Shown here: positions 1 to 64,000 of the stretch, in pieces | How positions within the stretch are numbered: the first letter of the stretch is position 1 | Layout: every line of letters starts with the position of its first letter | Assembly: GCA_000002435.2 (NCBI GenBank) | Contig: CM018791.1 | Length of the DNA: 64,000 nt | Source of the DNA: Giardia intestinalis | Taxonomy: Eukaryota | Reading direction: 5' to 3' (one strand) | Translations under genes and position numbers: made by a program | Notes under the pieces: generated by a model | The model's database searches: none | What the model saw: only the letters and a program-made list of their open reading frames with translations | What the model was told of the DNA's origin: nothing

Positions 1-1383
1 CCAGCACTAAAAATTCAGGTCAAGTTCCCTACACCATGGAAGGGTGTGAAGGTCCTTACACTAATTGCCAAGTATGGGGGATTATTAACTAAGATGGGGA
101 CGATTCAAAGCCGACAGTGTGGCCAGCAGATTTTTAGAACCCTCGTTGACGATGTCCTTGACAACGAAGAGTCCAATCAGACCCCTGAGCAGCGCCTCAA
201 TTATCTCCACTTCCTCATTCGTACTTGTAGGGTTTACTGCAATGATGAACCCCGAGTTCGAGAAACAGCAGAAGAGTGTGTGTCACGCATTGTTGAGTGC
301 TGGAACTCTCACTTGGCTGGCGACAACAAAGATGGCATCATCCACTGGGACAAAACTAGCGTCACAGAACTCACAATGCTTTCAGAAGTGGACAAGTATG
401 CACGATCACTGATAGACGATCAAAAGCGAACCCTTAACGAGGCTCTGACAAGCAGCGTTAATCTGTCAAACGCAAACCCCAGCACCCTGTCTCCAACGCT
501 CCGGATGCTTCTCCGCAACATACCCCCCACAACCCAGGTGGAACTGCAAATACCAAGCCTCCGCTTGGGAACTCTTAAAGACTTACTTTTTAAATTGATT
601 AGCGACTATGAGGAGTTCTTCCTCAACTCAAATGCAAATAATAAATCTTGCGGCGGAACCCCAGACGAAGTGGATAATGATAATGAGACCCCAGAAATTG
701 TATTGCTCCGCATGCGCTCGATTGCCGAGAGTTTCTACAAACGCAAGGACGGGTCGTACGATGTAAGCAAGATATCGGATATTGTAGACCTTCTGCGCTA
801 TGAAGTTCTTCAGCGACGAGCCATTCTAACAACGGATATTCAGAACACACTAAAGCAGGCCTGGGACGCGGCTAAGATATTAGCTAAAGTCACTGTTCAC
901 CAGGAGTTTGGGCTGGCAGATCTCTGGAAGTTCGCCATTGCATCTCTAATCTGTAACGACTTGTTGAAGTATATTATCGATGATCTAAAAAGTCCGGGGT
1001 TGCTCTTCTACTTCACTTCTGAAAGCCATCTGCACGGGCTCCTAAACCTCCTATTATGCTCTCCTATCTCCAAGTGCCAGGTTGAGCGCGACTCTGTGTC
1101 TAGTGTAGACTTCTTATCGCATTTCATTTTTAAGGCGTACACAGACTCCAGCGATGGTAGATGTTCACGAATTGAGGTATACTGGAGTCGTGGCAGTGCA
1201 CACTCCCCCTACAAACTGGACACGTCGAGCTCAGAAAGCGTTCTGCGTGTCCAGGAGCCCATTCTAATGTCTGATATCTTGATTCCTAGCGATCTACAAG
1301 ATATGCTAGACAGTAGCAAAGATATCATTGATTTAATAAAAGCTAGAGACGCCGATCTGATGCCACTCTTGCCCACAATGTGA
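1..1383 (+). CDS. Hypothetical protein, 5'-partial. The frame is open from base 1, so the gene begins upstream of the window.
   Basis: Long ORF (>445 aa) with no in-frame stop between 1 and 45. The listed start at 46 is a GTG. No recognisable domain by eye. Confidence 0.5.
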   Translation, partial: PALKIQVKFPTPWKGVKVLTLIAKYGGLLTKMGTIQSRQCGQQIFRTLVDDVLDNEESNQTPEQRLNYLHFLIRTCRVYCNDEPRVRETAEECVSRIVECWNSHLAGDNKDGIIHWDKTSVTELTMLSEVDKYARSLIDDQKRTLNEALTSSVNLSNANPSTLSPTLRMLLRNIPPTTQVELQIPSLRLGTLKDLLFKLISDYEEFFLNSNANNKSCGGTPDEVDNDNETPEIVLLRMRSIAESFYKRKDGSYDVSKISDIVDLLRYEVLQRRAILTTDIQNTLKQAWDAAKILAKVTVHQEFGLADLWKFAIASLICNDLLKYIIDDLKSPGLLFYFTSESHLHGLLNLLLCSPISKCQVERDSVSSVDFLSHFIFKAYTDSSDGRCSRIEVYWSRGSAHSPYKLDTSSSESVLRVQEPILMSDILIPSDLQDMLDSSKDIIDLIKARDADLMPLLPTM

Positions 1384-1411
1384 CAGATCAGACAAGTTGA
1401 TCCTTAACTCG

Positions 1412-4400
1412 TTAAGTTGCGAAGTCGACCCAATACTCGTCTAATTCTGCACTTGTCGGTATCTGCGTGCCAACCTCCATCACCTCTGCATCTGCTGGTC
1501 TTGCCATGGTCACAAACGGCAACCGGAGATTGACGTCCCCACAGGGGGCGATGCTTTCAACATATCTCTTGCACTGCTCGTAACGGCATCGGTGCCTGAG
1601 GGGAAAGTTTCCCTCACGAAACTGGAAGGGGAACCGTCGTGAAACCCAGCTCTTGAATAGCTCAAATGAGTACTCGTCCTTTCCGAATTCAGATGCTATG
1701 AATGCACTTTTCTGCTCCACAGCCTCTAACTTTATAAAGCAGTCCTTCTGTTCTATCTTAGAGATACACTCAGAGCAGACACACCTTCTACAGTAGTGGA
1801 TGTACGGCTGTCTGTTTGCTAGTTTAAACGACGACTGTGTGTAGTCCTCCACCATGTGTTGATACACTGTGTCTGGCTTATTGTGGTTGTGGATAGACGT
1901 CCCCGTGCTAGTACCTAGATCCTCAACAGTATAGGCTGTTGTAGCAGACACTGCGGAGGAGCGCATGCACTCATCCAGGTAGAGGGCGTTGAAATATCCG
2001 TCACTAGATTCATCATACTGGATTGTTACGTCAAACGACACCTGCTTATGATACGTGTTCATTTCCAAGAGAAAGCGTAGATCTTGGAGTTTGCCAACCT
2101 TATATATCTCTTCGGTTAACTCAAATGCCGAACCGTTCGCACCGAGGTACTTGCACCACTTATCCTTTTGCTGGAACTGCTTTATGGACATGATGCCTGG
2201 GAGCGATACTTCTGGCTTCCGCTGGTGTGAGCAACACAATGGAGTCAATGCTTCAGCAACTTTCTCCTTTATTGCTTTACGATATCTTGCCGAAGCACCT
2301 ATGTTAAGCCACGACAATTCAGCTATTGGTATAAGTGCCACGGGGGTGTTACCATTGGCATGAAAGTAAAACTTGAGACCAGCAGACAGAGGCACAGCTG
2401 TTTCAACAGACGGCTCGGTATCAAAGTGCTTATATGTTTCAAAGCATTCTTCAGACTCCGTGTCTAACTCTTGTATGCATACGGTGTTGGAGGTGCGGCG
2501 CTTGTCAAACACAGCCATGTAGCTGTTTGTTGAATGTTCCTCATTGAGATCTCGCGAAACCAGCGGTATCTCGTCATCCAGCTGCACTGAGCTGACCTTT
2601 TTGTTACTCATGGTTGCGCGTTTGACAAGTACGCTTCCAGACACCTCCGGTGCTTTTGAAGTTGTCTTTTCATTGGCAGCGCTCAATCCTTGTGGGAATA
2701 CAATGGTTGGGATCTGCGTGACGCTTGTCTGTTGTGATTTTAGAGACGCCAAAAGAGCATCGTTGATAATTTCACCTGTGGGTAGTTCCTTGAAGACGTC
2801 ACCTCCGCACGTATAACATGGAGATGCATGCCTAATGGTTACGTCATAGTTTGTATCAATATTGTCGCTTAGCTTAACCCGGCGCTCATTTTGACAAATA
2901 CAAATGCAGTGCGGCTCGACTTTGTCCACTATGGTAGTACCGAGAGGAGGGAGGATTGCTTGCTTGTTATTTAGAACATAGAGGATAGTAAGGAACTTCC
3001 CTATAACACCTATATTCTCTCTGTATTGGAGAAGAAGCCTGTCACCGCAGTATCCGAGAATCCTCGGTAGGGGGAGCGTAGGATAAGGAAGCAATTCAGC
3101 TGCACTTGAAACAGCATATATCTTTGCCAGCAAGCACCTGACAGAATAGGAATGAGATCCGAGAATGGCCTGTGTAGATGCTGTTGTTATCCGAATGTGA
3201 GACGACTGATTGGCGACATTTGTCGGCAACTCAGGGAACTCTCCCAGTATCATGCTTTGAAGAGAATTTAGGGTATCACGCTTATTAATTACAGCAGAAG
3301 CGTGGCCTGAAGGGGCTACTGCAGGCGTCACGCTGTGTCCTGGCGTCTCATCCATGTATGTCAAGAGCCCTGGTATATCTGTGGGTAGGTCACTCTGCTT
3401 TTGCGGGATGGCTTTGTTTGGGGACGACTGGGGATACACAGGAGTTTCATACTTATATTGACAAGAGTTTAGGGGTGGGGTTATTAATGATGCACTGTTA
3501 CGTTCCGTGTGTAGAGGAGATGTCAGCGTTACTTGTTGCACAATTGAATCCAGGTGAGCCTGATTTATTCCATCCATGATGCCACCGTCCTGGTAGCTTT
3601 TCCCGTCAACTGAAACCCTTGCCGCCTGCTCACTGGAGGGTAGCACGTGCCCGGATTCCTCTAGATTGATAAGTGAGTCGTTTGCATGAAAGAACTCAAA
3701 CAGGTCCTTTTCTTGTTTTGAAATTACCTGTACGCTCATTGATTGTCTGTTTGTGATACTGCTTAGCGTACTGGCTCCACTCATGCGTGCCTGATCTTTG
3801 TACATATCGCTCTGAAGTTCTTCATCATCGACATTAGCTGAAGAAGGGAGACAGCACTCTGCACTCGATCTCCTCATGTTGGGCAAGTTAGGAAATTGAG
3901 TTCCGTAAATAGCTGAATCTTTTTCTGATGCGGGCTTAGGTTTAGTAGCGAGAGGAGGGTTTAAGAGGAGAGCAGTGCCACTTAACTGTGAGATTTGACC
4001 GGATTGCACAAAACCGGATTGAAGCTCTTTCAACTCAGGAGTTGCACACAGTGTAGACGAAGCTTGTACTGCTTCCTGGGTAGTCAGCTCCACTGTAGGA
4101 CCAGATATCGCTGATTGTTGGTCAGGCAGAGTGGTAGAACCATCCAAGGGTTGATCCTGCCGATTTTTGTACACAACCACATCCTCCTGTGTTTTCTTCA
4201 GCCTGTCAATGGCCTTCTGCACAGAAGACCTTGTCTCATACCTCGACATAGCTTCTATATTGTCCATCTCTGGCTGAATACCTGAGATGAGCGCCAGGCG
4301 TGAGTGCAAACGTATCTCCTTCTCTGAAACTGGGAGCCAGCGAGGATCCATTTTGAGTATGTACTGTATGGTGCTGCTCCCGTTGTTAGAGACCTGAGCC

Positions 4401-5956
4401 ACGTTACCACACGTGTTACAGAAGCCGTTCTTGAAGAGACGGCCTTTACACATCTCACAGCGCATATCTTGATCTGATACTTTGACGAGATTTGCTCTGT
4501 TGGCCATTATGTTCGCCATTGCTGTCTTCCCATTCACAGAGTACATGGTCATATAACGTAGCCACAAGTCACAAAGATCCTTAGTCAGTACCTCTGCTGT
4601 GAAGCAATTTTGTCCTAGAGTAAATTCAATTGTCCGCTCACCTATTCGTGTAATCTTTAGATTGGTCGACGTCATGTCTATTTCGCCCTTCTGAACCATT
4701 GTGGACACATCAATATAAAAGAGTCGGGGAAAATCCGTAAGCACAAAACGACGTTGCTTGGGAAGCCGAAGCACGCGTCTTTTAACCACATCTATGCTGT
4801 ATATGATGTTCTCGCCAGGAATTAAAAATCTACGCAACGGAGAATCCTTGGAGCGATATTCGCTAGTATCTATCAAGTTCAGCATATTGGCTTGATCTGA
4901 ATTCATAATTTTAGGCACTTTCATGTGTTTAAACTCCTGCAGATCAGAAAATACAATGGAAGGATTGAAAGGAGGCATTTGGTTGTTGAGATTGGCGAAG
5001 TCCACGTTATGCTCAGTAAAAAACGGGTGCTTCTTAATGGCCCGCCAGCCACCGTTGAAGCGTTTAGTGGGGTCTTTTGTCAACAAGCGTTTTATTAAAT
5101 CTGCTGCATCAGGGCTCACGGTCTTCGGTACAATCACCTTTTGCTTCTCTATCGCCTGCATAATAGCAAGCTCAACGTCTCCCATGAAGGCAGGCATCCC
5201 TGTCAGACACTCATAAAGGATACACCCGAGACCCCAGACATCTTGAGGAGACATGTAGAGGAGACCATGCCTATTTGACTCTGGGGCGTTGTAGCAAACC
5301 GTGCCATATATGCTACATCTGGGCTGTTGGTCCATATTCTGCAGTTTCTTCTGCAAGGTACCCTGAGAATCATTACTTGCAGCTGCTGAAGAGGTAGACA
5401 TATAGGCAGAGGGTGGAAAAGACTTGGTGCCGATAGCCATAGACACCTCATCGAGAGGCAGCTGCTTAGAGGTCCCGAAGTCAGCAATACGAACATGTCC
5501 GCCACGGGTAAGAAGGATATTCGATGGCTTAATATCTCGGTGGCAGTATCCGATGCTGTGAAGGCCTTCTAACCCCAGAATGATTTCTGCAATTAAGAAC
5601 CGCGTCCAATCCTCAGGAAGCACACGGTAACATTTTATTAAGCTAGAAAGATCTCCCAGGCTTGCATACTCCAGGATAAGCGTTGTAAAATCGTTTTTGT
5701 CAGTCTTTGAATAGAGGCGAATTATATTGGTCAGGTTTTTGTTTTGCGCGGTCCTCAGTGCTACTACTTCCCGATCCAAGGTGTACAGAAGCTTGTCGTT
5801 CTCCAATGCTTTCCTATTAATTACCTTTAGCCCTACCTCCAAGCCTGTTTCTGCATCGATGGCGCGATATACTTTGCCGTAGCTTCCTTCTCCAAGGAAG
5901 TCTATAACATCAAATCCTGGAAAGTCGCCGGTTGTGCTCTGCTGTTCAAAAGGCAT
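1412..5956 (-). CDS. Large Ser/Thr protein kinase (1514 aa). It has an N-terminal catalytic domain, a long activation-loop insert, a PH-like segment and a RanBP2/NZF-like Cys4 finger.
   Basis: Kinase motifs are GEGSYGKVY (Gly loop), VGLKV, HRDIKPSNILL, DFG ... APE and DVWGLGCILYE. Mid-protein there is CEMCKGRLFKNGFCNTCG. It is convergent with the upstream gene, with a 28-bp gap. Confidence 0.8.
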   Translation of the reverse strand: MPFEQQSTTGDFPGFDVIDFLGEGSYGKVYRAIDAETGLEVGLKVINRKALENDKLLYTLDREVVALRTAQNKNLTNIIRLYSKTDKNDFTTLILEYASLGDLSSLIKCYRVLPEDWTRFLIAEIILGLEGLHSIGYCHRDIKPSNILLTRGGHVRIADFGTSKQLPLDEVSMAIGTKSFPPSAYMSTSSAAASNDSQGTLQKKLQNMDQQPRCSIYGTVCYNAPESNRHGLLYMSPQDVWGLGCILYECLTGMPAFMGDVELAIMQAIEKQKVIVPKTVSPDAADLIKRLLTKDPTKRFNGGWRAIKKHPFFTEHNVDFANLNNQMPPFNPSIVFSDLQEFKHMKVPKIMNSDQANMLNLIDTSEYRSKDSPLRRFLIPGENIIYSIDVVKRRVLRLPKQRRFVLTDFPRLFYIDVSTMVQKGEIDMTSTNLKITRIGERTIEFTLGQNCFTAEVLTKDLCDLWLRYMTMYSVNGKTAMANIMANRANLVKVSDQDMRCEMCKGRLFKNGFCNTCGNVAQVSNNGSSTIQYILKMDPRWLPVSEKEIRLHSRLALISGIQPEMDNIEAMSRYETRSSVQKAIDRLKKTQEDVVVYKNRQDQPLDGSTTLPDQQSAISGPTVELTTQEAVQASSTLCATPELKELQSGFVQSGQISQLSGTALLLNPPLATKPKPASEKDSAIYGTQFPNLPNMRRSSAECCLPSSANVDDEELQSDMYKDQARMSGASTLSSITNRQSMSVQVISKQEKDLFEFFHANDSLINLEESGHVLPSSEQAARVSVDGKSYQDGGIMDGINQAHLDSIVQQVTLTSPLHTERNSASLITPPLNSCQYKYETPVYPQSSPNKAIPQKQSDLPTDIPGLLTYMDETPGHSVTPAVAPSGHASAVINKRDTLNSLQSMILGEFPELPTNVANQSSHIRITTASTQAILGSHSYSVRCLLAKIYAVSSAAELLPYPTLPLPRILGYCGDRLLLQYRENIGVIGKFLTILYVLNNKQAILPPLGTTIVDKVEPHCICICQNERRVKLSDNIDTNYDVTIRHASPCYTCGGDVFKELPTGEIINDALLASLKSQQTSVTQIPTIVFPQGLSAANEKTTSKAPEVSGSVLVKRATMSNKKVSSVQLDDEIPLVSRDLNEEHSTNSYMAVFDKRRTSNTVCIQELDTESEECFETYKHFDTEPSVETAVPLSAGLKFYFHANGNTPVALIPIAELSWLNIGASARYRKAIKEKVAEALTPLCCSHQRKPEVSLPGIMSIKQFQQKDKWCKYLGANGSAFELTEEIYKVGKLQDLRFLLEMNTYHKQVSFDVTIQYDESSDGYFNALYLDECMRSSAVSATTAYTVEDLGTSTGTSIHNHNKPDTVYQHMVEDYTQSSFKLANRQPYIHYCRRCVCSECISKIEQKDCFIKLEAVEQKSAFIASEFGKDEYSFELFKSWVSRRFPFQFREGNFPLRHRCRYEQCKRYVESIAPCGDVNLRLPFVTMARPADAEVMEVGTQIPTSAELDEYWVDFAT

Positions 5957-6110
5957 CTGTGCAATTTAATTTTTGAGACGATCTTCTCAGTGGTGCATGG
6001 TAGATGTTTGCAGAGCCACGCCACTATGAGGACAAATGAGTAAGAATGGCAAAAGCTATCCACGCTGAGTACAAATCCAAGTATGAAGAACTATGATTCG
6101 AGAGTGCAAT

Positions 6111-8588
6111 TTACAGATCGCTTGCGATGGACATTGAAACCGAGGCTTGCTCGTTAACGGGAGCGTTGTTTCTTTCTAGATACAAACATTCTTCTTGGAT
6201 GTGGTGTTCTACGTCAGAAGCAAGCGAGGGCACAGAAATGGATTCGACGGGAGAGTCTTGTGGCCTGTGGAAGGCAGAGCCATCTGTAGCCACACTGTAG
6301 TGTATATCAACATCAGGAGCGTTGGGAGACAGCGTTGCCCGAGAGCCACGGTCAGACGATCTGACAGACATGTTACCTGGAACCATGGATGCATGGCCAG
6401 AGCCATGAGATCTGATTGTTCGATAAGCTGGCTCTGGAGAAGCTGTGAGCAGGTTTTCTGGTTCTGTCTTATGAACAACATCAACCACACTTGCCATCTC
6501 AGCGTTTGTCACCAAGTCTTGAAGTGCTTGATAGACAAGTGGTTCACAATGGTCTCGGAGATAATCCATTGAGGGCCTTCCCTTGCGCACTATAACGTTC
6601 CACTCAGCTAGTCCCAAAAGCTCTATGATTTGAAGTTTCGTGTCAGCAGGTACGGAGCTGGTTAAGCCGTATATCAAAGCAGTAAACCCTTCATTGGATT
6701 GAATGCCTACCTCGTAATCCCTCAGGATTGCAACTATGTCCAAGTGCCCGGCGGCCGCTGCATACATCATGGCTGTCATGCCCTCCTTGTTTCTGTATCT
6801 ACACTCATGTGCAAGTAGAAGTCCTGCACCCTGATAAAAGCCAGCGTTTGCACACTCCATAAGGGCTGTGCAGCCTCTAGTATCAGTGGCTCCTACCATC
6901 CTTGTTGTGCTAAGAAGCTGAATCACATCAGAGTTTCCATGCTGACACGCAAGCATCAAGGGGGTCCTACCGTGCTCTTCGGTGACATCCTCCTCATAAG
7001 GAAGCAGGATCTCCGCTATGTCCCTATACCCGAGAACAGCCGCAAAGCAAAGAGCTGTAGATCCATTCCGTGTCTTCATCCCGGCCTCCATCCCGGCGAG
7101 AAGACGGACAATCCCTTCTCGCCGAGAAGTTGTAGCATAAATGAGTGCAGTGGTGCGCTGTATGTCTGTCATCCGTGCCTCTTTTGAGACAAGAAGAGCA
7201 GCAAGATCCTCGCGCCCGTGCATGGCAGCTACCATCAAGGCCGTTTTTCCATCCTCTGTTTGATATCTCGCCTCACTTTCCATCAGCAGTTGCACGAGTT
7301 CCGGGGTTCCATTTGCGATCGATATCATCAGTGCCGTCCGCCCGTCCTTCCGGCGCATCTGCTTCTCATAGTCATACAAAAGGGCTGCTATTTCATAGTG
7401 GCCCCTATCACACGCAATCATTAGTGCAGTTGTACCATCCTTTTGGGTATTCCTCACGTATTGCATAGACCTCATTGCAACGCCTAAGTCGCCGATCCGA
7501 GCTGCATGCATAAGGGGGGTTTCCTGAGGTAACCTAGATCCAGCTGAAGTGTGCCTTGTAACTCCTGTAATGGGCAACGGACTTGGCTGTTCATACTGTT
7601 GTAAGCGCTGCATTCGTGCATGCTGCGCAGAAAATATAATCTCGCAATCATCTTCATCGACTCCAACAGCCTCAGATGGGTAGGCTGTATGATTCCCTTG
7701 AAGATTGTTCTGATGATAAGTAGGACACCCAATGGCAGATGTGGAATGGTGGCGTGCATTAACAGAATGTGCAGAATCCGGAGTAGGAGGTGTACTCTGG
7801 TAATGTTGCCGCCCAGGGGGAGGAATCTGTGCTGGCCCTGAGAATGGCTGAGGTTGGGTAGAGAGCTGTTGAGCTAGTGCAGATCCCGGTCTGCTTAGTG
7901 TCCTGGATGCCTGAGTTGATTTGCGAGATGAGCCAAAAACGGTGTGGCCTAACTGGCCAGATTGACCCATTCCATATCCTGAAGATGGTCGCTTACGCGA
8001 TACAGAAGAAGCCCTTTTCAGTTCAGCTCTGGCACGTGCTGCACTTCTTTCGTTTTTCTCTGCCTCCTGTAGATTACTATAGACATAAAGCACTCCCAAA
8101 TCATCCGGAATCATCGCACGAAGGGCGTGATTGATCTGCTTCGTCGTAAGATGTGGTAGAAACTGTTTTATCGTATCTCCGTCAGCCGTAGAGACAGCAA
8201 ATCTAAAGAACTCGGCGAGATGTTTCTTGTCCTTGGCATACTGAGGCAGTAATAACTTAACGTACTCATGTGCCGTATATTGCACAGCTACATACAAAGG
8301 CAGTATATTCTTCTTGGTTAAATGGGCGCCTTCAAGTGCCAAAAGACGCTTGAACGCCGTCATGTTGTCGTACTTAATGGCGTACATGATTGCTGTCCAT
8401 CCTTTTTCTGTTTCGATCCCTGCTTCCTTCGCTATAAGTAAATCCACGCATCTATTATGTCCATGTTGGACACTAATAACCAGTGCAGTACGCCCTTGCT
8501 TATCCTGTTGCTGTGCAAAGGTGTCGATGTTGTCTTTCAAAAAGGTTTCGTCCCCGCGACGAGCGGCGTCGAACCATTCAAATTGCAT
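6111..8588 (-). CDS. Ankyrin-repeat protein of the Giardia 'Protein 21.1' type (825 aa).
   Basis: Repeated GxTALMxAxxxGHxxxVxLL ankyrin units run N-terminal to central, with a low-complexity S/P/Q-rich linker between them. Confidence 0.8.
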   Translation of the reverse strand: MQFEWFDAARRGDETFLKDNIDTFAQQQDKQGRTALVISVQHGHNRCVDLLIAKEAGIETEKGWTAIMYAIKYDNMTAFKRLLALEGAHLTKKNILPLYVAVQYTAHEYVKLLLPQYAKDKKHLAEFFRFAVSTADGDTIKQFLPHLTTKQINHALRAMIPDDLGVLYVYSNLQEAEKNERSAARARAELKRASSVSRKRPSSGYGMGQSGQLGHTVFGSSRKSTQASRTLSRPGSALAQQLSTQPQPFSGPAQIPPPGRQHYQSTPPTPDSAHSVNARHHSTSAIGCPTYHQNNLQGNHTAYPSEAVGVDEDDCEIIFSAQHARMQRLQQYEQPSPLPITGVTRHTSAGSRLPQETPLMHAARIGDLGVAMRSMQYVRNTQKDGTTALMIACDRGHYEIAALLYDYEKQMRRKDGRTALMISIANGTPELVQLLMESEARYQTEDGKTALMVAAMHGREDLAALLVSKEARMTDIQRTTALIYATTSRREGIVRLLAGMEAGMKTRNGSTALCFAAVLGYRDIAEILLPYEEDVTEEHGRTPLMLACQHGNSDVIQLLSTTRMVGATDTRGCTALMECANAGFYQGAGLLLAHECRYRNKEGMTAMMYAAAAGHLDIVAILRDYEVGIQSNEGFTALIYGLTSSVPADTKLQIIELLGLAEWNVIVRKGRPSMDYLRDHCEPLVYQALQDLVTNAEMASVVDVVHKTEPENLLTASPEPAYRTIRSHGSGHASMVPGNMSVRSSDRGSRATLSPNAPDVDIHYSVATDGSAFHRPQDSPVESISVPSLASDVEHHIQEECLYLERNNAPVNEQASVSMSIASDL

Positions 8589-8609
8589 AAAATTTACATG
8601 AATGTTGCC

Positions 8610-10022
8610 TCACCGGTGCATATCTATCCATTTGGCAATAATCTTGGAGGAAACATCCTCTCCAGTGCGTAGAAGGGTGCCAAGATGGCCTCCCTTATTT
8701 AGTACAATGGCAACAACGCACGGATGCTCCTTCAGTTCATCGATATAAATGTTCTTTCCTGTGATGAAGTCATCAAGAGCATTAAGGAACAAAACAGGAA
8801 CCGTCGGATGGAAGAGGCGTATCTTCCCAGTCGGAAGTAGCTCCTTGTAATAGTCTGCATAGTTTTCAAACTCATAGAGTGCGCAACTGAGATGTGCATC
8901 CAAGTCGGACAGTAGCCCACTGCTCATTGCTCGCTCTAACACTTCTGCTGGGTTGTCCACCTTCTCCGCCAGATGTTTCATCAAGTATGCTCTCTTCTCG
9001 GCGTTTTCTCTAAACTCCTGGATCAAGTGTTTGGCTAGCATGCGCTGCACATGCTTTGGGTGATTAAGGGGCGCTTGCACATCGAACGTAGCGTAGCCAC
9101 AGGAGGCAGAGGCTATCACAGCAGAAAGTTCGATGAACGGATAGCGACCTCCTACCCGTTGTACGATATCTGCAAGTGCTTTATCCATGTTGCTATCTGC
9201 CAAAATGCGTGATATTCGCATAGCTCCAAGCGAATAGCCCACAAAGTGGAAGCGCAGGTGCAAAGTCAGTGATTGGCTGTGCCCATCACTCCTCCCTTGG
9301 TTCATGACTGGGTTAGATCGGAGGGCTGCGTACTCTAGCAACAACTTCTGATTCAACTTTATGGAACTGGTTCCCTGCTCTTTTTCTGTTGCGGCAAGTT
9401 GTATACACAAAGCGTCTGCTAAAAACTCCACTGAGAGGTAAGAGTCATGATGGTCCAGGTAGGAGTTCCTCCGAGGCTCGCAGGTATATGGGAACTCGTA
9501 GCCTGGAGTGTTACGGTCGATCATGCAAATAGTCGGAACTCCTCGCTTTTCTATCTCGTGAATCAATCGCCGTACCGGACGAGAGTAGTGCGTCGAGCCG
9601 AAGGGCAACAGCACTATGGCAAGATTGACGACAGGCCCTGCACGTATCTGTTCTCCCGTAAGGTCCATGAACTCTGTTGTCACCGCTGCGTGAAAGAAGT
9701 CGTCGTGATTGTCATGTGCAGAAATCTTGATAACATCGTATTCAAGAGAGACAGCAGGAATACTATAGGGCGCCTTTGCCACCTGAAACTGCGTAAGATG
9801 GGTCCACGGGATGCGATAGTGGCCTGAGAACTCATTCTTCAATGCCGTTAAAATGTCACTGTAACTCTTACTTGTAGCCAATGTACGTACAAAAACATAA
9901 CGCCGCTGAAACAAATAGAGATAGGCGGGCACCGATACTATCATAAGCATGACAAGTACGATGAAGAACGCTCCAAACACTCCAGATATGGGTTCATGGA
10001 ACGTGGTAAGAGATGAAGCCAT
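8610..10022 (-). CDS. Membrane-anchored alpha/beta-hydrolase, a putative serine esterase/lipase.
   Basis: N-terminal TM helix (GVFGAFFIVLVMLMIVSVPAYLYLF). Nucleophile-elbow GxSxG motif FHFVGYSLGAM. There is only a 21-bp spacer to the neighbouring gene. Confidence 0.5.
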   Translation of the reverse strand: MASSLTTFHEPISGVFGAFFIVLVMLMIVSVPAYLYLFQRRYVFVRTLATSKSYSDILTALKNEFSGHYRIPWTHLTQFQVAKAPYSIPAVSLEYDVIKISAHDNHDDFFHAAVTTEFMDLTGEQIRAGPVVNLAIVLLPFGSTHYSRPVRRLIHEIEKRGVPTICMIDRNTPGYEFPYTCEPRRNSYLDHHDSYLSVEFLADALCIQLAATEKEQGTSSIKLNQKLLLEYAALRSNPVMNQGRSDGHSQSLTLHLRFHFVGYSLGAMRISRILADSNMDKALADIVQRVGGRYPFIELSAVIASASCGYATFDVQAPLNHPKHVQRMLAKHLIQEFRENAEKRAYLMKHLAEKVDNPAEVLERAMSSGLLSDLDAHLSCALYEFENYADYYKELLPTGKIRLFHPTVPVLFLNALDDFITGKNIYIDELKEHPCVVAIVLNKGGHLGTLLRTGEDVSSKIIAKWIDMHR

Positions 10023-10241
10023 GAAATAAAGCCAGAGTCTAGTAGAAAAATGAATTACTGCAATTACTGCAATCTGTAGACTCTTGAAATAAGCTTCTCA
10101 GGAGTTGTGCGAGCAACGGGGCCAGCAATCTTCCACAGAAGTTTCATTTGTCCGTCAACAGACGTAGACTAATAGGAAGTTAAAAAAATAAAAGAATTTT
10201 AAATCAATATTAGAGGGCACTTTTAAGCGGCCCTCGAAGCG

Positions 10242-10649
10242 ATGTCTCAGCCCATAATCAAGCCCGGTCTGGTCTGCATAGTCCTCCAGGGCCGCCACGC
10301 GGGGAAGAAGGCCGTGATAGTGGAGGCCTTGCCGCACAACGAGAGGGGGAGCTATGCTATCGTGGCAGGTATCGCTGCCCTCCCTCGTCGCATCACCAAT
10401 TCCATGAGCGATGAGGAGGCCGTGTGCCGTGGAAGAGTTCGCTCGTTTGTCAAATGCATGAATGTGAACCACCTGATGCCCACCTCGTGCAGGCTGGAGA
10501 ACAACTACAAGGACTTCATCTCTACACAGACCGTCGCTGACGTTACCAAGAGGAGGGAGATCATTGAGACAGTCAACAAGGACTTTCAGAGGCGCATCCT
10601 GGAGCACAGGGACACATGGTTCTTCACCAAGTTGCCCATTGATGCTTGA
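10242..10649 (+). CDS. RPL27: 60S ribosomal protein L27e (eL27).
   Basis: 135 aa. KPGLVCIVLQGRHAGKKAVIV ... YAIVAGI ... NHLMPT ... WFFTKL matches the eL27/KOW pattern. AGTAAAT sits right after the stop. Confidence 0.85.
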   Translation: MSQPIIKPGLVCIVLQGRHAGKKAVIVEALPHNERGSYAIVAGIAALPRRITNSMSDEEAVCRGRVRSFVKCMNVNHLMPTSCRLENNYKDFISTQTVADVTKRREIIETVNKDFQRRILEHRDTWFFTKLPIDA

Positions 10650-10833
10650 GCAAGTAAATCGGCCATGTGGTTAGGCCCTACTTTTCCGCCGGGTGAGTTT
10701 GGATTGTAGAGGGGTCCTGTCTGTCCGCGTTTGCTGGATGAGCAGCCAACTCCTGTTACATTTATGGTATGTGCCTCCGCTGGAAAGTAGCCGATGAACT
10801 GCATAAATTTTCAAATTCAAGAAAATTGGCAGG

Positions 10834-13329
10834 ATGAGCCAAGCGTCTGCATCTCCTCACTTGCAGGACCACAGACTAGCACCCGACATCGCTCTGGCCA
10901 ATGATCTGGACAAGGCCTCTCAGCTTGTTGTAGAAATAAAACGGAAGGCCTTGGACGTCGAACACCTACTCCAAGAGGATATACGAGCCTCGCAGAGCTC
11001 TTCCTACGGAGCTTCCACACATTCTGCAGACCTTACATCTTCACGATCTCCGCAGCGAAACTTCAGTCTCTCGCCATCGGCCTCACGGCCGCCGTTGTCC
11101 ATAGAGGAGAGGCAAATTTTATCAGATAAAATATATCAACTAGAGGACGATCTTAGGATTGAAAAGCTGAAAAACAAATCTCTCTGCAGTACGTACACAA
11201 CGGATGTCGCTGAACTCATGGCTCAAGTCTCGGATTTAAAGGCATCTAGTGCAGTTAATAACACTCAGGCATTTCTTCATCAAAAGCCCCATGGTCTTTC
11301 TAATAGTGTAATGAATGCAAGCATGCTTGGATTGCAAGATTTGGGTAAAAGTGTGGGTGATAGGCTGCTTCTCAGCGGCTATTTTCGTGATGATCCTCCA
11401 AATATAGCTCTTTCTGCCGATAATAGTGTCACTGGCTCATCCCTAGCCAACTCTACCACTGTGCCACCTTTGGGAACAACCCTCACGGCGAGTAGGGTTA
11501 ATCCCGGCTTTATGGGTCGCCTTGGGCCGGAGTACCCCGATGTTTATGATCACAGATATGCCACGATCAGTGCCCCCGACCATGATAGAAATTCAGCTAG
11601 GGTGGATGTACTTATTACCGATTCCACAACCTCTGTGGGGCCCCCATTTGCTATGGTCCATCCTGACTTGGATAAGTCAGTGCCTGAACCAGCAGCTGAC
11701 CCTGTTTCTCTATCAGTCCCTGCAACACCTGGCCCGAAAAGCTTCCTCTCTGTCATTTCCTTTAACCCAGCGGTCATTTCAAACCACCAGCGCATCCTGA
11801 ATATGATGGCCCGCTCCAAACTTGGAGCAATGGCACAGCTTAACGCGATTACTGCATCTATGACAGAGAGTGCTGCCCTCGCATCTACTTATACAGGCAT
11901 AGACCCAAGACTTACAATGGAAACACCTACAGGTCACGTAGAAGGACATAACTACACTCTAACTCCGCTAACGGATTTCGTGAATCGCCAGCAATCACCC
12001 ACCACGTTAGACAACCTTACTACAAGGTCTAACAACACACGCACCGAACACTATGAGCGCCAGCTACAGACACCAGGCCCACGCAGACCCAACTATCAAG
12101 TTAGAGTAGATGCCATGAGCAGCTCACTAAAGACTCCCATACTGGGGCAGGATCTTGTTAATCCAGCACTAATCCAGAACTTGGAATTTGTTCGCTTATA
12201 CCTCTCCAACACTTTTGAAAAGAACGATGCTGTCAAAAGCCTTTATAATTCAATAGTATCTATGCCAGAGTTTCAGTCTGCCGTGCAAATAATGACTGAA
12301 AGCTGTGTTGAGGAGGCACTAACTGCGACATCTTTACTTGAAGTAAAGTCTGTAGAAGCAGAGGTTCTTAAGTCGCGCATTATAGAGCTCGAAGCCACAG
12401 TGGCACAGACCCTCAAAGATCAATTAGCCAATGTCAAGGAGGTGGCACATCTAAAGTCTAGCCATTGGGAGCACGAAGGGAGAGGAAATAACGCAGCGAA
12501 TCCACTGGAGTCTAGCGTTACAACGGTGAGCCAGCTTGAGCACAAAGCACCACTGGTTAGTGATGCGGATAAAGTTATTGCAAGCTACGAATCAACAATT
12601 GATAATCTGACCCAGATGGTAAATTATAGTGCAGCGGAAGCACTGAGGATCTCTGTCGATGAGACCGAGCAGCGACGCGAAAAGGAAGCGTACAAGGCAA
12701 AGTTGGAGGCTCTCACCTCCAGCTTTGAAAAGATAACAAAGTCAAACTATGAGCTCCAGCAGCAACTAGATACACTCACTGTTCGATCAAAGGTCATAGA
12801 GGATGATAAAAAGCGCATAAGAATCAGCCAGTTACATGACGAAATCCAGACATATAGAGCAGAGAATAGAGAGCTCAAAGCACAGTTGGACAGAATAAAG
12901 GAGGCTGCAAAAGCATATCAGGGTGCGACCTCAGACGATATTCCCGTTGACCTGATGATTCAAACGCTTGTTGACTGCATTGCTACAAAGTCAGCCGACT
13001 TACGACAAGTGGAGCAGGACAATAAGAAACTTAGAGAAGAAAATGCTAAACTTGTTACTGAGATGGATTCCTTGCGCGCACAGATGCAAGAGTTAAGAAA
13101 TCAGCAAGACGGTGCTGCGAAGAGCTTTAATGATATGCGCCTGCTGTACATCGAAGAAAACAAGATACTAAAAGAGGAAAACACGCTCCTAGAAAAAGAG
13201 AAGAGGCTGAGCGAATACAAGAATGGTCTTCTCCAAAAGAAGCTGAAGACTCTAAGCGACCTCAGTGAGTGTGAATACACCCACGGAAACATGGTTGAAA
13301 CCAGCCCCCTGCAAAGCGGTCTTCAGTAA
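10834..13329 (+). CDS. Coiled-coil protein (831 aa) of unknown function.
   Basis: Long ORF. The C-terminal ~300 aa show strong heptad/charged periodicity (LREENAKLVTEMDSLRAQMQELRNQQ...). The N-terminal half is S/T-rich. Confidence 0.6.
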   Translation: MSQASASPHLQDHRLAPDIALANDLDKASQLVVEIKRKALDVEHLLQEDIRASQSSSYGASTHSADLTSSRSPQRNFSLSPSASRPPLSIEERQILSDKIYQLEDDLRIEKLKNKSLCSTYTTDVAELMAQVSDLKASSAVNNTQAFLHQKPHGLSNSVMNASMLGLQDLGKSVGDRLLLSGYFRDDPPNIALSADNSVTGSSLANSTTVPPLGTTLTASRVNPGFMGRLGPEYPDVYDHRYATISAPDHDRNSARVDVLITDSTTSVGPPFAMVHPDLDKSVPEPAADPVSLSVPATPGPKSFLSVISFNPAVISNHQRILNMMARSKLGAMAQLNAITASMTESAALASTYTGIDPRLTMETPTGHVEGHNYTLTPLTDFVNRQQSPTTLDNLTTRSNNTRTEHYERQLQTPGPRRPNYQVRVDAMSSSLKTPILGQDLVNPALIQNLEFVRLYLSNTFEKNDAVKSLYNSIVSMPEFQSAVQIMTESCVEEALTATSLLEVKSVEAEVLKSRIIELEATVAQTLKDQLANVKEVAHLKSSHWEHEGRGNNAANPLESSVTTVSQLEHKAPLVSDADKVIASYESTIDNLTQMVNYSAAEALRISVDETEQRREKEAYKAKLEALTSSFEKITKSNYELQQQLDTLTVRSKVIEDDKKRIRISQLHDEIQTYRAENRELKAQLDRIKEAAKAYQGATSDDIPVDLMIQTLVDCIATKSADLRQVEQDNKKLREENAKLVTEMDSLRAQMQELRNQQDGAAKSFNDMRLLYIEENKILKEENTLLEKEKRLSEYKNGLLQKKLKTLSDLSECEYTHGNMVETSPLQSGLQ

Positions 13330-13670
13330 ATCAATCTTTGCGCCCTGCAGGTGTATACTTTAATTGTTTAATATATTTGTATAAACAATCGATAAAAGAA
13401 AAAGTCAATCAGAGCAGGTATTTGTTTTGCCTAGAATCTTTCTATGGATGGAGTGGATAGGAACAATAGGCAATAGTAAACCTGTAAAGACATAGAGTTA
13501 TATGAGTGTAGAAAAAGGTAGAACTAAAATGACCTACAGGCTTGGGTAAGATACCGATGTAGTATGCTTGCAACGCTTAGCCTCTACTGCGAAAGTGCCA
13601 ACACGATAGACTTGTCTATAAAGTCAAATGTGAAAAGCATTTAAAGCTTACCATAAGGACCTAGTAATAA

Positions 13671-16592
13671 ATGGGGCGCCAGGCTAAGAGTAAGCGAGGC
13701 TCACGCGTAAACAAAGCAAGGAGCCCGAAGAGTTTATCTGGGACACATCCTAGAGCTATAGATATGCCCAGCACGTCTGTGGCTCCATCCAGTTTATCCC
13801 CCTATTCACATCCGCTAATACCCCTCCCACTTCTGGCATGTCGCTTAGTGATCACGGGGCTACTCTTGCACCGTGGTTTTGCCCGCTATAACTCAACTCC
13901 CCGCTCAAATATCTGTCTGTTGTTAGGTGTAATTCACACGCTTTTTGTAACTTTAGATATAACTATGAGTCTGATGGTCTGTATGCACCATGGCTTTAGG
14001 ATCAGTTTTATAACTAGCCCCTTGGCGACTAGCTGGGGCTTAGGTGCAGTATCTGCCAGAAAAAAGTCCGGGTGTTGGAGACGCACTACCACTTGCTACT
14101 ACATTCTGCAGGACTTGCTCTTCATTACTTTTGTTCTTAGTAGAGATAAGCACTTGCCCCTCGGTACTATATTTTTTTCTTGCATGTCAATCCTTATTCT
14201 ATTATTGGATTGCTTTTTCCTTCGTAACTCTCCAGGCAAAGATGGAGACCAATTAGTCAGTGAAGCAAACATTAAGATAATTAACCCATGCAACCCACAT
14301 GACCTATGCGACACCTCGGCTAAACCATTGTCCGAGCCTATATACTCAGAGTTTGATGGTGTGGTCACCAATGAGTTGACACGCCAGGAGTTAACTTCCA
14401 TTCCCTTACTCAGCTCTCCTAAAGATGATCTGATACCTGAGTGTACCCAAGTGGTGACAGTGTCCCCCGACACGGATGTCTCGGTTGCTGTCCCTCAACT
14501 TACTTCTGATTCTGGCAGCGGTACTATGGATGGAATGGGAGCTACATCGTTTTCTTGTGAGAAGAATAACTCCTCCCAGAATGTGGTAAAGGACATAAAA
14601 GACAAGAGCGCTAACTCAAGTGTCCCATCTACTTTACCTATCAGTGTTTCTACCAAGGCTTCATCAACTCGACTTACTGACTCTACACTAGGGAACTCTA
14701 AGTTAAATAAGCCGCTCGTTAGTCAGCACTCATCATCTACAAATACACAGGCATCTAACATCACAAAGAAATCCCATGTAATTACCATCAATTCCAAGAG
14801 CCATGTAGAGGTCCACAAACCGATTACTTCTAACGCAAAACCGACATCACAAACTGAGCCAGATTCACAACCACCAGTTTCAGTCAGTTGTCTAAGCCTT
14901 TCCGCCTGTAAAAGCTCGTCAAATGGAACCCGTAAGCGGCAACAAAGATCAGCAGTACCTCAGTCCTCTTTGGTTCGGTCCTCGCATAGCAGATCTCTCG
15001 ATGAATACGCTCCAAGAAGGCGTAAGCATTTTGACAAGAAGATTATCCCTGACAATATAAATACTACAATAAGCATCTCATCAGACAGTATCCCACGCTC
15101 AGGAACTGGTGGAGTAGCTGGTGAGAGCAACCAAAGGACGCTACTTATAACCGCTCCCATGTCTGAAGGCACTAATGAAGGGGGCCACACCAGTAAAGCA
15201 CCCAAGTTGGATAGTATAGATCCCGATCTGGAGATAGATAGTAGTGCCAACGATTTGCTTGATTTTAACGATCTTGCTGACCTTCATCAATATGGTCAAG
15301 ATAACGTAAAGTGCATTGGAGCTGCAGCTACTTGTGACATCACTCCCGACATCGATCGCTCTAATGTGATTAAAAACATAACCTCTTCTCTCTTTGCCTT
15401 TACAAGCGCCCCAACAAAAGATATAGTGAAGCTCCCCCATACGCCATCGCAGACTACCTTCAAACAAGCCGTTTTGCCAATTTCAGAAAAGCAATCAGTC
15501 ACTCTTTCCGAGAGCGATATGTTAATTCTAGCTGCCAAGAACAGCGATACTGTTGCTATAGAAATGTATAAAGGATTCACAGGGGAATATGACTCATCAG
15601 GCATGTTTGCACTTGCTTACTGTGTACTAGCGAACAATGTTGTAGGTGTTAAAGCTCTATTGGTAGAGTCAAAGATGCGCACGATCAAGTCCATGAGATT
15701 TAACGAAGTGGACTACGTTGACATGGACGCTCTTATGCTATCTGTGCTCTCAAATGCTGATAAAGAAATTATTGAGATCCTGGTACCCATAAGCGACGTA
15801 GCCATAGAAGGATACTCCTCTATGACTGCTCTAATGTTGGCAGCAGCTAGTGGGAACACTATTGCTGTAGGACTCCTTATAGATTCCCAAAGGGACCGAA
15901 AGACGAAGGATGGACGGACAGCTCTCATGATTGCGGCTGAGACTGGCCAGGACAAATGTGTGGAGATGCTGCTGGAGAAGACGTCGGAAGTTTGCTCACA
16001 GAACACGATGGGCTGGACGGCACTTTGCTTTGCTGCGGACAATGGGCACACGGCTTGTGTGCGTCTTTTGGCCCCGAAGGAATCGATGATGGTGATTATC
16101 TTTGCATACGATAGATACTCTGCCTCTGGATTTGTAATGAACTTTATGTCTGGCACAAGCTTGATGCTAGCCGCCTGGTACGGGTCCGCTGAGTGCGTTA
16201 GTATATTAAAGGATTCAGAGGCGCAGATAAAGACCCATAAATATGAGAACACTGCCCTCATCTTTGCTGCAACCGCAGGCCACGCTGACTGTGTCAAGTT
16301 ACTGATAGATGTAGAGGCAAAAATGCAGGATAGCTCTGGAAGAACGGCTCTGATGAAGGCTGTGACGGAAGACAATGTTTCTTGTGTCGAACTGCTAGCG
16401 CCAGTGGAGAATGGGATGGTAGACGAGCGTGGAACCCCTGCTATCGTGTTTGCAGCAAGAAAGAACCATCTAGACTGCGTGTCGCTTCTTGCCCCTTACG
16501 AAGCGGATGCGTTCCACCACCTAGTATTGAACCGTAACTGGTGTTCTCCAGAGGTCGAGCACATTATTAAAAAGAATTTGCACAGGCAGTGA
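13671..16592 (+). CDS. Ankyrin-repeat protein (21.1-like) with a hydrophobic and Ser-rich N-terminal region. The start codon is uncertain.
   Basis: The C-terminal ~400 aa are clear ankyrin repeats (TALMLAAASGN..., TALMIAAETGQDKCVEMLL...). The N-terminal 230 aa are odd in composition and may be 5' UTR or an alternative start. Confidence 0.65.
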   Translation: MGRQAKSKRGSRVNKARSPKSLSGTHPRAIDMPSTSVAPSSLSPYSHPLIPLPLLACRLVITGLLLHRGFARYNSTPRSNICLLLGVIHTLFVTLDITMSLMVCMHHGFRISFITSPLATSWGLGAVSARKKSGCWRRTTTCYYILQDLLFITFVLSRDKHLPLGTIFFSCMSILILLLDCFFLRNSPGKDGDQLVSEANIKIINPCNPHDLCDTSAKPLSEPIYSEFDGVVTNELTRQELTSIPLLSSPKDDLIPECTQVVTVSPDTDVSVAVPQLTSDSGSGTMDGMGATSFSCEKNNSSQNVVKDIKDKSANSSVPSTLPISVSTKASSTRLTDSTLGNSKLNKPLVSQHSSSTNTQASNITKKSHVITINSKSHVEVHKPITSNAKPTSQTEPDSQPPVSVSCLSLSACKSSSNGTRKRQQRSAVPQSSLVRSSHSRSLDEYAPRRRKHFDKKIIPDNINTTISISSDSIPRSGTGGVAGESNQRTLLITAPMSEGTNEGGHTSKAPKLDSIDPDLEIDSSANDLLDFNDLADLHQYGQDNVKCIGAAATCDITPDIDRSNVIKNITSSLFAFTSAPTKDIVKLPHTPSQTTFKQAVLPISEKQSVTLSESDMLILAAKNSDTVAIEMYKGFTGEYDSSGMFALAYCVLANNVVGVKALLVESKMRTIKSMRFNEVDYVDMDALMLSVLSNADKEIIEILVPISDVAIEGYSSMTALMLAAASGNTIAVGLLIDSQRDRKTKDGRTALMIAAETGQDKCVEMLLEKTSEVCSQNTMGWTALCFAADNGHTACVRLLAPKESMMVIIFAYDRYSASGFVMNFMSGTSLMLAAWYGSAECVSILKDSEAQIKTHKYENTALIFAATAGHADCVKLLIDVEAKMQDSSGRTALMKAVTEDNVSCVELLAPVENGMVDERGTPAIVFAARKNHLDCVSLLAPYEADAFHHLVLNRNWCSPEVEHIIKKNLHRQ

Positions 16593-16615
16593 CGCTTGTT
16601 GTAAACACGCTTGTG

Positions 16616-17779
16616 ATGATTGCGCCACGCCTGTCTATGCCAGCTATAGTGAACGCTCAGTCTCTCGTTGCTAAGCTTCGTCAGCTGAACTGTGAGAAGA
16701 ACTACTGTCATCCCAACAACCTTCCTGGCTTTACTGCGTCGGCATTCTACAAGGAGTCGTCCAGCCCGCTTGACCAGCTAGTGCAGACCGCGCGTCTCTG
16801 TCACTGGCTTCTTTCCCAGCTTGGTATTTCTGTCCAGGGGGTCAGCGAATTTGACGACCCCATTGCCATTTCCACTGACCTATTGGTTGCTTGCAAAGAT
16901 ATAGTTAACGTAGCGAACATTCCACCTCACCGCATAAGAATGGGGTACGGAGACGACCTTACAGCTCTGGTTTTGGGGATTGCCGATGCATGTCTAGCCA
17001 AATTGCAGCCAAACATTGTTTCTTGGAAATCACTAGGCTCAGAAAACGCTAATGCCGGGGTAGAACGAGATAATGACGACGATGACGCCCCCATCTTGGA
17101 CGATCTCATTGTGGACGATGCACTCATAGGCACCATGACTGCTAAAAAAGGAACATTTACAACCGCAGCTGGATTGGCAACTGGTTCCCTGACAACTGAT
17201 TCTGGCTGTATTGCCCCAGGGCTTATATCCGAAGCAGACTGGGAACAGGAGCTCATGGCTGTGGACAGTCAGCTGGGAGGCAAGCAGCTGGGAGGGGTCT
17301 ATGCTGGACAGGATTGGCGCAAGGATGTTGTTTCCATGTCACTCCTTGCTAAGGCCCTGTCAAAGGAGACAGGGTCGTGCGCTCAATCCATCAGTGGCCT
17401 TGTGACAGACTTTGGCAAGCAACTAGAGCGTATTTCCACGCGTGAGCAGCATCTTAATAGCCAGGTAGGCCAGTATAGCGCAAAGCTGGGAGACGCTAAT
17501 AGAACTCATGCTGGAGTAACGGAAGAACTTGCTGAACTTTCTCAATCGATTTCAGCCTTAACTGGGGAGCTATCTACAATAAACGAGAAACTCCGAGCCC
17601 TCAAGGTTGAGCTACAAGTGGAATCAGCCCGTGCCTCTGACACAAGCAACATCCACATTGTGAAGACAGCATTTTCATCCCTTTCTGGAGAGATTAGGCA
17701 GCTGGATCTGCGCATCACATTGGCGCAACAACGCCTGTTCTCTATTGCTCCACCAGAGCCCAACACTGTCAGGATATGA
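16616..17779 (+). CDS. IFT57: Intraflagellar transport protein 57 (IFT57/HIPPI).
   Basis: SLVAKLRQLNCEKNYC..NNL ... FDDPIAISTDLL ... PPHRIRMGYGDDLTALVLGIADACL parallels IFT57's KLKLLRYEEEF..SNL, EYDDPNATISNIL and PPSKLKSGYGEHVCYVLD. The C-terminus is coiled-coil. The first ATG is at 16616; the ORF track's GTG is at 16589. Confidence 0.8.
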   Translation: MIAPRLSMPAIVNAQSLVAKLRQLNCEKNYCHPNNLPGFTASAFYKESSSPLDQLVQTARLCHWLLSQLGISVQGVSEFDDPIAISTDLLVACKDIVNVANIPPHRIRMGYGDDLTALVLGIADACLAKLQPNIVSWKSLGSENANAGVERDNDDDDAPILDDLIVDDALIGTMTAKKGTFTTAAGLATGSLTTDSGCIAPGLISEADWEQELMAVDSQLGGKQLGGVYAGQDWRKDVVSMSLLAKALSKETGSCAQSISGLVTDFGKQLERISTREQHLNSQVGQYSAKLGDANRTHAGVTEELAELSQSISALTGELSTINEKLRALKVELQVESARASDTSNIHIVKTAFSSLSGEIRQLDLRITLAQQRLFSIAPPEPNTVRI

Positions 17780-17782
17780 GAA

Positions 17783-19768
17783 CTAGTACTCAGTAGCTAT
17801 GTCAGAGCCCGTGTCGCTTGTTAGAGTCGCTTTTCCCGTACTGCTAGTCGCACTAGACTCTTGCGATCGCACGTTCTTAGTTTCATGAATAGCGGACTTG
17901 CGTTTTGGAATGTTGGACAAGCTTCTATCAGAAAGCGCCATTATCTTAGGTGGATGGCGTCTTCTTATGCTCGTTTCACTCCGTCCCACCTCTCTTTCAC
18001 TCGATGTACATTTGCCCCCTTTATTATTCGTATTACTTGCTCTTCTATTGCCAGAAGAGCTACTCTTGCTGCTAGACCCATTAGTCTGTGCAATGCAACT
18101 GTGTATGAAACCGCAAGCTGGTTGATATACAGCGATAGCCGGGTCATTCAAGATCTTTAGCAATGTTCTTCCTTCGTCTTCTTGTGCGCTCTTTTCTATC
18201 TCCAATCCACATGGCTTCCACCGCTGCATCACCTGAGTGAACATGTTCAGTCTTGTCACAACTGGCTGATCCGCTTTCAACCCATTCCACCGGAGCTCTG
18301 TCGAAGGGACCTTGGCATCGGGTCTGCCAGTAAACAAAAGATCCGTGGAAGGTCGTTTTCCGGACCTTGCCTCCGAGTATGCTTTCCACAGCTTATCACG
18401 GTACGCCCTGGGCGGCGGAAAGAGCTTATCAATCGTCAGGTCCATGAGGTCATCCAGCATCTTGGGAAGAAGCTCCCATGAGACAACAGATGACAGGGCT
18501 AAGCAAGGGTTGCTATTAATCTCTATGAGAATAGGGCGATATCCATTACTCTTGCAATCTATCATGAAGTCAAAGCCAAACAACTCGAAGCATCCGTCGC
18601 ATGCATGTGCACCCAGCACAGCTTTGCCAAACGCAACAAGAACCGCGGCCATAATACGCTTCATGACTGGCCATATGAAGCTTGTGAAGTGTGTTTTGGA
18701 AAGGCTATCATCGGAAACACTCATCTGCACGTCGAGGTCTCTGAAGTGCAGCATATTACCATCCTCAAACTGATTGTAACCGTGGATGTTTTTCTGCACT
18801 GCGTTGTTCGTTAAGTGTACTGTTGTATCAGTTGTGTCCAGAGAATATTTGGCAGAAGTAAGGCGTAAGTAGCCATATTCATAGATATATGCATTCCCAT
18901 CCGAGGTGATTAACGCATATGTGCGTATGTCAAATTTCCGCCCGTTAATAAGGAACGGCTCCTCTACATACTTCTGAACAATGAAAGACATAGACGTGGT
19001 GATATTGGTAATTTTGTCAAGAGTAGGAACATCATCTGACTGCTGTTCGAGATTCTCTGCCTTGTTAGCTTTGGTTTTCTGCTCTTCCCTTGCACGCTCT
19101 TGGCATCCCTTCATGTGCTCTATGGCATCTTCCGGATTGGTGACAACTTTTATTCCTCTACCCCTGTTAAGACCGATTGGTTTCACAATCCAAAGGTTTC
19201 TCATGTTAGTTTGGTAAGGGGTCGAAGATAACTCAACGTTGATTGATGACTTAGATCGTACTGCTTGCTCTTCTGCACAGGCAGATTCCACGACCAAATC
19301 TTTGTCGGCTTTCTTAGCTGGCTCTCCTGCTCCCACATTCTCTGTGCATTGGGAGGCCTTATACCGGTCAATGACAGAAGCAAGTGCTGCAAAATGACGT
19401 CTAAATTTGTCTCTCTCGTGGGGCACAGTAAGAATATATGTCACAGGTAAGAAGTCTAGTGCTGGCTTACCAAGTTTGCGTAGAAGAATTTGGTATAGCG
19501 ACACCTTAGAATGCAGAGTGCCATTGCCTGGCAGATGATTAAAAACGGTCCTCCGCATAGTGGAGCACATACTAGCAAATCGCATAGGCGCTGGAGTTAA
19601 CTGCTGCCACCTCAAGTTGAAGTCATTCTCATCGTCTGTCGAAGTCCACCATGGGCGAGACTTTAGGACCTGCTCCACGAGTGCTGCATTGTTCCCGGGT
19701 CCAAAGGAGTATTTACAAACAATATAGCTGTGTTTGATGCCGTCTAATGCTGTAATATCATTATTCAT
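17783..19768 (-). CDS. Tubulin-tyrosine-ligase-like protein (TTLL).
   Basis: TTL-family motifs FNLRWQQ, WIVKP...NRGRGI, FIVQKYVEEPFLINGRKFDIRTY, HLTNNAVQK and GCFELFGFDFMID...ILIEINSNPCL. The start is the first ATG at 19768; the ORF track's upstream extension overlaps the next gene. Confidence 0.8.
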   Translation of the reverse strand: MNNDITALDGIKHSYIVCKYSFGPGNNAALVEQVLKSRPWWTSTDDENDFNLRWQQLTPAPMRFASMCSTMRRTVFNHLPGNGTLHSKVSLYQILLRKLGKPALDFLPVTYILTVPHERDKFRRHFAALASVIDRYKASQCTENVGAGEPAKKADKDLVVESACAEEQAVRSKSSINVELSSTPYQTNMRNLWIVKPIGLNRGRGIKVVTNPEDAIEHMKGCQERAREEQKTKANKAENLEQQSDDVPTLDKITNITTSMSFIVQKYVEEPFLINGRKFDIRTYALITSDGNAYIYEYGYLRLTSAKYSLDTTDTTVHLTNNAVQKNIHGYNQFEDGNMLHFRDLDVQMSVSDDSLSKTHFTSFIWPVMKRIMAAVLVAFGKAVLGAHACDGCFELFGFDFMIDCKSNGYRPILIEINSNPCLALSSVVSWELLPKMLDDLMDLTIDKLFPPPRAYRDKLWKAYSEARSGKRPSTDLLFTGRPDAKVPSTELRWNGLKADQPVVTRLNMFTQVMQRWKPCGLEIEKSAQEDEGRTLLKILNDPAIAVYQPACGFIHSCIAQTNGSSSKSSSSGNRRASNTNNKGGKCTSSEREVGRSETSIRRRHPPKIMALSDRSLSNIPKRKSAIHETKNVRSQESSATSSTGKATLTSDTGSDIATEY

Positions 19769-21119
19769 TAAGATTTTTATTTTCAGCCTTAGATTGTTGG
19801 TTTTTATGATTCCTATCTTGCACTGCTCGGACTCCCATGCGGTAAAGATGAAGCGTAGTGCTATCACTAGACACTAACACCAGTCCCTGATTTTCTAGTT
19901 CCAAAACGTTTGGCTTGAGATATACGGCCCGAGCGTTTCGGCCGATTTTGTGAGGTCTTTTGTAAATGTAACTTAAACGTTGTCTATAGTCCTTTTGGCT
20001 CACCACACTCAAGGGAAGAGCGTCCTCATTAGCACCAGCAGATCCCTTTGACTGTCCACGACCAATAGTTAGTAGACATGGCGTGCTCTTTGGTGACTCG
20101 GATCGATTTGGAAGCAGATTGCAGGCTAAGATATCACATATAGTCGACACTGAGAACTCATCTGCACACTCTATAACACGAAAGGTATCATCTAAGGCTA
20201 TCCGGAACAACCCCTTACTTGTGAGGATTGCCCATTCACACGAAGTAGAGTGTATTTTAGCTTGTATCTCCAGGTAGCTAGCAGCGTCTAAGGCTGTATT
20301 CAAAAGTACTAGACTCTCTGCACAAGACGGCAGCATATTGGCACTAGTCACCGGGCGACAATTGTATCTAAGGTCCCACAGAGACAGGAACGTGCCACTG
20401 GCCGACACAAAGTAGCTAGGATTGGGGGTGAATCGAGCCAGTGCAACAGGGAAGGTAGACCCGGCGTTTTCGCAAGAGTATAGACAGAGGGGTCTCTGGG
20501 CTTTCTGTGACCACATGTGCACTTGGCCGCTTCTGTTTGCACTGATGAAAATGTCATTCTGGGGCTCATATGAAATGGAAGTAATTCCAGTAGCACTGCC
20601 TACGAAGGTTTGCACAGTCATAGCTCTTTCATATAAGTTCAGCTTGATTAGATGATCATCAGAGCCACTAAGGAAATGTGTTGGCCGATCTGTACTTTGT
20701 GTTCCCTGTGCACGAAACGAATGCAGAACGGAAATCCTGTTGCTGTGTAGTTGGTGAAAGATAGAAGCCTTCTGTAGGTCGGTGTTAAATTCTATTACAG
20801 AGTGTGACGCTGTCCCCACTAAGAATCTATTCGAGTTGACCTGCTCTAAAGTGGCTATCGGCTCCACCAAAGTGAACTCCCGTATCCGCTTCAGTAATAA
20901 ATCCGTGTGGACTCGAATGGGAGCTTGGCTTGCAAATTGATAGCTCGCAGCAGTATAGCTTTGTGGCTTCAACGCAAGCAAGCCATGCTCAGAGCTTACA
21001 ACGAATCTTGGGAACTTTGCAGATGAAGGCGTTGGACCTATCCCAAAGTCATCAATGTCAACTTCGGGACAATAGAATCTAGCTAGCTGTGTGTAAATAT
21101 CTCTTTCGTTGGACCCCAT
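19761..21119 (-). CDS. WD40-like repeat protein (452 aa).
   Basis: WD-like units (LSGSDDHLIKLNL, FISANRSGQVHMWS, LSLWDLR). Its stop codon lies inside codon 2 of the TTLL gene. Confidence 0.55.
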   Translation of the reverse strand: MGSNERDIYTQLARFYCPEVDIDDFGIGPTPSSAKFPRFVVSSEHGLLALKPQSYTAASYQFASQAPIRVHTDLLLKRIREFTLVEPIATLEQVNSNRFLVGTASHSVIEFNTDLQKASIFHQLHSNRISVLHSFRAQGTQSTDRPTHFLSGSDDHLIKLNLYERAMTVQTFVGSATGITSISYEPQNDIFISANRSGQVHMWSQKAQRPLCLYSCENAGSTFPVALARFTPNPSYFVSASGTFLSLWDLRYNCRPVTSANMLPSCAESLVLLNTALDAASYLEIQAKIHSTSCEWAILTSKGLFRIALDDTFRVIECADEFSVSTICDILACNLLPNRSESPKSTPCLLTIGRGQSKGSAGANEDALPLSVVSQKDYRQRLSYIYKRPHKIGRNARAVYLKPNVLELENQGLVLVSSDSTTLHLYRMGVRAVQDRNHKNQQSKAENKNLNE

Positions 21120-21141
21120 AAGTTATCTTTCGGGACGTGTG

Positions 21142-23475
21142 ATGATCCATTTGAAAAGAAACCTTAAAATGAAAGGCCTGTCGATCTCCTCCTTTTCCCA
21201 AGCCGAGGTGGATTTCGGCACGCGCCTCTTCAAGTTCCTGGCCACCAATGGAGAGTATGTCACTGCAGACCAAATGGGAGCGTTTTTACGTCAATCTAAT
21301 CTGGGAAACCAACGACTTTCGCCTTTGTGGGAGAAGACGATAGGTGCTAGTCGCAAGAACTTCCAATTGGTTGACACACTTTATCTCTTAAGAATGCTAG
21401 CTATGGTACAGCAGGGAAAGGAGCTTGACGATGAGGTTCTCTCAGGTAATTCGTTTGAATGCCTCGCTGACCTGTCGTTCTTTCCTTTTGATAGCGGATT
21501 TGATGTCGACAGCATTGAGGATTCTCAACCCTCAACTCCAACGGGCAGCGTTTATCTGAAGAACCAAGGATCCAATGAGTCTCCTTTACGTGATGCCTCA
21601 CGCCTGCAAAATGTCCAGCAAGTGACTGATTTGAGCATTTCTCGGTGTATTAGTTTGAATAACGAGGCCACAGCTGACCCGGCGCCCACAGAAAGCATGG
21701 CTTCTATCATGCATGCTGGGGTGGATGATCTGGCCAGTCATGACCTCGCAGAGCATCCTGGGACAGCCTCCCACTTGTTTCTAACCGATAGTACTGTACC
21801 TCCTGCTTTGTCTCACGCTAGTGATAGACACAGCGATGCAAGGGAGTCAGTTGATGCACGTGCGCAGCAAGACGATACGGCTGAGAATTCCAAGCAACAC
21901 TTGCCGCATGCGAGCTCTCCTGTACCAGTTGTTGCGTCTTCCATGGTACCTACTGGAAACTCCAGTATCTTGTCGTCTTTCGTTGAAATTGCAAAACACT
22001 TTCAAGGAGCACTTCTTCAGACTCAGGAGATGGTAGATAGGGTTATTGATGCTAGTAATCCACTGGGAGGATTGATCGTAGTCCCGCCAGAGCAGATTGT
22101 TGTATTGAAGAAAAGACTTTCCGAAATGAGTAAGAAACTAATTGATCAACTTAATACATTGTCTGATCAGGGCTTCACCAGCTCGCTGAGTTCATGCTTG
22201 AAGGGCCTCGAGTCTTTATCTAACGCCCTTACAATGCTCATCTCCAAAGAGAAGCAAGTAATTAAGATGACTAATGAGATTATCTGCTATTTAGATGGCT
22301 CTGACAGTGAAGAGGGACCACAAGTTAATGATTCACAAGGAACTTGTGTCAGAGGCACTTCTACTGACGGCTCAGAAACAGATGAAAAGTGCACTCAGGA
22401 CTGCTCTGAAGTGGATAACGGGAACACTTATGAGAAGCTAAAGAGCAGCAAGGGTACTTTTTCTTCACATTCAGAGAACATTCTCTCCACCGCTGCCTCT
22501 ATTTTTCCCGCTGCAACTGCTGCCTCATCATCGGCGACTTATCAGGACGGTGAGAAGCTTCCTCCTGTGCACCCTCCCCTGCACCTCACTTCAGCCAAGA
22601 AGAAGAGTCTCATCAAGTTGGTCCAGGATACAAGAGAGGTGGTTGACAAAGCACGGAACGTCGAGGCCTCCTATGCACGTGCTCAGGAGGCTAACCGTAT
22701 GTACAAGAGCTTCTCAGAGTCATTAGAGACCCTGTTGCAGACAGAACTAGAGACAAATACTAACTTGGAGGAACAGCAGAAAAAGCTAGAGAAAAAGGCA
22801 AATGAGAAAACTCAATTGATAACTAAGCAACTGGAACAGTTGAAAAGCATTCTTTCTGAGCAAGCAATTATGTTTACAAGTATCTTAAGCGCCAAATTAT
22901 CGTCCCCGAACTTCATGGATCAATTAAACTTATTCACCATTGACCTAGCTGACAAGGCCGTTTCCGAAATGAGCAGGGTACTGGCTGAAGCGCCCAAGCT
23001 GGAATCTTTATCTGTTGAACTGAAAAATCTTGCACAGGCAAGATTTGTGAAGGAATCGGCACAAGGTCACACTATTCCATTAGAGATTCCTGAGACACCA
23101 GGGAGCGATTCTGGCCAACACCGTGGATCTCAGAGTTCCTACAACACGTTCTCTCATAAGGTAACAAGTACGAGAGCCGAACTTGTTGCCCAGCAGACCA
23201 TCAGATCCATTGTACGTGATGAATTGCGGTCTCTCAAGGGAGAGCTAATAGAGGAGATCAAGACGATGATTTGTGGGATAATTGGAGGGGAAGCAGGTGT
23301 CCGAGGTAACCCTGATGGCTCTATCCCTCAGGCAGATGCTGCTTTGGCTCCGGTTGAATCGGGGCGACTCCATCCAGGTAGTGGTAACAGCATTGCAAAT
23401 ACACCATCTTTGCCCGTGGCTGATCGGCTGAAGCCCTGGACTTATCATTTTGGCTCCAACATGCCATCTTCTTAG
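21142..23475 (+). CDS. Hypothetical protein with an EH-domain-like N-terminus and a long coiled-coil/low-complexity body.
   Basis: The first ATG is at 21142; the track's TTG is at 21109. FLRQSNLGNQRLSPLWEK ... LLRMLAMVQQGKEL resembles the EH-domain consensus (F..KSGLP...L..IW.L ... EF..AMHLI). This is weak and by eye only. Confidence 0.5.
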   Translation: MIHLKRNLKMKGLSISSFSQAEVDFGTRLFKFLATNGEYVTADQMGAFLRQSNLGNQRLSPLWEKTIGASRKNFQLVDTLYLLRMLAMVQQGKELDDEVLSGNSFECLADLSFFPFDSGFDVDSIEDSQPSTPTGSVYLKNQGSNESPLRDASRLQNVQQVTDLSISRCISLNNEATADPAPTESMASIMHAGVDDLASHDLAEHPGTASHLFLTDSTVPPALSHASDRHSDARESVDARAQQDDTAENSKQHLPHASSPVPVVASSMVPTGNSSILSSFVEIAKHFQGALLQTQEMVDRVIDASNPLGGLIVVPPEQIVVLKKRLSEMSKKLIDQLNTLSDQGFTSSLSSCLKGLESLSNALTMLISKEKQVIKMTNEIICYLDGSDSEEGPQVNDSQGTCVRGTSTDGSETDEKCTQDCSEVDNGNTYEKLKSSKGTFSSHSENILSTAASIFPAATAASSSATYQDGEKLPPVHPPLHLTSAKKKSLIKLVQDTREVVDKARNVEASYARAQEANRMYKSFSESLETLLQTELETNTNLEEQQKKLEKKANEKTQLITKQLEQLKSILSEQAIMFTSILSAKLSSPNFMDQLNLFTIDLADKAVSEMSRVLAEAPKLESLSVELKNLAQARFVKESAQGHTIPLEIPETPGSDSGQHRGSQSSYNTFSHKVTSTRAELVAQQTIRSIVRDELRSLKGELIEEIKTMICGIIGGEAGVRGNPDGSIPQADAALAPVESGRLHPGSGNSIANTPSLPVADRLKPWTYHFGSNMPSS

Positions 23476-23513
23476 CAGAAATGCACGGTAAAAAGCCTGA
23501 ACTGGAGTAAAAA

Positions 23514-24284
23514 ATGCCAGCCTTGACAAGGGAGGAGCTCGAGGCCAGAAAGCGTGCTAGGAACAGCCGCATCATGGAGAGCCGCGTGGACCGCATGGCC
23601 CTTGTCCAAGACACAACTGCCGACAGGGTCACCATGCCCGAAGAGTACTATCGGGAGCCGCAAAGTAGAGGGGGTGAGCAGTCTAGGAGTGGCCAACAAC
23701 AGGGGCCTGGAACACAGAGATCCACCGGGAATGAGTTCATGGACTCAATGCTGCACGGTAACATGAACTTTTCTGAACTCTTAAATTCATTGAGTCCTGA
23801 GGTGAGGCAAGCTCTGGAAAGCGGAAGCATGGTCCAGCTGCTGTCAAGCTTACGGAGTATGCTACCGAATGTGTCCAATAACTCAGAGGAAGCCAAGAAG
23901 CAGAAGAAGGCGAGTCTACTGGCAATGTATCTAAGCATTGCATTCTATGTGTTGGCTGCATTTTCCTCCCTTGTTAGGATGTGCGTTGCATACTATGCAA
24001 CTTCTAATACTGCGCGCTGGATCACAGAACACACTGTTGGACCCCTCTTCGCTTTCTTTCATACTGTCGAGAGCATAGAAGACTTTCCTCAAATAAAATT
24101 TAAATTGGGATTGCTCCAGCTCATTATGTTGTTCCTTATGGCGTACTATGGATTAGTGTACAAGGTAGCAGGAATGGGACTTATGTCCTTCTTAGGTCTT
24201 CTTTTCAAGGGTGTTCTCAGCATTACAGTGGTTCATATTCTCGTGTACACTATACTGTGGTGTATAGTTTACGTTGGTCACTAG
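23514..24284 (+). CDS. Small membrane protein with a soluble N-domain and 3-4 C-terminal TM helices.
   Basis: 256 aa. The C-terminal hydrophobic helices are LLAMYLSIAFYVLAAF, LQLIMLFLMAYYGLVY and LSITVVHILVYTILWCIVYV. The 3' end overlaps the convergent kelch gene. Confidence 0.45.
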   Translation: MPALTREELEARKRARNSRIMESRVDRMALVQDTTADRVTMPEEYYREPQSRGGEQSRSGQQQGPGTQRSTGNEFMDSMLHGNMNFSELLNSLSPEVRQALESGSMVQLLSSLRSMLPNVSNNSEEAKKQKKASLLAMYLSIAFYVLAAFSSLVRMCVAYYATSNTARWITEHTVGPLFAFFHTVESIEDFPQIKFKLGLLQLIMLFLMAYYGLVYKVAGMGLMSFLGLLFKGVLSITVVHILVYTILWCIVYVGH

Positions 24285-25277
24285 TTCTGGAGTCGCTGAT
24301 GATATATTACTGATACCTCCATAAATAGACTCATAATAGCGTAGAGGGATGGCCCACAGGTCGCATAGGTAGTTTCCTGCTTGATCTAATCCACCATATA
24401 CAAGTATATTGTCTCCAGCAATAACCCCAGCACAGTTGTAACGGTGAGGAACTTCCCAATACCCAGATCCAGGCACAGGGGAGGGGAGTCCGCAGTCAGA
24501 AGAGGACATCCAGACGTCGGCTTCCATGTTATAAAAGGTTATGTCTCTTGCCTGCCTATCGTCTTCTGTAAACCCAAGAATAAATATCAAATACTCCCTC
24601 CACAAGAAGGACATGTGACGGTAGCGTGGCTTTGGCATTGCTCTCTTTGTCCAGGTGCAGTGGTCTAGATGATACTCGTAGATAACTGCAGATGGTGTCC
24701 GCCCACCAGCCAATCCGCCAATAAACCATATGCTGTCGGAGTGGTACACCAAAGTAAAGTCTGTCAATCCGTCAGGTATTGTAGTATCCACCCTGTGGCA
24801 GTATCCCGTGCGTATGTCTATCACATATGCATCGTACAGGGACGTGTAGCTCTTATCCTTTCCTCCTGCAAGGAATACAAAGTCATCTCCGATGGAGCAA
24901 CAGGAGTGTAGTTGCCTCGGACAGATAATATGGTTCTGCAGGCGTACCCTGCTTGCACGCACAGTAGTCCCGGTCACCTGTAGATAGAAGAAGAACATGG
25001 AATCATTCAAGCATCCCAATCTGGGATTACTTCCGCCGTGCAAGAATAGTCCGCAGCGATTCAGGAGTGAGCACATGGCATAGTTCTGTCTTGGGTGAAC
25101 AATGTCCGGTGCCCGAATTGTGGCTAGCTCAGCCACATTCTTGCTTATCAGGTACATCTTTGAGCTGACTCCGTTGGGGCCCTGCCCCGTACCGATAACC
25201 ACAGGGCCCTCCGGAGTCGATGCTGCTTGCATGCATGCCCGCGGCTCTAAATCTGTCGCTAAACAGATCCCCAACAT
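24192..25277 (-). CDS. Kelch-repeat (beta-propeller) protein.
   Basis: Repeated kelch-like blades: CSIGDDFVFLAGG, SIWFIGGLAGG, NILVYGGLDQAGN, with W/Y spacing. Confidence 0.6.
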   Translation of the reverse strand: MLGICLATDLEPRACMQAASTPEGPVVIGTGQGPNGVSSKMYLISKNVAELATIRAPDIVHPRQNYAMCSLLNRCGLFLHGGSNPRLGCLNDSMFFFYLQVTGTTVRASRVRLQNHIICPRQLHSCCSIGDDFVFLAGGKDKSYTSLYDAYVIDIRTGYCHRVDTTIPDGLTDFTLVYHSDSIWFIGGLAGGRTPSAVIYEYHLDHCTWTKRAMPKPRYRHMSFLWREYLIFILGFTEDDRQARDITFYNMEADVWMSSSDCGLPSPVPGSGYWEVPHRYNCAGVIAGDNILVYGGLDQAGNYLCDLWAIPLRYYESIYGGISNISSATPELVTNVNYTPQYSVHENMNHCNAENTLEKKT

Positions 25278-25631
25278 CGTGTATCGTTCGTTCGTGTCAC
25301 AAGCACCAATTGGCGAAAAAAGTACTCAGGATAAACTTGTCAGTAAGTGATTTACAAACGTTGATGTCAGCTCTACTCCCGATGACTGTTGCAGAGCAAG
25401 CCTTCTGGGCCTAAAGTTTATCACTTCTATTAACGAATTTACTGGTCCTGTTGAAGGTAGAACCAACAAAATGCCCACTGTATACCGACTCAAAGTCTAT
25501 AAGAGTGTCAATGTGTTTATGCTCACGATAGTAAGCGTGCTACAGGTAGTTGGCAAAGTATGGGCGTATACCTTGCGAACCTGGTTAGTCAAATCTTTTC
25601 AATCATTGCAAATTCAACAGGGGCTTTTTAA

Positions 25632-26915
25632 ATGTCTGTCTTCTCAGGGTTTCCTGCTTCCCCACCAGATGCTATCCTGAATCTCACGGTACTCTACAAC
25701 GCCGATACCAACCCGAAAAAGGTGAACCTGGGGGTTGGCGCGTATCGTGACGAGAGCGGTAAACCATGGATTCTGCCGGCCGTGAAGGAGGCAGAGGCCA
25801 TTATATCTTCCGATCTTTCGAAGTATAATAAGGAGTATCCTCCAGTCGCCGGATTTCCTCTGTTTCTGGAGGCCGCCCAGTTCCTGATGTTCGGCAAGGA
25901 CAGCAAGGCAGCCCAGGAGGGTCGCATTGCTAGCTGCCAGTCTCTCTCTGGCACCGGCTCTCTCCACATCGGGTTTGAGTTCCTGCACCTCTGGATGCCA
26001 AAGGCAGAGTTTTACATGCCGAGCACAACGTGGCCCAACCACTACGGAATATACGATAAGGTGTTCAACAAATTGAAGGTGCCATACAAGGAGTATACGT
26101 ATCTTCGTAAAGACGGAGAGCTTGAGATAGACTTTTCCAACACGAAGAAGGACATCCAGTCGGCTCCAGAGAAAAGCATATTCCTGTTCCACGCCTGTGC
26201 CCACAACCCGTCTGGGATCGACTTCACTGAGGCTCAGTGGAAGGAGCTCCTTCCGATCATGAAGGAGAAGAAGCACATTGCCTTTTTCGATTCAGCATAC
26301 CAGGGCTTTGCTACGGGCTCCTTTGAGGCCGACGCCTTCGCTGTGCGCATGTTTGTCGATGCGGGGGTAGAGGTCCTTGTCGCCCAGAGCTTCTCCAAGA
26401 ACTTCGGGCTCTATGGAGAGCGTATCGGCTGCCTACATGTTGTCCATGCAGGAGTGGAGGGGTCCGTCGAGAAGAACAAGGCGCTTTCTGCTGCTATGGT
26501 GAGTGGAATGACTCTCCAGATCCGTAAGACGTGGTCCATGTCTGCGATCCACGGGGCCTATATCGTCCAAGTCATCGTTCACGACAAGCGCCTTCTGCAG
26601 ATGTTTTATGACAATGTCAAGGAGATGAGTGCTCGCATTCACCGAATGCGTAGTCTCCTGCATGCCTCCCTTGCGAAGCGCAAGACTCCAGGCCCCGGTT
26701 CCAAAGGGACCTGGGACCATATACTGACAGCCATCGGCATGTTCACTTTCACCGGGCTCACCCCAGAGCACGTTGATTATCTGAAGGAGAAGTGGAGTAT
26801 CTATCTTGTGAAGGCAGGGGGACGCATGAGTATGTGCGGGCTCACTGAGTCTAATTGTGACTATGTGGCTGAGGCGATTCACGACGCCGTCACGAAGCTC
26901 CCGTTCAAGAAATGA
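25632..26915 (+). CDS. AAT: Aspartate aminotransferase (PLP-dependent, class I).
   Basis: 427 aa. N-terminal LGVGAYRDESGKPWILPAV. The PLP-lysine signature is SQSFSKNFGLYGERIGCL. AGTGAAC follows the stop. Confidence 0.9.
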   Translation: MSVFSGFPASPPDAILNLTVLYNADTNPKKVNLGVGAYRDESGKPWILPAVKEAEAIISSDLSKYNKEYPPVAGFPLFLEAAQFLMFGKDSKAAQEGRIASCQSLSGTGSLHIGFEFLHLWMPKAEFYMPSTTWPNHYGIYDKVFNKLKVPYKEYTYLRKDGELEIDFSNTKKDIQSAPEKSIFLFHACAHNPSGIDFTEAQWKELLPIMKEKKHIAFFDSAYQGFATGSFEADAFAVRMFVDAGVEVLVAQSFSKNFGLYGERIGCLHVVHAGVEGSVEKNKALSAAMVSGMTLQIRKTWSMSAIHGAYIVQVIVHDKRLLQMFYDNVKEMSARIHRMRSLLHASLAKRKTPGPGSKGTWDHILTAIGMFTFTGLTPEHVDYLKEKWSIYLVKAGGRMSMCGLTESNCDYVAEAIHDAVTKLPFKK

Positions 26916-26933
26916 GCGTCTAGTAGTGAACGT

Positions 26934-28772
26934 TTAGTTCTGTGACTTCTTTTTCTTTTTATAGACAACAGGGATTCCGCAGATCTGGTCTAGGCGCGGC
27001 TGATTGCTCGAGCTGTTTGTGTTGCTTGCTGCTGCTCTTTGATACAGCTCTAGACTTGCTTGGACAGACGTCTTTGAATTTGTGCCTGTATCAACGGGGA
27101 AGCGCATGGCACCAGAATCAATGGGCTGTTGTTGTTGCTGTTGCTTTTGGTTAGCTATCTCAGGGATTAATTTCTGAGTGTCTGCTGGCGTGGGAGTACC
27201 GTAGAACAGCCCGAGATCCTGAACCTGAACGAGGTCATTGCTATGCTCAGCATCCTTCCCATCTGTGGAGGGAGGTGCCTCAACAACCTCTGCAGGATGC
27301 ACTTTTTTCTTCTTTGCAGGTTTATGCACAATGCCAAGTCGTTCATGGGTGCGCTGAAGAAGTTCTGCACGAGAAAGCGGTGTAGGCGTGGTGGTATCAA
27401 AAACGGTAGAAATGGATGAAGAGCTATTCTGTGCATCTTTTTTCCTATTGAGAAACCGATCTAGTGTTGCCTGTATCGCGGTCGGGGGTGTGTTGTCATA
27501 TACATTTGCTTGTTCCTGCCTATAGTCCGGACCTGGAAGCGCCATTGAAGCAACAAGTACTGGTGAGTGGCTTGGCTCGGGCTTAGATATTGTGCTAAGT
27601 TGCTCCTTGTTCCGTTCTATTAATTCTATTGCAGGATCGTAGATTGACTGCGTGGATCCTGATGCAGGATTCAAAACTAATTGAGGGTCTGTCAGAGCTG
27701 CTGCCTGGTCCGTGTCTGGCTCACGCATCAAGCTTTCCAGTCTAGCCGTTTCTAGTGAGTTCTTTATTGCAAGCTTGGTGTGCATTTCAAAAATAGCATC
27801 CTCAGCAATAGCAGAAGCACGATTATTGTAATTGTTAGAATAATTGTTAAAGCGCCTTCTACCATCCAGATCTCCATTTTTAAGTCGATTATTAAGGCTA
27901 AACTGGGCCAAGCCGATCAAGCTGGTAACATCTCTCCGTTTTGGCTTACGCTGTCTCGTAGGATTAGAGCTAGTATCCGGAGCGGCCCCACAGAACAGAC
28001 GCATCTGTGTGTCTTCAAGTTCTCTTTGTGTAAAGAGCTCTGGGTGTGTGCTGACCTGGTGTGCAAGAAGCTCGTCCTTAGTACCAAACGCCACCATGAC
28101 AGTTTTGCAGGCAGGAGCTGTACAGACATAGTGATCATTGTGGTGATGCTCGATGAGATCATTGGCTGTCCTCCAGTATGAGTCGCTCACGCCATGCTCA
28201 CGGCAGATTTCGCAGCGGTGATGCTCTGTGAGTAGGTGATCTTTATATGAGTCATTGTCGTACTGCGGTCTTTTGCATAGAGGACACAAGGGGTGATGGG
28301 TCATATGTTTCCGCAGAGCATCTCGATTGTATGTCAGCTGATCACTCATAAAACTTGGCTTATTAGCTATGCAAACACGACAGTACTCTACTTCATGTTC
28401 TTTCCGCACATGCTCCTGTAGCTCATGCTTGTTAGTAGGGTGGTGACTGCATATTGGGCAAGGTGGTAGGTCGAGGAGATTGACTTCACTTATAACGTCA
28501 GCGGCAACTACGGCATGGTACCGCGATATGTAACGAGCCTCGAAGGCTTTATAACGGTGATCGTGACGTAGCTGCTCTTGGATTGCATCTAAACTCAGCG
28601 ATCCCTTCTTGTAAATGATAGCGTTTTTAATGACGTCTGAGCACAGAAGGCAGGCTTTCCGCCCACAAAGTACGCGGTTACGCAGGAAGCAGCTGTAGCA
28701 AACAGTGTGCAAGCAATTTGTAGTTGCTGCGACGGTAAACTCCTCGTAGCAAATACCGCACTCTTCAGTCAT
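26934..28772 (-). CDS. ZNF598/Hel2-like RING E3 ubiquitin ligase (ribosome quality control).
   Basis: N-terminal RING CGICYEEF...CLHTVCYSCFLRNRVLCGRKACLLC is followed by serial C2H2-like units (HPLCPLCKRPQYDNDSYKDHLLTEHHRCEIC...). These are colinear with ZNF598 blocks (RVLCEQRYCAVC..., HPLCKFCDERYLDNDELLKHLRRDHYFCHFC). Confidence 0.7.
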   Translation of the reverse strand: MTEECGICYEEFTVAATTNCLHTVCYSCFLRNRVLCGRKACLLCSDVIKNAIIYKKGSLSLDAIQEQLRHDHRYKAFEARYISRYHAVVAADVISEVNLLDLPPCPICSHHPTNKHELQEHVRKEHEVEYCRVCIANKPSFMSDQLTYNRDALRKHMTHHPLCPLCKRPQYDNDSYKDHLLTEHHRCEICREHGVSDSYWRTANDLIEHHHNDHYVCTAPACKTVMVAFGTKDELLAHQVSTHPELFTQRELEDTQMRLFCGAAPDTSSNPTRQRKPKRRDVTSLIGLAQFSLNNRLKNGDLDGRRRFNNYSNNYNNRASAIAEDAIFEMHTKLAIKNSLETARLESLMREPDTDQAAALTDPQLVLNPASGSTQSIYDPAIELIERNKEQLSTISKPEPSHSPVLVASMALPGPDYRQEQANVYDNTPPTAIQATLDRFLNRKKDAQNSSSSISTVFDTTTPTPLSRAELLQRTHERLGIVHKPAKKKKVHPAEVVEAPPSTDGKDAEHSNDLVQVQDLGLFYGTPTPADTQKLIPEIANQKQQQQQQPIDSGAMRFPVDTGTNSKTSVQASLELYQRAAASNTNSSSNQPRLDQICGIPVVYKKKKKSQN

Positions 28773-28897
28773 TTTAACAAAAAGTCAGTCCAAGCATTAC
28801 ACTGGACAGGTGGCATGAAAATTGTAATAGGAAAATCTCGCGCGTGTTCCTTGGATAAGCTTGAATCTCAAAGGCCGGTTGCACAAAAATAAAGGCG

Positions 28898-29311
28898 ATG
28901 ACTGCCGGGCTACAGAGCACGATCCTTCGACTCTTAGTGTTTACTCCTCCGCAAGACTTGGACAAGCAAGCAACGCTCATATTCGACAAATCTCTTTCTG
29001 GTGAACCTTTAAAAGGTAGACCGGAAGCCATCCTAGCCATGGTTCAGGCTATGGCCCGGTGCTCCGAAAGCACTGAGACAGGTGATGAGAATGACTTTCG
29101 TGTTGTGATTCTTGGAGCCGGATCGTCTCCACAGACCTCTATGCTCTACAAGCGGACGGCCTCTATCATTGCTATCGCCGTCCTTACATACCCTCTCCAG
29201 CTAAGGCGCTACATCGAACTCTTCCTGAACAGCCTCGCTGTAGAACCCGTTGCTAACATAACAGACGAACGCGTCGACGAGCTGCTCAAAGACTCTTTTC
29301 CGCAACGGTAA
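28898..29311 (+). CDS. Small protein (137 aa) with a possible roadblock/LC7-like fold.
   Basis: It is the only sizeable ORF in a 590-bp gap. ILRLLVFTPP...ATLIFDKSLSGEPLKG ... ILAMVQAMAR...NDFRVVILGAG...TASIIAIAVL loosely parallels DYNLRB/LAMTOR2 (GIIVVNTEGIPIKS ... NDLTFLRIRSKKNEIMVA...). This is tentative. Confidence 0.35.
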   Translation: MTAGLQSTILRLLVFTPPQDLDKQATLIFDKSLSGEPLKGRPEAILAMVQAMARCSESTETGDENDFRVVILGAGSSPQTSMLYKRTASIIAIAVLTYPLQLRRYIELFLNSLAVEPVANITDERVDELLKDSFPQR

Positions 29312-29361
29312 CACCGAGTCACTAGACGTGCAGCAAGGCACAAAATAGTTTACCCCCGATA

Positions 29362-30156
29362 TTAATAGTAAACCCCTGTAGGTGCACTTCCGGAATAGCT
29401 CCCGGACTCGCGGATGCAGTGCTTCAGTTCGCTTGTCCCGTCCAGGCGGAGAATCACCAGGTCTACTCCGCTTCCAGAGCCAAGGTCGTTGAAAACACCG
29501 GCTTCAACAGCTTTGCAGGCGCACTCTACGGCGTCATTCTCCTCCATGTCCGGCTTCCAGTGCTTTTCGAGCATGGACTGGGCTGCGAGGCGGCCAGACC
29601 CATCGGTCACGAAGGGCTGAGCAGTGATGGAGCCGTGGGCGTCGATGCTACATAGATGAGCCCCTTTATAATCAACTCCAGCGATAATCACGTATGCAGA
29701 GACGTAACCCATGTAGCGAAATAGATGATCCGAGATAAGCTTCACAGCGGATTGCACTAGGGGTTTCCTACCGGTCTTGTATGCATGGAGCCTAAGACTT
29801 GATGCGGCCATCCGCCCAACCGCAGCCGTGTCTGCAGCTGTGCCGGCACCAGCCATGTACATCTGTTCATTTATGCACACCAACTTCTTCTTGTTTTTAT
29901 TCATGACCACAGGTCCGCCTGTTGAACGAGTATCTGCGGCGAGGATGACACCACCTTTGAAGGTGAGGCCCATGATGGTCGTGCCCGTTTTTTTGAAGCT
30001 CTTTGAACACTCTGCAAGGAAGTCCTGAGGAAGCTGCGCGTTGCGCTTACAATTCTCAAACGACAGCGGGGCTACCTTTGTCAAATCGTCGATTGTCTGC
30101 AGCATTGGGCCTTTTACTTTTGACAAAAACTGCAATTTCATGCAAAATTGTGACAT
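29362..30156 (-). CDS. PSMB7: Proteasome subunit beta type-7 (beta2, trypsin-like catalytic subunit).
   Basis: FENCKRNAQL ... KKTGTTIMGLTFKGGVILAADTR (Thr1 active site) ... FRYMGYVSAYVIIAGVDYKGAHLCSIDAHGS ... WKPDMEENDA ... AGVFNDLGSGSGVDLVIL closely tracks PSMB7. The start was chosen as the internal ATG at 30156, because the longer reading overlaps the upstream gene. Confidence 0.85.
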   Translation of the reverse strand: MSQFCMKLQFLSKVKGPMLQTIDDLTKVAPLSFENCKRNAQLPQDFLAECSKSFKKTGTTIMGLTFKGGVILAADTRSTGGPVVMNKNKKKLVCINEQMYMAGAGTAADTAAVGRMAASSLRLHAYKTGRKPLVQSAVKLISDHLFRYMGYVSAYVIIAGVDYKGAHLCSIDAHGSITAQPFVTDGSGRLAAQSMLEKHWKPDMEENDAVECACKAVEAGVFNDLGSGSGVDLVILRLDGTSELKHCIRESGSYSGSAPTGVYY

Positions 30157-30172
30157 ATCGATTAAATAGGCG

Positions 30173-31921
30173 CTACTCGACATTGACAAGACTGCGGAGA
30201 GTCTCCAAGATGACAAGGTCGCCGTTGATAAGCTTAGACTCAGGGAAGTACTTGAAGTCCGACTCTAGGGGAAGATCTAGCAGCTTATCCACCTCCCCCC
30301 TATCAGATGCACAACCAATAGGTAGCTTCCGAGCCATTTTCATCAGGTTGTTGATATTTGCCTTAATACCCTCTATATCGAATTCGCTATCGTCAGGCTG
30401 ATAGAGATACGGATACTCCTGGGCTGAGTAATTTGAAAGAACAGATTCTATTCCCGCATCCGTCCTGCTTACAGGAATCTTAGAAGCATTCATCTTTGCC
30501 ACAAATGCAGACTCTAGGGCATCATATTCTGATCCAACTTTATCAGAAAGTTTGGACGAGGCGCGCTGGAGCACTTCTGAATAGAGCCCAGACTCGGCGT
30601 CTTGATCAGCTGCATCAATCCCAGTTATTTTTATTTTTCCTGGAATTGACGACAGATTGCCTGCGTTAGTACGAACCTTTGCAGGGCTTAGTAGTCCGCC
30701 CTGATAACTAATTAAATCGGGGATCCTCCGCTGTGGTGAAAAGGCCTTTCCTTGATGAAAAATAACAGAGTCAGCGCCCATCTGTTCGCCTGCGCATTGT
30801 ACACCGGGGACACCAATTGTGTTATCCAACGGTTCCTCCCCATCGTTACCTAAAGCTGAGATTGTGACATCAGTGAACTGAAGCGGCCGAGAGTTGGCTA
30901 CAATAGACCCACCTGCAGTGGAGCAAAGCTTGGAAAACTCGCCGTCTTGATACAGAGCTGTCCTGATGATGGACCTCACTGTCTCATTAATTCCAACATA
31001 GGGGGCGCATGGCTCTGTCCACACAGCCAAGACAATTTTGAGATCCTCTGCGGTAAACCCACTGCGAACCTGCGAGCAGACGCACTGTCCTCGTTCATCA
31101 TAGAATCCTTGCATGACAGTTCTTGAATCGACAGAGTAACGCACACCTATACCATACGCATAGTCTGAACTGAATGTGCCTATAAACACATCCCCGTTTG
31201 GAAAGATTACTCTCCCCAAGCCATGCCTTCTATCCGCATTCCACATGCCTTTGTATATGCATCCGAACGGAAACCTAGAAGACTTTATAGTGATCTTTTT
31301 GTACTGAGAAGGCCGAGACACTCCCTTTTTAACGTTTGATCTAAAGAGATCTGAGTGGACCACAATGTGCTTCTGCGCTAGCACATTGTTTACAACCTTG
31401 TCGAGTTGCTTGAGGTGCTCTTCTCGACTGAGTAGTAGATTACATGGCTGCAAGGTCTCAGGATAAAAGTGGCAGCCAAAGCCGCTTCGGAGGCCCTGGT
31501 GCCACATGCCCTCGTATCGTTCATTAGGGCTGTAGTAATACTTTCCGAAGTGATGACGCTCACCGCAGTCCCAATACCCTGCATACGTGAGTACAAGGGT
31601 TGGACAGGAGGCAGGATCGTCCGGGATGACCTTCTTGACACCCTTGCCGGGCCGCGGCTCAAGACAGGTGTAAAATTCCCCATATCCCTGAGGGAGGTTA
31701 AAGGCCCACTCACCTGTATAGCAGTCTCCGTTCGGATAGACATGAGTACCCTGTCCGTGGCGCAAGGAGTTGTACCATGTCCCCTTATATGCGGATCCAT
31801 CTGGTGAAAACACAGCACGCACGCTGGTCAAGTTCTTCATCGGGTCAATGTTTCCGGTGGAAAGAGAAGCCCGCATGCTCCCACCCACGCTGCGAAATAT
31901 CTGTTTTTGAAATTCCAACAC
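30173..31921 (-). CDS. MORN-repeat protein (582 aa).
   Basis: The N-terminal MORN units are YKGTWYNSLRHGQGTHVYPNGDCYTGEWAFNLPQGYGEFY and further YxGxWxxGxxxGxG repeats. The C-terminal half is uncharacterised. Confidence 0.65.
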   Translation of the reverse strand: MLEFQKQIFRSVGGSMRASLSTGNIDPMKNLTSVRAVFSPDGSAYKGTWYNSLRHGQGTHVYPNGDCYTGEWAFNLPQGYGEFYTCLEPRPGKGVKKVIPDDPASCPTLVLTYAGYWDCGERHHFGKYYYSPNERYEGMWHQGLRSGFGCHFYPETLQPCNLLLSREEHLKQLDKVVNNVLAQKHIVVHSDLFRSNVKKGVSRPSQYKKITIKSSRFPFGCIYKGMWNADRRHGLGRVIFPNGDVFIGTFSSDYAYGIGVRYSVDSRTVMQGFYDERGQCVCSQVRSGFTAEDLKIVLAVWTEPCAPYVGINETVRSIIRTALYQDGEFSKLCSTAGGSIVANSRPLQFTDVTISALGNDGEEPLDNTIGVPGVQCAGEQMGADSVIFHQGKAFSPQRRIPDLISYQGGLLSPAKVRTNAGNLSSIPGKIKITGIDAADQDAESGLYSEVLQRASSKLSDKVGSEYDALESAFVAKMNASKIPVSRTDAGIESVLSNYSAQEYPYLYQPDDSEFDIEGIKANINNLMKMARKLPIGCASDRGEVDKLLDLPLESDFKYFPESKLINGDLVILETLRSLVNVE

Positions 31922-31956
31922 TTCAAAGAGAAGAGATTTACAATCGTAGCGCTAAT

Positions 31957-32598
31957 CTACTTCTTCTTAGACTTCTGCTCAGTAACAGGCTCTCCGCGCT
32001 TCTTCATGATATAGATGTAATGAAACTCGTCGTTACTCGTCACCGAGTCCATGAGCTTCGGCTTTGGTATTTGCCTGATCTCAACATCCCAATCAAGCAT
32101 TTCCTGTGTGAAGAAGACCATACGCATGTCTGAGTTTGCATAGCTGATGCAGATGTAGTATCCCTGCGGTTTTAGCACGCGGAAGATCTGCTCCAATGCT
32201 TTGGTGCTTATCTCCTTCCCGTTCTCAGCGCACAGCAACGAGTCCAGCGTGCCCTTGTCAATGATAACATCGAAGCTGTCGTCGGGGTAAGTGAGCTCTG
32301 TGACGTTCATCACGGTGTACTCGCATCCCTTGCGGTCTCCGACAAGGCCTTGCATGTGGCGTACAACGACCTGGGAGACATCAATGGAGACGATGTCCTT
32401 GATGCCCACCTCTGCGTCGTCGTACAGGTCGAAGGACAGCTCGGAGGACCCGGCCCCGACAACCAGGCATCGACCACCCTTCGGCAGCAGATCCTGGATC
32501 TTCGGCTTCAGTTCTGTGTATCGCTGGTACCACTCGAAGATCTCCGTGTCAGTTTGGTACCTTTGGTCCCAGTATTCAGGAAGGTGATATGACGCCAT
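31957..32598 (-). CDS. SAM-dependent methyltransferase, EFM7 / METTL13 N-domain-like (eEF1A methyltransferase family).
   Basis: YWDQRY...FEWY, LVVGAGSSELSFDLYDDAEVGIKDIVSIDVSQVV, FDVIIDKGTLDSLL and LKPQGYYICIS match METTL13 N-MTase blocks (YWEKFF..FEWY, VLVIGCGNSELSEQLYD..DIVNIDISEVV, FQVVLDKGTLDAVL, GGRYLCIS). Confidence 0.75.
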   Translation of the reverse strand: MASYHLPEYWDQRYQTDTEIFEWYQRYTELKPKIQDLLPKGGRCLVVGAGSSELSFDLYDDAEVGIKDIVSIDVSQVVVRHMQGLVGDRKGCEYTVMNVTELTYPDDSFDVIIDKGTLDSLLCAENGKEISTKALEQIFRVLKPQGYYICISYANSDMRMVFFTQEMLDWDVEIRQIPKPKLMDSVTSNDEFHYIYIMKKRGEPVTEQKSKKK

Positions 32599-32974
32599 CC
32601 TTCAATTTTTTACTTCATGCTGTTTACACAGACCTCATTAGAATTTATTGAAGTTTTAGATGGCCCTTCGTTTCCTTTCGGAGTCATTCCGCCATGATGA
32701 TTTGGTAGCGTTTGAAGAGGATAGTGAGATAGAAGTTAAGAGCTAAACAAGACGAAAAGCCCATAGTTAAAAGTAAAGAGTACATCAAAATTTACTCTAC
32801 TCCGTCGAGATGACTCAGTCAACCGTTGTTTAAGTGGCCTGTTCAATGTAAGGGAAACAGTACGTTCGTTATGAATCCAATGGTTCGGGCGCCACTTAGT
32901 TTTAGTAGAGGGATGTGTGCGGTGCTGTGCTGCTAGGCTCGCTTCGGACGCATTCAAAGACCTCATGAGCGAGC

Positions 32975-33962
32975 TTCCCCCAGTTCCTGGTCATGGCCAG
33001 AGGCGAAGGGTGATCGCGGATAGCATAGTGAGAGATTTCCCTCTATCAGTACTCCAGAGCCTAGCGCCTCCTTCGATCGCTCCACAGGCGTGTGCCCAGG
33101 CCGAGCGTGCCTCCAGAAGTGTTCGCACGCCAGTCTGTCCAGAGTTCTGACCCCCACGGCCTCGTGTGGTCCCTAGCGGCGACCTCCTCTTTGGCCCTGC
33201 TTCATAGCGGGCGAGGACTTGGGTCTTTGTGTTCGTTTTACAAGGCTTCCACCTGACTCGACGACAGTAGTCGTTGGGGCTCCGGCTCCACTGGCGGTCC
33301 TGGTTCGGTGAGAGTCTATCCTGGCAATAGGAAGTGGGCGGGCCGTGGCTCGCTATGAGAGGGCCTCGGTGCCTGCTTTTGGTCGCTGCTTCCCCTGGAA
33401 GCGGATATGTCTTCTGTCACTGTGGCTCTCTGGGAGTGATGGTAGTCGCCTCTGTTGCCCCTCGGTGTCTGATCAGTCGCGGCCCCAGAGTACCCAGGTC
33501 CGGGTCAGCACGCCTTCTCAGTCGCAGTCACTCTGGTTCTATAGTGAGTCCAGTTGGTGGTTGGAAATAGGCTGACAGGCGGCAGTTGCTGGGTATTCAT
33601 TGGCTGCCACAGGACAGCGAGGGCCGGACAGAGGGCTCTCGGTGTCCTCTGGTGCCATGGACTGGACTGAATGGGTGGTGTCCGCCTGTGCCCCTGTCTT
33701 CTCGCTGTGGTGTCTATCTGGTTGCTGGATAGCACCCACGCCCACCGCCTTGCACTTGTCGGGCTCTGTTCCGGTCGCCGGGCTTGTCTGATCTCCAGCT
33801 TGCGTTGGGCTCCCCGAGACACGGAGGCAACGATTGCACGGGGCCCCCAGTTGTCCCTTTGCACCAATGGAGGAGAGCCCCGCTTGCTGTCTACAATCAT
33901 CTCATCCTCAGAGAGCCTGGCCTGGGCGGGCTGTCGTGTGGGCTCTGAGTGCGCTACAGGCA
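32975..33962. repeat. Left arm of a ~1 kb inverted repeat (pairs with 39462-40440). It is GC-rich and non-coding.
   Basis: The reverse complement of this arm matches 39462-40440 at an eye-estimated ~97% identity. Identical small ORFs appear in opposite orientation (33345-33575+ = 39838-40068-; 33334-33570+ = 39843-40079-). There is a ~12-14 bp indel near 33925 / 39495. Confidence 0.75.
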
Positions 33963-34398
33963 ATATCCAGATTCTAGATGGATGAGTAAGGAGACCGCCT
34001 AGCATGGTGACTCGCATAGTTGACAGATTTACCCAGACAGCAGCCGGCAAATCAACCTTGGTGGAGCAGAGTAAACAAGCACGTAGTGACAGTGTACATC
34101 ACCCAGGGGCTCTTCTGCCACTGCAGTCATACGCAGGGTGCCGAACTCTGTCTCTGGCGCAGCTCCCACAGCGGGTAGGTTTCTTAGGGTAAAAAGGATC
34201 CGTCAGAGCAGGAGGGGCCTTATCGATACACAGATCCAATGAGGCACCTCACGTCGGCTGAAAACGGCGCGGGTAAGACTCCAGAGTCATCTGACTACTC
34301 ACCCTTGGGCTTTCCTTTCCGTCTCCCGGATGTCGCGCACGATTGCACTCAGGGTCCTAGCGTGGCATAGATAAGCCTACAGCCCGTGTGGGGTACAC

Positions 34399-34413
34399 AT
34401 TTACTACCTGAGC
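34399..34413 (-). terminator. Extended VSP-type polyadenylation signal (GCTCAGGTAGTAAAT on the minus strand).
   Basis: Matches the ACTYAGRTAGTRAAY consensus (core AGTRAAY) immediately downstream of the VSP stop codon. Confidence 0.6.
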
Positions 34414-34422
34414 AAGCGTCAC

Positions 34423-36204
34423 TTATGCTTTTCTGCGGCCAATGAACCACCAACAGAGAAAACCGGCGAGGCCTCCGACAACGATGATGACGACAACAGA
34501 GACGCCTGCGATGGCGCTAGGGCTGAGGCCACTTCTATTGGCATCAGCTCTGCTGGTACCGCTTCCATTGACATAGCAGGTGACAGATCCTTGACCATTA
34601 GATGGAGGAGCACAGCTTACGCAATTAGGCACACCAACTATTCCGTTGGCACTAGCATCACACTTCACGCACTTATCCCCGGACTTGTAGTATCCTGGGA
34701 GGCACTCCGAACACTGCTGTGGAGAAGCACTTCCCGTACATTTTGAGCAGCCATCCGGACACGCCGGGCAGGAACCAGAATTTTTATCTGCTGTTTGCCC
34801 GTTGGTGCAGCTCGTGCACTTTCCATTGTTAGCACTAGAGCAGAGAGTATTGCCAGGATACACTGTTGACTGATAGCACCCGCCAGACTGCAGAAAGTAT
34901 GAACCTGTACACGCAGTACATACCCCATCACCCGGGGTGCATCCAGTTACTGCTCTTGTCGTTGTCGACACACAGACGCCGTCCACTGGAACGTATCCTG
35001 CCTTGCACCTGCTGCAGTACTTAGAGCCACCAACGATGGCCGTGCATTGTCCATCTGCACAGTTCTCTGCGTACTGTCCTGTGCACTCCTGGATGCATGT
35101 GCCAGCAGACGCACCGGATGCAGCGCTCAACACAAACCCAGAGTAGCATGCGGTGCAAGTAGTGCTGGTCGTATCTGTACAGCTGGCGCACGACGAGTGG
35201 CAAGGGGTACAGACGCTTTGCTTGTCGTATGTTCCGACGGGGCAGCTGTCCAGGCACGCGTCCTTGAGGGGGCTGAGCTTTTTATCAGAACCGCACTTAG
35301 AGCACTTGATGAGAACGGTGGCGGATCCGCTTACGGAACTGAGTAGCGAGCACTCGGCACAGTTCTCTATACCACCGTTAGCATTCTCACCACAAGGAAG
35401 ACACTTCTTCTTATTCTCTGCATTGTCGTTGGGGAAGTGCGTTCCGGTGCATGCGTTTCTGAGAATACAGCTAGTGGGATCGCCACCTTTCAGGTACTTG
35501 CCTTCTTGGCACTCAGTGCATGTGGCAGGGGTGTCTGCTTTTCCCGATGCAGTGCACTTCAGGCACCCATCAACGCCCTTCCATGTACTGCCAGATGTAT
35601 CTCCGCACAATATGCATTTGCTCTCTTTATCACCAGCTGCTCCGAGGAAGTACCCGTCCTCACAGGCCGTGCACACTGCAGGCTTAGGGGCAGGATCACT
35701 TGCTATTTTGGGAGAGTCACATAGTGTACAGTGAGCGATTCCCATATATGATCTACCAGAAAGAACTTGTACGCTGATAGTGTCGTTACATGCTATCACA
35801 GACTGATCTGATCTAATTGCCTGTGGTGGAACAAAGTACCCCGGAGCCGCCTCTGTGCACGCTCCCTCCGCAGCCTTGATACAAAGTTTCTGTCCAGGTT
35901 CGTTATCTACACTATAACATCCACCCTTATAGAGGAAATAAGCATCTTCACACCGTTCACATACCTTGTCTTCTGCTAGTCCAGTTCCATCTTCCTTTTT
36001 GCAGCCAGAAGTGGTAACGGCGCTGTCACCTTTTTGCTTGCATACACCGTTAATTGGGACGTTCCCAGCATATTTACATTCTGTACAAACTTCAGTGCCG
36101 CCAACCATTTCACACTTACTCTCTGCGCAATCTCGTGTGTTGGCCTCAACAGTACAGGTTGCCGCGAGAACGCTCGCCATAACACAGAAGGCTGTCAATA
36201 GCAT
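34423..36204 (-). CDS. Variant-specific surface protein (VSP) with a non-canonical GRRKA C-terminal tail.
   Basis: 593 aa. Signal peptide MLLTAFCVMASVLAATC. There are dozens of CXXC motifs and GGCY motifs. The C-terminal TM helix is ...GGLAGFLCWWFIGRRKA. The VSP poly(A) motif lies 17 nt past the stop. Confidence 0.85.
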   Translation of the reverse strand: MLLTAFCVMASVLAATCTVEANTRDCAESKCEMVGGTEVCTECKYAGNVPINGVCKQKGDSAVTTSGCKKEDGTGLAEDKVCERCEDAYFLYKGGCYSVDNEPGQKLCIKAAEGACTEAAPGYFVPPQAIRSDQSVIACNDTISVQVLSGRSYMGIAHCTLCDSPKIASDPAPKPAVCTACEDGYFLGAAGDKESKCILCGDTSGSTWKGVDGCLKCTASGKADTPATCTECQEGKYLKGGDPTSCILRNACTGTHFPNDNAENKKKCLPCGENANGGIENCAECSLLSSVSGSATVLIKCSKCGSDKKLSPLKDACLDSCPVGTYDKQSVCTPCHSSCASCTDTTSTTCTACYSGFVLSAASGASAGTCIQECTGQYAENCADGQCTAIVGGSKYCSRCKAGYVPVDGVCVSTTTRAVTGCTPGDGVCTACTGSYFLQSGGCYQSTVYPGNTLCSSANNGKCTSCTNGQTADKNSGSCPACPDGCSKCTGSASPQQCSECLPGYYKSGDKCVKCDASANGIVGVPNCVSCAPPSNGQGSVTCYVNGSGTSRADANRSGLSPSAIAGVSVVVIIVVGGLAGFLCWWFIGRRKA

Positions 36205-39200
36205 TAAATTCTTTTTGGATTATGCCGGTGTGCGAACATAATCTCGCCAGTGATCATTTTTTGGTTGATAAAATAATGCATTTGTTAGATTTATGCCGAA
36301 GACCCAAAGAGCGTAATCCGCCGCCGGCCGTAGACCCTGATTGCCTGCAGACCAGAGCGCGAGTGGGCAGCTCAGATGCGTCCTGGGGTAAAGCGGAGAA
36401 TCAAGACGGCCTCCTACGTGGCCTGCCCTTGTGTTGTCCCCAATCGGTGCGAGGGTGTTCCCGCCGTGATCGGGATTCGCGCCAGGCTCCCCCGGCGGCG
36501 CCCCGGCCTGGCTGGCGCTCTAGTCTCCTCGACCAGCTCTGCGCGATCCGGCCCCCCGCCGAACCCTGTGGGCCCTCGTACTTCTCCGCGCCTCAATAGC
36601 GTCCTCGTCGCCCGAGACCGGCCGGGACGCCCTGGCCGCTGCAGGAGAGACACATTGAGCGACGATCCTCGACCAGGGCCGCCCCGGCTATCTGAACGGG
36701 CCCGCAGTGGCCGTGCCGCGGCAGTGGATTAGCCCGAGAGCGACCCGTGCCGCCCGATCTACGACCCCTGTTTTTGGATTTCTGCGAAGCAAGGCCTAGT
36801 TCTGTCATAGGGCGGCTATAGTAATGGTTAGCACAGCCCAGTGGATATAGAGCTGGAGAAGACGCGGACCGGATCTTGTGCTAACTGATGGCGTGCCGTC
36901 TACTGTCTACAGCGCAGAGGTGATGCGTGGACCCGCCTACCCCCGCTATAGGTGGCCCTCGTATCAGACCCGGCAGAGTGGCCTGCCGTCAGGAGCCAGC
37001 ACAACGGAGGGCGCCATGTGCCGATAGGAGCGTGCCCGGTCGCCCCTGGTTACACCAGGCGACGCAAGGACGGACAGGCGCGGGTCCCACTGTAGCGACA
37101 CGTGCAAGACACAGCCGCGCGTCATCAGAGCTTCAGAGAGCACTGGCCATGATACGGAAGGGCTACAGCCAGCCGCTCCAAAGGAGGGATGGAGATCGTG
37201 AGCCACACAGGCCCGAGGATCACGTCTCTGGAGAAGGGAAGTTCTGTCCCGGCGGCCGAGATAAGAGAGGGCGATAACTGGAATCCTCGCTGACCCGAGT
37301 CTGGACAGCTCGCGGCACGCATGCAAGGCGCTCACTCTGGGACACAAGCGGACATCCGGCCCCGGGCTGAGTGTGTCCCTTTGGGGAGTCGGTGTAGCAA
37401 TGGTCCGACGCTCGGCGCGCGACAGGTCTCGCCTCACAGCTCCCGTCACCACGTCATTGGGCCACCTAATACCAGCCTGGACGCAGCTTGCGGGGCTCTG
37501 AGCGGCCCATCGATCCTCGTCCAGCAGAGGGCTGGGTGTGTCTCCGGAGCCCTTGACCACGGCGCCCGGTGACGTGGGCAAGAGCAGCCCCAAGACTCCG
37601 CTCCCACCTGCAAACCTTCGCATCCACTGCCAGACGACCACATGGGGCTGCAGGATTAGTGCCGCTATGATCTGCCCCAGCGGTGCACCACATCACGAGG
37701 CTGGTAACTGTGTGTGGTATGCCCGCAGAGCAAAGTGGGCCGCACACCGGCGATGCAGGCCAAGGCTACCGATACAGGGCCAGTGCGGAACCAGCTGCGA
37801 CTGCGTAAGCGGCCGCAGTCAGCAACCATATCTGACGATGCGGGGGCCGGTAGTCCTGGACTGCAACCCTAAGGGCCTGCTGGAAATAAAATACGCATAG
37901 CAGCATAGGACGCCGCAGGAGGACAAATTTAGAGAGTTCCGTGTTGGCGTCTGAAGGCAAGGATCCGGGCTGCGAGGCATAGCAAAGCACGTCTACTGGG
38001 CCCGAGGAACGGCTGCACAGAAGAAGATAGGTCCAGACATCCAAAGGCCGCTCTGGTCCGGCAGCTGAGGGGCGTCCACTGGTACTACCTGCACGCGGGA
38101 GCACTCCTGCCACCCCGTAGAACGGAGAGCAACGCCTCCCCAGCAGTAAACACATCAAGCGCCGTAATTAGATTAGCCGTAGCTGCTACACCATCCGGCC
38201 GACCGAGTGCAGTGAACAGTGTACAGCCGGTGCTGCTCCAGAGGCGCTAACTTGGGACTCCAAAAACTAAAACGCGAACCAAGGGGCTCGTCTGGCTACT
38301 AACGCTACTGTCTCCGTGGCCAGCGCCCCGGCATCGGCGCCCGCGGCTTCATCTCGGCCCGCTGCGGCACTCGCTGGACATGTAGATGTAAGGATGGCCC
38401 GGGGCGTTCCGCCGGCTGCCGCACGCAAATCGGTAATCCGGGGATCCTCCTGCACCGAGGGATCAGTAGGGGGCTCCGCAAGGCGCTCCTTCTCCGGCGC
38501 CGTCGGGGGCTCGCTGGGGTCGGCACAGGGACGGGGTCAGAAGCAGACTTGTATCAGGGGCGCGGCTAGAGCACCCGCTGCTGGATGAAGCCTGCTCGGG
38601 GTGTGTCGCGGCGCCTGATTGGGTCAGCACCATAACCCGAGAAGAGCCAATTGCACCTGCCGCATTTCGATTTGGCTTTTTGGGGCGCGCGGGGTGCTAT
38701 TCTACGAGGGCGGAGAGCAGCCCCGGGGAGCCCCTGGTGAGCGCACATGAGACTACGCCAACTGCCCGTCCGACGAGGTCCTGTGGAAGGGCTGCAACCC
38801 GCCCCTGCTAGCTTTGCAACTGTGGAACCGCTGCCAGTAGATAGGGCGTCTCGGTGGGGGCTACAGGAGAGCCCCGCCACCCGGCCAGCGAGAGCCTGCC
38901 TGCAAAGACGGCACGCTCGTCGGCCCGTGCGCCTCATTCAACGTGGGCCCGTCGAACCGGTCTCGATGATGCACGGTGATCCCGAGGAGCCCCCAAGCTG
39001 GGCGTGCTCTCCGCAGCAGACGACTGCTCACAGGAGTCGCAGAAGGCCTCTGCAGCCCTGCCTATGTACGATCCCGGGCGGCCCAATGCCAGCAAGAGGC
39101 GTGCATGACGCCGGCAAGGCCTCGGCCGCCCATCAGCCTGGGGCCGTGGTGAGGAACATGTTAGAGGTAATGCCCGCACGCACGGCCTCCCAGCCTGGAG

Positions 39201-39461
39201 AACGCTGCATCCCGATCCACGCGAGCGCCAATGTTCCAAACTTTTTATTCCACCTTGCCATGTGCATCCGCCGGCCGTCGGTCCGTGTGCCGGGTCGTCG
39301 GACGGGGCACGCGTCTTCCTGTTAGCGCCGCGACTGAGGCGGCCGGGAAGGAGCCGGTGCGAGGGCTGAGCTTGTTCGGGCGCCCCGGACCTGTGCGCTC
39401 CTTACGTGCATCCCACGATGATTCACTCCACCCGGGTATCTCTAGGGCTGTGCTGCTGGGC
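36205..39461. other. 3.2-kb very GC-rich block lacking any long ORF (nature unknown).
   Basis: By eye ~65-70% GC. The longest ORFs are 225 and 192 aa, with R/A/P/G-biased composition in all six frames, and no CXXC pattern. No universal rRNA motif (e.g. GTGCCAGCAGCCGCGGTAA) was found, and no RT or transposase motifs. Confidence 0.5.
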
Positions 39462-40440
39462 CTGCCTAGGGCGCACTCAGAGCCCACCCAGGCCAGGCTC
39501 TCTGAGGATGGGATGATCGTAGACAGCAAGCGGGGCTCTCCTCCATTGGTGCAAAGGGACAACTGGGGGCCCCGTGCAATCGTTGCCTCCGTGTCTCGGG
39601 GAGCCCAACGCAAGCTGGAGATCAGACAAGCCCGGCGACCGGAACAGAGCCCGACAAGTGCAAGGCGGTGGGCGTGGGTGCTATCCAGCAACCAGATAGA
39701 CACCACAGCGAGAAGACAGGGGCACAGGCGGACACCACCCATTCAGTCCAGTCCATGGCACCAGCGGGCACCGAGAGCCCTCTGTCCGGCCCTCGCTGTC
39801 CTGTGGCAGCCAATGAATACCCAGCAACTGCCGCCTGTCAGCCTATTTCCAACCACCAACTGGACTCACTATAGAACCAGAGTGACTGCGACTGAGAAGG
39901 CGTGCTGACCCGGACCTGGGTACTCTGGGGCCGCGACTGATCAGACACCGAGGGGCAACAGAGGCGACTACCATCACTCCCAGAGAGCCACAGTGACAGA
40001 AGACATATCCGCTTCCAGGGGAAGCAGCGACCAAAAGCAGGCACCGAGGCCCTCTCATAGCGAGCCACGGCCCGCCCACTTCCTATTGCCAGGATAGACT
40101 CTCACCGAACCAGGACCGCCAGTGGAGCCGGAGCCCCAACGACTACTGTCGTCGAGTCAGGTGGAAGCCTTGTAAAACGAACACAAAGACCCAAGTCCTC
40201 GCCCGCTATGAAGCAGGGCCAAAGAGGAGGTCGCCGCTAGGGACCACACGAGGCCGTGGGGGTCAGAACTCTGGACAGACTGGCGTGCGAACACTTCTGG
40301 AGGCACGCTCGGCCTGGGCACACGCCTGTGGAGCGATCGAAGGAGGCGCTAGGCTCTGGAGTACTGATAGAGGGAAATCTCTCACTATGCTATCTACGAC
40401 TAACCTTCGCCTCTGGCCATGACCAGGAACTGGGGGAGGC
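39462..40440. repeat. Right arm of the inverted repeat (reverse complement of 32975-33962).
   Basis: See the left arm. It ends ~300 bp upstream of the VSP2 start codon. Confidence 0.75.
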
Positions 40441-40740
40441 TTGCCCGTGGGGCCTCTGAGCGCACCTGCAGGCGGGCCCAGTGATACATTGACAGCAATG
40501 TACAGGAGTGCACCCCGAACAATCACTCCACAAGAGAGGTGCAATCTGAGTCTGGTCATCACTCATCCTGTTCCTATCGAAGCCAGGGGGAATCGTGCCA
40601 TCAGCTGGCCTCCGGTGGGTGTGCTCTTATCTCGTTCTTCTCTAGTACAACTGGTCAAGGAGAGTGAGAGTGACTGTCTCTCACTGCTTGTGGCAACGCA
40701 CCAGCCTGATGAAAGAGCAGTGGCACACGAACTCCGGCTA

Positions 40741-42537
40741 ATGTTGGTAGGATTTCTCCTAGTTTGTGCAACCGTGCTGGCAAAGGACAGCGGGAAGACC
40801 GCGTGCGAGCAGAAGACGGGCGTCTGCGACGGCTCCTTGACCACCGCGGGCTGCGCGACCTGCACCCCGGCGGGCTCCAGCCAGACGTGCCTCACCTGCA
40901 CCACTTCGTCGCATAAGATCAGGCCGGACGAGAAGGGCTGCATCTCCGAGTGCCCCGCGGACGTGAGCACAGACGTCGATGGATTCTGCAAGTGCAAGAG
41001 CGGGTACACGCCGTCGACGAACGGGCAGACGTGCGAGCAGAAGACGGGCGTCTGCGACGGCTCCTTGACCACCGCGGGCTGCGCGACCTGCACCCCGGCG
41101 GGCTCCAGCCAGACGTGCCTCACCTGCACCACTTCGTCGCATAAGATCAGGCCGGACGAGAAGGGCTGCATCTCCGAGTGCCCCGCGGACGTGAGCACAG
41201 ACGTCGATGGATTCTGCAAGTGCAAGAGCGGGTACACGCCGTCGACGAACGGGCAGACGTGCGAGCAGAAGACGGGCGTCTGCGACGGCTCCTTGACCAC
41301 CGCGGGCTGCGCGACCTGCACCCCGGCGGGCTCCAGCCAGACGTGCCTCACCTGCACCACTTCGTCGCATAAGATCAGGCCGGACGAGAAGGGCTGCATC
41401 TCCGAGTGCCCCGCGGACGTGAGCACAGACGTCGATGGATTCTGCAAGTGCAAGAGCGGGTACACGCCGTCGACGAACGGGCAGACGTGCGAGCAGAAGA
41501 CGGGCGTCTGCGACGGCTCCTTGACCACCGCGGGCTGCGCGACCTGCACCCCGGCGGGCTCCAGCCAGACGTGCCTCACCTGCACCACTTCGTCGCATAA
41601 GATCAGGCCGGACGAGAAGGGCTGCATCTCCGAGTGCCCCGCGGACGTGAGCACAGACGTCGATGGATTCTGCAAGTGCAAGAGCGGGTACACGCCGTCG
41701 ACGAACGGGCAGACGTGCGAGCAGAAGACGGGCGTCTGCGACGGCTCCTTGACCACCGCGGGCTGCGCGACCTGCACCCCGGCGGGCTCCAGCCAGACGT
41801 GCCTCACCTGCACCACTTCGTCGCATAAGATCAGGCCGGACGAGAAGGGCTGCATCTCCGAGTGCCCCGCGGACGTGAGCACAGACGTCGATGGATTCTG
41901 CAAGTGCAAGAGCGGGTACACGCCGTCGACGAACGGGCAGACGTGCGAGCAGAAGACGGGCGTCTGCGACGGCTCCTTGACCACCGCGGGCTGCGCGACC
42001 TGCACCCCGGCGGGCTCCAGCCAGACGTGCCTCACCTGCACCACTTCGTCGCATAAGATCAGGCCGGACGAGAAGGGCTGCATCTCCGAGTGCCCCGCGG
42101 ACGTGAGCACAGACGTCGATGGATTCTGCAAGTGCAAGAGCGGGTACACGCCGTCGACGAACGGGCAGACGTGCGAGCAGAAGACGGGCGTCTGCGACGG
42201 CTCCTTGACCACCGCGGGCTGCGCGACCTGCACCCCGGCGGGCTCCAGCCAGACGTGCCTCACCTGCACCACTTCGTCGCATAAGATCAGGCCGGACGAG
42301 AAGGGCTGCATCTCCGAGTGCCCCGCGGACGTGAGCACAGACGTCGATGGATTCTGCAAGTGCAAGAGCGGGTACACGCCGTCGACGAACGGGCAGACGT
42401 GCGAGCCTTCTAATACCAATAAGAGCGGCGGCCTTTCTACCGGTGCCATTGCAGGCATCGCTGTGGCCGCTATCATCGTTGTTGGTGGCCTCGTCGGCTT
42501 CCTCTGCTGGTGGTTCTTGTGTAGGGGGAAGGCATAG
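40741..42537 (+). CDS. Variant-specific surface protein (VSP) with seven identical 76-aa tandem repeats and a canonical CRGKA tail.
   Basis: The start was chosen at the signal peptide MLVGFLLVCATVLA; the ORF track's upstream extension starts at a TTG. The repeat unit CEQKTGVCDGSLTTAGCATCTPAGSSQTCLTCTTSSHKIRPDEKGCISECPADVSTDVDGFCKCKSGYTPSTNGQT occurs 7 times. The C-terminus is ...GGLVGFLCWWFLCRGKA. Confidence 0.85.
   Translation: MLVGFLLVCATVLAKDSGKTACEQKTGVCDGSLTTAGCATCTPAGSSQTCLTCTTSSHKIRPDEKGCISECPADVSTDVDGFCKCKSGYTPSTNGQTCEQKTGVCDGSLTTAGCATCTPAGSSQTCLTCTTSSHKIRPDEKGCISECPADVSTDVDGFCKCKSGYTPSTNGQTCEQKTGVCDGSLTTAGCATCTPAGSSQTCLTCTTSSHKIRPDEKGCISECPADVSTDVDGFCKCKSGYTPSTNGQTCEQKTGVCDGSLTTAGCATCTPAGSSQTCLTCTTSSHKIRPDEKGCISECPADVSTDVDGFCKCKSGYTPSTNGQTCEQKTGVCDGSLTTAGCATCTPAGSSQTCLTCTTSSHKIRPDEKGCISECPADVSTDVDGFCKCKSGYTPSTNGQTCEQKTGVCDGSLTTAGCATCTPAGSSQTCLTCTTSSHKIRPDEKGCISECPADVSTDVDGFCKCKSGYTPSTNGQTCEQKTGVCDGSLTTAGCATCTPAGSSQTCLTCTTSSHKIRPDEKGCISECPADVSTDVDGFCKCKSGYTPSTNGQTCEPSNTNKSGGLSTGAIAGIAVAAIIVVGGLVGFLCWWFLCRGKA
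40804..42399 (+). repeat. Tandem repeat of 7.0 copies of 228 bp. The copies are apparently 100% identical and in-frame within the VSP gene.
   Basis: Copy boundaries are 40804, 41032, 41260, 41488, 41716, 41944 and 42172. The six-frame track shows identical 64-aa spurious ORFs at exactly 228-bp spacing (40950, 41178, ... 42090). Confidence 0.9.
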
Positions 42538-42551
42538 ATACTTAGCTGTGT

Positions 42552-42566
42552 ACTTAGATAGTAAAC
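42552..42566 (+). terminator. Extended VSP-type polyadenylation signal ACTTAGATAGTAAAC.
   Basis: Exact match to ACTYAGRTAGTRAAY, 15 nt after the VSP2 stop codon (TAG at 42535-42537). Confidence 0.65.
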
Positions 42567-43097
42567 GCGTTACTGTGCATAACTTGTATAGATGTGTTGC
42601 TGGACTTGTCTGCAAACGCGGTTCAGAGGCGAAGGTTGGTCGTTGATGATACATAATGAGAGACTTCTCTCCATCAATGCATCCAGAGCCCTGCGCGGTC
42701 CTCGGTCGGCGTGCTCTGTCTGGGGCGCTCCGTGTCGACCTCCAGGATCCGGCCTGCTCAGGGCCATGCGAGTCGCGAGCGTGCTCTCCTTGACCTGCCA
42801 TCAACAACTCGCACTGGGCGCCTTGCTCGGGCAGTAGCCAAGGTCACTCCAAAGGGTGGCTCCGGATTGCAGTTAAAATCAGCGGCGGCTGTTGACTCCA
42901 CTCCCTCTCCCAGCCACCGCAGAGGGCGCCCTAGGAGTTGCTAGTAACAGTGCAGTTAATGGCTTTGCATGGCCGATGGGCACTGGTGGCGTCCCCGTGC
43001 TCAGCAGGCACCCTCAGTGTTATCTACTCTCTCAGGGGATGTCCCTACCTTACTGTGAGAGAGATCCGGCTCGACGGTCTGGATCAGCACGGTGTGG

Positions 43098-44411
43098 ATG
43101 CTAAAGCGTGGGCTGACCGCTCTTCTTAACCTTTCCCACCCAGACGTTCTCAAATACCACCAGGTGCTTACAGATGGCAACACGATTCTTGTTGTTACAG
43201 ACCGCTGCTGTGGAGACCTCCGGCAGTTCATCACCGACTACAGGGACATTCACGAACCTATTCCCAGCGAGCTGATGCTCTCCCTCCTGGAGCAACTGGC
43301 CGACGCCCTTGCCCACCTCCACAGCCTCAGCAGAAGTGCCCACAGCGGCCTGCCCTCTAGCGTTGTCCTCGAGCCCGACAACATCATGTTCGCTGGGGAC
43401 GGGCGGCGTGTTGTTCTTGCAGACTTCGGGTTCTGCGAGGGCATATCGAGCGGAGCTGCGAAGGCTGGCGACCCCGCGTACATGGCCCCCGAGACACTCC
43501 TCTGCGGTGACACGACCGCCGCATCCGACGTCTGGAGCCTTGGGGCCGTCGCATACGAGCTCGCCACCCTGAGGAAGCCGGACTTCCTGGGGGGCAGAGA
43601 ACCAGAGGATGTCTTCGTCGATGGATGGAGGCCGGACCTGAGTGGTGTCACTGATGGCTTCATAAAGAGTGTTCTGGAAAGGATATTCGTGCTGGATCCC
43701 GCTGAAAGGCCAACGGCCAAAGAGCTCGGCTGTCTGCTTCGGATGGCCAATGATTCTACTGATGAACAGGAGGCCCAAGACACAAGGCTAAAGGAGGTGT
43801 GTGCAGCCTTTGTAGAAGCCTTGAATAGGGCCAGCAACGAAACAGTAGCTCTCAGGAAGGACCCTCCTGATCGAGCTACAAGAATGGACATCATCAGGGA
43901 GCAGTGTGCTATTGCCGCCAAGCTATTCAGAGAAATACAGGAGATTAAGGCAGAGATGGGCGAAACAGACGAGACAGACGAAATGGAGGAGTCAGACGAG
44001 TCAGAAGAACCAGAAAAGCACCTAATAGAGGAGGACGACTCCACCGACCTCATGAAGGCAGTCGACAGAAACGACGTGGAGGCCGTGAAGACCCTCATAC
44101 CGCTCCAGGGGGGCATGAAGATGAAGGGATGCGCACTTGTAGGTGACTGGAAGATATACGAGGGAACTGCTCTGATGAGAGCGGCGGTATACGGACACGC
44201 AGGGATCGTGGAGCTGCTCGCGGAGAAAGAGAAGGGACTGAAAGATAGCAACGGATGGACGGCCCTCATGTGGGCTGTGAAGAACGATCACACAGACTGT
44301 GTCAGGCTCCTCATGAGAGAGAAGGACTTGAAGGGTTATAATGGAGGGACTGCCCTTGACATGGCTAAGTTATGGAGAAACCATGAGATAGTCGCCCTCC
44401 TCTCAGAGTAA
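43098..44411 (+). CDS. NEK-like kinase C-lobe fused to ankyrin repeats. It is N-terminally truncated and is a probable pseudokinase.
   Basis: The ORF begins in kinase subdomain IV/V (LNLSHPDVLKYHQV...VVTDRCCGDL). VLEPDNIMF replaces HRDLKPxN, so the catalytic Asp is lost. DFG, APE and DVWSLGAV are present. There is no Gly-loop or VAIK, and an in-frame stop lies at 43056-43058. An acidic linker and three ankyrin units follow. Confidence 0.6.
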   Translation: MLKRGLTALLNLSHPDVLKYHQVLTDGNTILVVTDRCCGDLRQFITDYRDIHEPIPSELMLSLLEQLADALAHLHSLSRSAHSGLPSSVVLEPDNIMFAGDGRRVVLADFGFCEGISSGAAKAGDPAYMAPETLLCGDTTAASDVWSLGAVAYELATLRKPDFLGGREPEDVFVDGWRPDLSGVTDGFIKSVLERIFVLDPAERPTAKELGCLLRMANDSTDEQEAQDTRLKEVCAAFVEALNRASNETVALRKDPPDRATRMDIIREQCAIAAKLFREIQEIKAEMGETDETDEMEESDESEEPEKHLIEEDDSTDLMKAVDRNDVEAVKTLIPLQGGMKMKGCALVGDWKIYEGTALMRAAVYGHAGIVELLAEKEKGLKDSNGWTALMWAVKNDHTDCVRLLMREKDLKGYNGGTALDMAKLWRNHEIVALLSE

Positions 44412-44663
44412 ACGCCTTAAAGCCAATGGATTGAAGCGCCAGTGCCACATTTTACTGATCACAGAGAGACGGAGAGGAGCTCCAGGGACTCGGTGGGGAG
44501 CAAGGGCAGCGCATCCTCAGAGGAGCAGGCACGTGGAACGAGTCCATCTCCACGGCTCGTCTGCTTCTGGTGGGATCTATTACCACGTGGAGGCAGCCCG
44601 GACAGTCCTGGTTTATGTCTGGTGCATCAAGCAAGGTGAAGATTTAATAATAGTTAACGACGA

Positions 44664-47600
44664 ATGAAGGGCTCTGACCTGGCCCAGGACACGCCCCTTG
44701 CCTTCTGTCGAGGACACCGAACAGAGAAAGCTGAATCAGAGAGTAGCGATGGCGACCATGTCACTCCTCGGACGGTAAATCGCGACACTCTTCTGATGCG
44801 TGCGGCCAGCGACGGTGACGCAGATCGTCTACGAAGTATTCTTGACATCCACAGTGAGTTGCTCAGGCAGAAGAACAGGCCCGGTAAAACAGCGCTGATG
44901 TTGGCCGCAGAGAGGGGACACTATGAGTGTGCAAGGGAACTCTTACAGGAAGTGGGAATCACCACACCGTCCGATACCACGGCGCTCATGCTTGCCATCC
45001 GCTCTCGGCATACGCCGATCATTGAGTTGCTGGCCCCGCTAGAGGGTACGCTGTCCGGCATGACAGCCCTTATGCAAGCAATCATTACAGGCTCCGTATC
45101 TACCTCCACCATAGCTACGTACTCAACAGATCTAGGACAACAGGATCGTTGCGGAATGAGCGCTCTCATGTACTCGGCCCTATTCTGTAGGCCCGAATCC
45201 ACGGCACTGATCCTTCAAAGTTCGGTCAGCAGTGAAGTAAGCGAGCTCTCATTGGTTAGTGGCAAACAGGAGACAGCGTTGATGATTGCAACGGAGCAGG
45301 ACTGTCCTGAGTGTGTTGCACAGCTTCTGGCCGAAGCCGGACATATCTCACGTGGCCGTCGCTCTGCACTGTTAATAGCCATGGAGCTACCGAGGAGGGA
45401 CTGTGCAGATCTGCTTCTATCCTCGAAAAAAGAGCGGATGATTAGTAGGGTGACACAACTCATGGTAGATGCCCGCTACGGAGCCTCAACGTCGGACTCT
45501 CTTCTAAGAGATAATGGGAAGAGTGCAGTAGACAAGAAGACCGCGCTCATGCATGCTTCTATTGCGGGTAATTTGGAGATGGTACAGGCGCTGAAGCAGA
45601 GTGAAGCAAGGATGCAGGATAAGCTAGGATGGACAGCGCTTATGTATGCTGTAAGAAGTAAGAACACAGGTATTGTGTCCAAGTTGGCTCTATGTGAAGC
45701 TGGAGTTATCAGTAGATCAGGAGAGACGGCACTGTCCATGGCTATAGAGCAGGCGTTTGAGCCTGCTGTGCAAATACTGCTTCCCCATGAGATGAGCGTT
45801 ACTACGGAGTATTGTCCTAATCTTGTTATGCACTCGGTGCGGAGAAAACCGCCGAACATTCCGATAATAAGTATCCTGATAGAATATTGCATCAAGCATA
45901 GCGCTAAAAGACCCTTTGTGCCACTCCGTCGCCCCGCAGAAGGGTTTTGGAAGGAGACAGCCCTGATCCGCGCTGCGGCTGTAGGAGACAAGGCCCTCAT
46001 AGAGAAGAATATAACACAAGTCGGCCAGATGCACAGAGGATATACTGCCCTGCTCACGGCAGCAGAGAGAAACAGAGCAGATTGCATACCACTACTCTTG
46101 AGAGAGCTGGGTATCCAGGTCTGGGATGGGCAGACAGCCTTGATGCGTGCAAGCGAGCTGGGACACGTCGAATGCATTCCTTTATTGTTAGCAGAGTCAT
46201 ACGCAACCACTGCAGCAGGAACCACAGCCTTGATGAAGGCTTCTGCTGCAAACAAGCCAGATGCAGTGAGACTGCTTCTCCATGAAGCGGGTCTGCAGGA
46301 TGCAGAGGGCCACACAGCGCTGGTGGTAGCGGCCCAGCGGAACCACCAAGAGGTTGTGGAGATCCTAGTGGATCTTGAAAAGGGTATAATGGACAAGGAA
46401 GCTAAAACGGCGCTTGTGCACGCTATTCTCAATAAAGCAACAGATTGCATTGAGCCACTGTTAAGGTCAGAAAGGGAGTTCACGAAAATTAGTCCGTTGA
46501 TGGTGGACGTCAGTTTGGGGAAGACTATTTCTGTAGAAGCCTACAGATCTGAGTTGAGAAGGCTCGACAACCATGGAAACACGGCCCTGATGTATGCGGT
46601 CATGGCTAAGAACTATTCTGGAATACAGGTATTGTTAGAATCCGAGGGGGGCATGCAGAGCCCATCAGGAGCATTCGGGTTGCTCTTGGCAGCAGAGCTC
46701 CAGGACCTTCGGGGAATTGAACTTATCGCGCAATGCCCGCAAGAGCGTTCTCTATATGATGCACGTGGAGACACTGCTCTCACATATTCAATTAAGAGAA
46801 AGCTGAAAGGTAGCACACAGGCTCTTGCCAAGTTGCTGTTTGATATTCCAACTAGCAATGGAACGCTTCCATTAGATATTGCACTGACTGAGGGGAATGG
46901 AGAGGCCTACGCTCTGCTTTACTCTCTCCACCTTGAAAAGTCCACAGAATTCATTCTGACACAAAAGCCTTTAGTGCTGAAGAGGGTGGAGGAACCGACA
47001 GAGCTGCTCCGTGCAGTTGATAGAAAGGACATAGAAGGGGTTCGCGCACATCTCAACCGAGTCGGATACATGTTTCAAGGCCGGAGCGCTCTATTCAAAG
47101 CTGCTGAAGCGGGAAGCGTAGACATTCTCCGCCTGCTACTCTGTGAGTCTCGCAACACTAACCTCATTGGTGAGACCGCACTTATTCTTGCTACGCTGTC
47201 TGGCAACCGAGAGGCTGTCCAGATCCTTGCCCCATTAGAGACAGGAATTAGTGGCTTTAACGAAGCCATGGTCTGCGCCGCTCTAGATGATCTCCCAGGT
47301 TTGAAGAAGTGTATTGGCGACGGTAGCTGTATGGCTGACACATTGGGTAACACAGCGTTGGTTTACGCAGCAGCATGCGGTTCATTACTGTGCATGGAGC
47401 ATCTACTTAAGCAAGGAATCGGGAAAGAAAGCGGAAAGCTGACGCCTTTAATGGCCGCAGCGCGTAATAATAAAGTTGATGCTGTACGGCTGCTACTCGA
47501 GTGCTCCCAGTTTCATGGACAGCAAGATGTCCTTGGAATGACTGCGCTGATGCATGCAGTTGATAAGTGCGCCTGCGAGGCTGCATGCTTGCTCTTGCCG

Positions 47601-47681
47601 CATGAGGCTACGTTGATAAATGCATTCGGAGAGACAGCCTTCGATATAGCCAGGAGACGCAATGTCAGCCTATCAGAGTGA
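44664..47681 (+). CDS. Ankyrin-repeat protein (21.1-like, 1005 aa).
   Basis: Continuous ankyrin units throughout (KTALMLAAERGHYECARELL, TALMYAVRSKNTGIV...). Confidence 0.8.
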   Translation: MKGSDLAQDTPLAFCRGHRTEKAESESSDGDHVTPRTVNRDTLLMRAASDGDADRLRSILDIHSELLRQKNRPGKTALMLAAERGHYECARELLQEVGITTPSDTTALMLAIRSRHTPIIELLAPLEGTLSGMTALMQAIITGSVSTSTIATYSTDLGQQDRCGMSALMYSALFCRPESTALILQSSVSSEVSELSLVSGKQETALMIATEQDCPECVAQLLAEAGHISRGRRSALLIAMELPRRDCADLLLSSKKERMISRVTQLMVDARYGASTSDSLLRDNGKSAVDKKTALMHASIAGNLEMVQALKQSEARMQDKLGWTALMYAVRSKNTGIVSKLALCEAGVISRSGETALSMAIEQAFEPAVQILLPHEMSVTTEYCPNLVMHSVRRKPPNIPIISILIEYCIKHSAKRPFVPLRRPAEGFWKETALIRAAAVGDKALIEKNITQVGQMHRGYTALLTAAERNRADCIPLLLRELGIQVWDGQTALMRASELGHVECIPLLLAESYATTAAGTTALMKASAANKPDAVRLLLHEAGLQDAEGHTALVVAAQRNHQEVVEILVDLEKGIMDKEAKTALVHAILNKATDCIEPLLRSEREFTKISPLMVDVSLGKTISVEAYRSELRRLDNHGNTALMYAVMAKNYSGIQVLLESEGGMQSPSGAFGLLLAAELQDLRGIELIAQCPQERSLYDARGDTALTYSIKRKLKGSTQALAKLLFDIPTSNGTLPLDIALTEGNGEAYALLYSLHLEKSTEFILTQKPLVLKRVEEPTELLRAVDRKDIEGVRAHLNRVGYMFQGRSALFKAAEAGSVDILRLLLCESRNTNLIGETALILATLSGNREAVQILAPLETGISGFNEAMVCAALDDLPGLKKCIGDGSCMADTLGNTALVYAAACGSLLCMEHLLKQGIGKESGKLTPLMAAARNNKVDAVRLLLECSQFHGQQDVLGMTALMHAVDKCACEAACLLLPHEATLINAFGETAFDIARRRNVSLSE

Positions 47682-47777
47682 GCTAGTGAGAACATCCTCG
47701 TGCACAGTGAAAGACGAAGTGAATGCACAAACATCTAAAAGCACGGCATCTTTAAAAACACGAGTTGGGTAGCATCG

Positions 47778-50700
47778 ATGGAGCCAACCGTAGCGATTAA
47801 GCCGGAGGCAGCGGTTGTCTGCACAAAGAGTCTTGAGTCCATCTTTACACGTAGTGACCCCAAAGAGATGTGCGAGGCACTGCAGACAGCGATTCAACTG
47901 GCGTCAAACAAACAGAGTATTGATCATCTGGTCCTTCCCGTGATCAAGCACGCCAGCACCTCAACCGACCATAGACTGAAAAAGCTCCTCCACATCTTCT
48001 GGCCGCTTGTTGAGTGCTATCATGGAGGTCAGCTGAAATCTCACATTATACTGATGTCGAACTCCATTCTTCACGACCTCAAAAGCCCCAATGAAATGAT
48101 CCTCTGCTCAGCACTTCGCTGCATCCTTCACTTGCAAGTCATCGAGGTTATATCTAACATCATCACTGGGGTCCCGCCACTATTGTCTCACCCCGACCAT
48201 AGAGTTCGCTGCGCCGCAGTTGCCGCTATTCATTCTGTTCGTGCGCGCTATGGTGACATTATTTCGCTTGGAGACGTATATACACGCCTAGCAGAAGAGG
48301 AGAACGTTGCGGTCTTGCGCCGTCTTGTCTTCCTTCTTGCGGATCTAGACCCAGAAAATGGTGCTCTTCACGTACTCAAACTCCTGAGGCGCATGGGTGT
48401 TGCCGACGTCTCTGACTTTTTATATGATGTGCTCCCCCAACTAGTTAAAGGGATGCAGGGCGATAAAATAGGGTTTCTGGAGACTGTGCTCTCTGTCACA
48501 AAGAAGTCGATTGCACAATTTGATTCACGTGTACAATATTCAGCGGGCCTTGGCCTTTGGGCTATTGTAGTTCTTTATCCAACAATTAGCTTCCAAGGCC
48601 TAAATAAGGGCCAATCAGAGGGGAATTGCAGTGAAATTACGCGAGAGGATATTGCTGTGATGGCAGTTCAGTCTCTCCTGCACGCCAGTAGAACCATTGA
48701 CGATGCTTGCATGATAACAATACTTGATATTATTAGGGAAGCCGTTTCGCTGTTTGCACAGGCCTTCATGAATCACAGCATTATTAGCAATATCACCTTC
48801 TCCCTTTGCTCCAGCCATATGTCTGATGCTGCCCGATCCCGTCTTCTGGGACTCAAACTCTTCAGCACACTTGCTCATATAGGTTCTGCCCGCCAGCTTC
48901 TAGAAACATTTATTTTGTCCCCCTTTATAACTACAAGCTGTATTACTGTGCTGTATGAATCTGTATCAGAGATATTCAGTATTGTATCTAGCTTGAAGAC
49001 CTCTGAAGAACTTATGGAACTGGGAGCTACTCCTTTTGTGCTTACCGAGTTGGTTCATAAAGTTACCACATATTCTCCGGCCTATACAACCCTTGCCAAG
49101 ACAAACGCTGAGTACAAGCGTGGGCTGTGGACCGATACTTGTTGCGATGTTGTAAAGGTGCTGATGTGCATCTTAAAGGGTATTGTGACCACTGACAGTC
49201 CACCTTCTGTTGCAGCGCTAGAGACAGGGCAGTTGTGCATGAGACTTCTCCTGTACCTGGTGCTCTGCAACAAAGGTCCAAATGGTAGATGGAACCCAGA
49301 GGTATCTCAAGCAGCAATTGTGGCTGTTGGAGACATCTCACCGATGCTTGTGCTTCTTCTTGTTTGCTATTTCTTGAAAATTGCATTTAAGACATCTTCC
49401 GAAGAGAAGGATCTAAACTACGACTTCTCTACGCAGTACTTGGGGATGTCCCCCCTGGCATTTTTGCCCACTGCCGTAGCAGAGGCATCAAAGGGCTCCG
49501 TTGATCCTAGAACCCTTTGTGGACTTGCAACTAAAGAGATGTACGATGCCCAGGATTCACTTATCATTGCCGTCTCTTGCAGGTACCTTCTTGCAGGTAT
49601 TGATGCCTGCGTCAAAACAGGTCTTTACACAAGGGAAGGTATATCTGGCCTGCTGTTAGTTGGCATTGCAAAATACTACAAAGTCATCGAAAAAAATACT
49701 GCAGTGTGCAGCAGCGACCTCTGCTTTATTAACTTGCAGATGAAGCGTATCGTGAACCATTGCAAAGGAGAAGTTGACGGCAAGGACTTTTCGGAAAATA
49801 AAACAAGTTATAATCACTCGGCGCATCATTCAACGCACACATTAGGCTCTTCAGCTGCGTCTCCTAGACTTGTCTCGTCACTATCTCACGCCATATCTGG
49901 TGTGCAATTCAGTATCTTAGGCACCTCGGTTGAAAGACCGACTATTACACAGGAGACAGCTATTCTGACGCGCAGCTTTGGGTCTGACGACTTGTATAAC
50001 ACTCTAGTCGAACTAGCTGTGCCCCAATCTTCTGAAAAAGGATCTTCTCTCGCCACTGTCTTTACTAAGGACACAGATTTTTCGCTATACACTCCCAGTC
50101 AGAGTGCATCATGCAATGCCATTAGTATTGATTCAGCTGGGAAAATATATAGTAGTGGATCGCTCGGGAATGTGGTCCAGCTTTCAGGAGACTCTGAGCG
50201 AATCTACGCCGAGGCTATCATTCAGGTCTCTCCCTCCTTGATAGCTCTAGAGGTACTCTTCATTAATAGAACTAATGAGTCTGCACAGGATGTCACATTG
50301 GAACTGTTTGCAAGTCCCTCTCTCCGGGTGCCTCATACAGCCAATAAAGTAGTCAATCTAGAACCCTACGGATTTGCAAGGGACAAGTACATCCTCTACG
50401 TAGACAACTGTGAAGCTGGGGTTATTTATGGAAATATAACGGCGAAATTCACCCAGGAGAAGCAGAAAAACGAGTCAAGGACACACGAAGTCATTCACCG
50501 CACTAAGGAGATTGATATCAATATTCGATCATTCCTTACCCCCTATTCTCTAAGAGACAGAGAGTTCTGCCGTCTATGGTCCATATTTGATTGGGAGTAT
50601 AAGGTTGCAGTGTCAACATTAGCTCCACCGGAGGGGGTCGCGTTAATGGTTAAGGCAAGCCTCAATGCGTTCGTTCTTCCGGAAGAAGAGGCTCTCTTAC

Positions 50701-50924
50701 TGAGAGGCTTGTCTGATACTTCTATTTGTGACAAAAAGTTAAGAACATACTGTTGCAACTTTGCAACTCAATCCAGGGGGACCGTCGTCCTTTTCAATCT
50801 CAGCCTCGAGGTCTTCTGCGGTCCCGATGGTTCGCTAACATCAGGAAGCCTTCGGCTTCGTAGTCCGTCAAAATTCCTTGCACAATCTATTTCATCTTAC
50901 CTTTCATCCACGCTTGTCTTTTGA
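47778..50924 (+). CDS. COPB: Coatomer subunit beta (beta-COP).
   Basis: DHRLKKLLHIFWPLV...LKSPNEMILCSALRCILHLQVIEV...SHPDHRVRCAAVAAIHSV parallels beta-COP's DHTIKKLLLVFWEIV...LQHPNEFIRGSTLRFLCKL...EHRHSYVRRNAVLAIYTI. C-terminal FCRLWSIFDWEYKVAV parallels FRQMWAEFEWENKVTV. Confidence 0.85.
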   Translation: MEPTVAIKPEAAVVCTKSLESIFTRSDPKEMCEALQTAIQLASNKQSIDHLVLPVIKHASTSTDHRLKKLLHIFWPLVECYHGGQLKSHIILMSNSILHDLKSPNEMILCSALRCILHLQVIEVISNIITGVPPLLSHPDHRVRCAAVAAIHSVRARYGDIISLGDVYTRLAEEENVAVLRRLVFLLADLDPENGALHVLKLLRRMGVADVSDFLYDVLPQLVKGMQGDKIGFLETVLSVTKKSIAQFDSRVQYSAGLGLWAIVVLYPTISFQGLNKGQSEGNCSEITREDIAVMAVQSLLHASRTIDDACMITILDIIREAVSLFAQAFMNHSIISNITFSLCSSHMSDAARSRLLGLKLFSTLAHIGSARQLLETFILSPFITTSCITVLYESVSEIFSIVSSLKTSEELMELGATPFVLTELVHKVTTYSPAYTTLAKTNAEYKRGLWTDTCCDVVKVLMCILKGIVTTDSPPSVAALETGQLCMRLLLYLVLCNKGPNGRWNPEVSQAAIVAVGDISPMLVLLLVCYFLKIAFKTSSEEKDLNYDFSTQYLGMSPLAFLPTAVAEASKGSVDPRTLCGLATKEMYDAQDSLIIAVSCRYLLAGIDACVKTGLYTREGISGLLLVGIAKYYKVIEKNTAVCSSDLCFINLQMKRIVNHCKGEVDGKDFSENKTSYNHSAHHSTHTLGSSAASPRLVSSLSHAISGVQFSILGTSVERPTITQETAILTRSFGSDDLYNTLVELAVPQSSEKGSSLATVFTKDTDFSLYTPSQSASCNAISIDSAGKIYSSGSLGNVVQLSGDSERIYAEAIIQVSPSLIALEVLFINRTNESAQDVTLELFASPSLRVPHTANKVVNLEPYGFARDKYILYVDNCEAGVIYGNITAKFTQEKQKNESRTHEVIHRTKEIDINIRSFLTPYSLRDREFCRLWSIFDWEYKVAVSTLAPPEGVALMVKASLNAFVLPEEEALLLRGLSDTSICDKKLRTYCCNFATQSRGTVVLFNLSLEVFCGPDGSLTSGSLRLRSPSKFLAQSISSYLSSTLVF

Positions 50925-50997
50925 TCTAGTTGGCATGTGAAAAAATTTCACCTAAGGCTGATATAAGCGATGGTGTGCCTAGCACACAACAGTAAAT

Positions 50998-51519
50998 GTG
51001 CGATACGTCCACAAACTTTATATGGTAAAAATATTGGAGCGCCCAACAGCTATGAGCCTGAAGAAGGTATCCTCAGTTGTTCAGCAGACGCTGGGGTACG
51101 TCGCCATTTTCGCAGCACAGGTAAGCGGAGAGCTGGATCCCGTGAGTATGTACGGATACTTTTTGAATCTAGTTTTACGGTCACGATGCGAGTTGCATAT
51201 TTTTGTATATGCATCTTGTGTTGCCTATAACGTTTTCTGTATTTGGACTGGGCAACTAAGTGCTCTTCATGTTCGGCGGATTTTTCTCGCCGCTCTTAGC
51301 CTCTCCTACAACCTGCTTTCAGACACCGGAGCAGAAACAAGTGCGTGGGCAGGCGTCGCAGATGATTCCCTTTCTGAGACGGAACTAGCCAGGCTTCAGC
51401 AATGGGTCCTATCAATCACCGGTTGGAACATTCATCTACTGTCCTCTGACATTGATCGGATTTGGGCGTCCATTCTCAGGGGCAAGAGCATTTCACTATC
51501 AACCCCACCTAGCTGTTGA
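50998..51519 (+). CDS. PHO80-like (U/P-type) cyclin, a small 173-aa ORF.
   Basis: IFLAALSLSYNLLSDTGAETSAWAGVADDSLSETELARLQQWVLSITGWNIHL follows the cyclin-U pattern (LLVTCVMIAAKILDDVHYNNEFYARVGGVSNADLNKMELELLFLLDFRVTV). It sits in a 620-bp gap between convergent genes. Confidence 0.45.
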   Translation: MRYVHKLYMVKILERPTAMSLKKVSSVVQQTLGYVAIFAAQVSGELDPVSMYGYFLNLVLRSRCELHIFVYASCVAYNVFCIWTGQLSALHVRRIFLAALSLSYNLLSDTGAETSAWAGVADDSLSETELARLQQWVLSITGWNIHLLSSDIDRIWASILRGKSISLSTPPSC

Positions 51520-51548
51520 TAGGTTGAACAGAGCTGTTTACTTCCGTG

Positions 51549-52640
51549 TCATTGATGGCCCTCTTGGGCCTTATCATCCTTGGGAAAGAACTCGCTGACA
51601 CTATAGCATACTATTTTTGTATCGTGGAGCGCAGACGTGGCGTTTTTCCGCGAAAAATCCCATCCATTCTCCCATGTGTAGGATAGTCCCAGCGCTATCG
51701 TGTCGTGTTCCTGGGAGCTTATGTCTATCGACGCAATTCCCGAACTCTCACAGAGTCGAAACAAGCGCTTGCGGCTTTGCAAATTCCAAAGATACAGGTC
51801 TCCATCGGATCCCCCAGTGAATAGAGCGTTTCGCCATCCGCACCATTTGATCGCATTAATTGGGTACGAGACGAAGACATTGGCTTGCGGGTCTTGATGT
51901 CTGTGACAGCGGAAAGCATAGCGATCGGGTCCTGCAACGTTGTCAACAGCAATCCGTCCCTCGAGGCTGCCAAGGCAAAACTGATTACCGATATCGGAAA
52001 CGATGGCTACTGAGCGTGTTTGGTGTCTCAGGGGAGACTCTCGAACTAGTACCTGTTTGAAGAGAGGGCTACTACCAAGGTCGTTGGTTGGGAGACAGTC
52101 CCACATCTGTACAGTCCTAGAGGACAGCCCTAACAGGACACGGGAACCTCGCACGTCCATGCAGAAGATCTTGCCCCCAGCTGCTATTTTACTGAGTGGA
52201 GGCGGGGACCCGATGCGAGCGATTTCATGCGTTGAAGGGATGGGTGCTGCTGTCCGGATATCCCAAGCAGCCACATGGCTATCCCATGATCCACTTATCA
52301 CAATATTACGATTACTGGGAAGAACGCACACCTCCCGAACAGGAGCTGCATGCCTTCCCACTAGTGAAGTAGCACGCTTTCCGACAGAGGTAGTGAGGAC
52401 ATTGCCATCAGCACCTCCGGAAACTATCGTTGCGTCACTAACCCAGTCCACGGAGAATATTGGCTTGTTGTGCAGAGGAAGGCTTGCGATGAAGGTGCGG
52501 TCAGGATCCTTCTCCGCCGTGTTGTAGACGTATACATTTTCATCCCATGAGCTAACTGCCAAAAGCGGCTTGTCTGGTGCAAAGCGCACTCTCGTGATCC
52601 CATCTTTCGGCGTAACTGATAGTAGTCGCCTTGTCTCCAT
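51549..52640 (-). CDS. BUB3: Mitotic checkpoint protein BUB3 (WD40).
   Basis: PKDGITRVRFAP..LLAVSSWDENVYVY, LVGRHAAPVREVCVLPSNRNIVISGSWDSHVAAWDIRT, LGSLEGRIAV and RYAFRCHR...YPINAIKW...FTGGSDGDLYLWNLQSRKRLFRL are colinear with BUB3 (PEDGISSVKFSP, LVGTHDAPIRCV...VTGSWDQTVKLWDPRT, KYAFKCHR...YPVNAISFH...ATGGSDGFVNIWDPFNKKRLCQF). Confidence 0.8.
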   Translation of the reverse strand: METRRLLSVTPKDGITRVRFAPDKPLLAVSSWDENVYVYNTAEKDPDRTFIASLPLHNKPIFSVDWVSDATIVSGGADGNVLTTSVGKRATSLVGRHAAPVREVCVLPSNRNIVISGSWDSHVAAWDIRTAAPIPSTHEIARIGSPPPLSKIAAGGKIFCMDVRGSRVLLGLSSRTVQMWDCLPTNDLGSSPLFKQVLVRESPLRHQTRSVAIVSDIGNQFCLGSLEGRIAVDNVAGPDRYAFRCHRHQDPQANVFVSYPINAIKWCGWRNALFTGGSDGDLYLWNLQSRKRLFRLCESSGIASIDISSQEHDTIALGLSYTWENGWDFSRKNATSALHDTKIVCYSVSEFFPKDDKAQEGHQ

Positions 52641-52750
52641 TTGGATACGCAGCTACACGCAGAGCAGACCGAAGCTCTATCTCTTTTTCATTTTCAGTTG
52701 ATGCAAAAGCCCTTGCATTTCCAATTCTTGTATTCCGCCAGGTTGCCTGG

Positions 52751-53548
52751 ATGATCCCCATGCATGTGGCAGTGATAATGGATGGCAATGGTCGCTGGGC
52801 TCGCAAGCAGTTACAGGAACGGACCTTCGGGCACGAACAGGGCGTATCTGTTTTGGAGAGCATCGTTGATGAATGTATCAACTGCGGAATCCGCTTTCTC
52901 ACTGTTTATGCGTTCTCTACAGAAAATTGGAGTCGTCCCCCTACAGAGGTTTCATTTCTTTTTGAGCTCCTGAGTGCGGCCATTCAACGCGTACGGACCA
53001 CCTACAGAGAGAGGAATGTTAAAGTTCAATTCTGTGGAGAGCGAACCACACAGATACCAGAAACTGTCATCGCTGCAATGAACTGTATTGAACAGGACAC
53101 AGCTGCGTGTACAGGCCTCATCCTTTCCGTTTGCTTTAACTATGGCGGTCACACAGAGATCGCACAAGCCTGTAGAAGCGTCTTAGCTGATTGTCTCGAG
53201 GGTGATGCAGTGGAGAACATCAAGACACGGCTTCAAATGCCAATAGAACAGTTCATCCAACAGATTGATACACACCTCTATGCAAATTTGCCCCCTGTCG
53301 ATCTTCTTATCAGGACGGGTTGCGAGAAGCGACTCTCGAATTTCCTCCCCTGGCACTTAGCCTATGCTGAAATAATATTCAGCGACCTTCTCTGGCCTGA
53401 ATTCTCTGTTCGGGCCTTCAAAGATTGTCTCGATGAGTTTGCTTCGCGCACAAGACGGTTCGGAGGGGTCCAACTATCCCCAATGACGGGCGTTTACTCA
53501 GACACTCATCCTCACTCCTCCACAAATGCCCTATCGAACCATGACTGA
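52751..53548 (+). CDS. DHDDS: Dehydrodolichyl diphosphate synthase / cis-prenyltransferase (UPPS family).
   Basis: HVAVIMDGNGRWA, GIRFLTVYAFSTENWSRPPTEV, LLIRTGCEKRLSNFLPWHLAYAEIIFSDLLWPEF. The start was chosen at ATG 52751 (MIPMHVAV...); the longer track ORF would overlap the BUB3 start. Confidence 0.8.
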   Translation: MIPMHVAVIMDGNGRWARKQLQERTFGHEQGVSVLESIVDECINCGIRFLTVYAFSTENWSRPPTEVSFLFELLSAAIQRVRTTYRERNVKVQFCGERTTQIPETVIAAMNCIEQDTAACTGLILSVCFNYGGHTEIAQACRSVLADCLEGDAVENIKTRLQMPIEQFIQQIDTHLYANLPPVDLLIRTGCEKRLSNFLPWHLAYAEIIFSDLLWPEFSVRAFKDCLDEFASRTRRFGGVQLSPMTGVYSDTHPHSSTNALSNHD

Positions 53549-55476
53549 CTCTCATAGTCGTCAAAAGCAGAAGGACTAACAGCAGACCCCTTCTCTGCTA
53601 GGAGTTTCTTTAGGGCCCGCATGACACGGCACTCCATTATCACCCACTCAGTGGGCGCCTGTTTGCCACCATAGAGCTTCATGATCCTAACCATCTTCTG
53701 AATGTAATTTTCGACATTGATTGTAAACTGAATGTTGTATTGCTCTTCTGTATAATCTGTGTCGAGCTCAGAGCGGAATAGGCTCTTAAGGTCCTCGTAA
53801 TAAGGGATCCACCCAATAGGTGTGCACTTGGCTCTGTAGTGTCCACGTGTACGCCCGCATGCCCACGCAACCCACACCTTCTTATCAAGTTTGGAGTTGA
53901 GATACTCTCCGGTGGTGGGATCTTTCAGGAAATAGTTGACACCGAAAACCTTTGGCGCACGTGAGCCGAGAAGTCTACCAAAGCGGACGTGGTTCTCAAG
54001 ATACATCGGTACGGGGACAATCAGAAAGTCGAGGTTCGCCATAGGGTTCGACACAACGACACCCTGGGTGCCCAGAGTCGCAGCGGTTGTCTCTGACTCA
54101 ATGGAGCTTCCAATATAAACGCCATGAGCCCAGTTATGCGCCTGATAAACAGGGGGGCATGTGTTGGAGTCGCGGCCGCCGTAGAGGATGAGATCTACGT
54201 CCACACCATCCGGATTGTCCAGCTCCGGAGAAACGTTGCGGAGTTCCTTAAGGTTGAGTGTGAAGCGGGCATTTCCGTGCATGATAGGAAGCTCAGGCTT
54301 CGTCCAGGTCCCCTTATAATTTCGCCCACTGCTCGGAAGAAGACCAGGCTCGTTGACCATGTCGTTCTTGCTCTTGCCATAATACATCCCATCCCAGTAG
54401 GGTCTCCCATCCTCCCCAACTAGGACGTTGGAAAAGATACACTCACGCTCGCTAGTCAGGCAATCATAGATGAGGGGATCGTCACTCGGATTGACACCTG
54501 ATATGATCCCGAACATCCCTGTCTCGATGTTGACAGCCTTGCATCGGCGGATACCCATGTTATCGTCGACAATCTGCATGTAGACCATGTCGTCACCAAT
54601 GATGGATGAGCCTGGGGCCATGGACGTGGAGGTCTTCCCACACGCAGATGGGAATGCACCACAAACGTTAAGCTTGTCATTGGGGATACACGGATTGGCG
54701 AAGGTGGAAAGGAACATGTGCTCCGTAAGGTTGTTCTTCTCTGGGTGATGATTCGAGTCGTAGATTGCCAAGCGAAGAGCAAGCTTCTTGCACGCGAGGG
54801 CATTCCCAGCATATGAATTATTTATGGTATATACAAGATGCTCGACAGGATTGATATATATTCGACGCTTGTCAATGTCGACAGGCCTGTTTGCGCTGTC
54901 TGTTCTGCCCACAGAGTGGTAGAATGCATAAAACGAGCGGTTGGCAGACGTCTCCTTCATGTGCCTATTCACCATCTGTGCGAAGCCATTGCGGTACAGA
55001 ACATTCTCAGAGTGAAGAATGTACCACGAGTCAGTGAATTGGACTGCCGTTTTGGAGAACGAACAATTGACAGGCCCAAGGCAGTAAAAGGCGATAAGCA
55101 TCTGCTTGCCCTCCATACAGCCCTTCATTATCTCACGGACATGTGCAGTGCCTTCCTTGCGGTCGCGGGTCATGACATCTGCGTCCAGTCCAGTCTGATC
55201 GTCAAGAAGAATGAGAGTGTTCTTCTTATCACGACCCTGGTCATCCGGACTATCGAAGTGGTAAGTATGGCCAGGCATGGCGAGCTGATGCTCCTCGCCC
55301 TGTGCAAGAGCGTTCGAGCGGGCGTAGTCGATTTCCTCCTTGGAACTCGTCTGGATGTAAAGGGAGGATGGCCTCATGAGCTCTATCGCGTCCAGCAACA
55401 GCTCATTGAAAGCAGGGCAGTTGAGCTGGTCGATAATCGTCTGAGAACGCTCGTCGACAACGGGGTGGAGGCTCAT
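53512..55476 (-). CDS. PCK: Phosphoenolpyruvate carboxykinase (GTP).
   Basis: FPSACGKTS (kinase-1a), IGDDMVYMQ, NARFTLNL (HPNSRF-like), LILYGGRD, WAHGVYIGSSIESETTAA, KVFGVNYFLKD and TPIGWIP are all PEPCK-GTP hallmarks in the correct order. The start was taken at internal ATG 55476 to avoid overlap with the upstream gene. Confidence 0.85.
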   Translation of the reverse strand: MSLHPVVDERSQTIIDQLNCPAFNELLLDAIELMRPSSLYIQTSSKEEIDYARSNALAQGEEHQLAMPGHTYHFDSPDDQGRDKKNTLILLDDQTGLDADVMTRDRKEGTAHVREIMKGCMEGKQMLIAFYCLGPVNCSFSKTAVQFTDSWYILHSENVLYRNGFAQMVNRHMKETSANRSFYAFYHSVGRTDSANRPVDIDKRRIYINPVEHLVYTINNSYAGNALACKKLALRLAIYDSNHHPEKNNLTEHMFLSTFANPCIPNDKLNVCGAFPSACGKTSTSMAPGSSIIGDDMVYMQIVDDNMGIRRCKAVNIETGMFGIISGVNPSDDPLIYDCLTSERECIFSNVLVGEDGRPYWDGMYYGKSKNDMVNEPGLLPSSGRNYKGTWTKPELPIMHGNARFTLNLKELRNVSPELDNPDGVDVDLILYGGRDSNTCPPVYQAHNWAHGVYIGSSIESETTAATLGTQGVVVSNPMANLDFLIVPVPMYLENHVRFGRLLGSRAPKVFGVNYFLKDPTTGEYLNSKLDKKVWVAWACGRTRGHYRAKCTPIGWIPYYEDLKSLFRSELDTDYTEEQYNIQFTINVENYIQKMVRIMKLYGGKQAPTEWVIMECRVMRALKKLLAEKGSAVSPSAFDDYESQSWFDRAFVEE

Positions 55477-55553
55477 CTGAATTCTAAAACGAAAATGTAA
55501 TTTACTAGAAAGAAAACTCTTTGACCAAAAATAGTTTGAACAAAACCACAAAC

Positions 55554-57107
55554 CTAACTATCTGCAAATATGGCGGAATTAAAAGATACATCAGAGAGTT
55601 CCGAATCTGGCCTGCTGGCAAGGCGGCTCCGTATGCCTCGCTTTGACCTGCGCTTATCATCTAAGTCAGAGTTGTACGTACTAAAGCTGGATGTTAATTC
55701 AGAAATAGTTTGCACGGTGGGAACAGCGATCTTTTGTTGTTCTATAGGCCTTTTAGTTAATCCGAAAAGCAAACACTCCTCATCATTGTCGGAGATGTGC
55801 ACTGAGAGGGTCTCCTCATTAAGAACACCGCGATTTGCAGTTGAGCCCATATCTGGAATAGCGTCAGACTCTACATACGCAGCCGCTGCGTCTTTAGATG
55901 CCTGCGAAGACCCTGGAGGGACTACTGGGGCGTTAGAGATCTGAAGGCATGAGGCATACTCTGCTATCTTACTTGAGGTAGACTGAGCTACTATAGGTAC
56001 GTCTGCAGGATTGGATAAGTAGCTTCCAAGAGGACAGTGTGCATGTGAGACAGACTGGGGAACCTGCATTGATAGTGCATTGAGGTGTGTAGGATAGCTG
56101 GCAGAAGAACTTGTCAGACTATGGACAGGGCACTCTAAGTAATTGCTCATATCTGGTAAGCAGCAGCACTTGACGTTAGTAGGGGAGACTGACGGAAGAG
56201 TGGTTGCCTGATTGGAACTGGTTGCTGAAAAGATATTCGTGGGCATAGATGCACTGGTAGACCAAGTGTTAGAGCTAAACGTTGTTAACTGTAGATTTTC
56301 ATATGGAGAGGGGCCCATGTGGAAATTAGGTGATTGATTGAAGTGTGGATGCATTGAGAGTGGCTGTTGAGACTGTAAATACCGAGGGCTAGTAGACGGG
56401 TGGAACATAGACGGCTTGGTGTCTAGGAAGGAGGATATCGGAACTGGGTTCGGCCTTGGTGCCAGTTGATCGATAGATCCCCCCAATGCTCCTGTGGAAG
56501 GAGGGAATGTTTGGCTAAGCATGTGGTGAATAGGAAGATTGGGCATGTTTGTGCTCAATTGTGCCCCTCCCATAATGGGGACAGTATTGTCTTTATCCTT
56601 CTGGCGTATAAACCGACCACCTGCCCGTGGTCTATCACAGGCAATTTTTCTTCGCAGTTCATAGAGGCAGCGCTTGCCAAGAGATCGCAGGCCTCGGCCT
56701 CGCAAATACTTGGTCAGGAGGGACGCCCTTTCTGTCAGAGAAAACTTCCCAATGTGCGAAAGTTGACGAGGGTGCTTAATGTAGTATGTTGTCAATAAGT
56801 CTATGGGCTTAATATAGGTAGAAAGTGTATCTACTTCTGTTGCAAGGTGTTTAAACCCAAATGACTCCACAATGGGGGTGGAGCTAAGCTCTGCTATCTT
56901 AGCATCGAAGCTAGCCTTAGCATCGATAAGAGTCTGGATCTTGTCTTGCTGCTGAAGCTGTCCGACTTTATTACACAGCACAGACTGAACTTTAACAAGG
57001 TGAACTAGTAAATCATCCGGGTTCATTTGATTGAGCGCTGCGATGTCATCAATAATTTCCCCTCCTATCGCGGCGGCGGTTAGAGCCGAGGCAGGTACAT
57101 CGTCCAT
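55554..57107 (-). CDS. Protein with a CCT / NF-YA-like basic motif (putative DNA-binding or regulatory protein).
   Basis: Residues ~139-183 (ERASLLTKYLRGRGLRSLGKRCLYELRRKIACDRPRAGGRFIRQK) align almost gaplessly to the CCT consensus [42 protein letters not shown]. The rest is S/T/P/Q-rich. The first ATG is at 57107; the track ORF starts at a TTG. The promoter region is AT-rich. Confidence 0.55.
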   Translation of the reverse strand: MDDVPASALTAAAIGGEIIDDIAALNQMNPDDLLVHLVKVQSVLCNKVGQLQQQDKIQTLIDAKASFDAKIAELSSTPIVESFGFKHLATEVDTLSTYIKPIDLLTTYYIKHPRQLSHIGKFSLTERASLLTKYLRGRGLRSLGKRCLYELRRKIACDRPRAGGRFIRQKDKDNTVPIMGGAQLSTNMPNLPIHHMLSQTFPPSTGALGGSIDQLAPRPNPVPISSFLDTKPSMFHPSTSPRYLQSQQPLSMHPHFNQSPNFHMGPSPYENLQLTTFSSNTWSTSASMPTNIFSATSSNQATTLPSVSPTNVKCCCLPDMSNYLECPVHSLTSSSASYPTHLNALSMQVPQSVSHAHCPLGSYLSNPADVPIVAQSTSSKIAEYASCLQISNAPVVPPGSSQASKDAAAAYVESDAIPDMGSTANRGVLNEETLSVHISDNDEECLLFGLTKRPIEQQKIAVPTVQTISELTSSFSTYNSDLDDKRRSKRGIRSRLASRPDSELSDVSFNSAIFADS

Positions 57108-57228
57108 AGATTCTTTGGTATGCTTTGATATGGTTTTGTGTAAAAACAACTATGCATGTAAATTTTACATTTTTGTACATCAGCGGCTTTAACTTTGCAC
57201 ACTCTCGATTCCCAGGCTGGAGGGTTCC

Positions 57229-60200
57229 ATGCAGACAGATTCTTCCACTGGGTGTGAGGTGGGGGTCGCCTGCAATGCGTTACCTGATGCAACATATTAT
57301 CTGATAAATTTGAACCAATTGCCATCTGGTGACGCTGAGCTCACACTTTTTCGTGCCAATAAGCTTTCTGTCCGAAAATCATATGGATTTCTAGACTTTT
57401 CATACACACTGATAAATAAGGAGAGTGACTTGCTTATAGCGCGCAAATCGCCTCTTATCTCTAGCTCCCCGTTTTGGGACTATCTATTTGACTCTCAGTT
57501 TCGTTTCCAGTCATGCTCGTTGCTATTTTGGCATGCATTTATCTTCTTATTACGTGTCATCAGATGGGCATCTTCCCAGGGCCCAAGGCACAATGTCTGG
57601 CTAGACTTTCTGAATTCAGCTCTACACGGTAATGTGTTCGACTACCTTATTGTTCTAGATACCGGTATTCTCGTACTTGACACTCCAAACCTACTTCTAG
57701 CATGCCTTAAATCGGGAACTAGCACGATTAAAAGGATATCAGACGAGACCACTCCTATTGTATTGGAGGCAACGCTGGTGTGGGCGCTCGGATCCTACTT
57801 TTCCACGACTATCCCAGAGCTTTTTAACAATCTGGATCCGTGCTATTCCTCTCTTTCTGGTTACACAGCATATCAACCAATAGACGTATCCATGCAGAAA
57901 TTATCTTCTTTAGCTGACAAGATTGCAAACGGAGAAAACTCTTTTCCTGCTGCACAGATACTGAAGGATCCTATTGTAAGGAGGATGGAGATTCTAGTGG
58001 ATAGGCTATGCCTTATTTGCAGATCAGACCGCGGGTTTACACAATTGATGACGGCGGCAAAAGAGAATAACGAGAACGAATTGAAGAAATTTATATACCA
58101 ATCCAATCTGACTTCCAGTACTCCCTTGGGGTTAACGGCATTGATGGTAGCAATCCGCAATAGGTCATCTCTGGCCGCAAAGGTTCTAGTCCCGTATGAG
58201 GCATGTAGTATAGATTCAGCCGGTTCCACTGCTCTTATGTACTCTGTCCAGAATAAGCTCTATGACGGGGCCGAGGCTCTTGCCTCACTCGAGTGTGGAA
58301 TACGCAATAAGGAAAACAAGACAGCAATCTACTTAGCTTACGAGCAGCACGACCATAAAATGCTAGAGATTCTTGCACCGTGGGAGAACCATCTAGTATA
58401 TGATAACGGCAAGACACTACTTATGATAGCCTCCAGCCAGAACAACATCTCAGCTGTTAATATTCTTCTTAAGTACGAAGCTGGCGTTTCTGATCGATCT
58501 GGGCACATGGCCTCTCGCTATGCCCTTCTCAATGGGCATAGAGAGGTTTTCAATGCGCTCCTGCCTGCCGAGCAGAGTATCATGAAGCGCTTTAGTTGCA
58601 CCCCGCTAATGATCGCAGTTGCCCAAAACGATGTCAAGCAGGTCTCCATAGAACTCAACGTATACCCCAGGCGCAAATTCAAGGGAATCACAGCTCTTAT
58701 GATAGCAGTGCTAATGAATTCTAAGGAAGAGATTCTTGAAATGCTGGAGGCTAAGGAGGCACGCATGGTCAACACCAAAGGCCAGACTGCTCTTATGCTC
58801 GCTGTTCAGAGGAATCTAATACCCTACGTTACTAGGCTGGCTCCATTAGAAGCAGGAATATTTGACAAGAGGGGGCATACTGCCTTAATGTACGCTATAC
58901 AAGCTAAGAATATCGCTGCCGTGAAAATTCTAATTTGCTATGAAACCGGATTGGTTAATCCCTACACAGGGGCCACAGCACATCACATGATTAAGTCCAT
59001 TTCAGAAACAGAGCAAGATATTGCTTTAGCGCAGGAGCTAACCCAGACTGTGGGAAGGTATGAGACATTCAATCGTGATGCCTATGGGAACACGCCTTTG
59101 ATTCATGCTGTGATTGCCAATAACAAGGGTTTACTACAAGAATACGCTTGCCAGGCTAAGCTTCGAAACTTCCATGGACGCACTGCCTTGCATTTCGCAG
59201 TTGAGCTAGGTAATTTTGAAGTAGCGCAGGAGCTGCTTGAGCTTGGGGCAGGCGGTTTGCAAGATTACTCTGGAGTAACTGCACTTATGATAGCGGCAAC
59301 GAATGGCCAAACAGACTTGTTGGACCTCCTTCTTAGTCACGAAGCAGGAGAGACCAGGCGTGTGACCACAGCAGGAAAGAGTGCCCTTATTCTTGCTCTA
59401 GAGAATGGGCACACCTCTGCAGCATCTACACTTGCCATCTATGAATCAGGTATTGTTGATGAGGCGGGCGCCTTTGCAGCCAAGATCGCGGCCATGAAAG
59501 GCTACACTAACGTCTTTACTCAGCTTTATGAGCAGGAGAAGAACCTGCTTTACAACGACGGGTTCACTCACCTCATGCTAGCAGCGATAAGGAATGATAT
59601 AAAGACACTCCGGCAAAACATGCAAACGGATGCACGTACTGCGCTTCCTGGAAGTGGGATGTCTGCGCTAATGCTAGCAACTATCCACGGAAATCAGGAA
59701 GCGTGCCGGTTGCTTCTATCAGTCGAAAGTTGTATGGTTAACTCTGAAGGAAAGACTGCTTTGATGCTTGCTGCTGAGCGTGATCTATGCAGCATAGTGA
59801 AGATGCTCTCTAGTATTGAGGCAGGCCTAAGGGACTATAGAGGAACATCAGCGCTGATGATCGCGGCCATGCGGGGTCACCCTGAGAATGTTGCCGAGCT
59901 CATGAGGTACGAGGCAGGAATTGCCAATAATGCAAAGCAAACAGCAGCGTCGCTTGCATACTGGTCCAATCATAAACAGATCTTTTGCATGCTAGCCCAG
60001 GCAGAACTGAGCATCAGAGACGCTCGTGGAAATACTGAGTTAATGAAAGCAGTTATGAATAAGGATATAAAGCAGGCCACTGCTATGGTGCACCTGGCAG
60101 GCTGCAAGAATTTCAACGGAGAAACAGCCCTGATGATCGCTGTCAAAGAGAGGTTCTACGACGGCGTCGTTTTGCTGGCGGATCTAGAATCTAGTATCCA

Positions 60201-61764
60201 AGATGTCAATGGGACCACGGCGCTAATCATAGCGTGTGAGAACTCCTTTATAGAGGCCGTTACCTTGCTTCTAAAAGAAATCAATATACACAAACTGGAT
60301 GGATCTAGTCCAAGGTCAGTTGCACTTGCACGTAATCATTTCGAGTTAGGGAGGCTTCTCCCGAAAAAGCCCTTGCTGGACTCTTTTGGATGCACTCAGC
60401 TGATGCTTGCAATTGAGGCAGGAGACGAGACACTTGCTTTGACCCCACAGATGCTTTCCTTAGAGGGCTTTCAGGACTACGATGGCAAAACCGCCCTTAT
60501 GTACGCTGCCGAGAAAAATATGTGCTCGGTAGTTGAAGCTCTTGTGGGCGTGGAGTGCAAAGTTATGGATTACAGCGGAAAGACCGCCGCAGTTCATGCC
60601 TATTTGACAGGCTCTTTGGAGTCGCTGGCCATTCTTATCAGGTTTGAGGCTCTTCATTACCTCAATAATTCAACACAAACCATCTTTATGCAGGCAGTTG
60701 TGGCCCGGAACATAGAAGTTATACACATTGTTGGGCCATATGAGGCAGGATACCAACTGGAGGATGGAACCACCGCACTGTCACTTGCGAGAACCCTCAG
60801 TGAGAAGTCATGCGAACGGCTCCTCGAAGCTGTACTCCAGTATGAAGCTGGTAATACAGCTCCGCGGGCAACTAGTTTATTAGGACAAAGAGCAGATAGA
60901 GAAAAGATCATCTCTTTCGGCAGTAGTCATAGAGTAGGAACCCCGGAGATAGAGGAGCCGGGGCGAGATAATGATGGAAATACAGCACTAATTCGGTTAG
61001 TTCGCAGCAATTCCAAGGCGGACATCTCTCCCTTGCTGCATCAAGCCGGTCTTGTGAACCGAAAAGGAATGAGCGCTCTAATGTTTGCTGCAGAACTAAA
61101 CAATGTTTCCGCTGCACGACTTTTAGCTGAAAAAGAAGCAGGCTACACTGTAGTTTCACATATAAGCACGCCGTTCATTTTGTCCAATGCAACGGCACTC
61201 CATATTGCTGCTATTCGTGGCAACACAGAAATTGTACAGATTTTGGTGGAGCAGGAAGCAGGGATGGTGGATTATCGGAAAAGATCAGCACTGATGCTAG
61301 CCGCGTACTTCGGCCATCTCTCTGTTGTTCAATTGTTGCTTGGTAGAGAGAAGGCACTTCAGGACTCCAGTGGCCGCACTGCCCTGTTTTACGCGATTGA
61401 GAGTAACAAGGTGCGCATAGTTCAGGAGCTCTTACCGCATGAGGCGACTTTGGTGACAACCGCGGATTATATGGCTGGCCCCGGTTTCACTGCTCTTATG
61501 GATGCAGCTAGGCTGGGTAATATCGCCGCTATCAAGCTGCTTATGGCTAAAGAAGGTGGAATGACACAGCCACAAGAGGCTGGGACACACTCTAATTGGA
61601 CCGCACTAGTCTGGGCATCTTCTCACGGCCAACGAGAGGCCGTTCTCGAGCTTGCACCCTTAGAGTTAGAGATCTGTAGTCAACTGGCCTTTTACTATGC
61701 TCAAGATGCATCGATAACTGACTTACTAACAGAGCTCAGAAGCGCCTTTTCCTCACGTTCTTAA
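57229..61764 (+). CDS. Giant ankyrin-repeat protein (21.1-like, 1511 aa).
   Basis: A ~250-aa non-repeat N-terminus is followed by more than 30 ankyrin units (TALMVAIRNRSSLAAKVL...). Confidence 0.8.
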   Translation: MQTDSSTGCEVGVACNALPDATYYLINLNQLPSGDAELTLFRANKLSVRKSYGFLDFSYTLINKESDLLIARKSPLISSSPFWDYLFDSQFRFQSCSLLFWHAFIFLLRVIRWASSQGPRHNVWLDFLNSALHGNVFDYLIVLDTGILVLDTPNLLLACLKSGTSTIKRISDETTPIVLEATLVWALGSYFSTTIPELFNNLDPCYSSLSGYTAYQPIDVSMQKLSSLADKIANGENSFPAAQILKDPIVRRMEILVDRLCLICRSDRGFTQLMTAAKENNENELKKFIYQSNLTSSTPLGLTALMVAIRNRSSLAAKVLVPYEACSIDSAGSTALMYSVQNKLYDGAEALASLECGIRNKENKTAIYLAYEQHDHKMLEILAPWENHLVYDNGKTLLMIASSQNNISAVNILLKYEAGVSDRSGHMASRYALLNGHREVFNALLPAEQSIMKRFSCTPLMIAVAQNDVKQVSIELNVYPRRKFKGITALMIAVLMNSKEEILEMLEAKEARMVNTKGQTALMLAVQRNLIPYVTRLAPLEAGIFDKRGHTALMYAIQAKNIAAVKILICYETGLVNPYTGATAHHMIKSISETEQDIALAQELTQTVGRYETFNRDAYGNTPLIHAVIANNKGLLQEYACQAKLRNFHGRTALHFAVELGNFEVAQELLELGAGGLQDYSGVTALMIAATNGQTDLLDLLLSHEAGETRRVTTAGKSALILALENGHTSAASTLAIYESGIVDEAGAFAAKIAAMKGYTNVFTQLYEQEKNLLYNDGFTHLMLAAIRNDIKTLRQNMQTDARTALPGSGMSALMLATIHGNQEACRLLLSVESCMVNSEGKTALMLAAERDLCSIVKMLSSIEAGLRDYRGTSALMIAAMRGHPENVAELMRYEAGIANNAKQTAASLAYWSNHKQIFCMLAQAELSIRDARGNTELMKAVMNKDIKQATAMVHLAGCKNFNGETALMIAVKERFYDGVVLLADLESSIQDVNGTTALIIACENSFIEAVTLLLKEINIHKLDGSSPRSVALARNHFELGRLLPKKPLLDSFGCTQLMLAIEAGDETLALTPQMLSLEGFQDYDGKTALMYAAEKNMCSVVEALVGVECKVMDYSGKTAAVHAYLTGSLESLAILIRFEALHYLNNSTQTIFMQAVVARNIEVIHIVGPYEAGYQLEDGTTALSLARTLSEKSCERLLEAVLQYEAGNTAPRATSLLGQRADREKIISFGSSHRVGTPEIEEPGRDNDGNTALIRLVRSNSKADISPLLHQAGLVNRKGMSALMFAAELNNVSAARLLAEKEAGYTVVSHISTPFILSNATALHIAAIRGNTEIVQILVEQEAGMVDYRKRSALMLAAYFGHLSVVQLLLGREKALQDSSGRTALFYAIESNKVRIVQELLPHEATLVTTADYMAGPGFTALMDAARLGNIAAIKLLMAKEGGMTQPQEAGTHSNWTALVWASSHGQREAVLELAPLELEICSQLAFYYAQDASITDLLTELRSAFSSRS

Positions 61765-62199
61765 ATGAATTACGATGACAAGCTGGTTAATGACATGCCA
61801 TCCCAGTACTTTCCGACAGATCCGTCGGGGCGGAAGAAGATTCTGAGGAAGCGCATAACTGGAGATGCCGTTAAATTCGATGAGGGTGCCCTCCAATCCT
61901 TCGTTACGGGTGGTCACAAGCGCAAAGAAGAAAGGCGAAGAAAAGCACAGCAAGAGATAAGGAGTAAGAAGCTTGAAGAAAAGCGTATGAAACGACGCGA
62001 AAAAGAAGCCACTAAGCGAGCAGAAATCCGTAAAACGAAGGCATTGGTGGAAAGTAACATTTACCTAAAGAAGACCGTAGAGGAGCTTAGAACCATTCAA
62101 AAAGAGCGGATGGGTGGCGAGAGCCAACAAACTGCTGAGGAGCGCAGCTTTGTGTCACCAGATGGAACGTGCATTAAAGCTGTTATCAAGAGCCTATAG
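61765..62199 (+). CDS. Nucleolar protein 12 / Rrp17-like (Nop25 family) rRNA-processing protein.
   Basis: KFDEGALQSFVTGGHKRKEERRRKAQQEI matches the NOL12 N-terminal motif [28 protein letters not shown]. The tail is basic and coiled. The ATG directly abuts the stop of the previous gene. Confidence 0.55.
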   Translation: MNYDDKLVNDMPSQYFPTDPSGRKKILRKRITGDAVKFDEGALQSFVTGGHKRKEERRRKAQQEIRSKKLEEKRMKRREKEATKRAEIRKTKALVESNIYLKKTVEELRTIQKERMGGESQQTAEERSFVSPDGTCIKAVIKSL

Positions 62200-62204
62200 T
62201 ACTT

Positions 62205-62624
62205 TTAGTAAAGCCTTGCCAACTCTGACTCTGTTGACGAGCACCGGCCGGCGTCAATCTCATCAGAGATCACAGGTCGTATTTTTTGTGTTGAGTCAAG
62301 GGATAAAACGTCTTTACTCAGTAAATCGTCGAGCGCTGAAGCAATCTTATCTGCAGTGTCCTTTGCCTCGGAAGCTGAGGGTTGGTGCTCTGATGGTGTA
62401 ACTGGTTCAATTGGTAGATCTAGGTACGAAAAGTTGTGTTGAGCCCATGCAGGCCCGTCACTGGGACCCGTGGGAATTGTAGCCAAATCTATCTCGAGCA
62501 TCCGGTCAGAAGATGTATCTAGCATGTATAGATGCTCAAGTGAGACGGTAGAGCTATCGTTAGGACTTTGAGACAAAGAGGATAACGGGCCAGCAATTTT
62601 GCGCATTGGCTCTTGGTGGTTCAT
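62205..62624 (-). CDS. Small acidic, Ser-rich hypothetical protein (139 aa). It may instead be a frameshifted tail of the ankyrin gene.
   Basis: Its ATG overlaps the stop codon of the ankyrin gene at 62621 (ATGA). There is no domain, and the composition is low-complexity. Confidence 0.3.
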   Translation of the reverse strand: MNHQEPMRKIAGPLSSLSQSPNDSSTVSLEHLYMLDTSSDRMLEIDLATIPTGPSDGPAWAQHNFSYLDLPIEPVTPSEHQPSASEAKDTADKIASALDDLLSKDVLSLDSTQKIRPVISDEIDAGRCSSTESELARLY

Positions 62625-64000
62625 TTTTCAGAGGCCTCAGTATTCATAATATCTGGGTCGTCAGCCCCATCGACCGTGATGATGCGATCAATATCTTCGT
62701 TTTGATTAGAGCCGCTTTGATCGCACATAGCAGAGAGCTCTTGACTTCGTAACAAATTTGATAGCTCCGCAAGGGTTTCCTGGGGCACACTCTTTCTGGT
62801 CCGTATCTCGTTTATGATATGCGCTTTACAGAAGCTGTACTCGTGAGGGAGAAGTAACTTCACGCAGTCAATGTGGCCACTAACAATAGCATAGTAAAGA
62901 GCAGGGTACTTCTTGCTCTTGAGCATTCCCTTTTCATACTCAATGAGTTGCCTTACTATGTCACTGTGTCCATTCTTTGCTGCGCACATCAGTGCTGTCC
63001 AGCCATCATCAGCTGTAAGACGTACCTCATCAAGAAGATACTCTACGCAATCTCCATATCCATAAGCTGCAGCGTACATCAGCGCCGACCACCCATCGTG
63101 TTTTTGAATGTGTGACTCGTGTGCAGATAGTACTCGAACAACATCAACCCTCCCAAGAGCTGCTGCGGCCATGAGCGCTGTGCGCCCTTCTGTCTTTTCA
63201 CACATTTTCGCCTCTTTGCAGACAAGCTTCTGAACTATTTCATGATGTCCCAGTGCGGCAGCGATCATCATGGCCGTAACTTCCGTCCAGAGAAGATTTG
63301 TCACCTTGTATTTCTTTGCAACAATCCCCCCTTCTCTATTCACTAGCAAACTTGCTGCCTCAACATTATTATTTGCCGCTGCAAGCATCAGGGACGTCAA
63401 TCCAGCGGAGTTTAGTTCCCTGGCAAGATGACAATACCGCTGAAGATCAGTGCTATTATTTTCCAGAACAGCACGATGAAGCTGTGTGTTTCCGCGGTTA
63501 TCTCTGACAGTGATCGGAGGAAGATCATCGTAGCAGTCCACCAGATGGTGCTCCTCTGCAAGGGCCCGAGGAGTTAAACCGTCGGATTTTCTATATATGT
63601 GTGCCTCGTCCTTCAGAAGGTGAACACAGTACCTGCAGCCAAACTCACACGCGTAGAGCAAAGCAGTCATTCCACGTGCATCCACCATCTTAATATATTG
63701 GTTTCTAAAGTTAAAGACAGAGGAAATGTCTCCCGTCTTTGCGGCGAGCATCAGAGGGGTCGTACGCAAGGAGTCTGAGGCGCTCCGCAACTGCTCTGCT
63801 GCTCGTACGTAATTATCATTTGCGTCCTTTTCACTGGCAAGCAAGATATTAGCTATTTTGTAATGTCCATTCATAATCGCATAACTTGTTGCGTTAAAGC
63901 GTCCCGCATGCATTCCAGACTCTCGTTGAAGTAACTCCATTACCACCTCTTCATACCCATTCGATGCTGCATACATAAGCGCAGTCTTATCTTCTGAATC
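62621..64000 (-). CDS. Ankyrin-repeat protein (21.1-like), 5'-partial. It continues beyond the window end.
   Basis: Ankyrin units throughout. The frame remains open to base 64000 (...DSEDKTALMYAASNGYEE). Confidence 0.75.
   Translation of the reverse strand, partial: DSEDKTALMYAASNGYEEVVMELLQRESGMHAGRFNATSYAIMNGHYKIANILLASEKDANDNYVRAAEQLRSASDSLRTTPLMLAAKTGDISSVFNFRNQYIKMVDARGMTALLYACEFGCRYCVHLLKDEAHIYRKSDGLTPRALAEEHHLVDCYDDLPPITVRDNRGNTQLHRAVLENNSTDLQRYCHLARELNSAGLTSLMLAAANNNVEAASLLVNREGGIVAKKYKVTNLLWTEVTAMMIAAALGHHEIVQKLVCKEAKMCEKTEGRTALMAAAALGRVDVVRVLSAHESHIQKHDGWSALMYAAAYGYGDCVEYLLDEVRLTADDGWTALMCAAKNGHSDIVRQLIEYEKGMLKSKKYPALYYAIVSGHIDCVKLLLPHEYSFCKAHIINEIRTRKSVPQETLAELSNLLRSQELSAMCDQSGSNQNEDIDRIITVDGADDPDIMNTEASEK

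Follow-up and report, generated by a model that had tools for sequence, protein, structure and literature searches.

The CCT domain is a short basic module by which flowering and clock regulators of plants bind DNA together with histone-like partners, and the question raised by the locus described here is whether such a module is encoded by a diplomonad and, if so, what it would do there. So few transcription factors of the sequence-specific kind are recognised in Giardia that any credible DNA-binding module counts as a candidate regulator, be it of encystation, antigenic variation or metabolism. Sequence look-up assigned the analysed window, a stretch of 64,000 nucleotides, to Giardia intestinalis, in agreement with the diplomonad host named in a first-pass annotation of this DNA. 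The minus strand contains the gene GL50803_15255 (55554–57107), which encodes 517 aa plus a stop codon when counted from the first ATG, as stated in that annotation. The NCBI WB model begins instead at a second possible start, Met28 (ATG at 57024–57026, minus strand) and comprises 490 aa, and the G. muris orthologue starts with a Met that aligns with Met28 of GL50803_15255. An exact-sequence cluster look-up identified the protein as KAE8302892.1/XP_037901821.1, UniProt A0A644F3B0; this entry and its orthologues have been named automatically by UniProt as "CCT domain-containing protein". No paper on GL50803_15255 was found, nor anything relevant on Giardia in combination with CCT or PF06203, or with NF-Y, CCAAT or histone fold, and the literature searches returned no data on localisation, expression, DNA binding or partners of this protein.

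The 45-aa motif ERASLLTKYLRGRGLRSLGKRCLYELRRKIACDRPRAGGRFIRQK corresponds to residues 126–170 of the ORF and to positions 56598–56732 of the minus strand. The first-pass annotation had the string and its reading frame right but placed it one codon off, at 56601–56735, a range that translates to TERASLL...FIRQ; it gave no strand. Within the motif, the Pfam CCT core RASLLTKYLRGRGLRSLGKRCLYELRRKIACDRPRAGGRFIRQ (aa 127–169; 56601–56729, minus strand) matches positions 1–43 of the 44 positions of the PF06203 model with no gap at all, rather than with the single gap described earlier. Against PF06203 the whole protein reaches 28.6 bits (E=1.4e-6), exceeding the gathering cutoff of 28.4 bits by a very small margin of only 0.2 bits, whereas the motif alone scores 33.8 bits (E=3.4e-8). 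These matches bear out the original CCT assignment, and the G. muris orthologue reaches 36.9 bits. No Pfam family other than CCT was found in the 517-aa protein at E≤10, and CCT is likewise the sole Pfam family in the G. muris orthologue at E≤0.01. GL50803_15255 belongs to the CCT family as a genuine though divergent member and is of the CCT-only (CMF-like) type.

Compared with CONSTANS (CO) and Hd1 (7cvo, 7cvq, 7c9o) and with the CCT of TOC1 and other PRR proteins, the Giardia sequence is ungapped across the 43-aa domain and keeps all invariant positions. The CCT signature R1, Y23, R26, A30, R33-P-R35 and G38-R-F40 (CCT numbering) is complete, its equivalents being R127, Y149, R152, A156, R159-P-R161 and G164-R-F166; R127, Y149, R152, A156, R159, R161, G164 and F166 show no variation among 63 aligned CCTs. 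The Ala156 column contains Ala in 63 of 63 sequences and is the counterpart of TOC1 Ala562, the conserved residue of the TOC1 CCT helix that is replaced in both toc1-1 and toc1-3 (A562V; PMC2292679). At other, near-invariant consensus positions the Giardia protein differs: K is changed to G137 (Ser in G. muris), W/F to L143, C to L151 and D to C157, and these substitutions, of which G137 and L143 replace a basic and an aromatic position of helix 1, could alter partner or DNA binding. In addition, the Giardia protein lacks the B-box, receiver, TIFY and GATA domains in the Pfam scan, so it does not fit the plant COL, PRR and ZIM classes, and its CCT is found within the first third of the protein and not at the C-terminus as in CO, Hd1, TOC1 and PRR.

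The core is preceded by H-I-G-K-F-S-L-T-E, which gives an extended CCT module of residues 118–170 (56598–56756, minus strand). The segment I119-G-K-F-S-L-T-E-R127 fits the upstream extension [IV]-G-x-[YFL]-[ST]-x-x-E-R of CCT-only proteins from protists and plants; its columns contain G in 53, [YLF] in 57, [TS] in 57, E in 52 and R in all of the 63 aligned CCTs, and 62 non-redundant matches align to the extended module without gaps. An AF2 model of aa 106–180 (pLDDT 80) predicts the pair of helices expected of a CCT, followed by a C-terminal loop; the toc1-1 Ala and R-P-R-x-x-G-R-F are shared with the CCT of CO, Hd1 and TOC1, and this predicted arrangement may be so too. In this model, helix alpha1 spans aa 124–140 (LTERASLLTKYLRGRGL; 56688–56738, minus strand; pLDDT 83–95) and helix alpha2 spans aa 149–158 (YELRRKIACD; 56634–56663, minus strand), including the invariant Ala156. 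The signature RPRAGGRF that follows (aa 159–166; 56610–56633, minus strand) has the R-x-x-G-R-F spacing of CCT and is unchanged in all Giardia orthologues. The model also has H118-I119 and F122-S123 beta-bridged to R161-A162 and R165-F166. A Foldseek search with it against 350,542 PDB chains ranked the Hd1 CCT chain 7c9o_A first. The full-length AF2 model, made from a 5-sequence alignment, has a pLDDT of 31.7 and is unusable.

Sequence searches against the PDB with phmmer produced ungapped alignments to the CCT of Hd1 (51 aa) and CO (48 aa), with an identity to the CO CCT of ~33% by our own count from the phmmer alignment, and a profile of protist and Giardia sequences retrieved the CO and Hd1 CCT crystal chains at E~1e-15. 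An exhaustive search of 1.84 billion proteins with a Giardia-only profile yielded 64 non-Giardia matches, all of them confined to the CCT region; PF06203 was present in all 10 that were tested, and also in 120 of 120 proteins among the matches listed for the protist and Giardia profile in the protein database. The closest non-Giardia match (P0037) is a gene on a compact contig. CCTs of the extended subtype seen in Giardia are also present in Ectocarpus, a pelagophyte, MMETSP protist transcriptomes and many other eukaryotic sequences, and examples of plant CCT-only proteins with an extended CCT include those of Spirodela and Cochlearia. In these CCT-only (CMF-type) proteins, as in Giardia, CCT is the sole recognisable domain; they have the upstream extension in common with the Giardia protein and often carry RPRxGGRF. 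Unlike in Giardia, the CCT lies toward the C-terminus in many of them, and they possess no counterpart of the Giardia N-terminal helical region or of the QTISELTSSFS...SDVS..S.IF C-terminal block. The presence of CCT in both G. intestinalis and G. muris, and of the same extended subtype in stramenopiles and other protists, is an argument for the module being ancient, widespread in eukaryotes and not limited to plants. The reasoning that CCT is best known from plants, on which the first-pass annotation partly based the interest of this protein, is overstated, and the novelty is modest because UniProt already labels the domain automatically and related domains are found in many protists.

Within the genus, CCT is the best-conserved module between species, with 69% identity of the core to G. 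muris (90–97% among G. intestinalis assemblages) compared with 14% in the central region, and it is shown to be under strong purifying selection. Upstream of it is an N-terminal helical region (aa 28–113; 56769–57026, minus strand), the helices of which come only from a low-confidence AF2 model; its identity is 86–97% among assemblages and 26% to G. muris. An exhaustive profile search found no relatives of this region outside Giardia, only Giardia proteins matching profile positions 1–110. It may serve oligomerisation or partner binding. Downstream of CCT, the S/T/P/Q-rich central region (aa 171–464; 55716–56597, minus strand) is poorly conserved, with 104 gapped positions in the comparison with G. 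muris, and is structureless in the low-confidence full-length AF2 model; it includes a KCCCLPDMSNYLECPVH cluster (56121–56171, minus strand) kept among G. intestinalis assemblages only. The C-terminal conserved block (aa 465–517; 55557–55715, minus strand) contains an invariant QTISELTSS-S motif and a basic NLS-like cluster, KRRSKRGIRSR (55623–55655, minus strand), and ends in the acidic/hydrophobic tail SDVSFNSAIFADS. Identity within this block is 96–100% among assemblages and 47% with G. muris; its profile, searched against 5.8 billion proteins, retrieved a Giardia fragment only. Both the N-terminal helical region and the C-terminal block are specific to the genus Giardia. The remainder of the protein, described earlier as low-complexity, is so only in part, as aa 28–113 and aa 465–517 are strongly conserved within the genus.

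For the function, each step in Giardia is taken from the plant CO/Hd1 paradigm, in which the CO CCT joins the histone-fold dimer NF-YB/YC to form a trimer that binds TGTG elements (PMC11132886). By this analogy, the most likely function of GL50803_15255 is that of a nuclear DNA-associated regulator, with docking on a histone-fold pair being possible. As a whole, the best explanation, to which we assign a probability of roughly 55%, is a CCT-only protein that acts as a nuclear, histone-fold-docked, sequence-specific transcription regulator. The protein would be nuclear, with the basic residues of CCT and the KRRSKRGIRSR cluster serving as nuclear localisation signals. Helix alpha1 would be the partner-docking helix, a role described for alpha1 in CO/NF-YA (PMC11132886, PMC5157953), and its target would be a histone-fold pair that resembles H2A/H2B and is of the NF-YB/NF-YC type. 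DNA would be contacted by alpha2 together with the RPRAGGRF loop, which would make the complex a sequence-specific transcription regulator. The N-terminal helices could then mediate oligomerisation; the S/T/P/Q-rich centre could act as an effector region that is disordered, and the conserved acidic/hydrophobic tail could serve as a motif for docking or activation. A Pfam scan of window ORFs, which covered part of those with 150 aa or more, detected no histone-fold gene.

The motif contains 11 Arg and 4 Lys among its 45 residues and the Pfam score of the whole protein is borderline, so that its likeness to CCT might be seen as a chance product of an arginine-rich stretch. However, none of 10 composition-preserving shuffles matches any Pfam family at E≤10, and an HMM built solely from 83 CCT segments of non-Giardia origin gives the real segment 38.0 bits as opposed to 13.9 bits for the best of 5000 shuffles (mean 0, SD 1.5). 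The motif is also invariant across assemblages and, as noted above, well conserved in G. muris, and reciprocal profile searches yield CCT proteins only. The likeness is far beyond chance; chance composition, rejected on both shuffle controls, is hardly credible, and the compositional bias mentioned in the first-pass annotation is not what produced the significant HMM match. The resemblance to the NF-YA A1/A2 subdomains claimed there stands only as a known distant relationship. The A2 motif of NF-YA, with its CCAAT-reading histidines, is HESRHxHA, and the spacing is R-x3-G-R-F; the Giardia counterpart, LYELRRKIACDRPRAGGRF, contains no His, has YELRRKIA in place of the histidine motif and is spaced R-x2-G-R-F, so that residues and spacing are shown to be of CCT and not of NF-YA type. 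No match of CBFB_NFYA (PF02045) to GL50803_15255 was found at E≤10, and phmmer recovered no NF-YA chain from the PDB. The CCT profile reached HapB (PDB 4g91) at no better than E=0.7, in a match that covers the last 22 positions and needs one additional residue on the HapB side, while CO and Hd1 outscored HapB by about 15 orders of magnitude in the search of the PDB with the protist and Giardia profile. It is therefore very improbable that GL50803_15255 is an NF-YA orthologue that has diverged strongly and reads CCAAT within a canonical NF-Y trimer, even though CCT and NF-YA have a homologous region in common (PMC11132886; PMC5157953), the 'GGRF' end looks like the GxGGRF of NF-YA and HapB gives its weak match; the CCT alignment is gap-free across 43–54 residues, and NF-YA orthology was rejected on the missing PF02045 match, the CCT spacing and the missing A2 histidines. 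NF-YA/HAP2/HapB is a distant relative of CCT, likewise basic and with a GRF end; it docks on a histone-fold dimer and plausibly follows the same functional logic as the Giardia CCT protein.

A further reading, which we regard as possible, is that the CCT module serves mostly as a signal for nuclear import and/or as a Jas-like interaction helix and does not bind DNA, the protein being a cofactor or scaffold. The CCT of TOC1 supplies a nuclear-trafficking signal, for years its sole defined activity (PMC2292679), and the Jas peptides of JAZ proteins, which are partner-binding helices, show similarity to the first half of the CCT profile (E=0.06–0.22, not significant). In Giardia, consensus position 23 has also lost its near-invariant Lys, and position 29 its aromatic residue. 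The predicted helix alpha1 is similar to the Jas motif of JAZ/TIFY (CCT_2), and in this comparison ERASLLTKYLRGR resembles RRASLHRFLEKRK, but Jas has neither the second helix nor the RPRxxGRF loop of the Giardia CCT, where the helix is predicted. Moreover, the C-terminal half (Y149, R152, A156, R-P-R, G-R-F), the part that lies on DNA in CO/Hd1, does not vary within Giardia and is better conserved than the rest of the protein, to a degree that a bare nuclear localisation signal would not require. Binding of RNA by the CCT module, instead of or besides DNA, appears unlikely: a preprint on RNA binding by TOC1 has a text in which the CCT domain is mentioned 60 times (10.1101/2020.05.06.071340), and the module is highly basic, but there is no Giardia-specific evidence for this reading and the best-characterised CCT complexes are DNA-bound (7c9o, 7cvo, 7cvq).

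Under the preferred reading, that of a histone-fold-docked transcription regulator, GL50803_15255 is a concrete and testable candidate, and a more specific proposal can be put forward tentatively and with considerable doubt: Giardia would lack a canonical NF-YA, and the CCT protein would serve as the third, sequence-specific subunit of an NF-YB/NF-YC-like or H2A/H2B-like histone-fold complex. If true, 'NF-CCT' regulators would date to early eukaryotes instead of being a plant invention, and GL50803_15255 would join the small number of sequence-specific transcription regulators of a parasite that is poor in transcription factors. Entamoeba, a gut protist with a similarly small set of transcription factors, offers a precedent for a developmental regulator built on histone folds: its NF-Y complex, with canonical NF-YA, NF-YB and NF-YC present, modulates encystation (PMC6581852). 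The Giardia protein, in contrast, is CCT and not NF-YA, and nothing connects it to encystation. The practical gain is limited, as the domain is already annotated automatically in UniProt.

At the 3' side of the gene, a 77-bp spacer separates GL50803_15255 from the start codon of PEPCK. The polyadenylation consensus of Giardia is AGTRAAY, and the spacer contains a match to it, AGTAAAT (55500–55506, minus strand), which lies ~50 nt past the GL50803_15255 stop codon and is a candidate polyadenylation signal for this gene.

The first-pass annotation placed a 45-residue CCT/NF-YA-like motif at 56601–56735 of the window. The string is present, on the minus strand, but the range is off by one codon: 56601–56735 (−) translates to TERASLL...GRFIRQ, and the true position of the motif is 56598–56732, corresponding to aa 126–170 of an ORF (55554–57107, minus strand) that encodes 517 aa from the first ATG. 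By exact-sequence look-up, this ORF is GL50803_15255 of Giardia intestinalis WB (KAE8302892.1 / XP_037901821.1, "hypothetical protein"), with orthologues in assemblages A2 (DHA2_150351), E (GLP15_1280) and B (GL50581_2132) and in G. muris (GMRT_12595). The observation holds, although it is a modest one: UniProt already carries the CCT annotation for the product (A0A644F3B0, auto-named "CCT domain-containing protein") and its orthologues. No discussion of GL50803_15255 or of Giardia CCT domains was found in the searchable literature, and the protein is an uncharacterised member of the CCT family. Its start is ambiguous (57024–57107, minus strand): the first ATG gives 517 aa, the NCBI WB model of 490 aa starts at Met28, and further database models have 531, 541 or 579 aa. 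The first Met of the G. muris orthologue aligns with Met28, and aa 1–27 are only 29–77% identical among assemblages, versus 86–97% for aa 28–113. The choice between Met1 and Met28 is uncertain but leaves the motif unaffected.

The module is a CCT domain, as had been proposed. In a Pfam search, positions 1–43 of the 44-position model PF06203 align without gaps to aa 127–169. The whole protein exceeds the cutoff by a thin margin (28.6 bits versus 28.4, E=1.4e-6); higher scores come from the motif by itself (33.8 bits, E=3.4e-8) and from the G. muris orthologue (36.9 bits). Because of this margin, independent controls were run. None of ten shuffled versions of the motif matched any Pfam family at E<=10. 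With an HMM built from 83 CCT segments, none of them from Giardia, the Giardia segment scored 38.0 bits and that of G. muris 47.4, as against a top score of 13.9 bits in 5000 shuffles (mean 0, SD 1.5). The sole phmmer matches among all PDB sequences were the CCT chains of rice Hd1 and Arabidopsis CO (7cvo, 7cvq), with rice Hd1 7c9o_A aligned ungapped over 51 residues (E=0.005). Reciprocally, an exhaustive search of 1.84 billion representatives with a profile made from Giardia sequences only (aa 1–180) retrieved G. muris (E=3e-31) together with 64 further proteins, each matching only the CCT part; PF06203 was present in all 10 of those tested (37–85 bits). When the extended region of Giardia and these relatives is used as a profile, CO and Hd1 match without gaps across as many as 54 positions (E~1e-15), and all 120 database matches listed carry PF06203.

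Alignment of 62 non-redundant relatives, ungapped over Giardia aa 115–171, shows that the common block starts upstream of the Pfam boundary with [IV]-G-x-[YFL]-[ST]-x-x-E-R (Giardia I119-G-K-F-S-L-T-E-R127). R127, Y149, R152, A156, R159, R161, G164 and F166 are invariant columns. Giardia departs from the near-invariant consensus at four positions, K to G137 (Ser in G. muris), W/F to L143, C to L151 and D to C157, which accounts for the modest Pfam score. An AF2 model of aa 106–180, based on a 49-sequence alignment (mean pLDDT 80, core 86–95), contains helices at aa 124–140 and 149–158 and places the upstream HI/FS residues in beta-bridges with R161-A162 and R165-F166. This model suggests that, in the free state, the upstream extension packs on the RPRAGGRF end. 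The first half of the domain (aa 126–141, ERASLLTKYLRGRGLR) is similar to the JAZ Jas degron (RRASLHRFLEKRKDR); JAZ Jas peptides from the PDB match the CCT profile non-significantly (E=0.06–0.22). The likeness agrees with the known relationship of CCT and CCT_2 and hints at a general partner-binding role for helix 1.

The CCT stretch hardly varies across five orthologues of the G. intestinalis group, whose overall identity is 67–100%. Identity to G. muris is 69% in the Pfam core, 47% in the C-terminal block, 26% in the N-terminal helical region (aa 28–113) and 14%, with 104 gapped positions, in the central S/T/P/Q-rich region; no other part of the protein is therefore as constrained as the CCT. 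The description of the remainder as low-complexity holds for the centre but not for the other regions. The C-terminal block (aa 465–517; 55557–55715, minus strand) contains the motif Q-T-I-S-E-L-T-S-S-x-S, which does not differ between G. intestinalis and G. muris; a basic cluster and an acidic/hydrophobic tail come after it. A word-indexed search of 5.8 billion proteins found no relative of the block outside Giardia. The architecture is genus-specific, with a Giardia-specific N-terminal region, CCT in the first third and this C-terminal block. A cysteine cluster, K-C-C-C-x-x-D-M-x-N-x-L-E-C-P-x-H (aa 313–329; 56121–56171, minus strand), is kept in all five G. intestinalis-group orthologues and missing in G. 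muris. A metal-binding or lipidation motif peculiar to this lineage is one possibility.

CCT domains are common among non-plant protists. The same extended subtype occurs in the stramenopiles Ectocarpus and a pelagophyte and in MMETSP protist transcriptomes, so CCT is not plant-restricted in current databases; it is also found in plant CCT-only proteins of Spirodela, Cochlearia, Genlisea and Hibiscus. Among the most Giardia-like CCT proteins from elsewhere is P0037 (L001:4001–4531), with the motif RCIY and a GGKF ending. Its contig (run SRR30207577) is very compact and eukaryote-like, with adjoining genes that abut or overlap the P0037 gene and a thermolysin-type Peptidase_M4 gene nearby, and could come from another compact-genome protist. 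Two further relatives, P0034 and P0041, are GC-rich, Ala-rich eukaryotic proteins with two tandem CCT domains per polypeptide, an arrangement that we do not know from plant CCT classes.

The suggested likeness to NF-YA does not extend to membership. Pfam CBFB_NFYA gives no match in GL50803_15255 at E<=10, phmmer recovered no NF-YA chain among all PDB sequences, and the Giardia spacing R-x-x-G-R-F is of the CCT type. The NF-YA A2 motif contains histidines, which are missing in the Giardia sequence. Aspergillus HapB matches the CCT profile no better than E=0.7, in an alignment confined to the final 22 positions in which HapB has one residue more. What likeness there is reflects the known distant relationship of CCT and NF-YA (PMC11132886; PMC5157953), and a divergent NF-YA is a very improbable identity for the protein. 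Chance resemblance, for which the thin Pfam margin might speak, is more improbable still in view of the negative shuffles and the reciprocal recovery of CCT proteins.

The analysis shows that the protein is homologous to CCT, that the module is constrained and that key positions are kept, including the Ala equivalent to TOC1 A562, whose change to Val is the toc1-1 and toc1-3 lesion (PMC2292679). In CO, the CCT domain binds an NF-YB/NF-YC histone-fold dimer and the trimer then reads TGTG elements (PMC11132886); CCT also carries a nuclear-trafficking signal (PMC2292679). On these precedents, a nuclear, DNA-associated regulator is the most likely role (probability roughly 0.55). The trafficking precedent would also suit a pure nuclear-import or protein-interaction role, which we consider possible though clearly less probable, and binding of RNA by the module is improbable. 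For the DNA-associated regulator, helix 1 would dock on a histone-fold pair, and the DNA contacts would come from helix 2 with the RPRAGGRF loop. Oligomerisation, a second nuclear localisation signal and effector docking would be provided by the N-terminal helices and the C-terminal QTISELTSSFS / KRRSKRGIRSR / SDVSFNSAIFADS block, both specific to Giardia. Dependence on a histone-fold partner is less probable than the regulatory role itself; no NF-YB/NF-YC-type gene was seen among the large window ORFs scanned, and no such Giardia protein in the literature searched. It is rather unlikely that, in this transcription-factor-poor eukaryote, the protein has taken the place of NF-YA in an ancestral histone-fold complex and serves as its DNA-reading subunit.

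The content of the window is typical of Giardia, with VSP, NEK-like kinase/ankyrin, IFT57, coatomer beta and GTP-PEPCK genes. The GTP-PEPCK start codon lies 77 bp downstream of the CCT gene's stop on the same strand, and the spacer (55477–55553) contains AGTAAAT (55500–55506), which matches the Giardia poly(A) signal consensus; terminator and next promoter would therefore be tightly packed. At 40441–42807, three ORFs of >630 aa each overlap on both strands. The one on the plus strand (40441–42537) encodes a VSP/EGF-like cysteine-rich surface protein (PF03302, 78.6 bits). The two antisense ORFs are read as by-products of that gene's composition because Pfam lends them no meaningful support: one has a single Fer4_5 match below threshold (E=1.8e-4, 21.8 bits versus a cutoff of 22). 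Another variant-specific surface protein gene, of canonical type (34423–36204, minus strand; PF03302, 295.8 bits), lies about 4 kb from the VSP/EGF-like gene.
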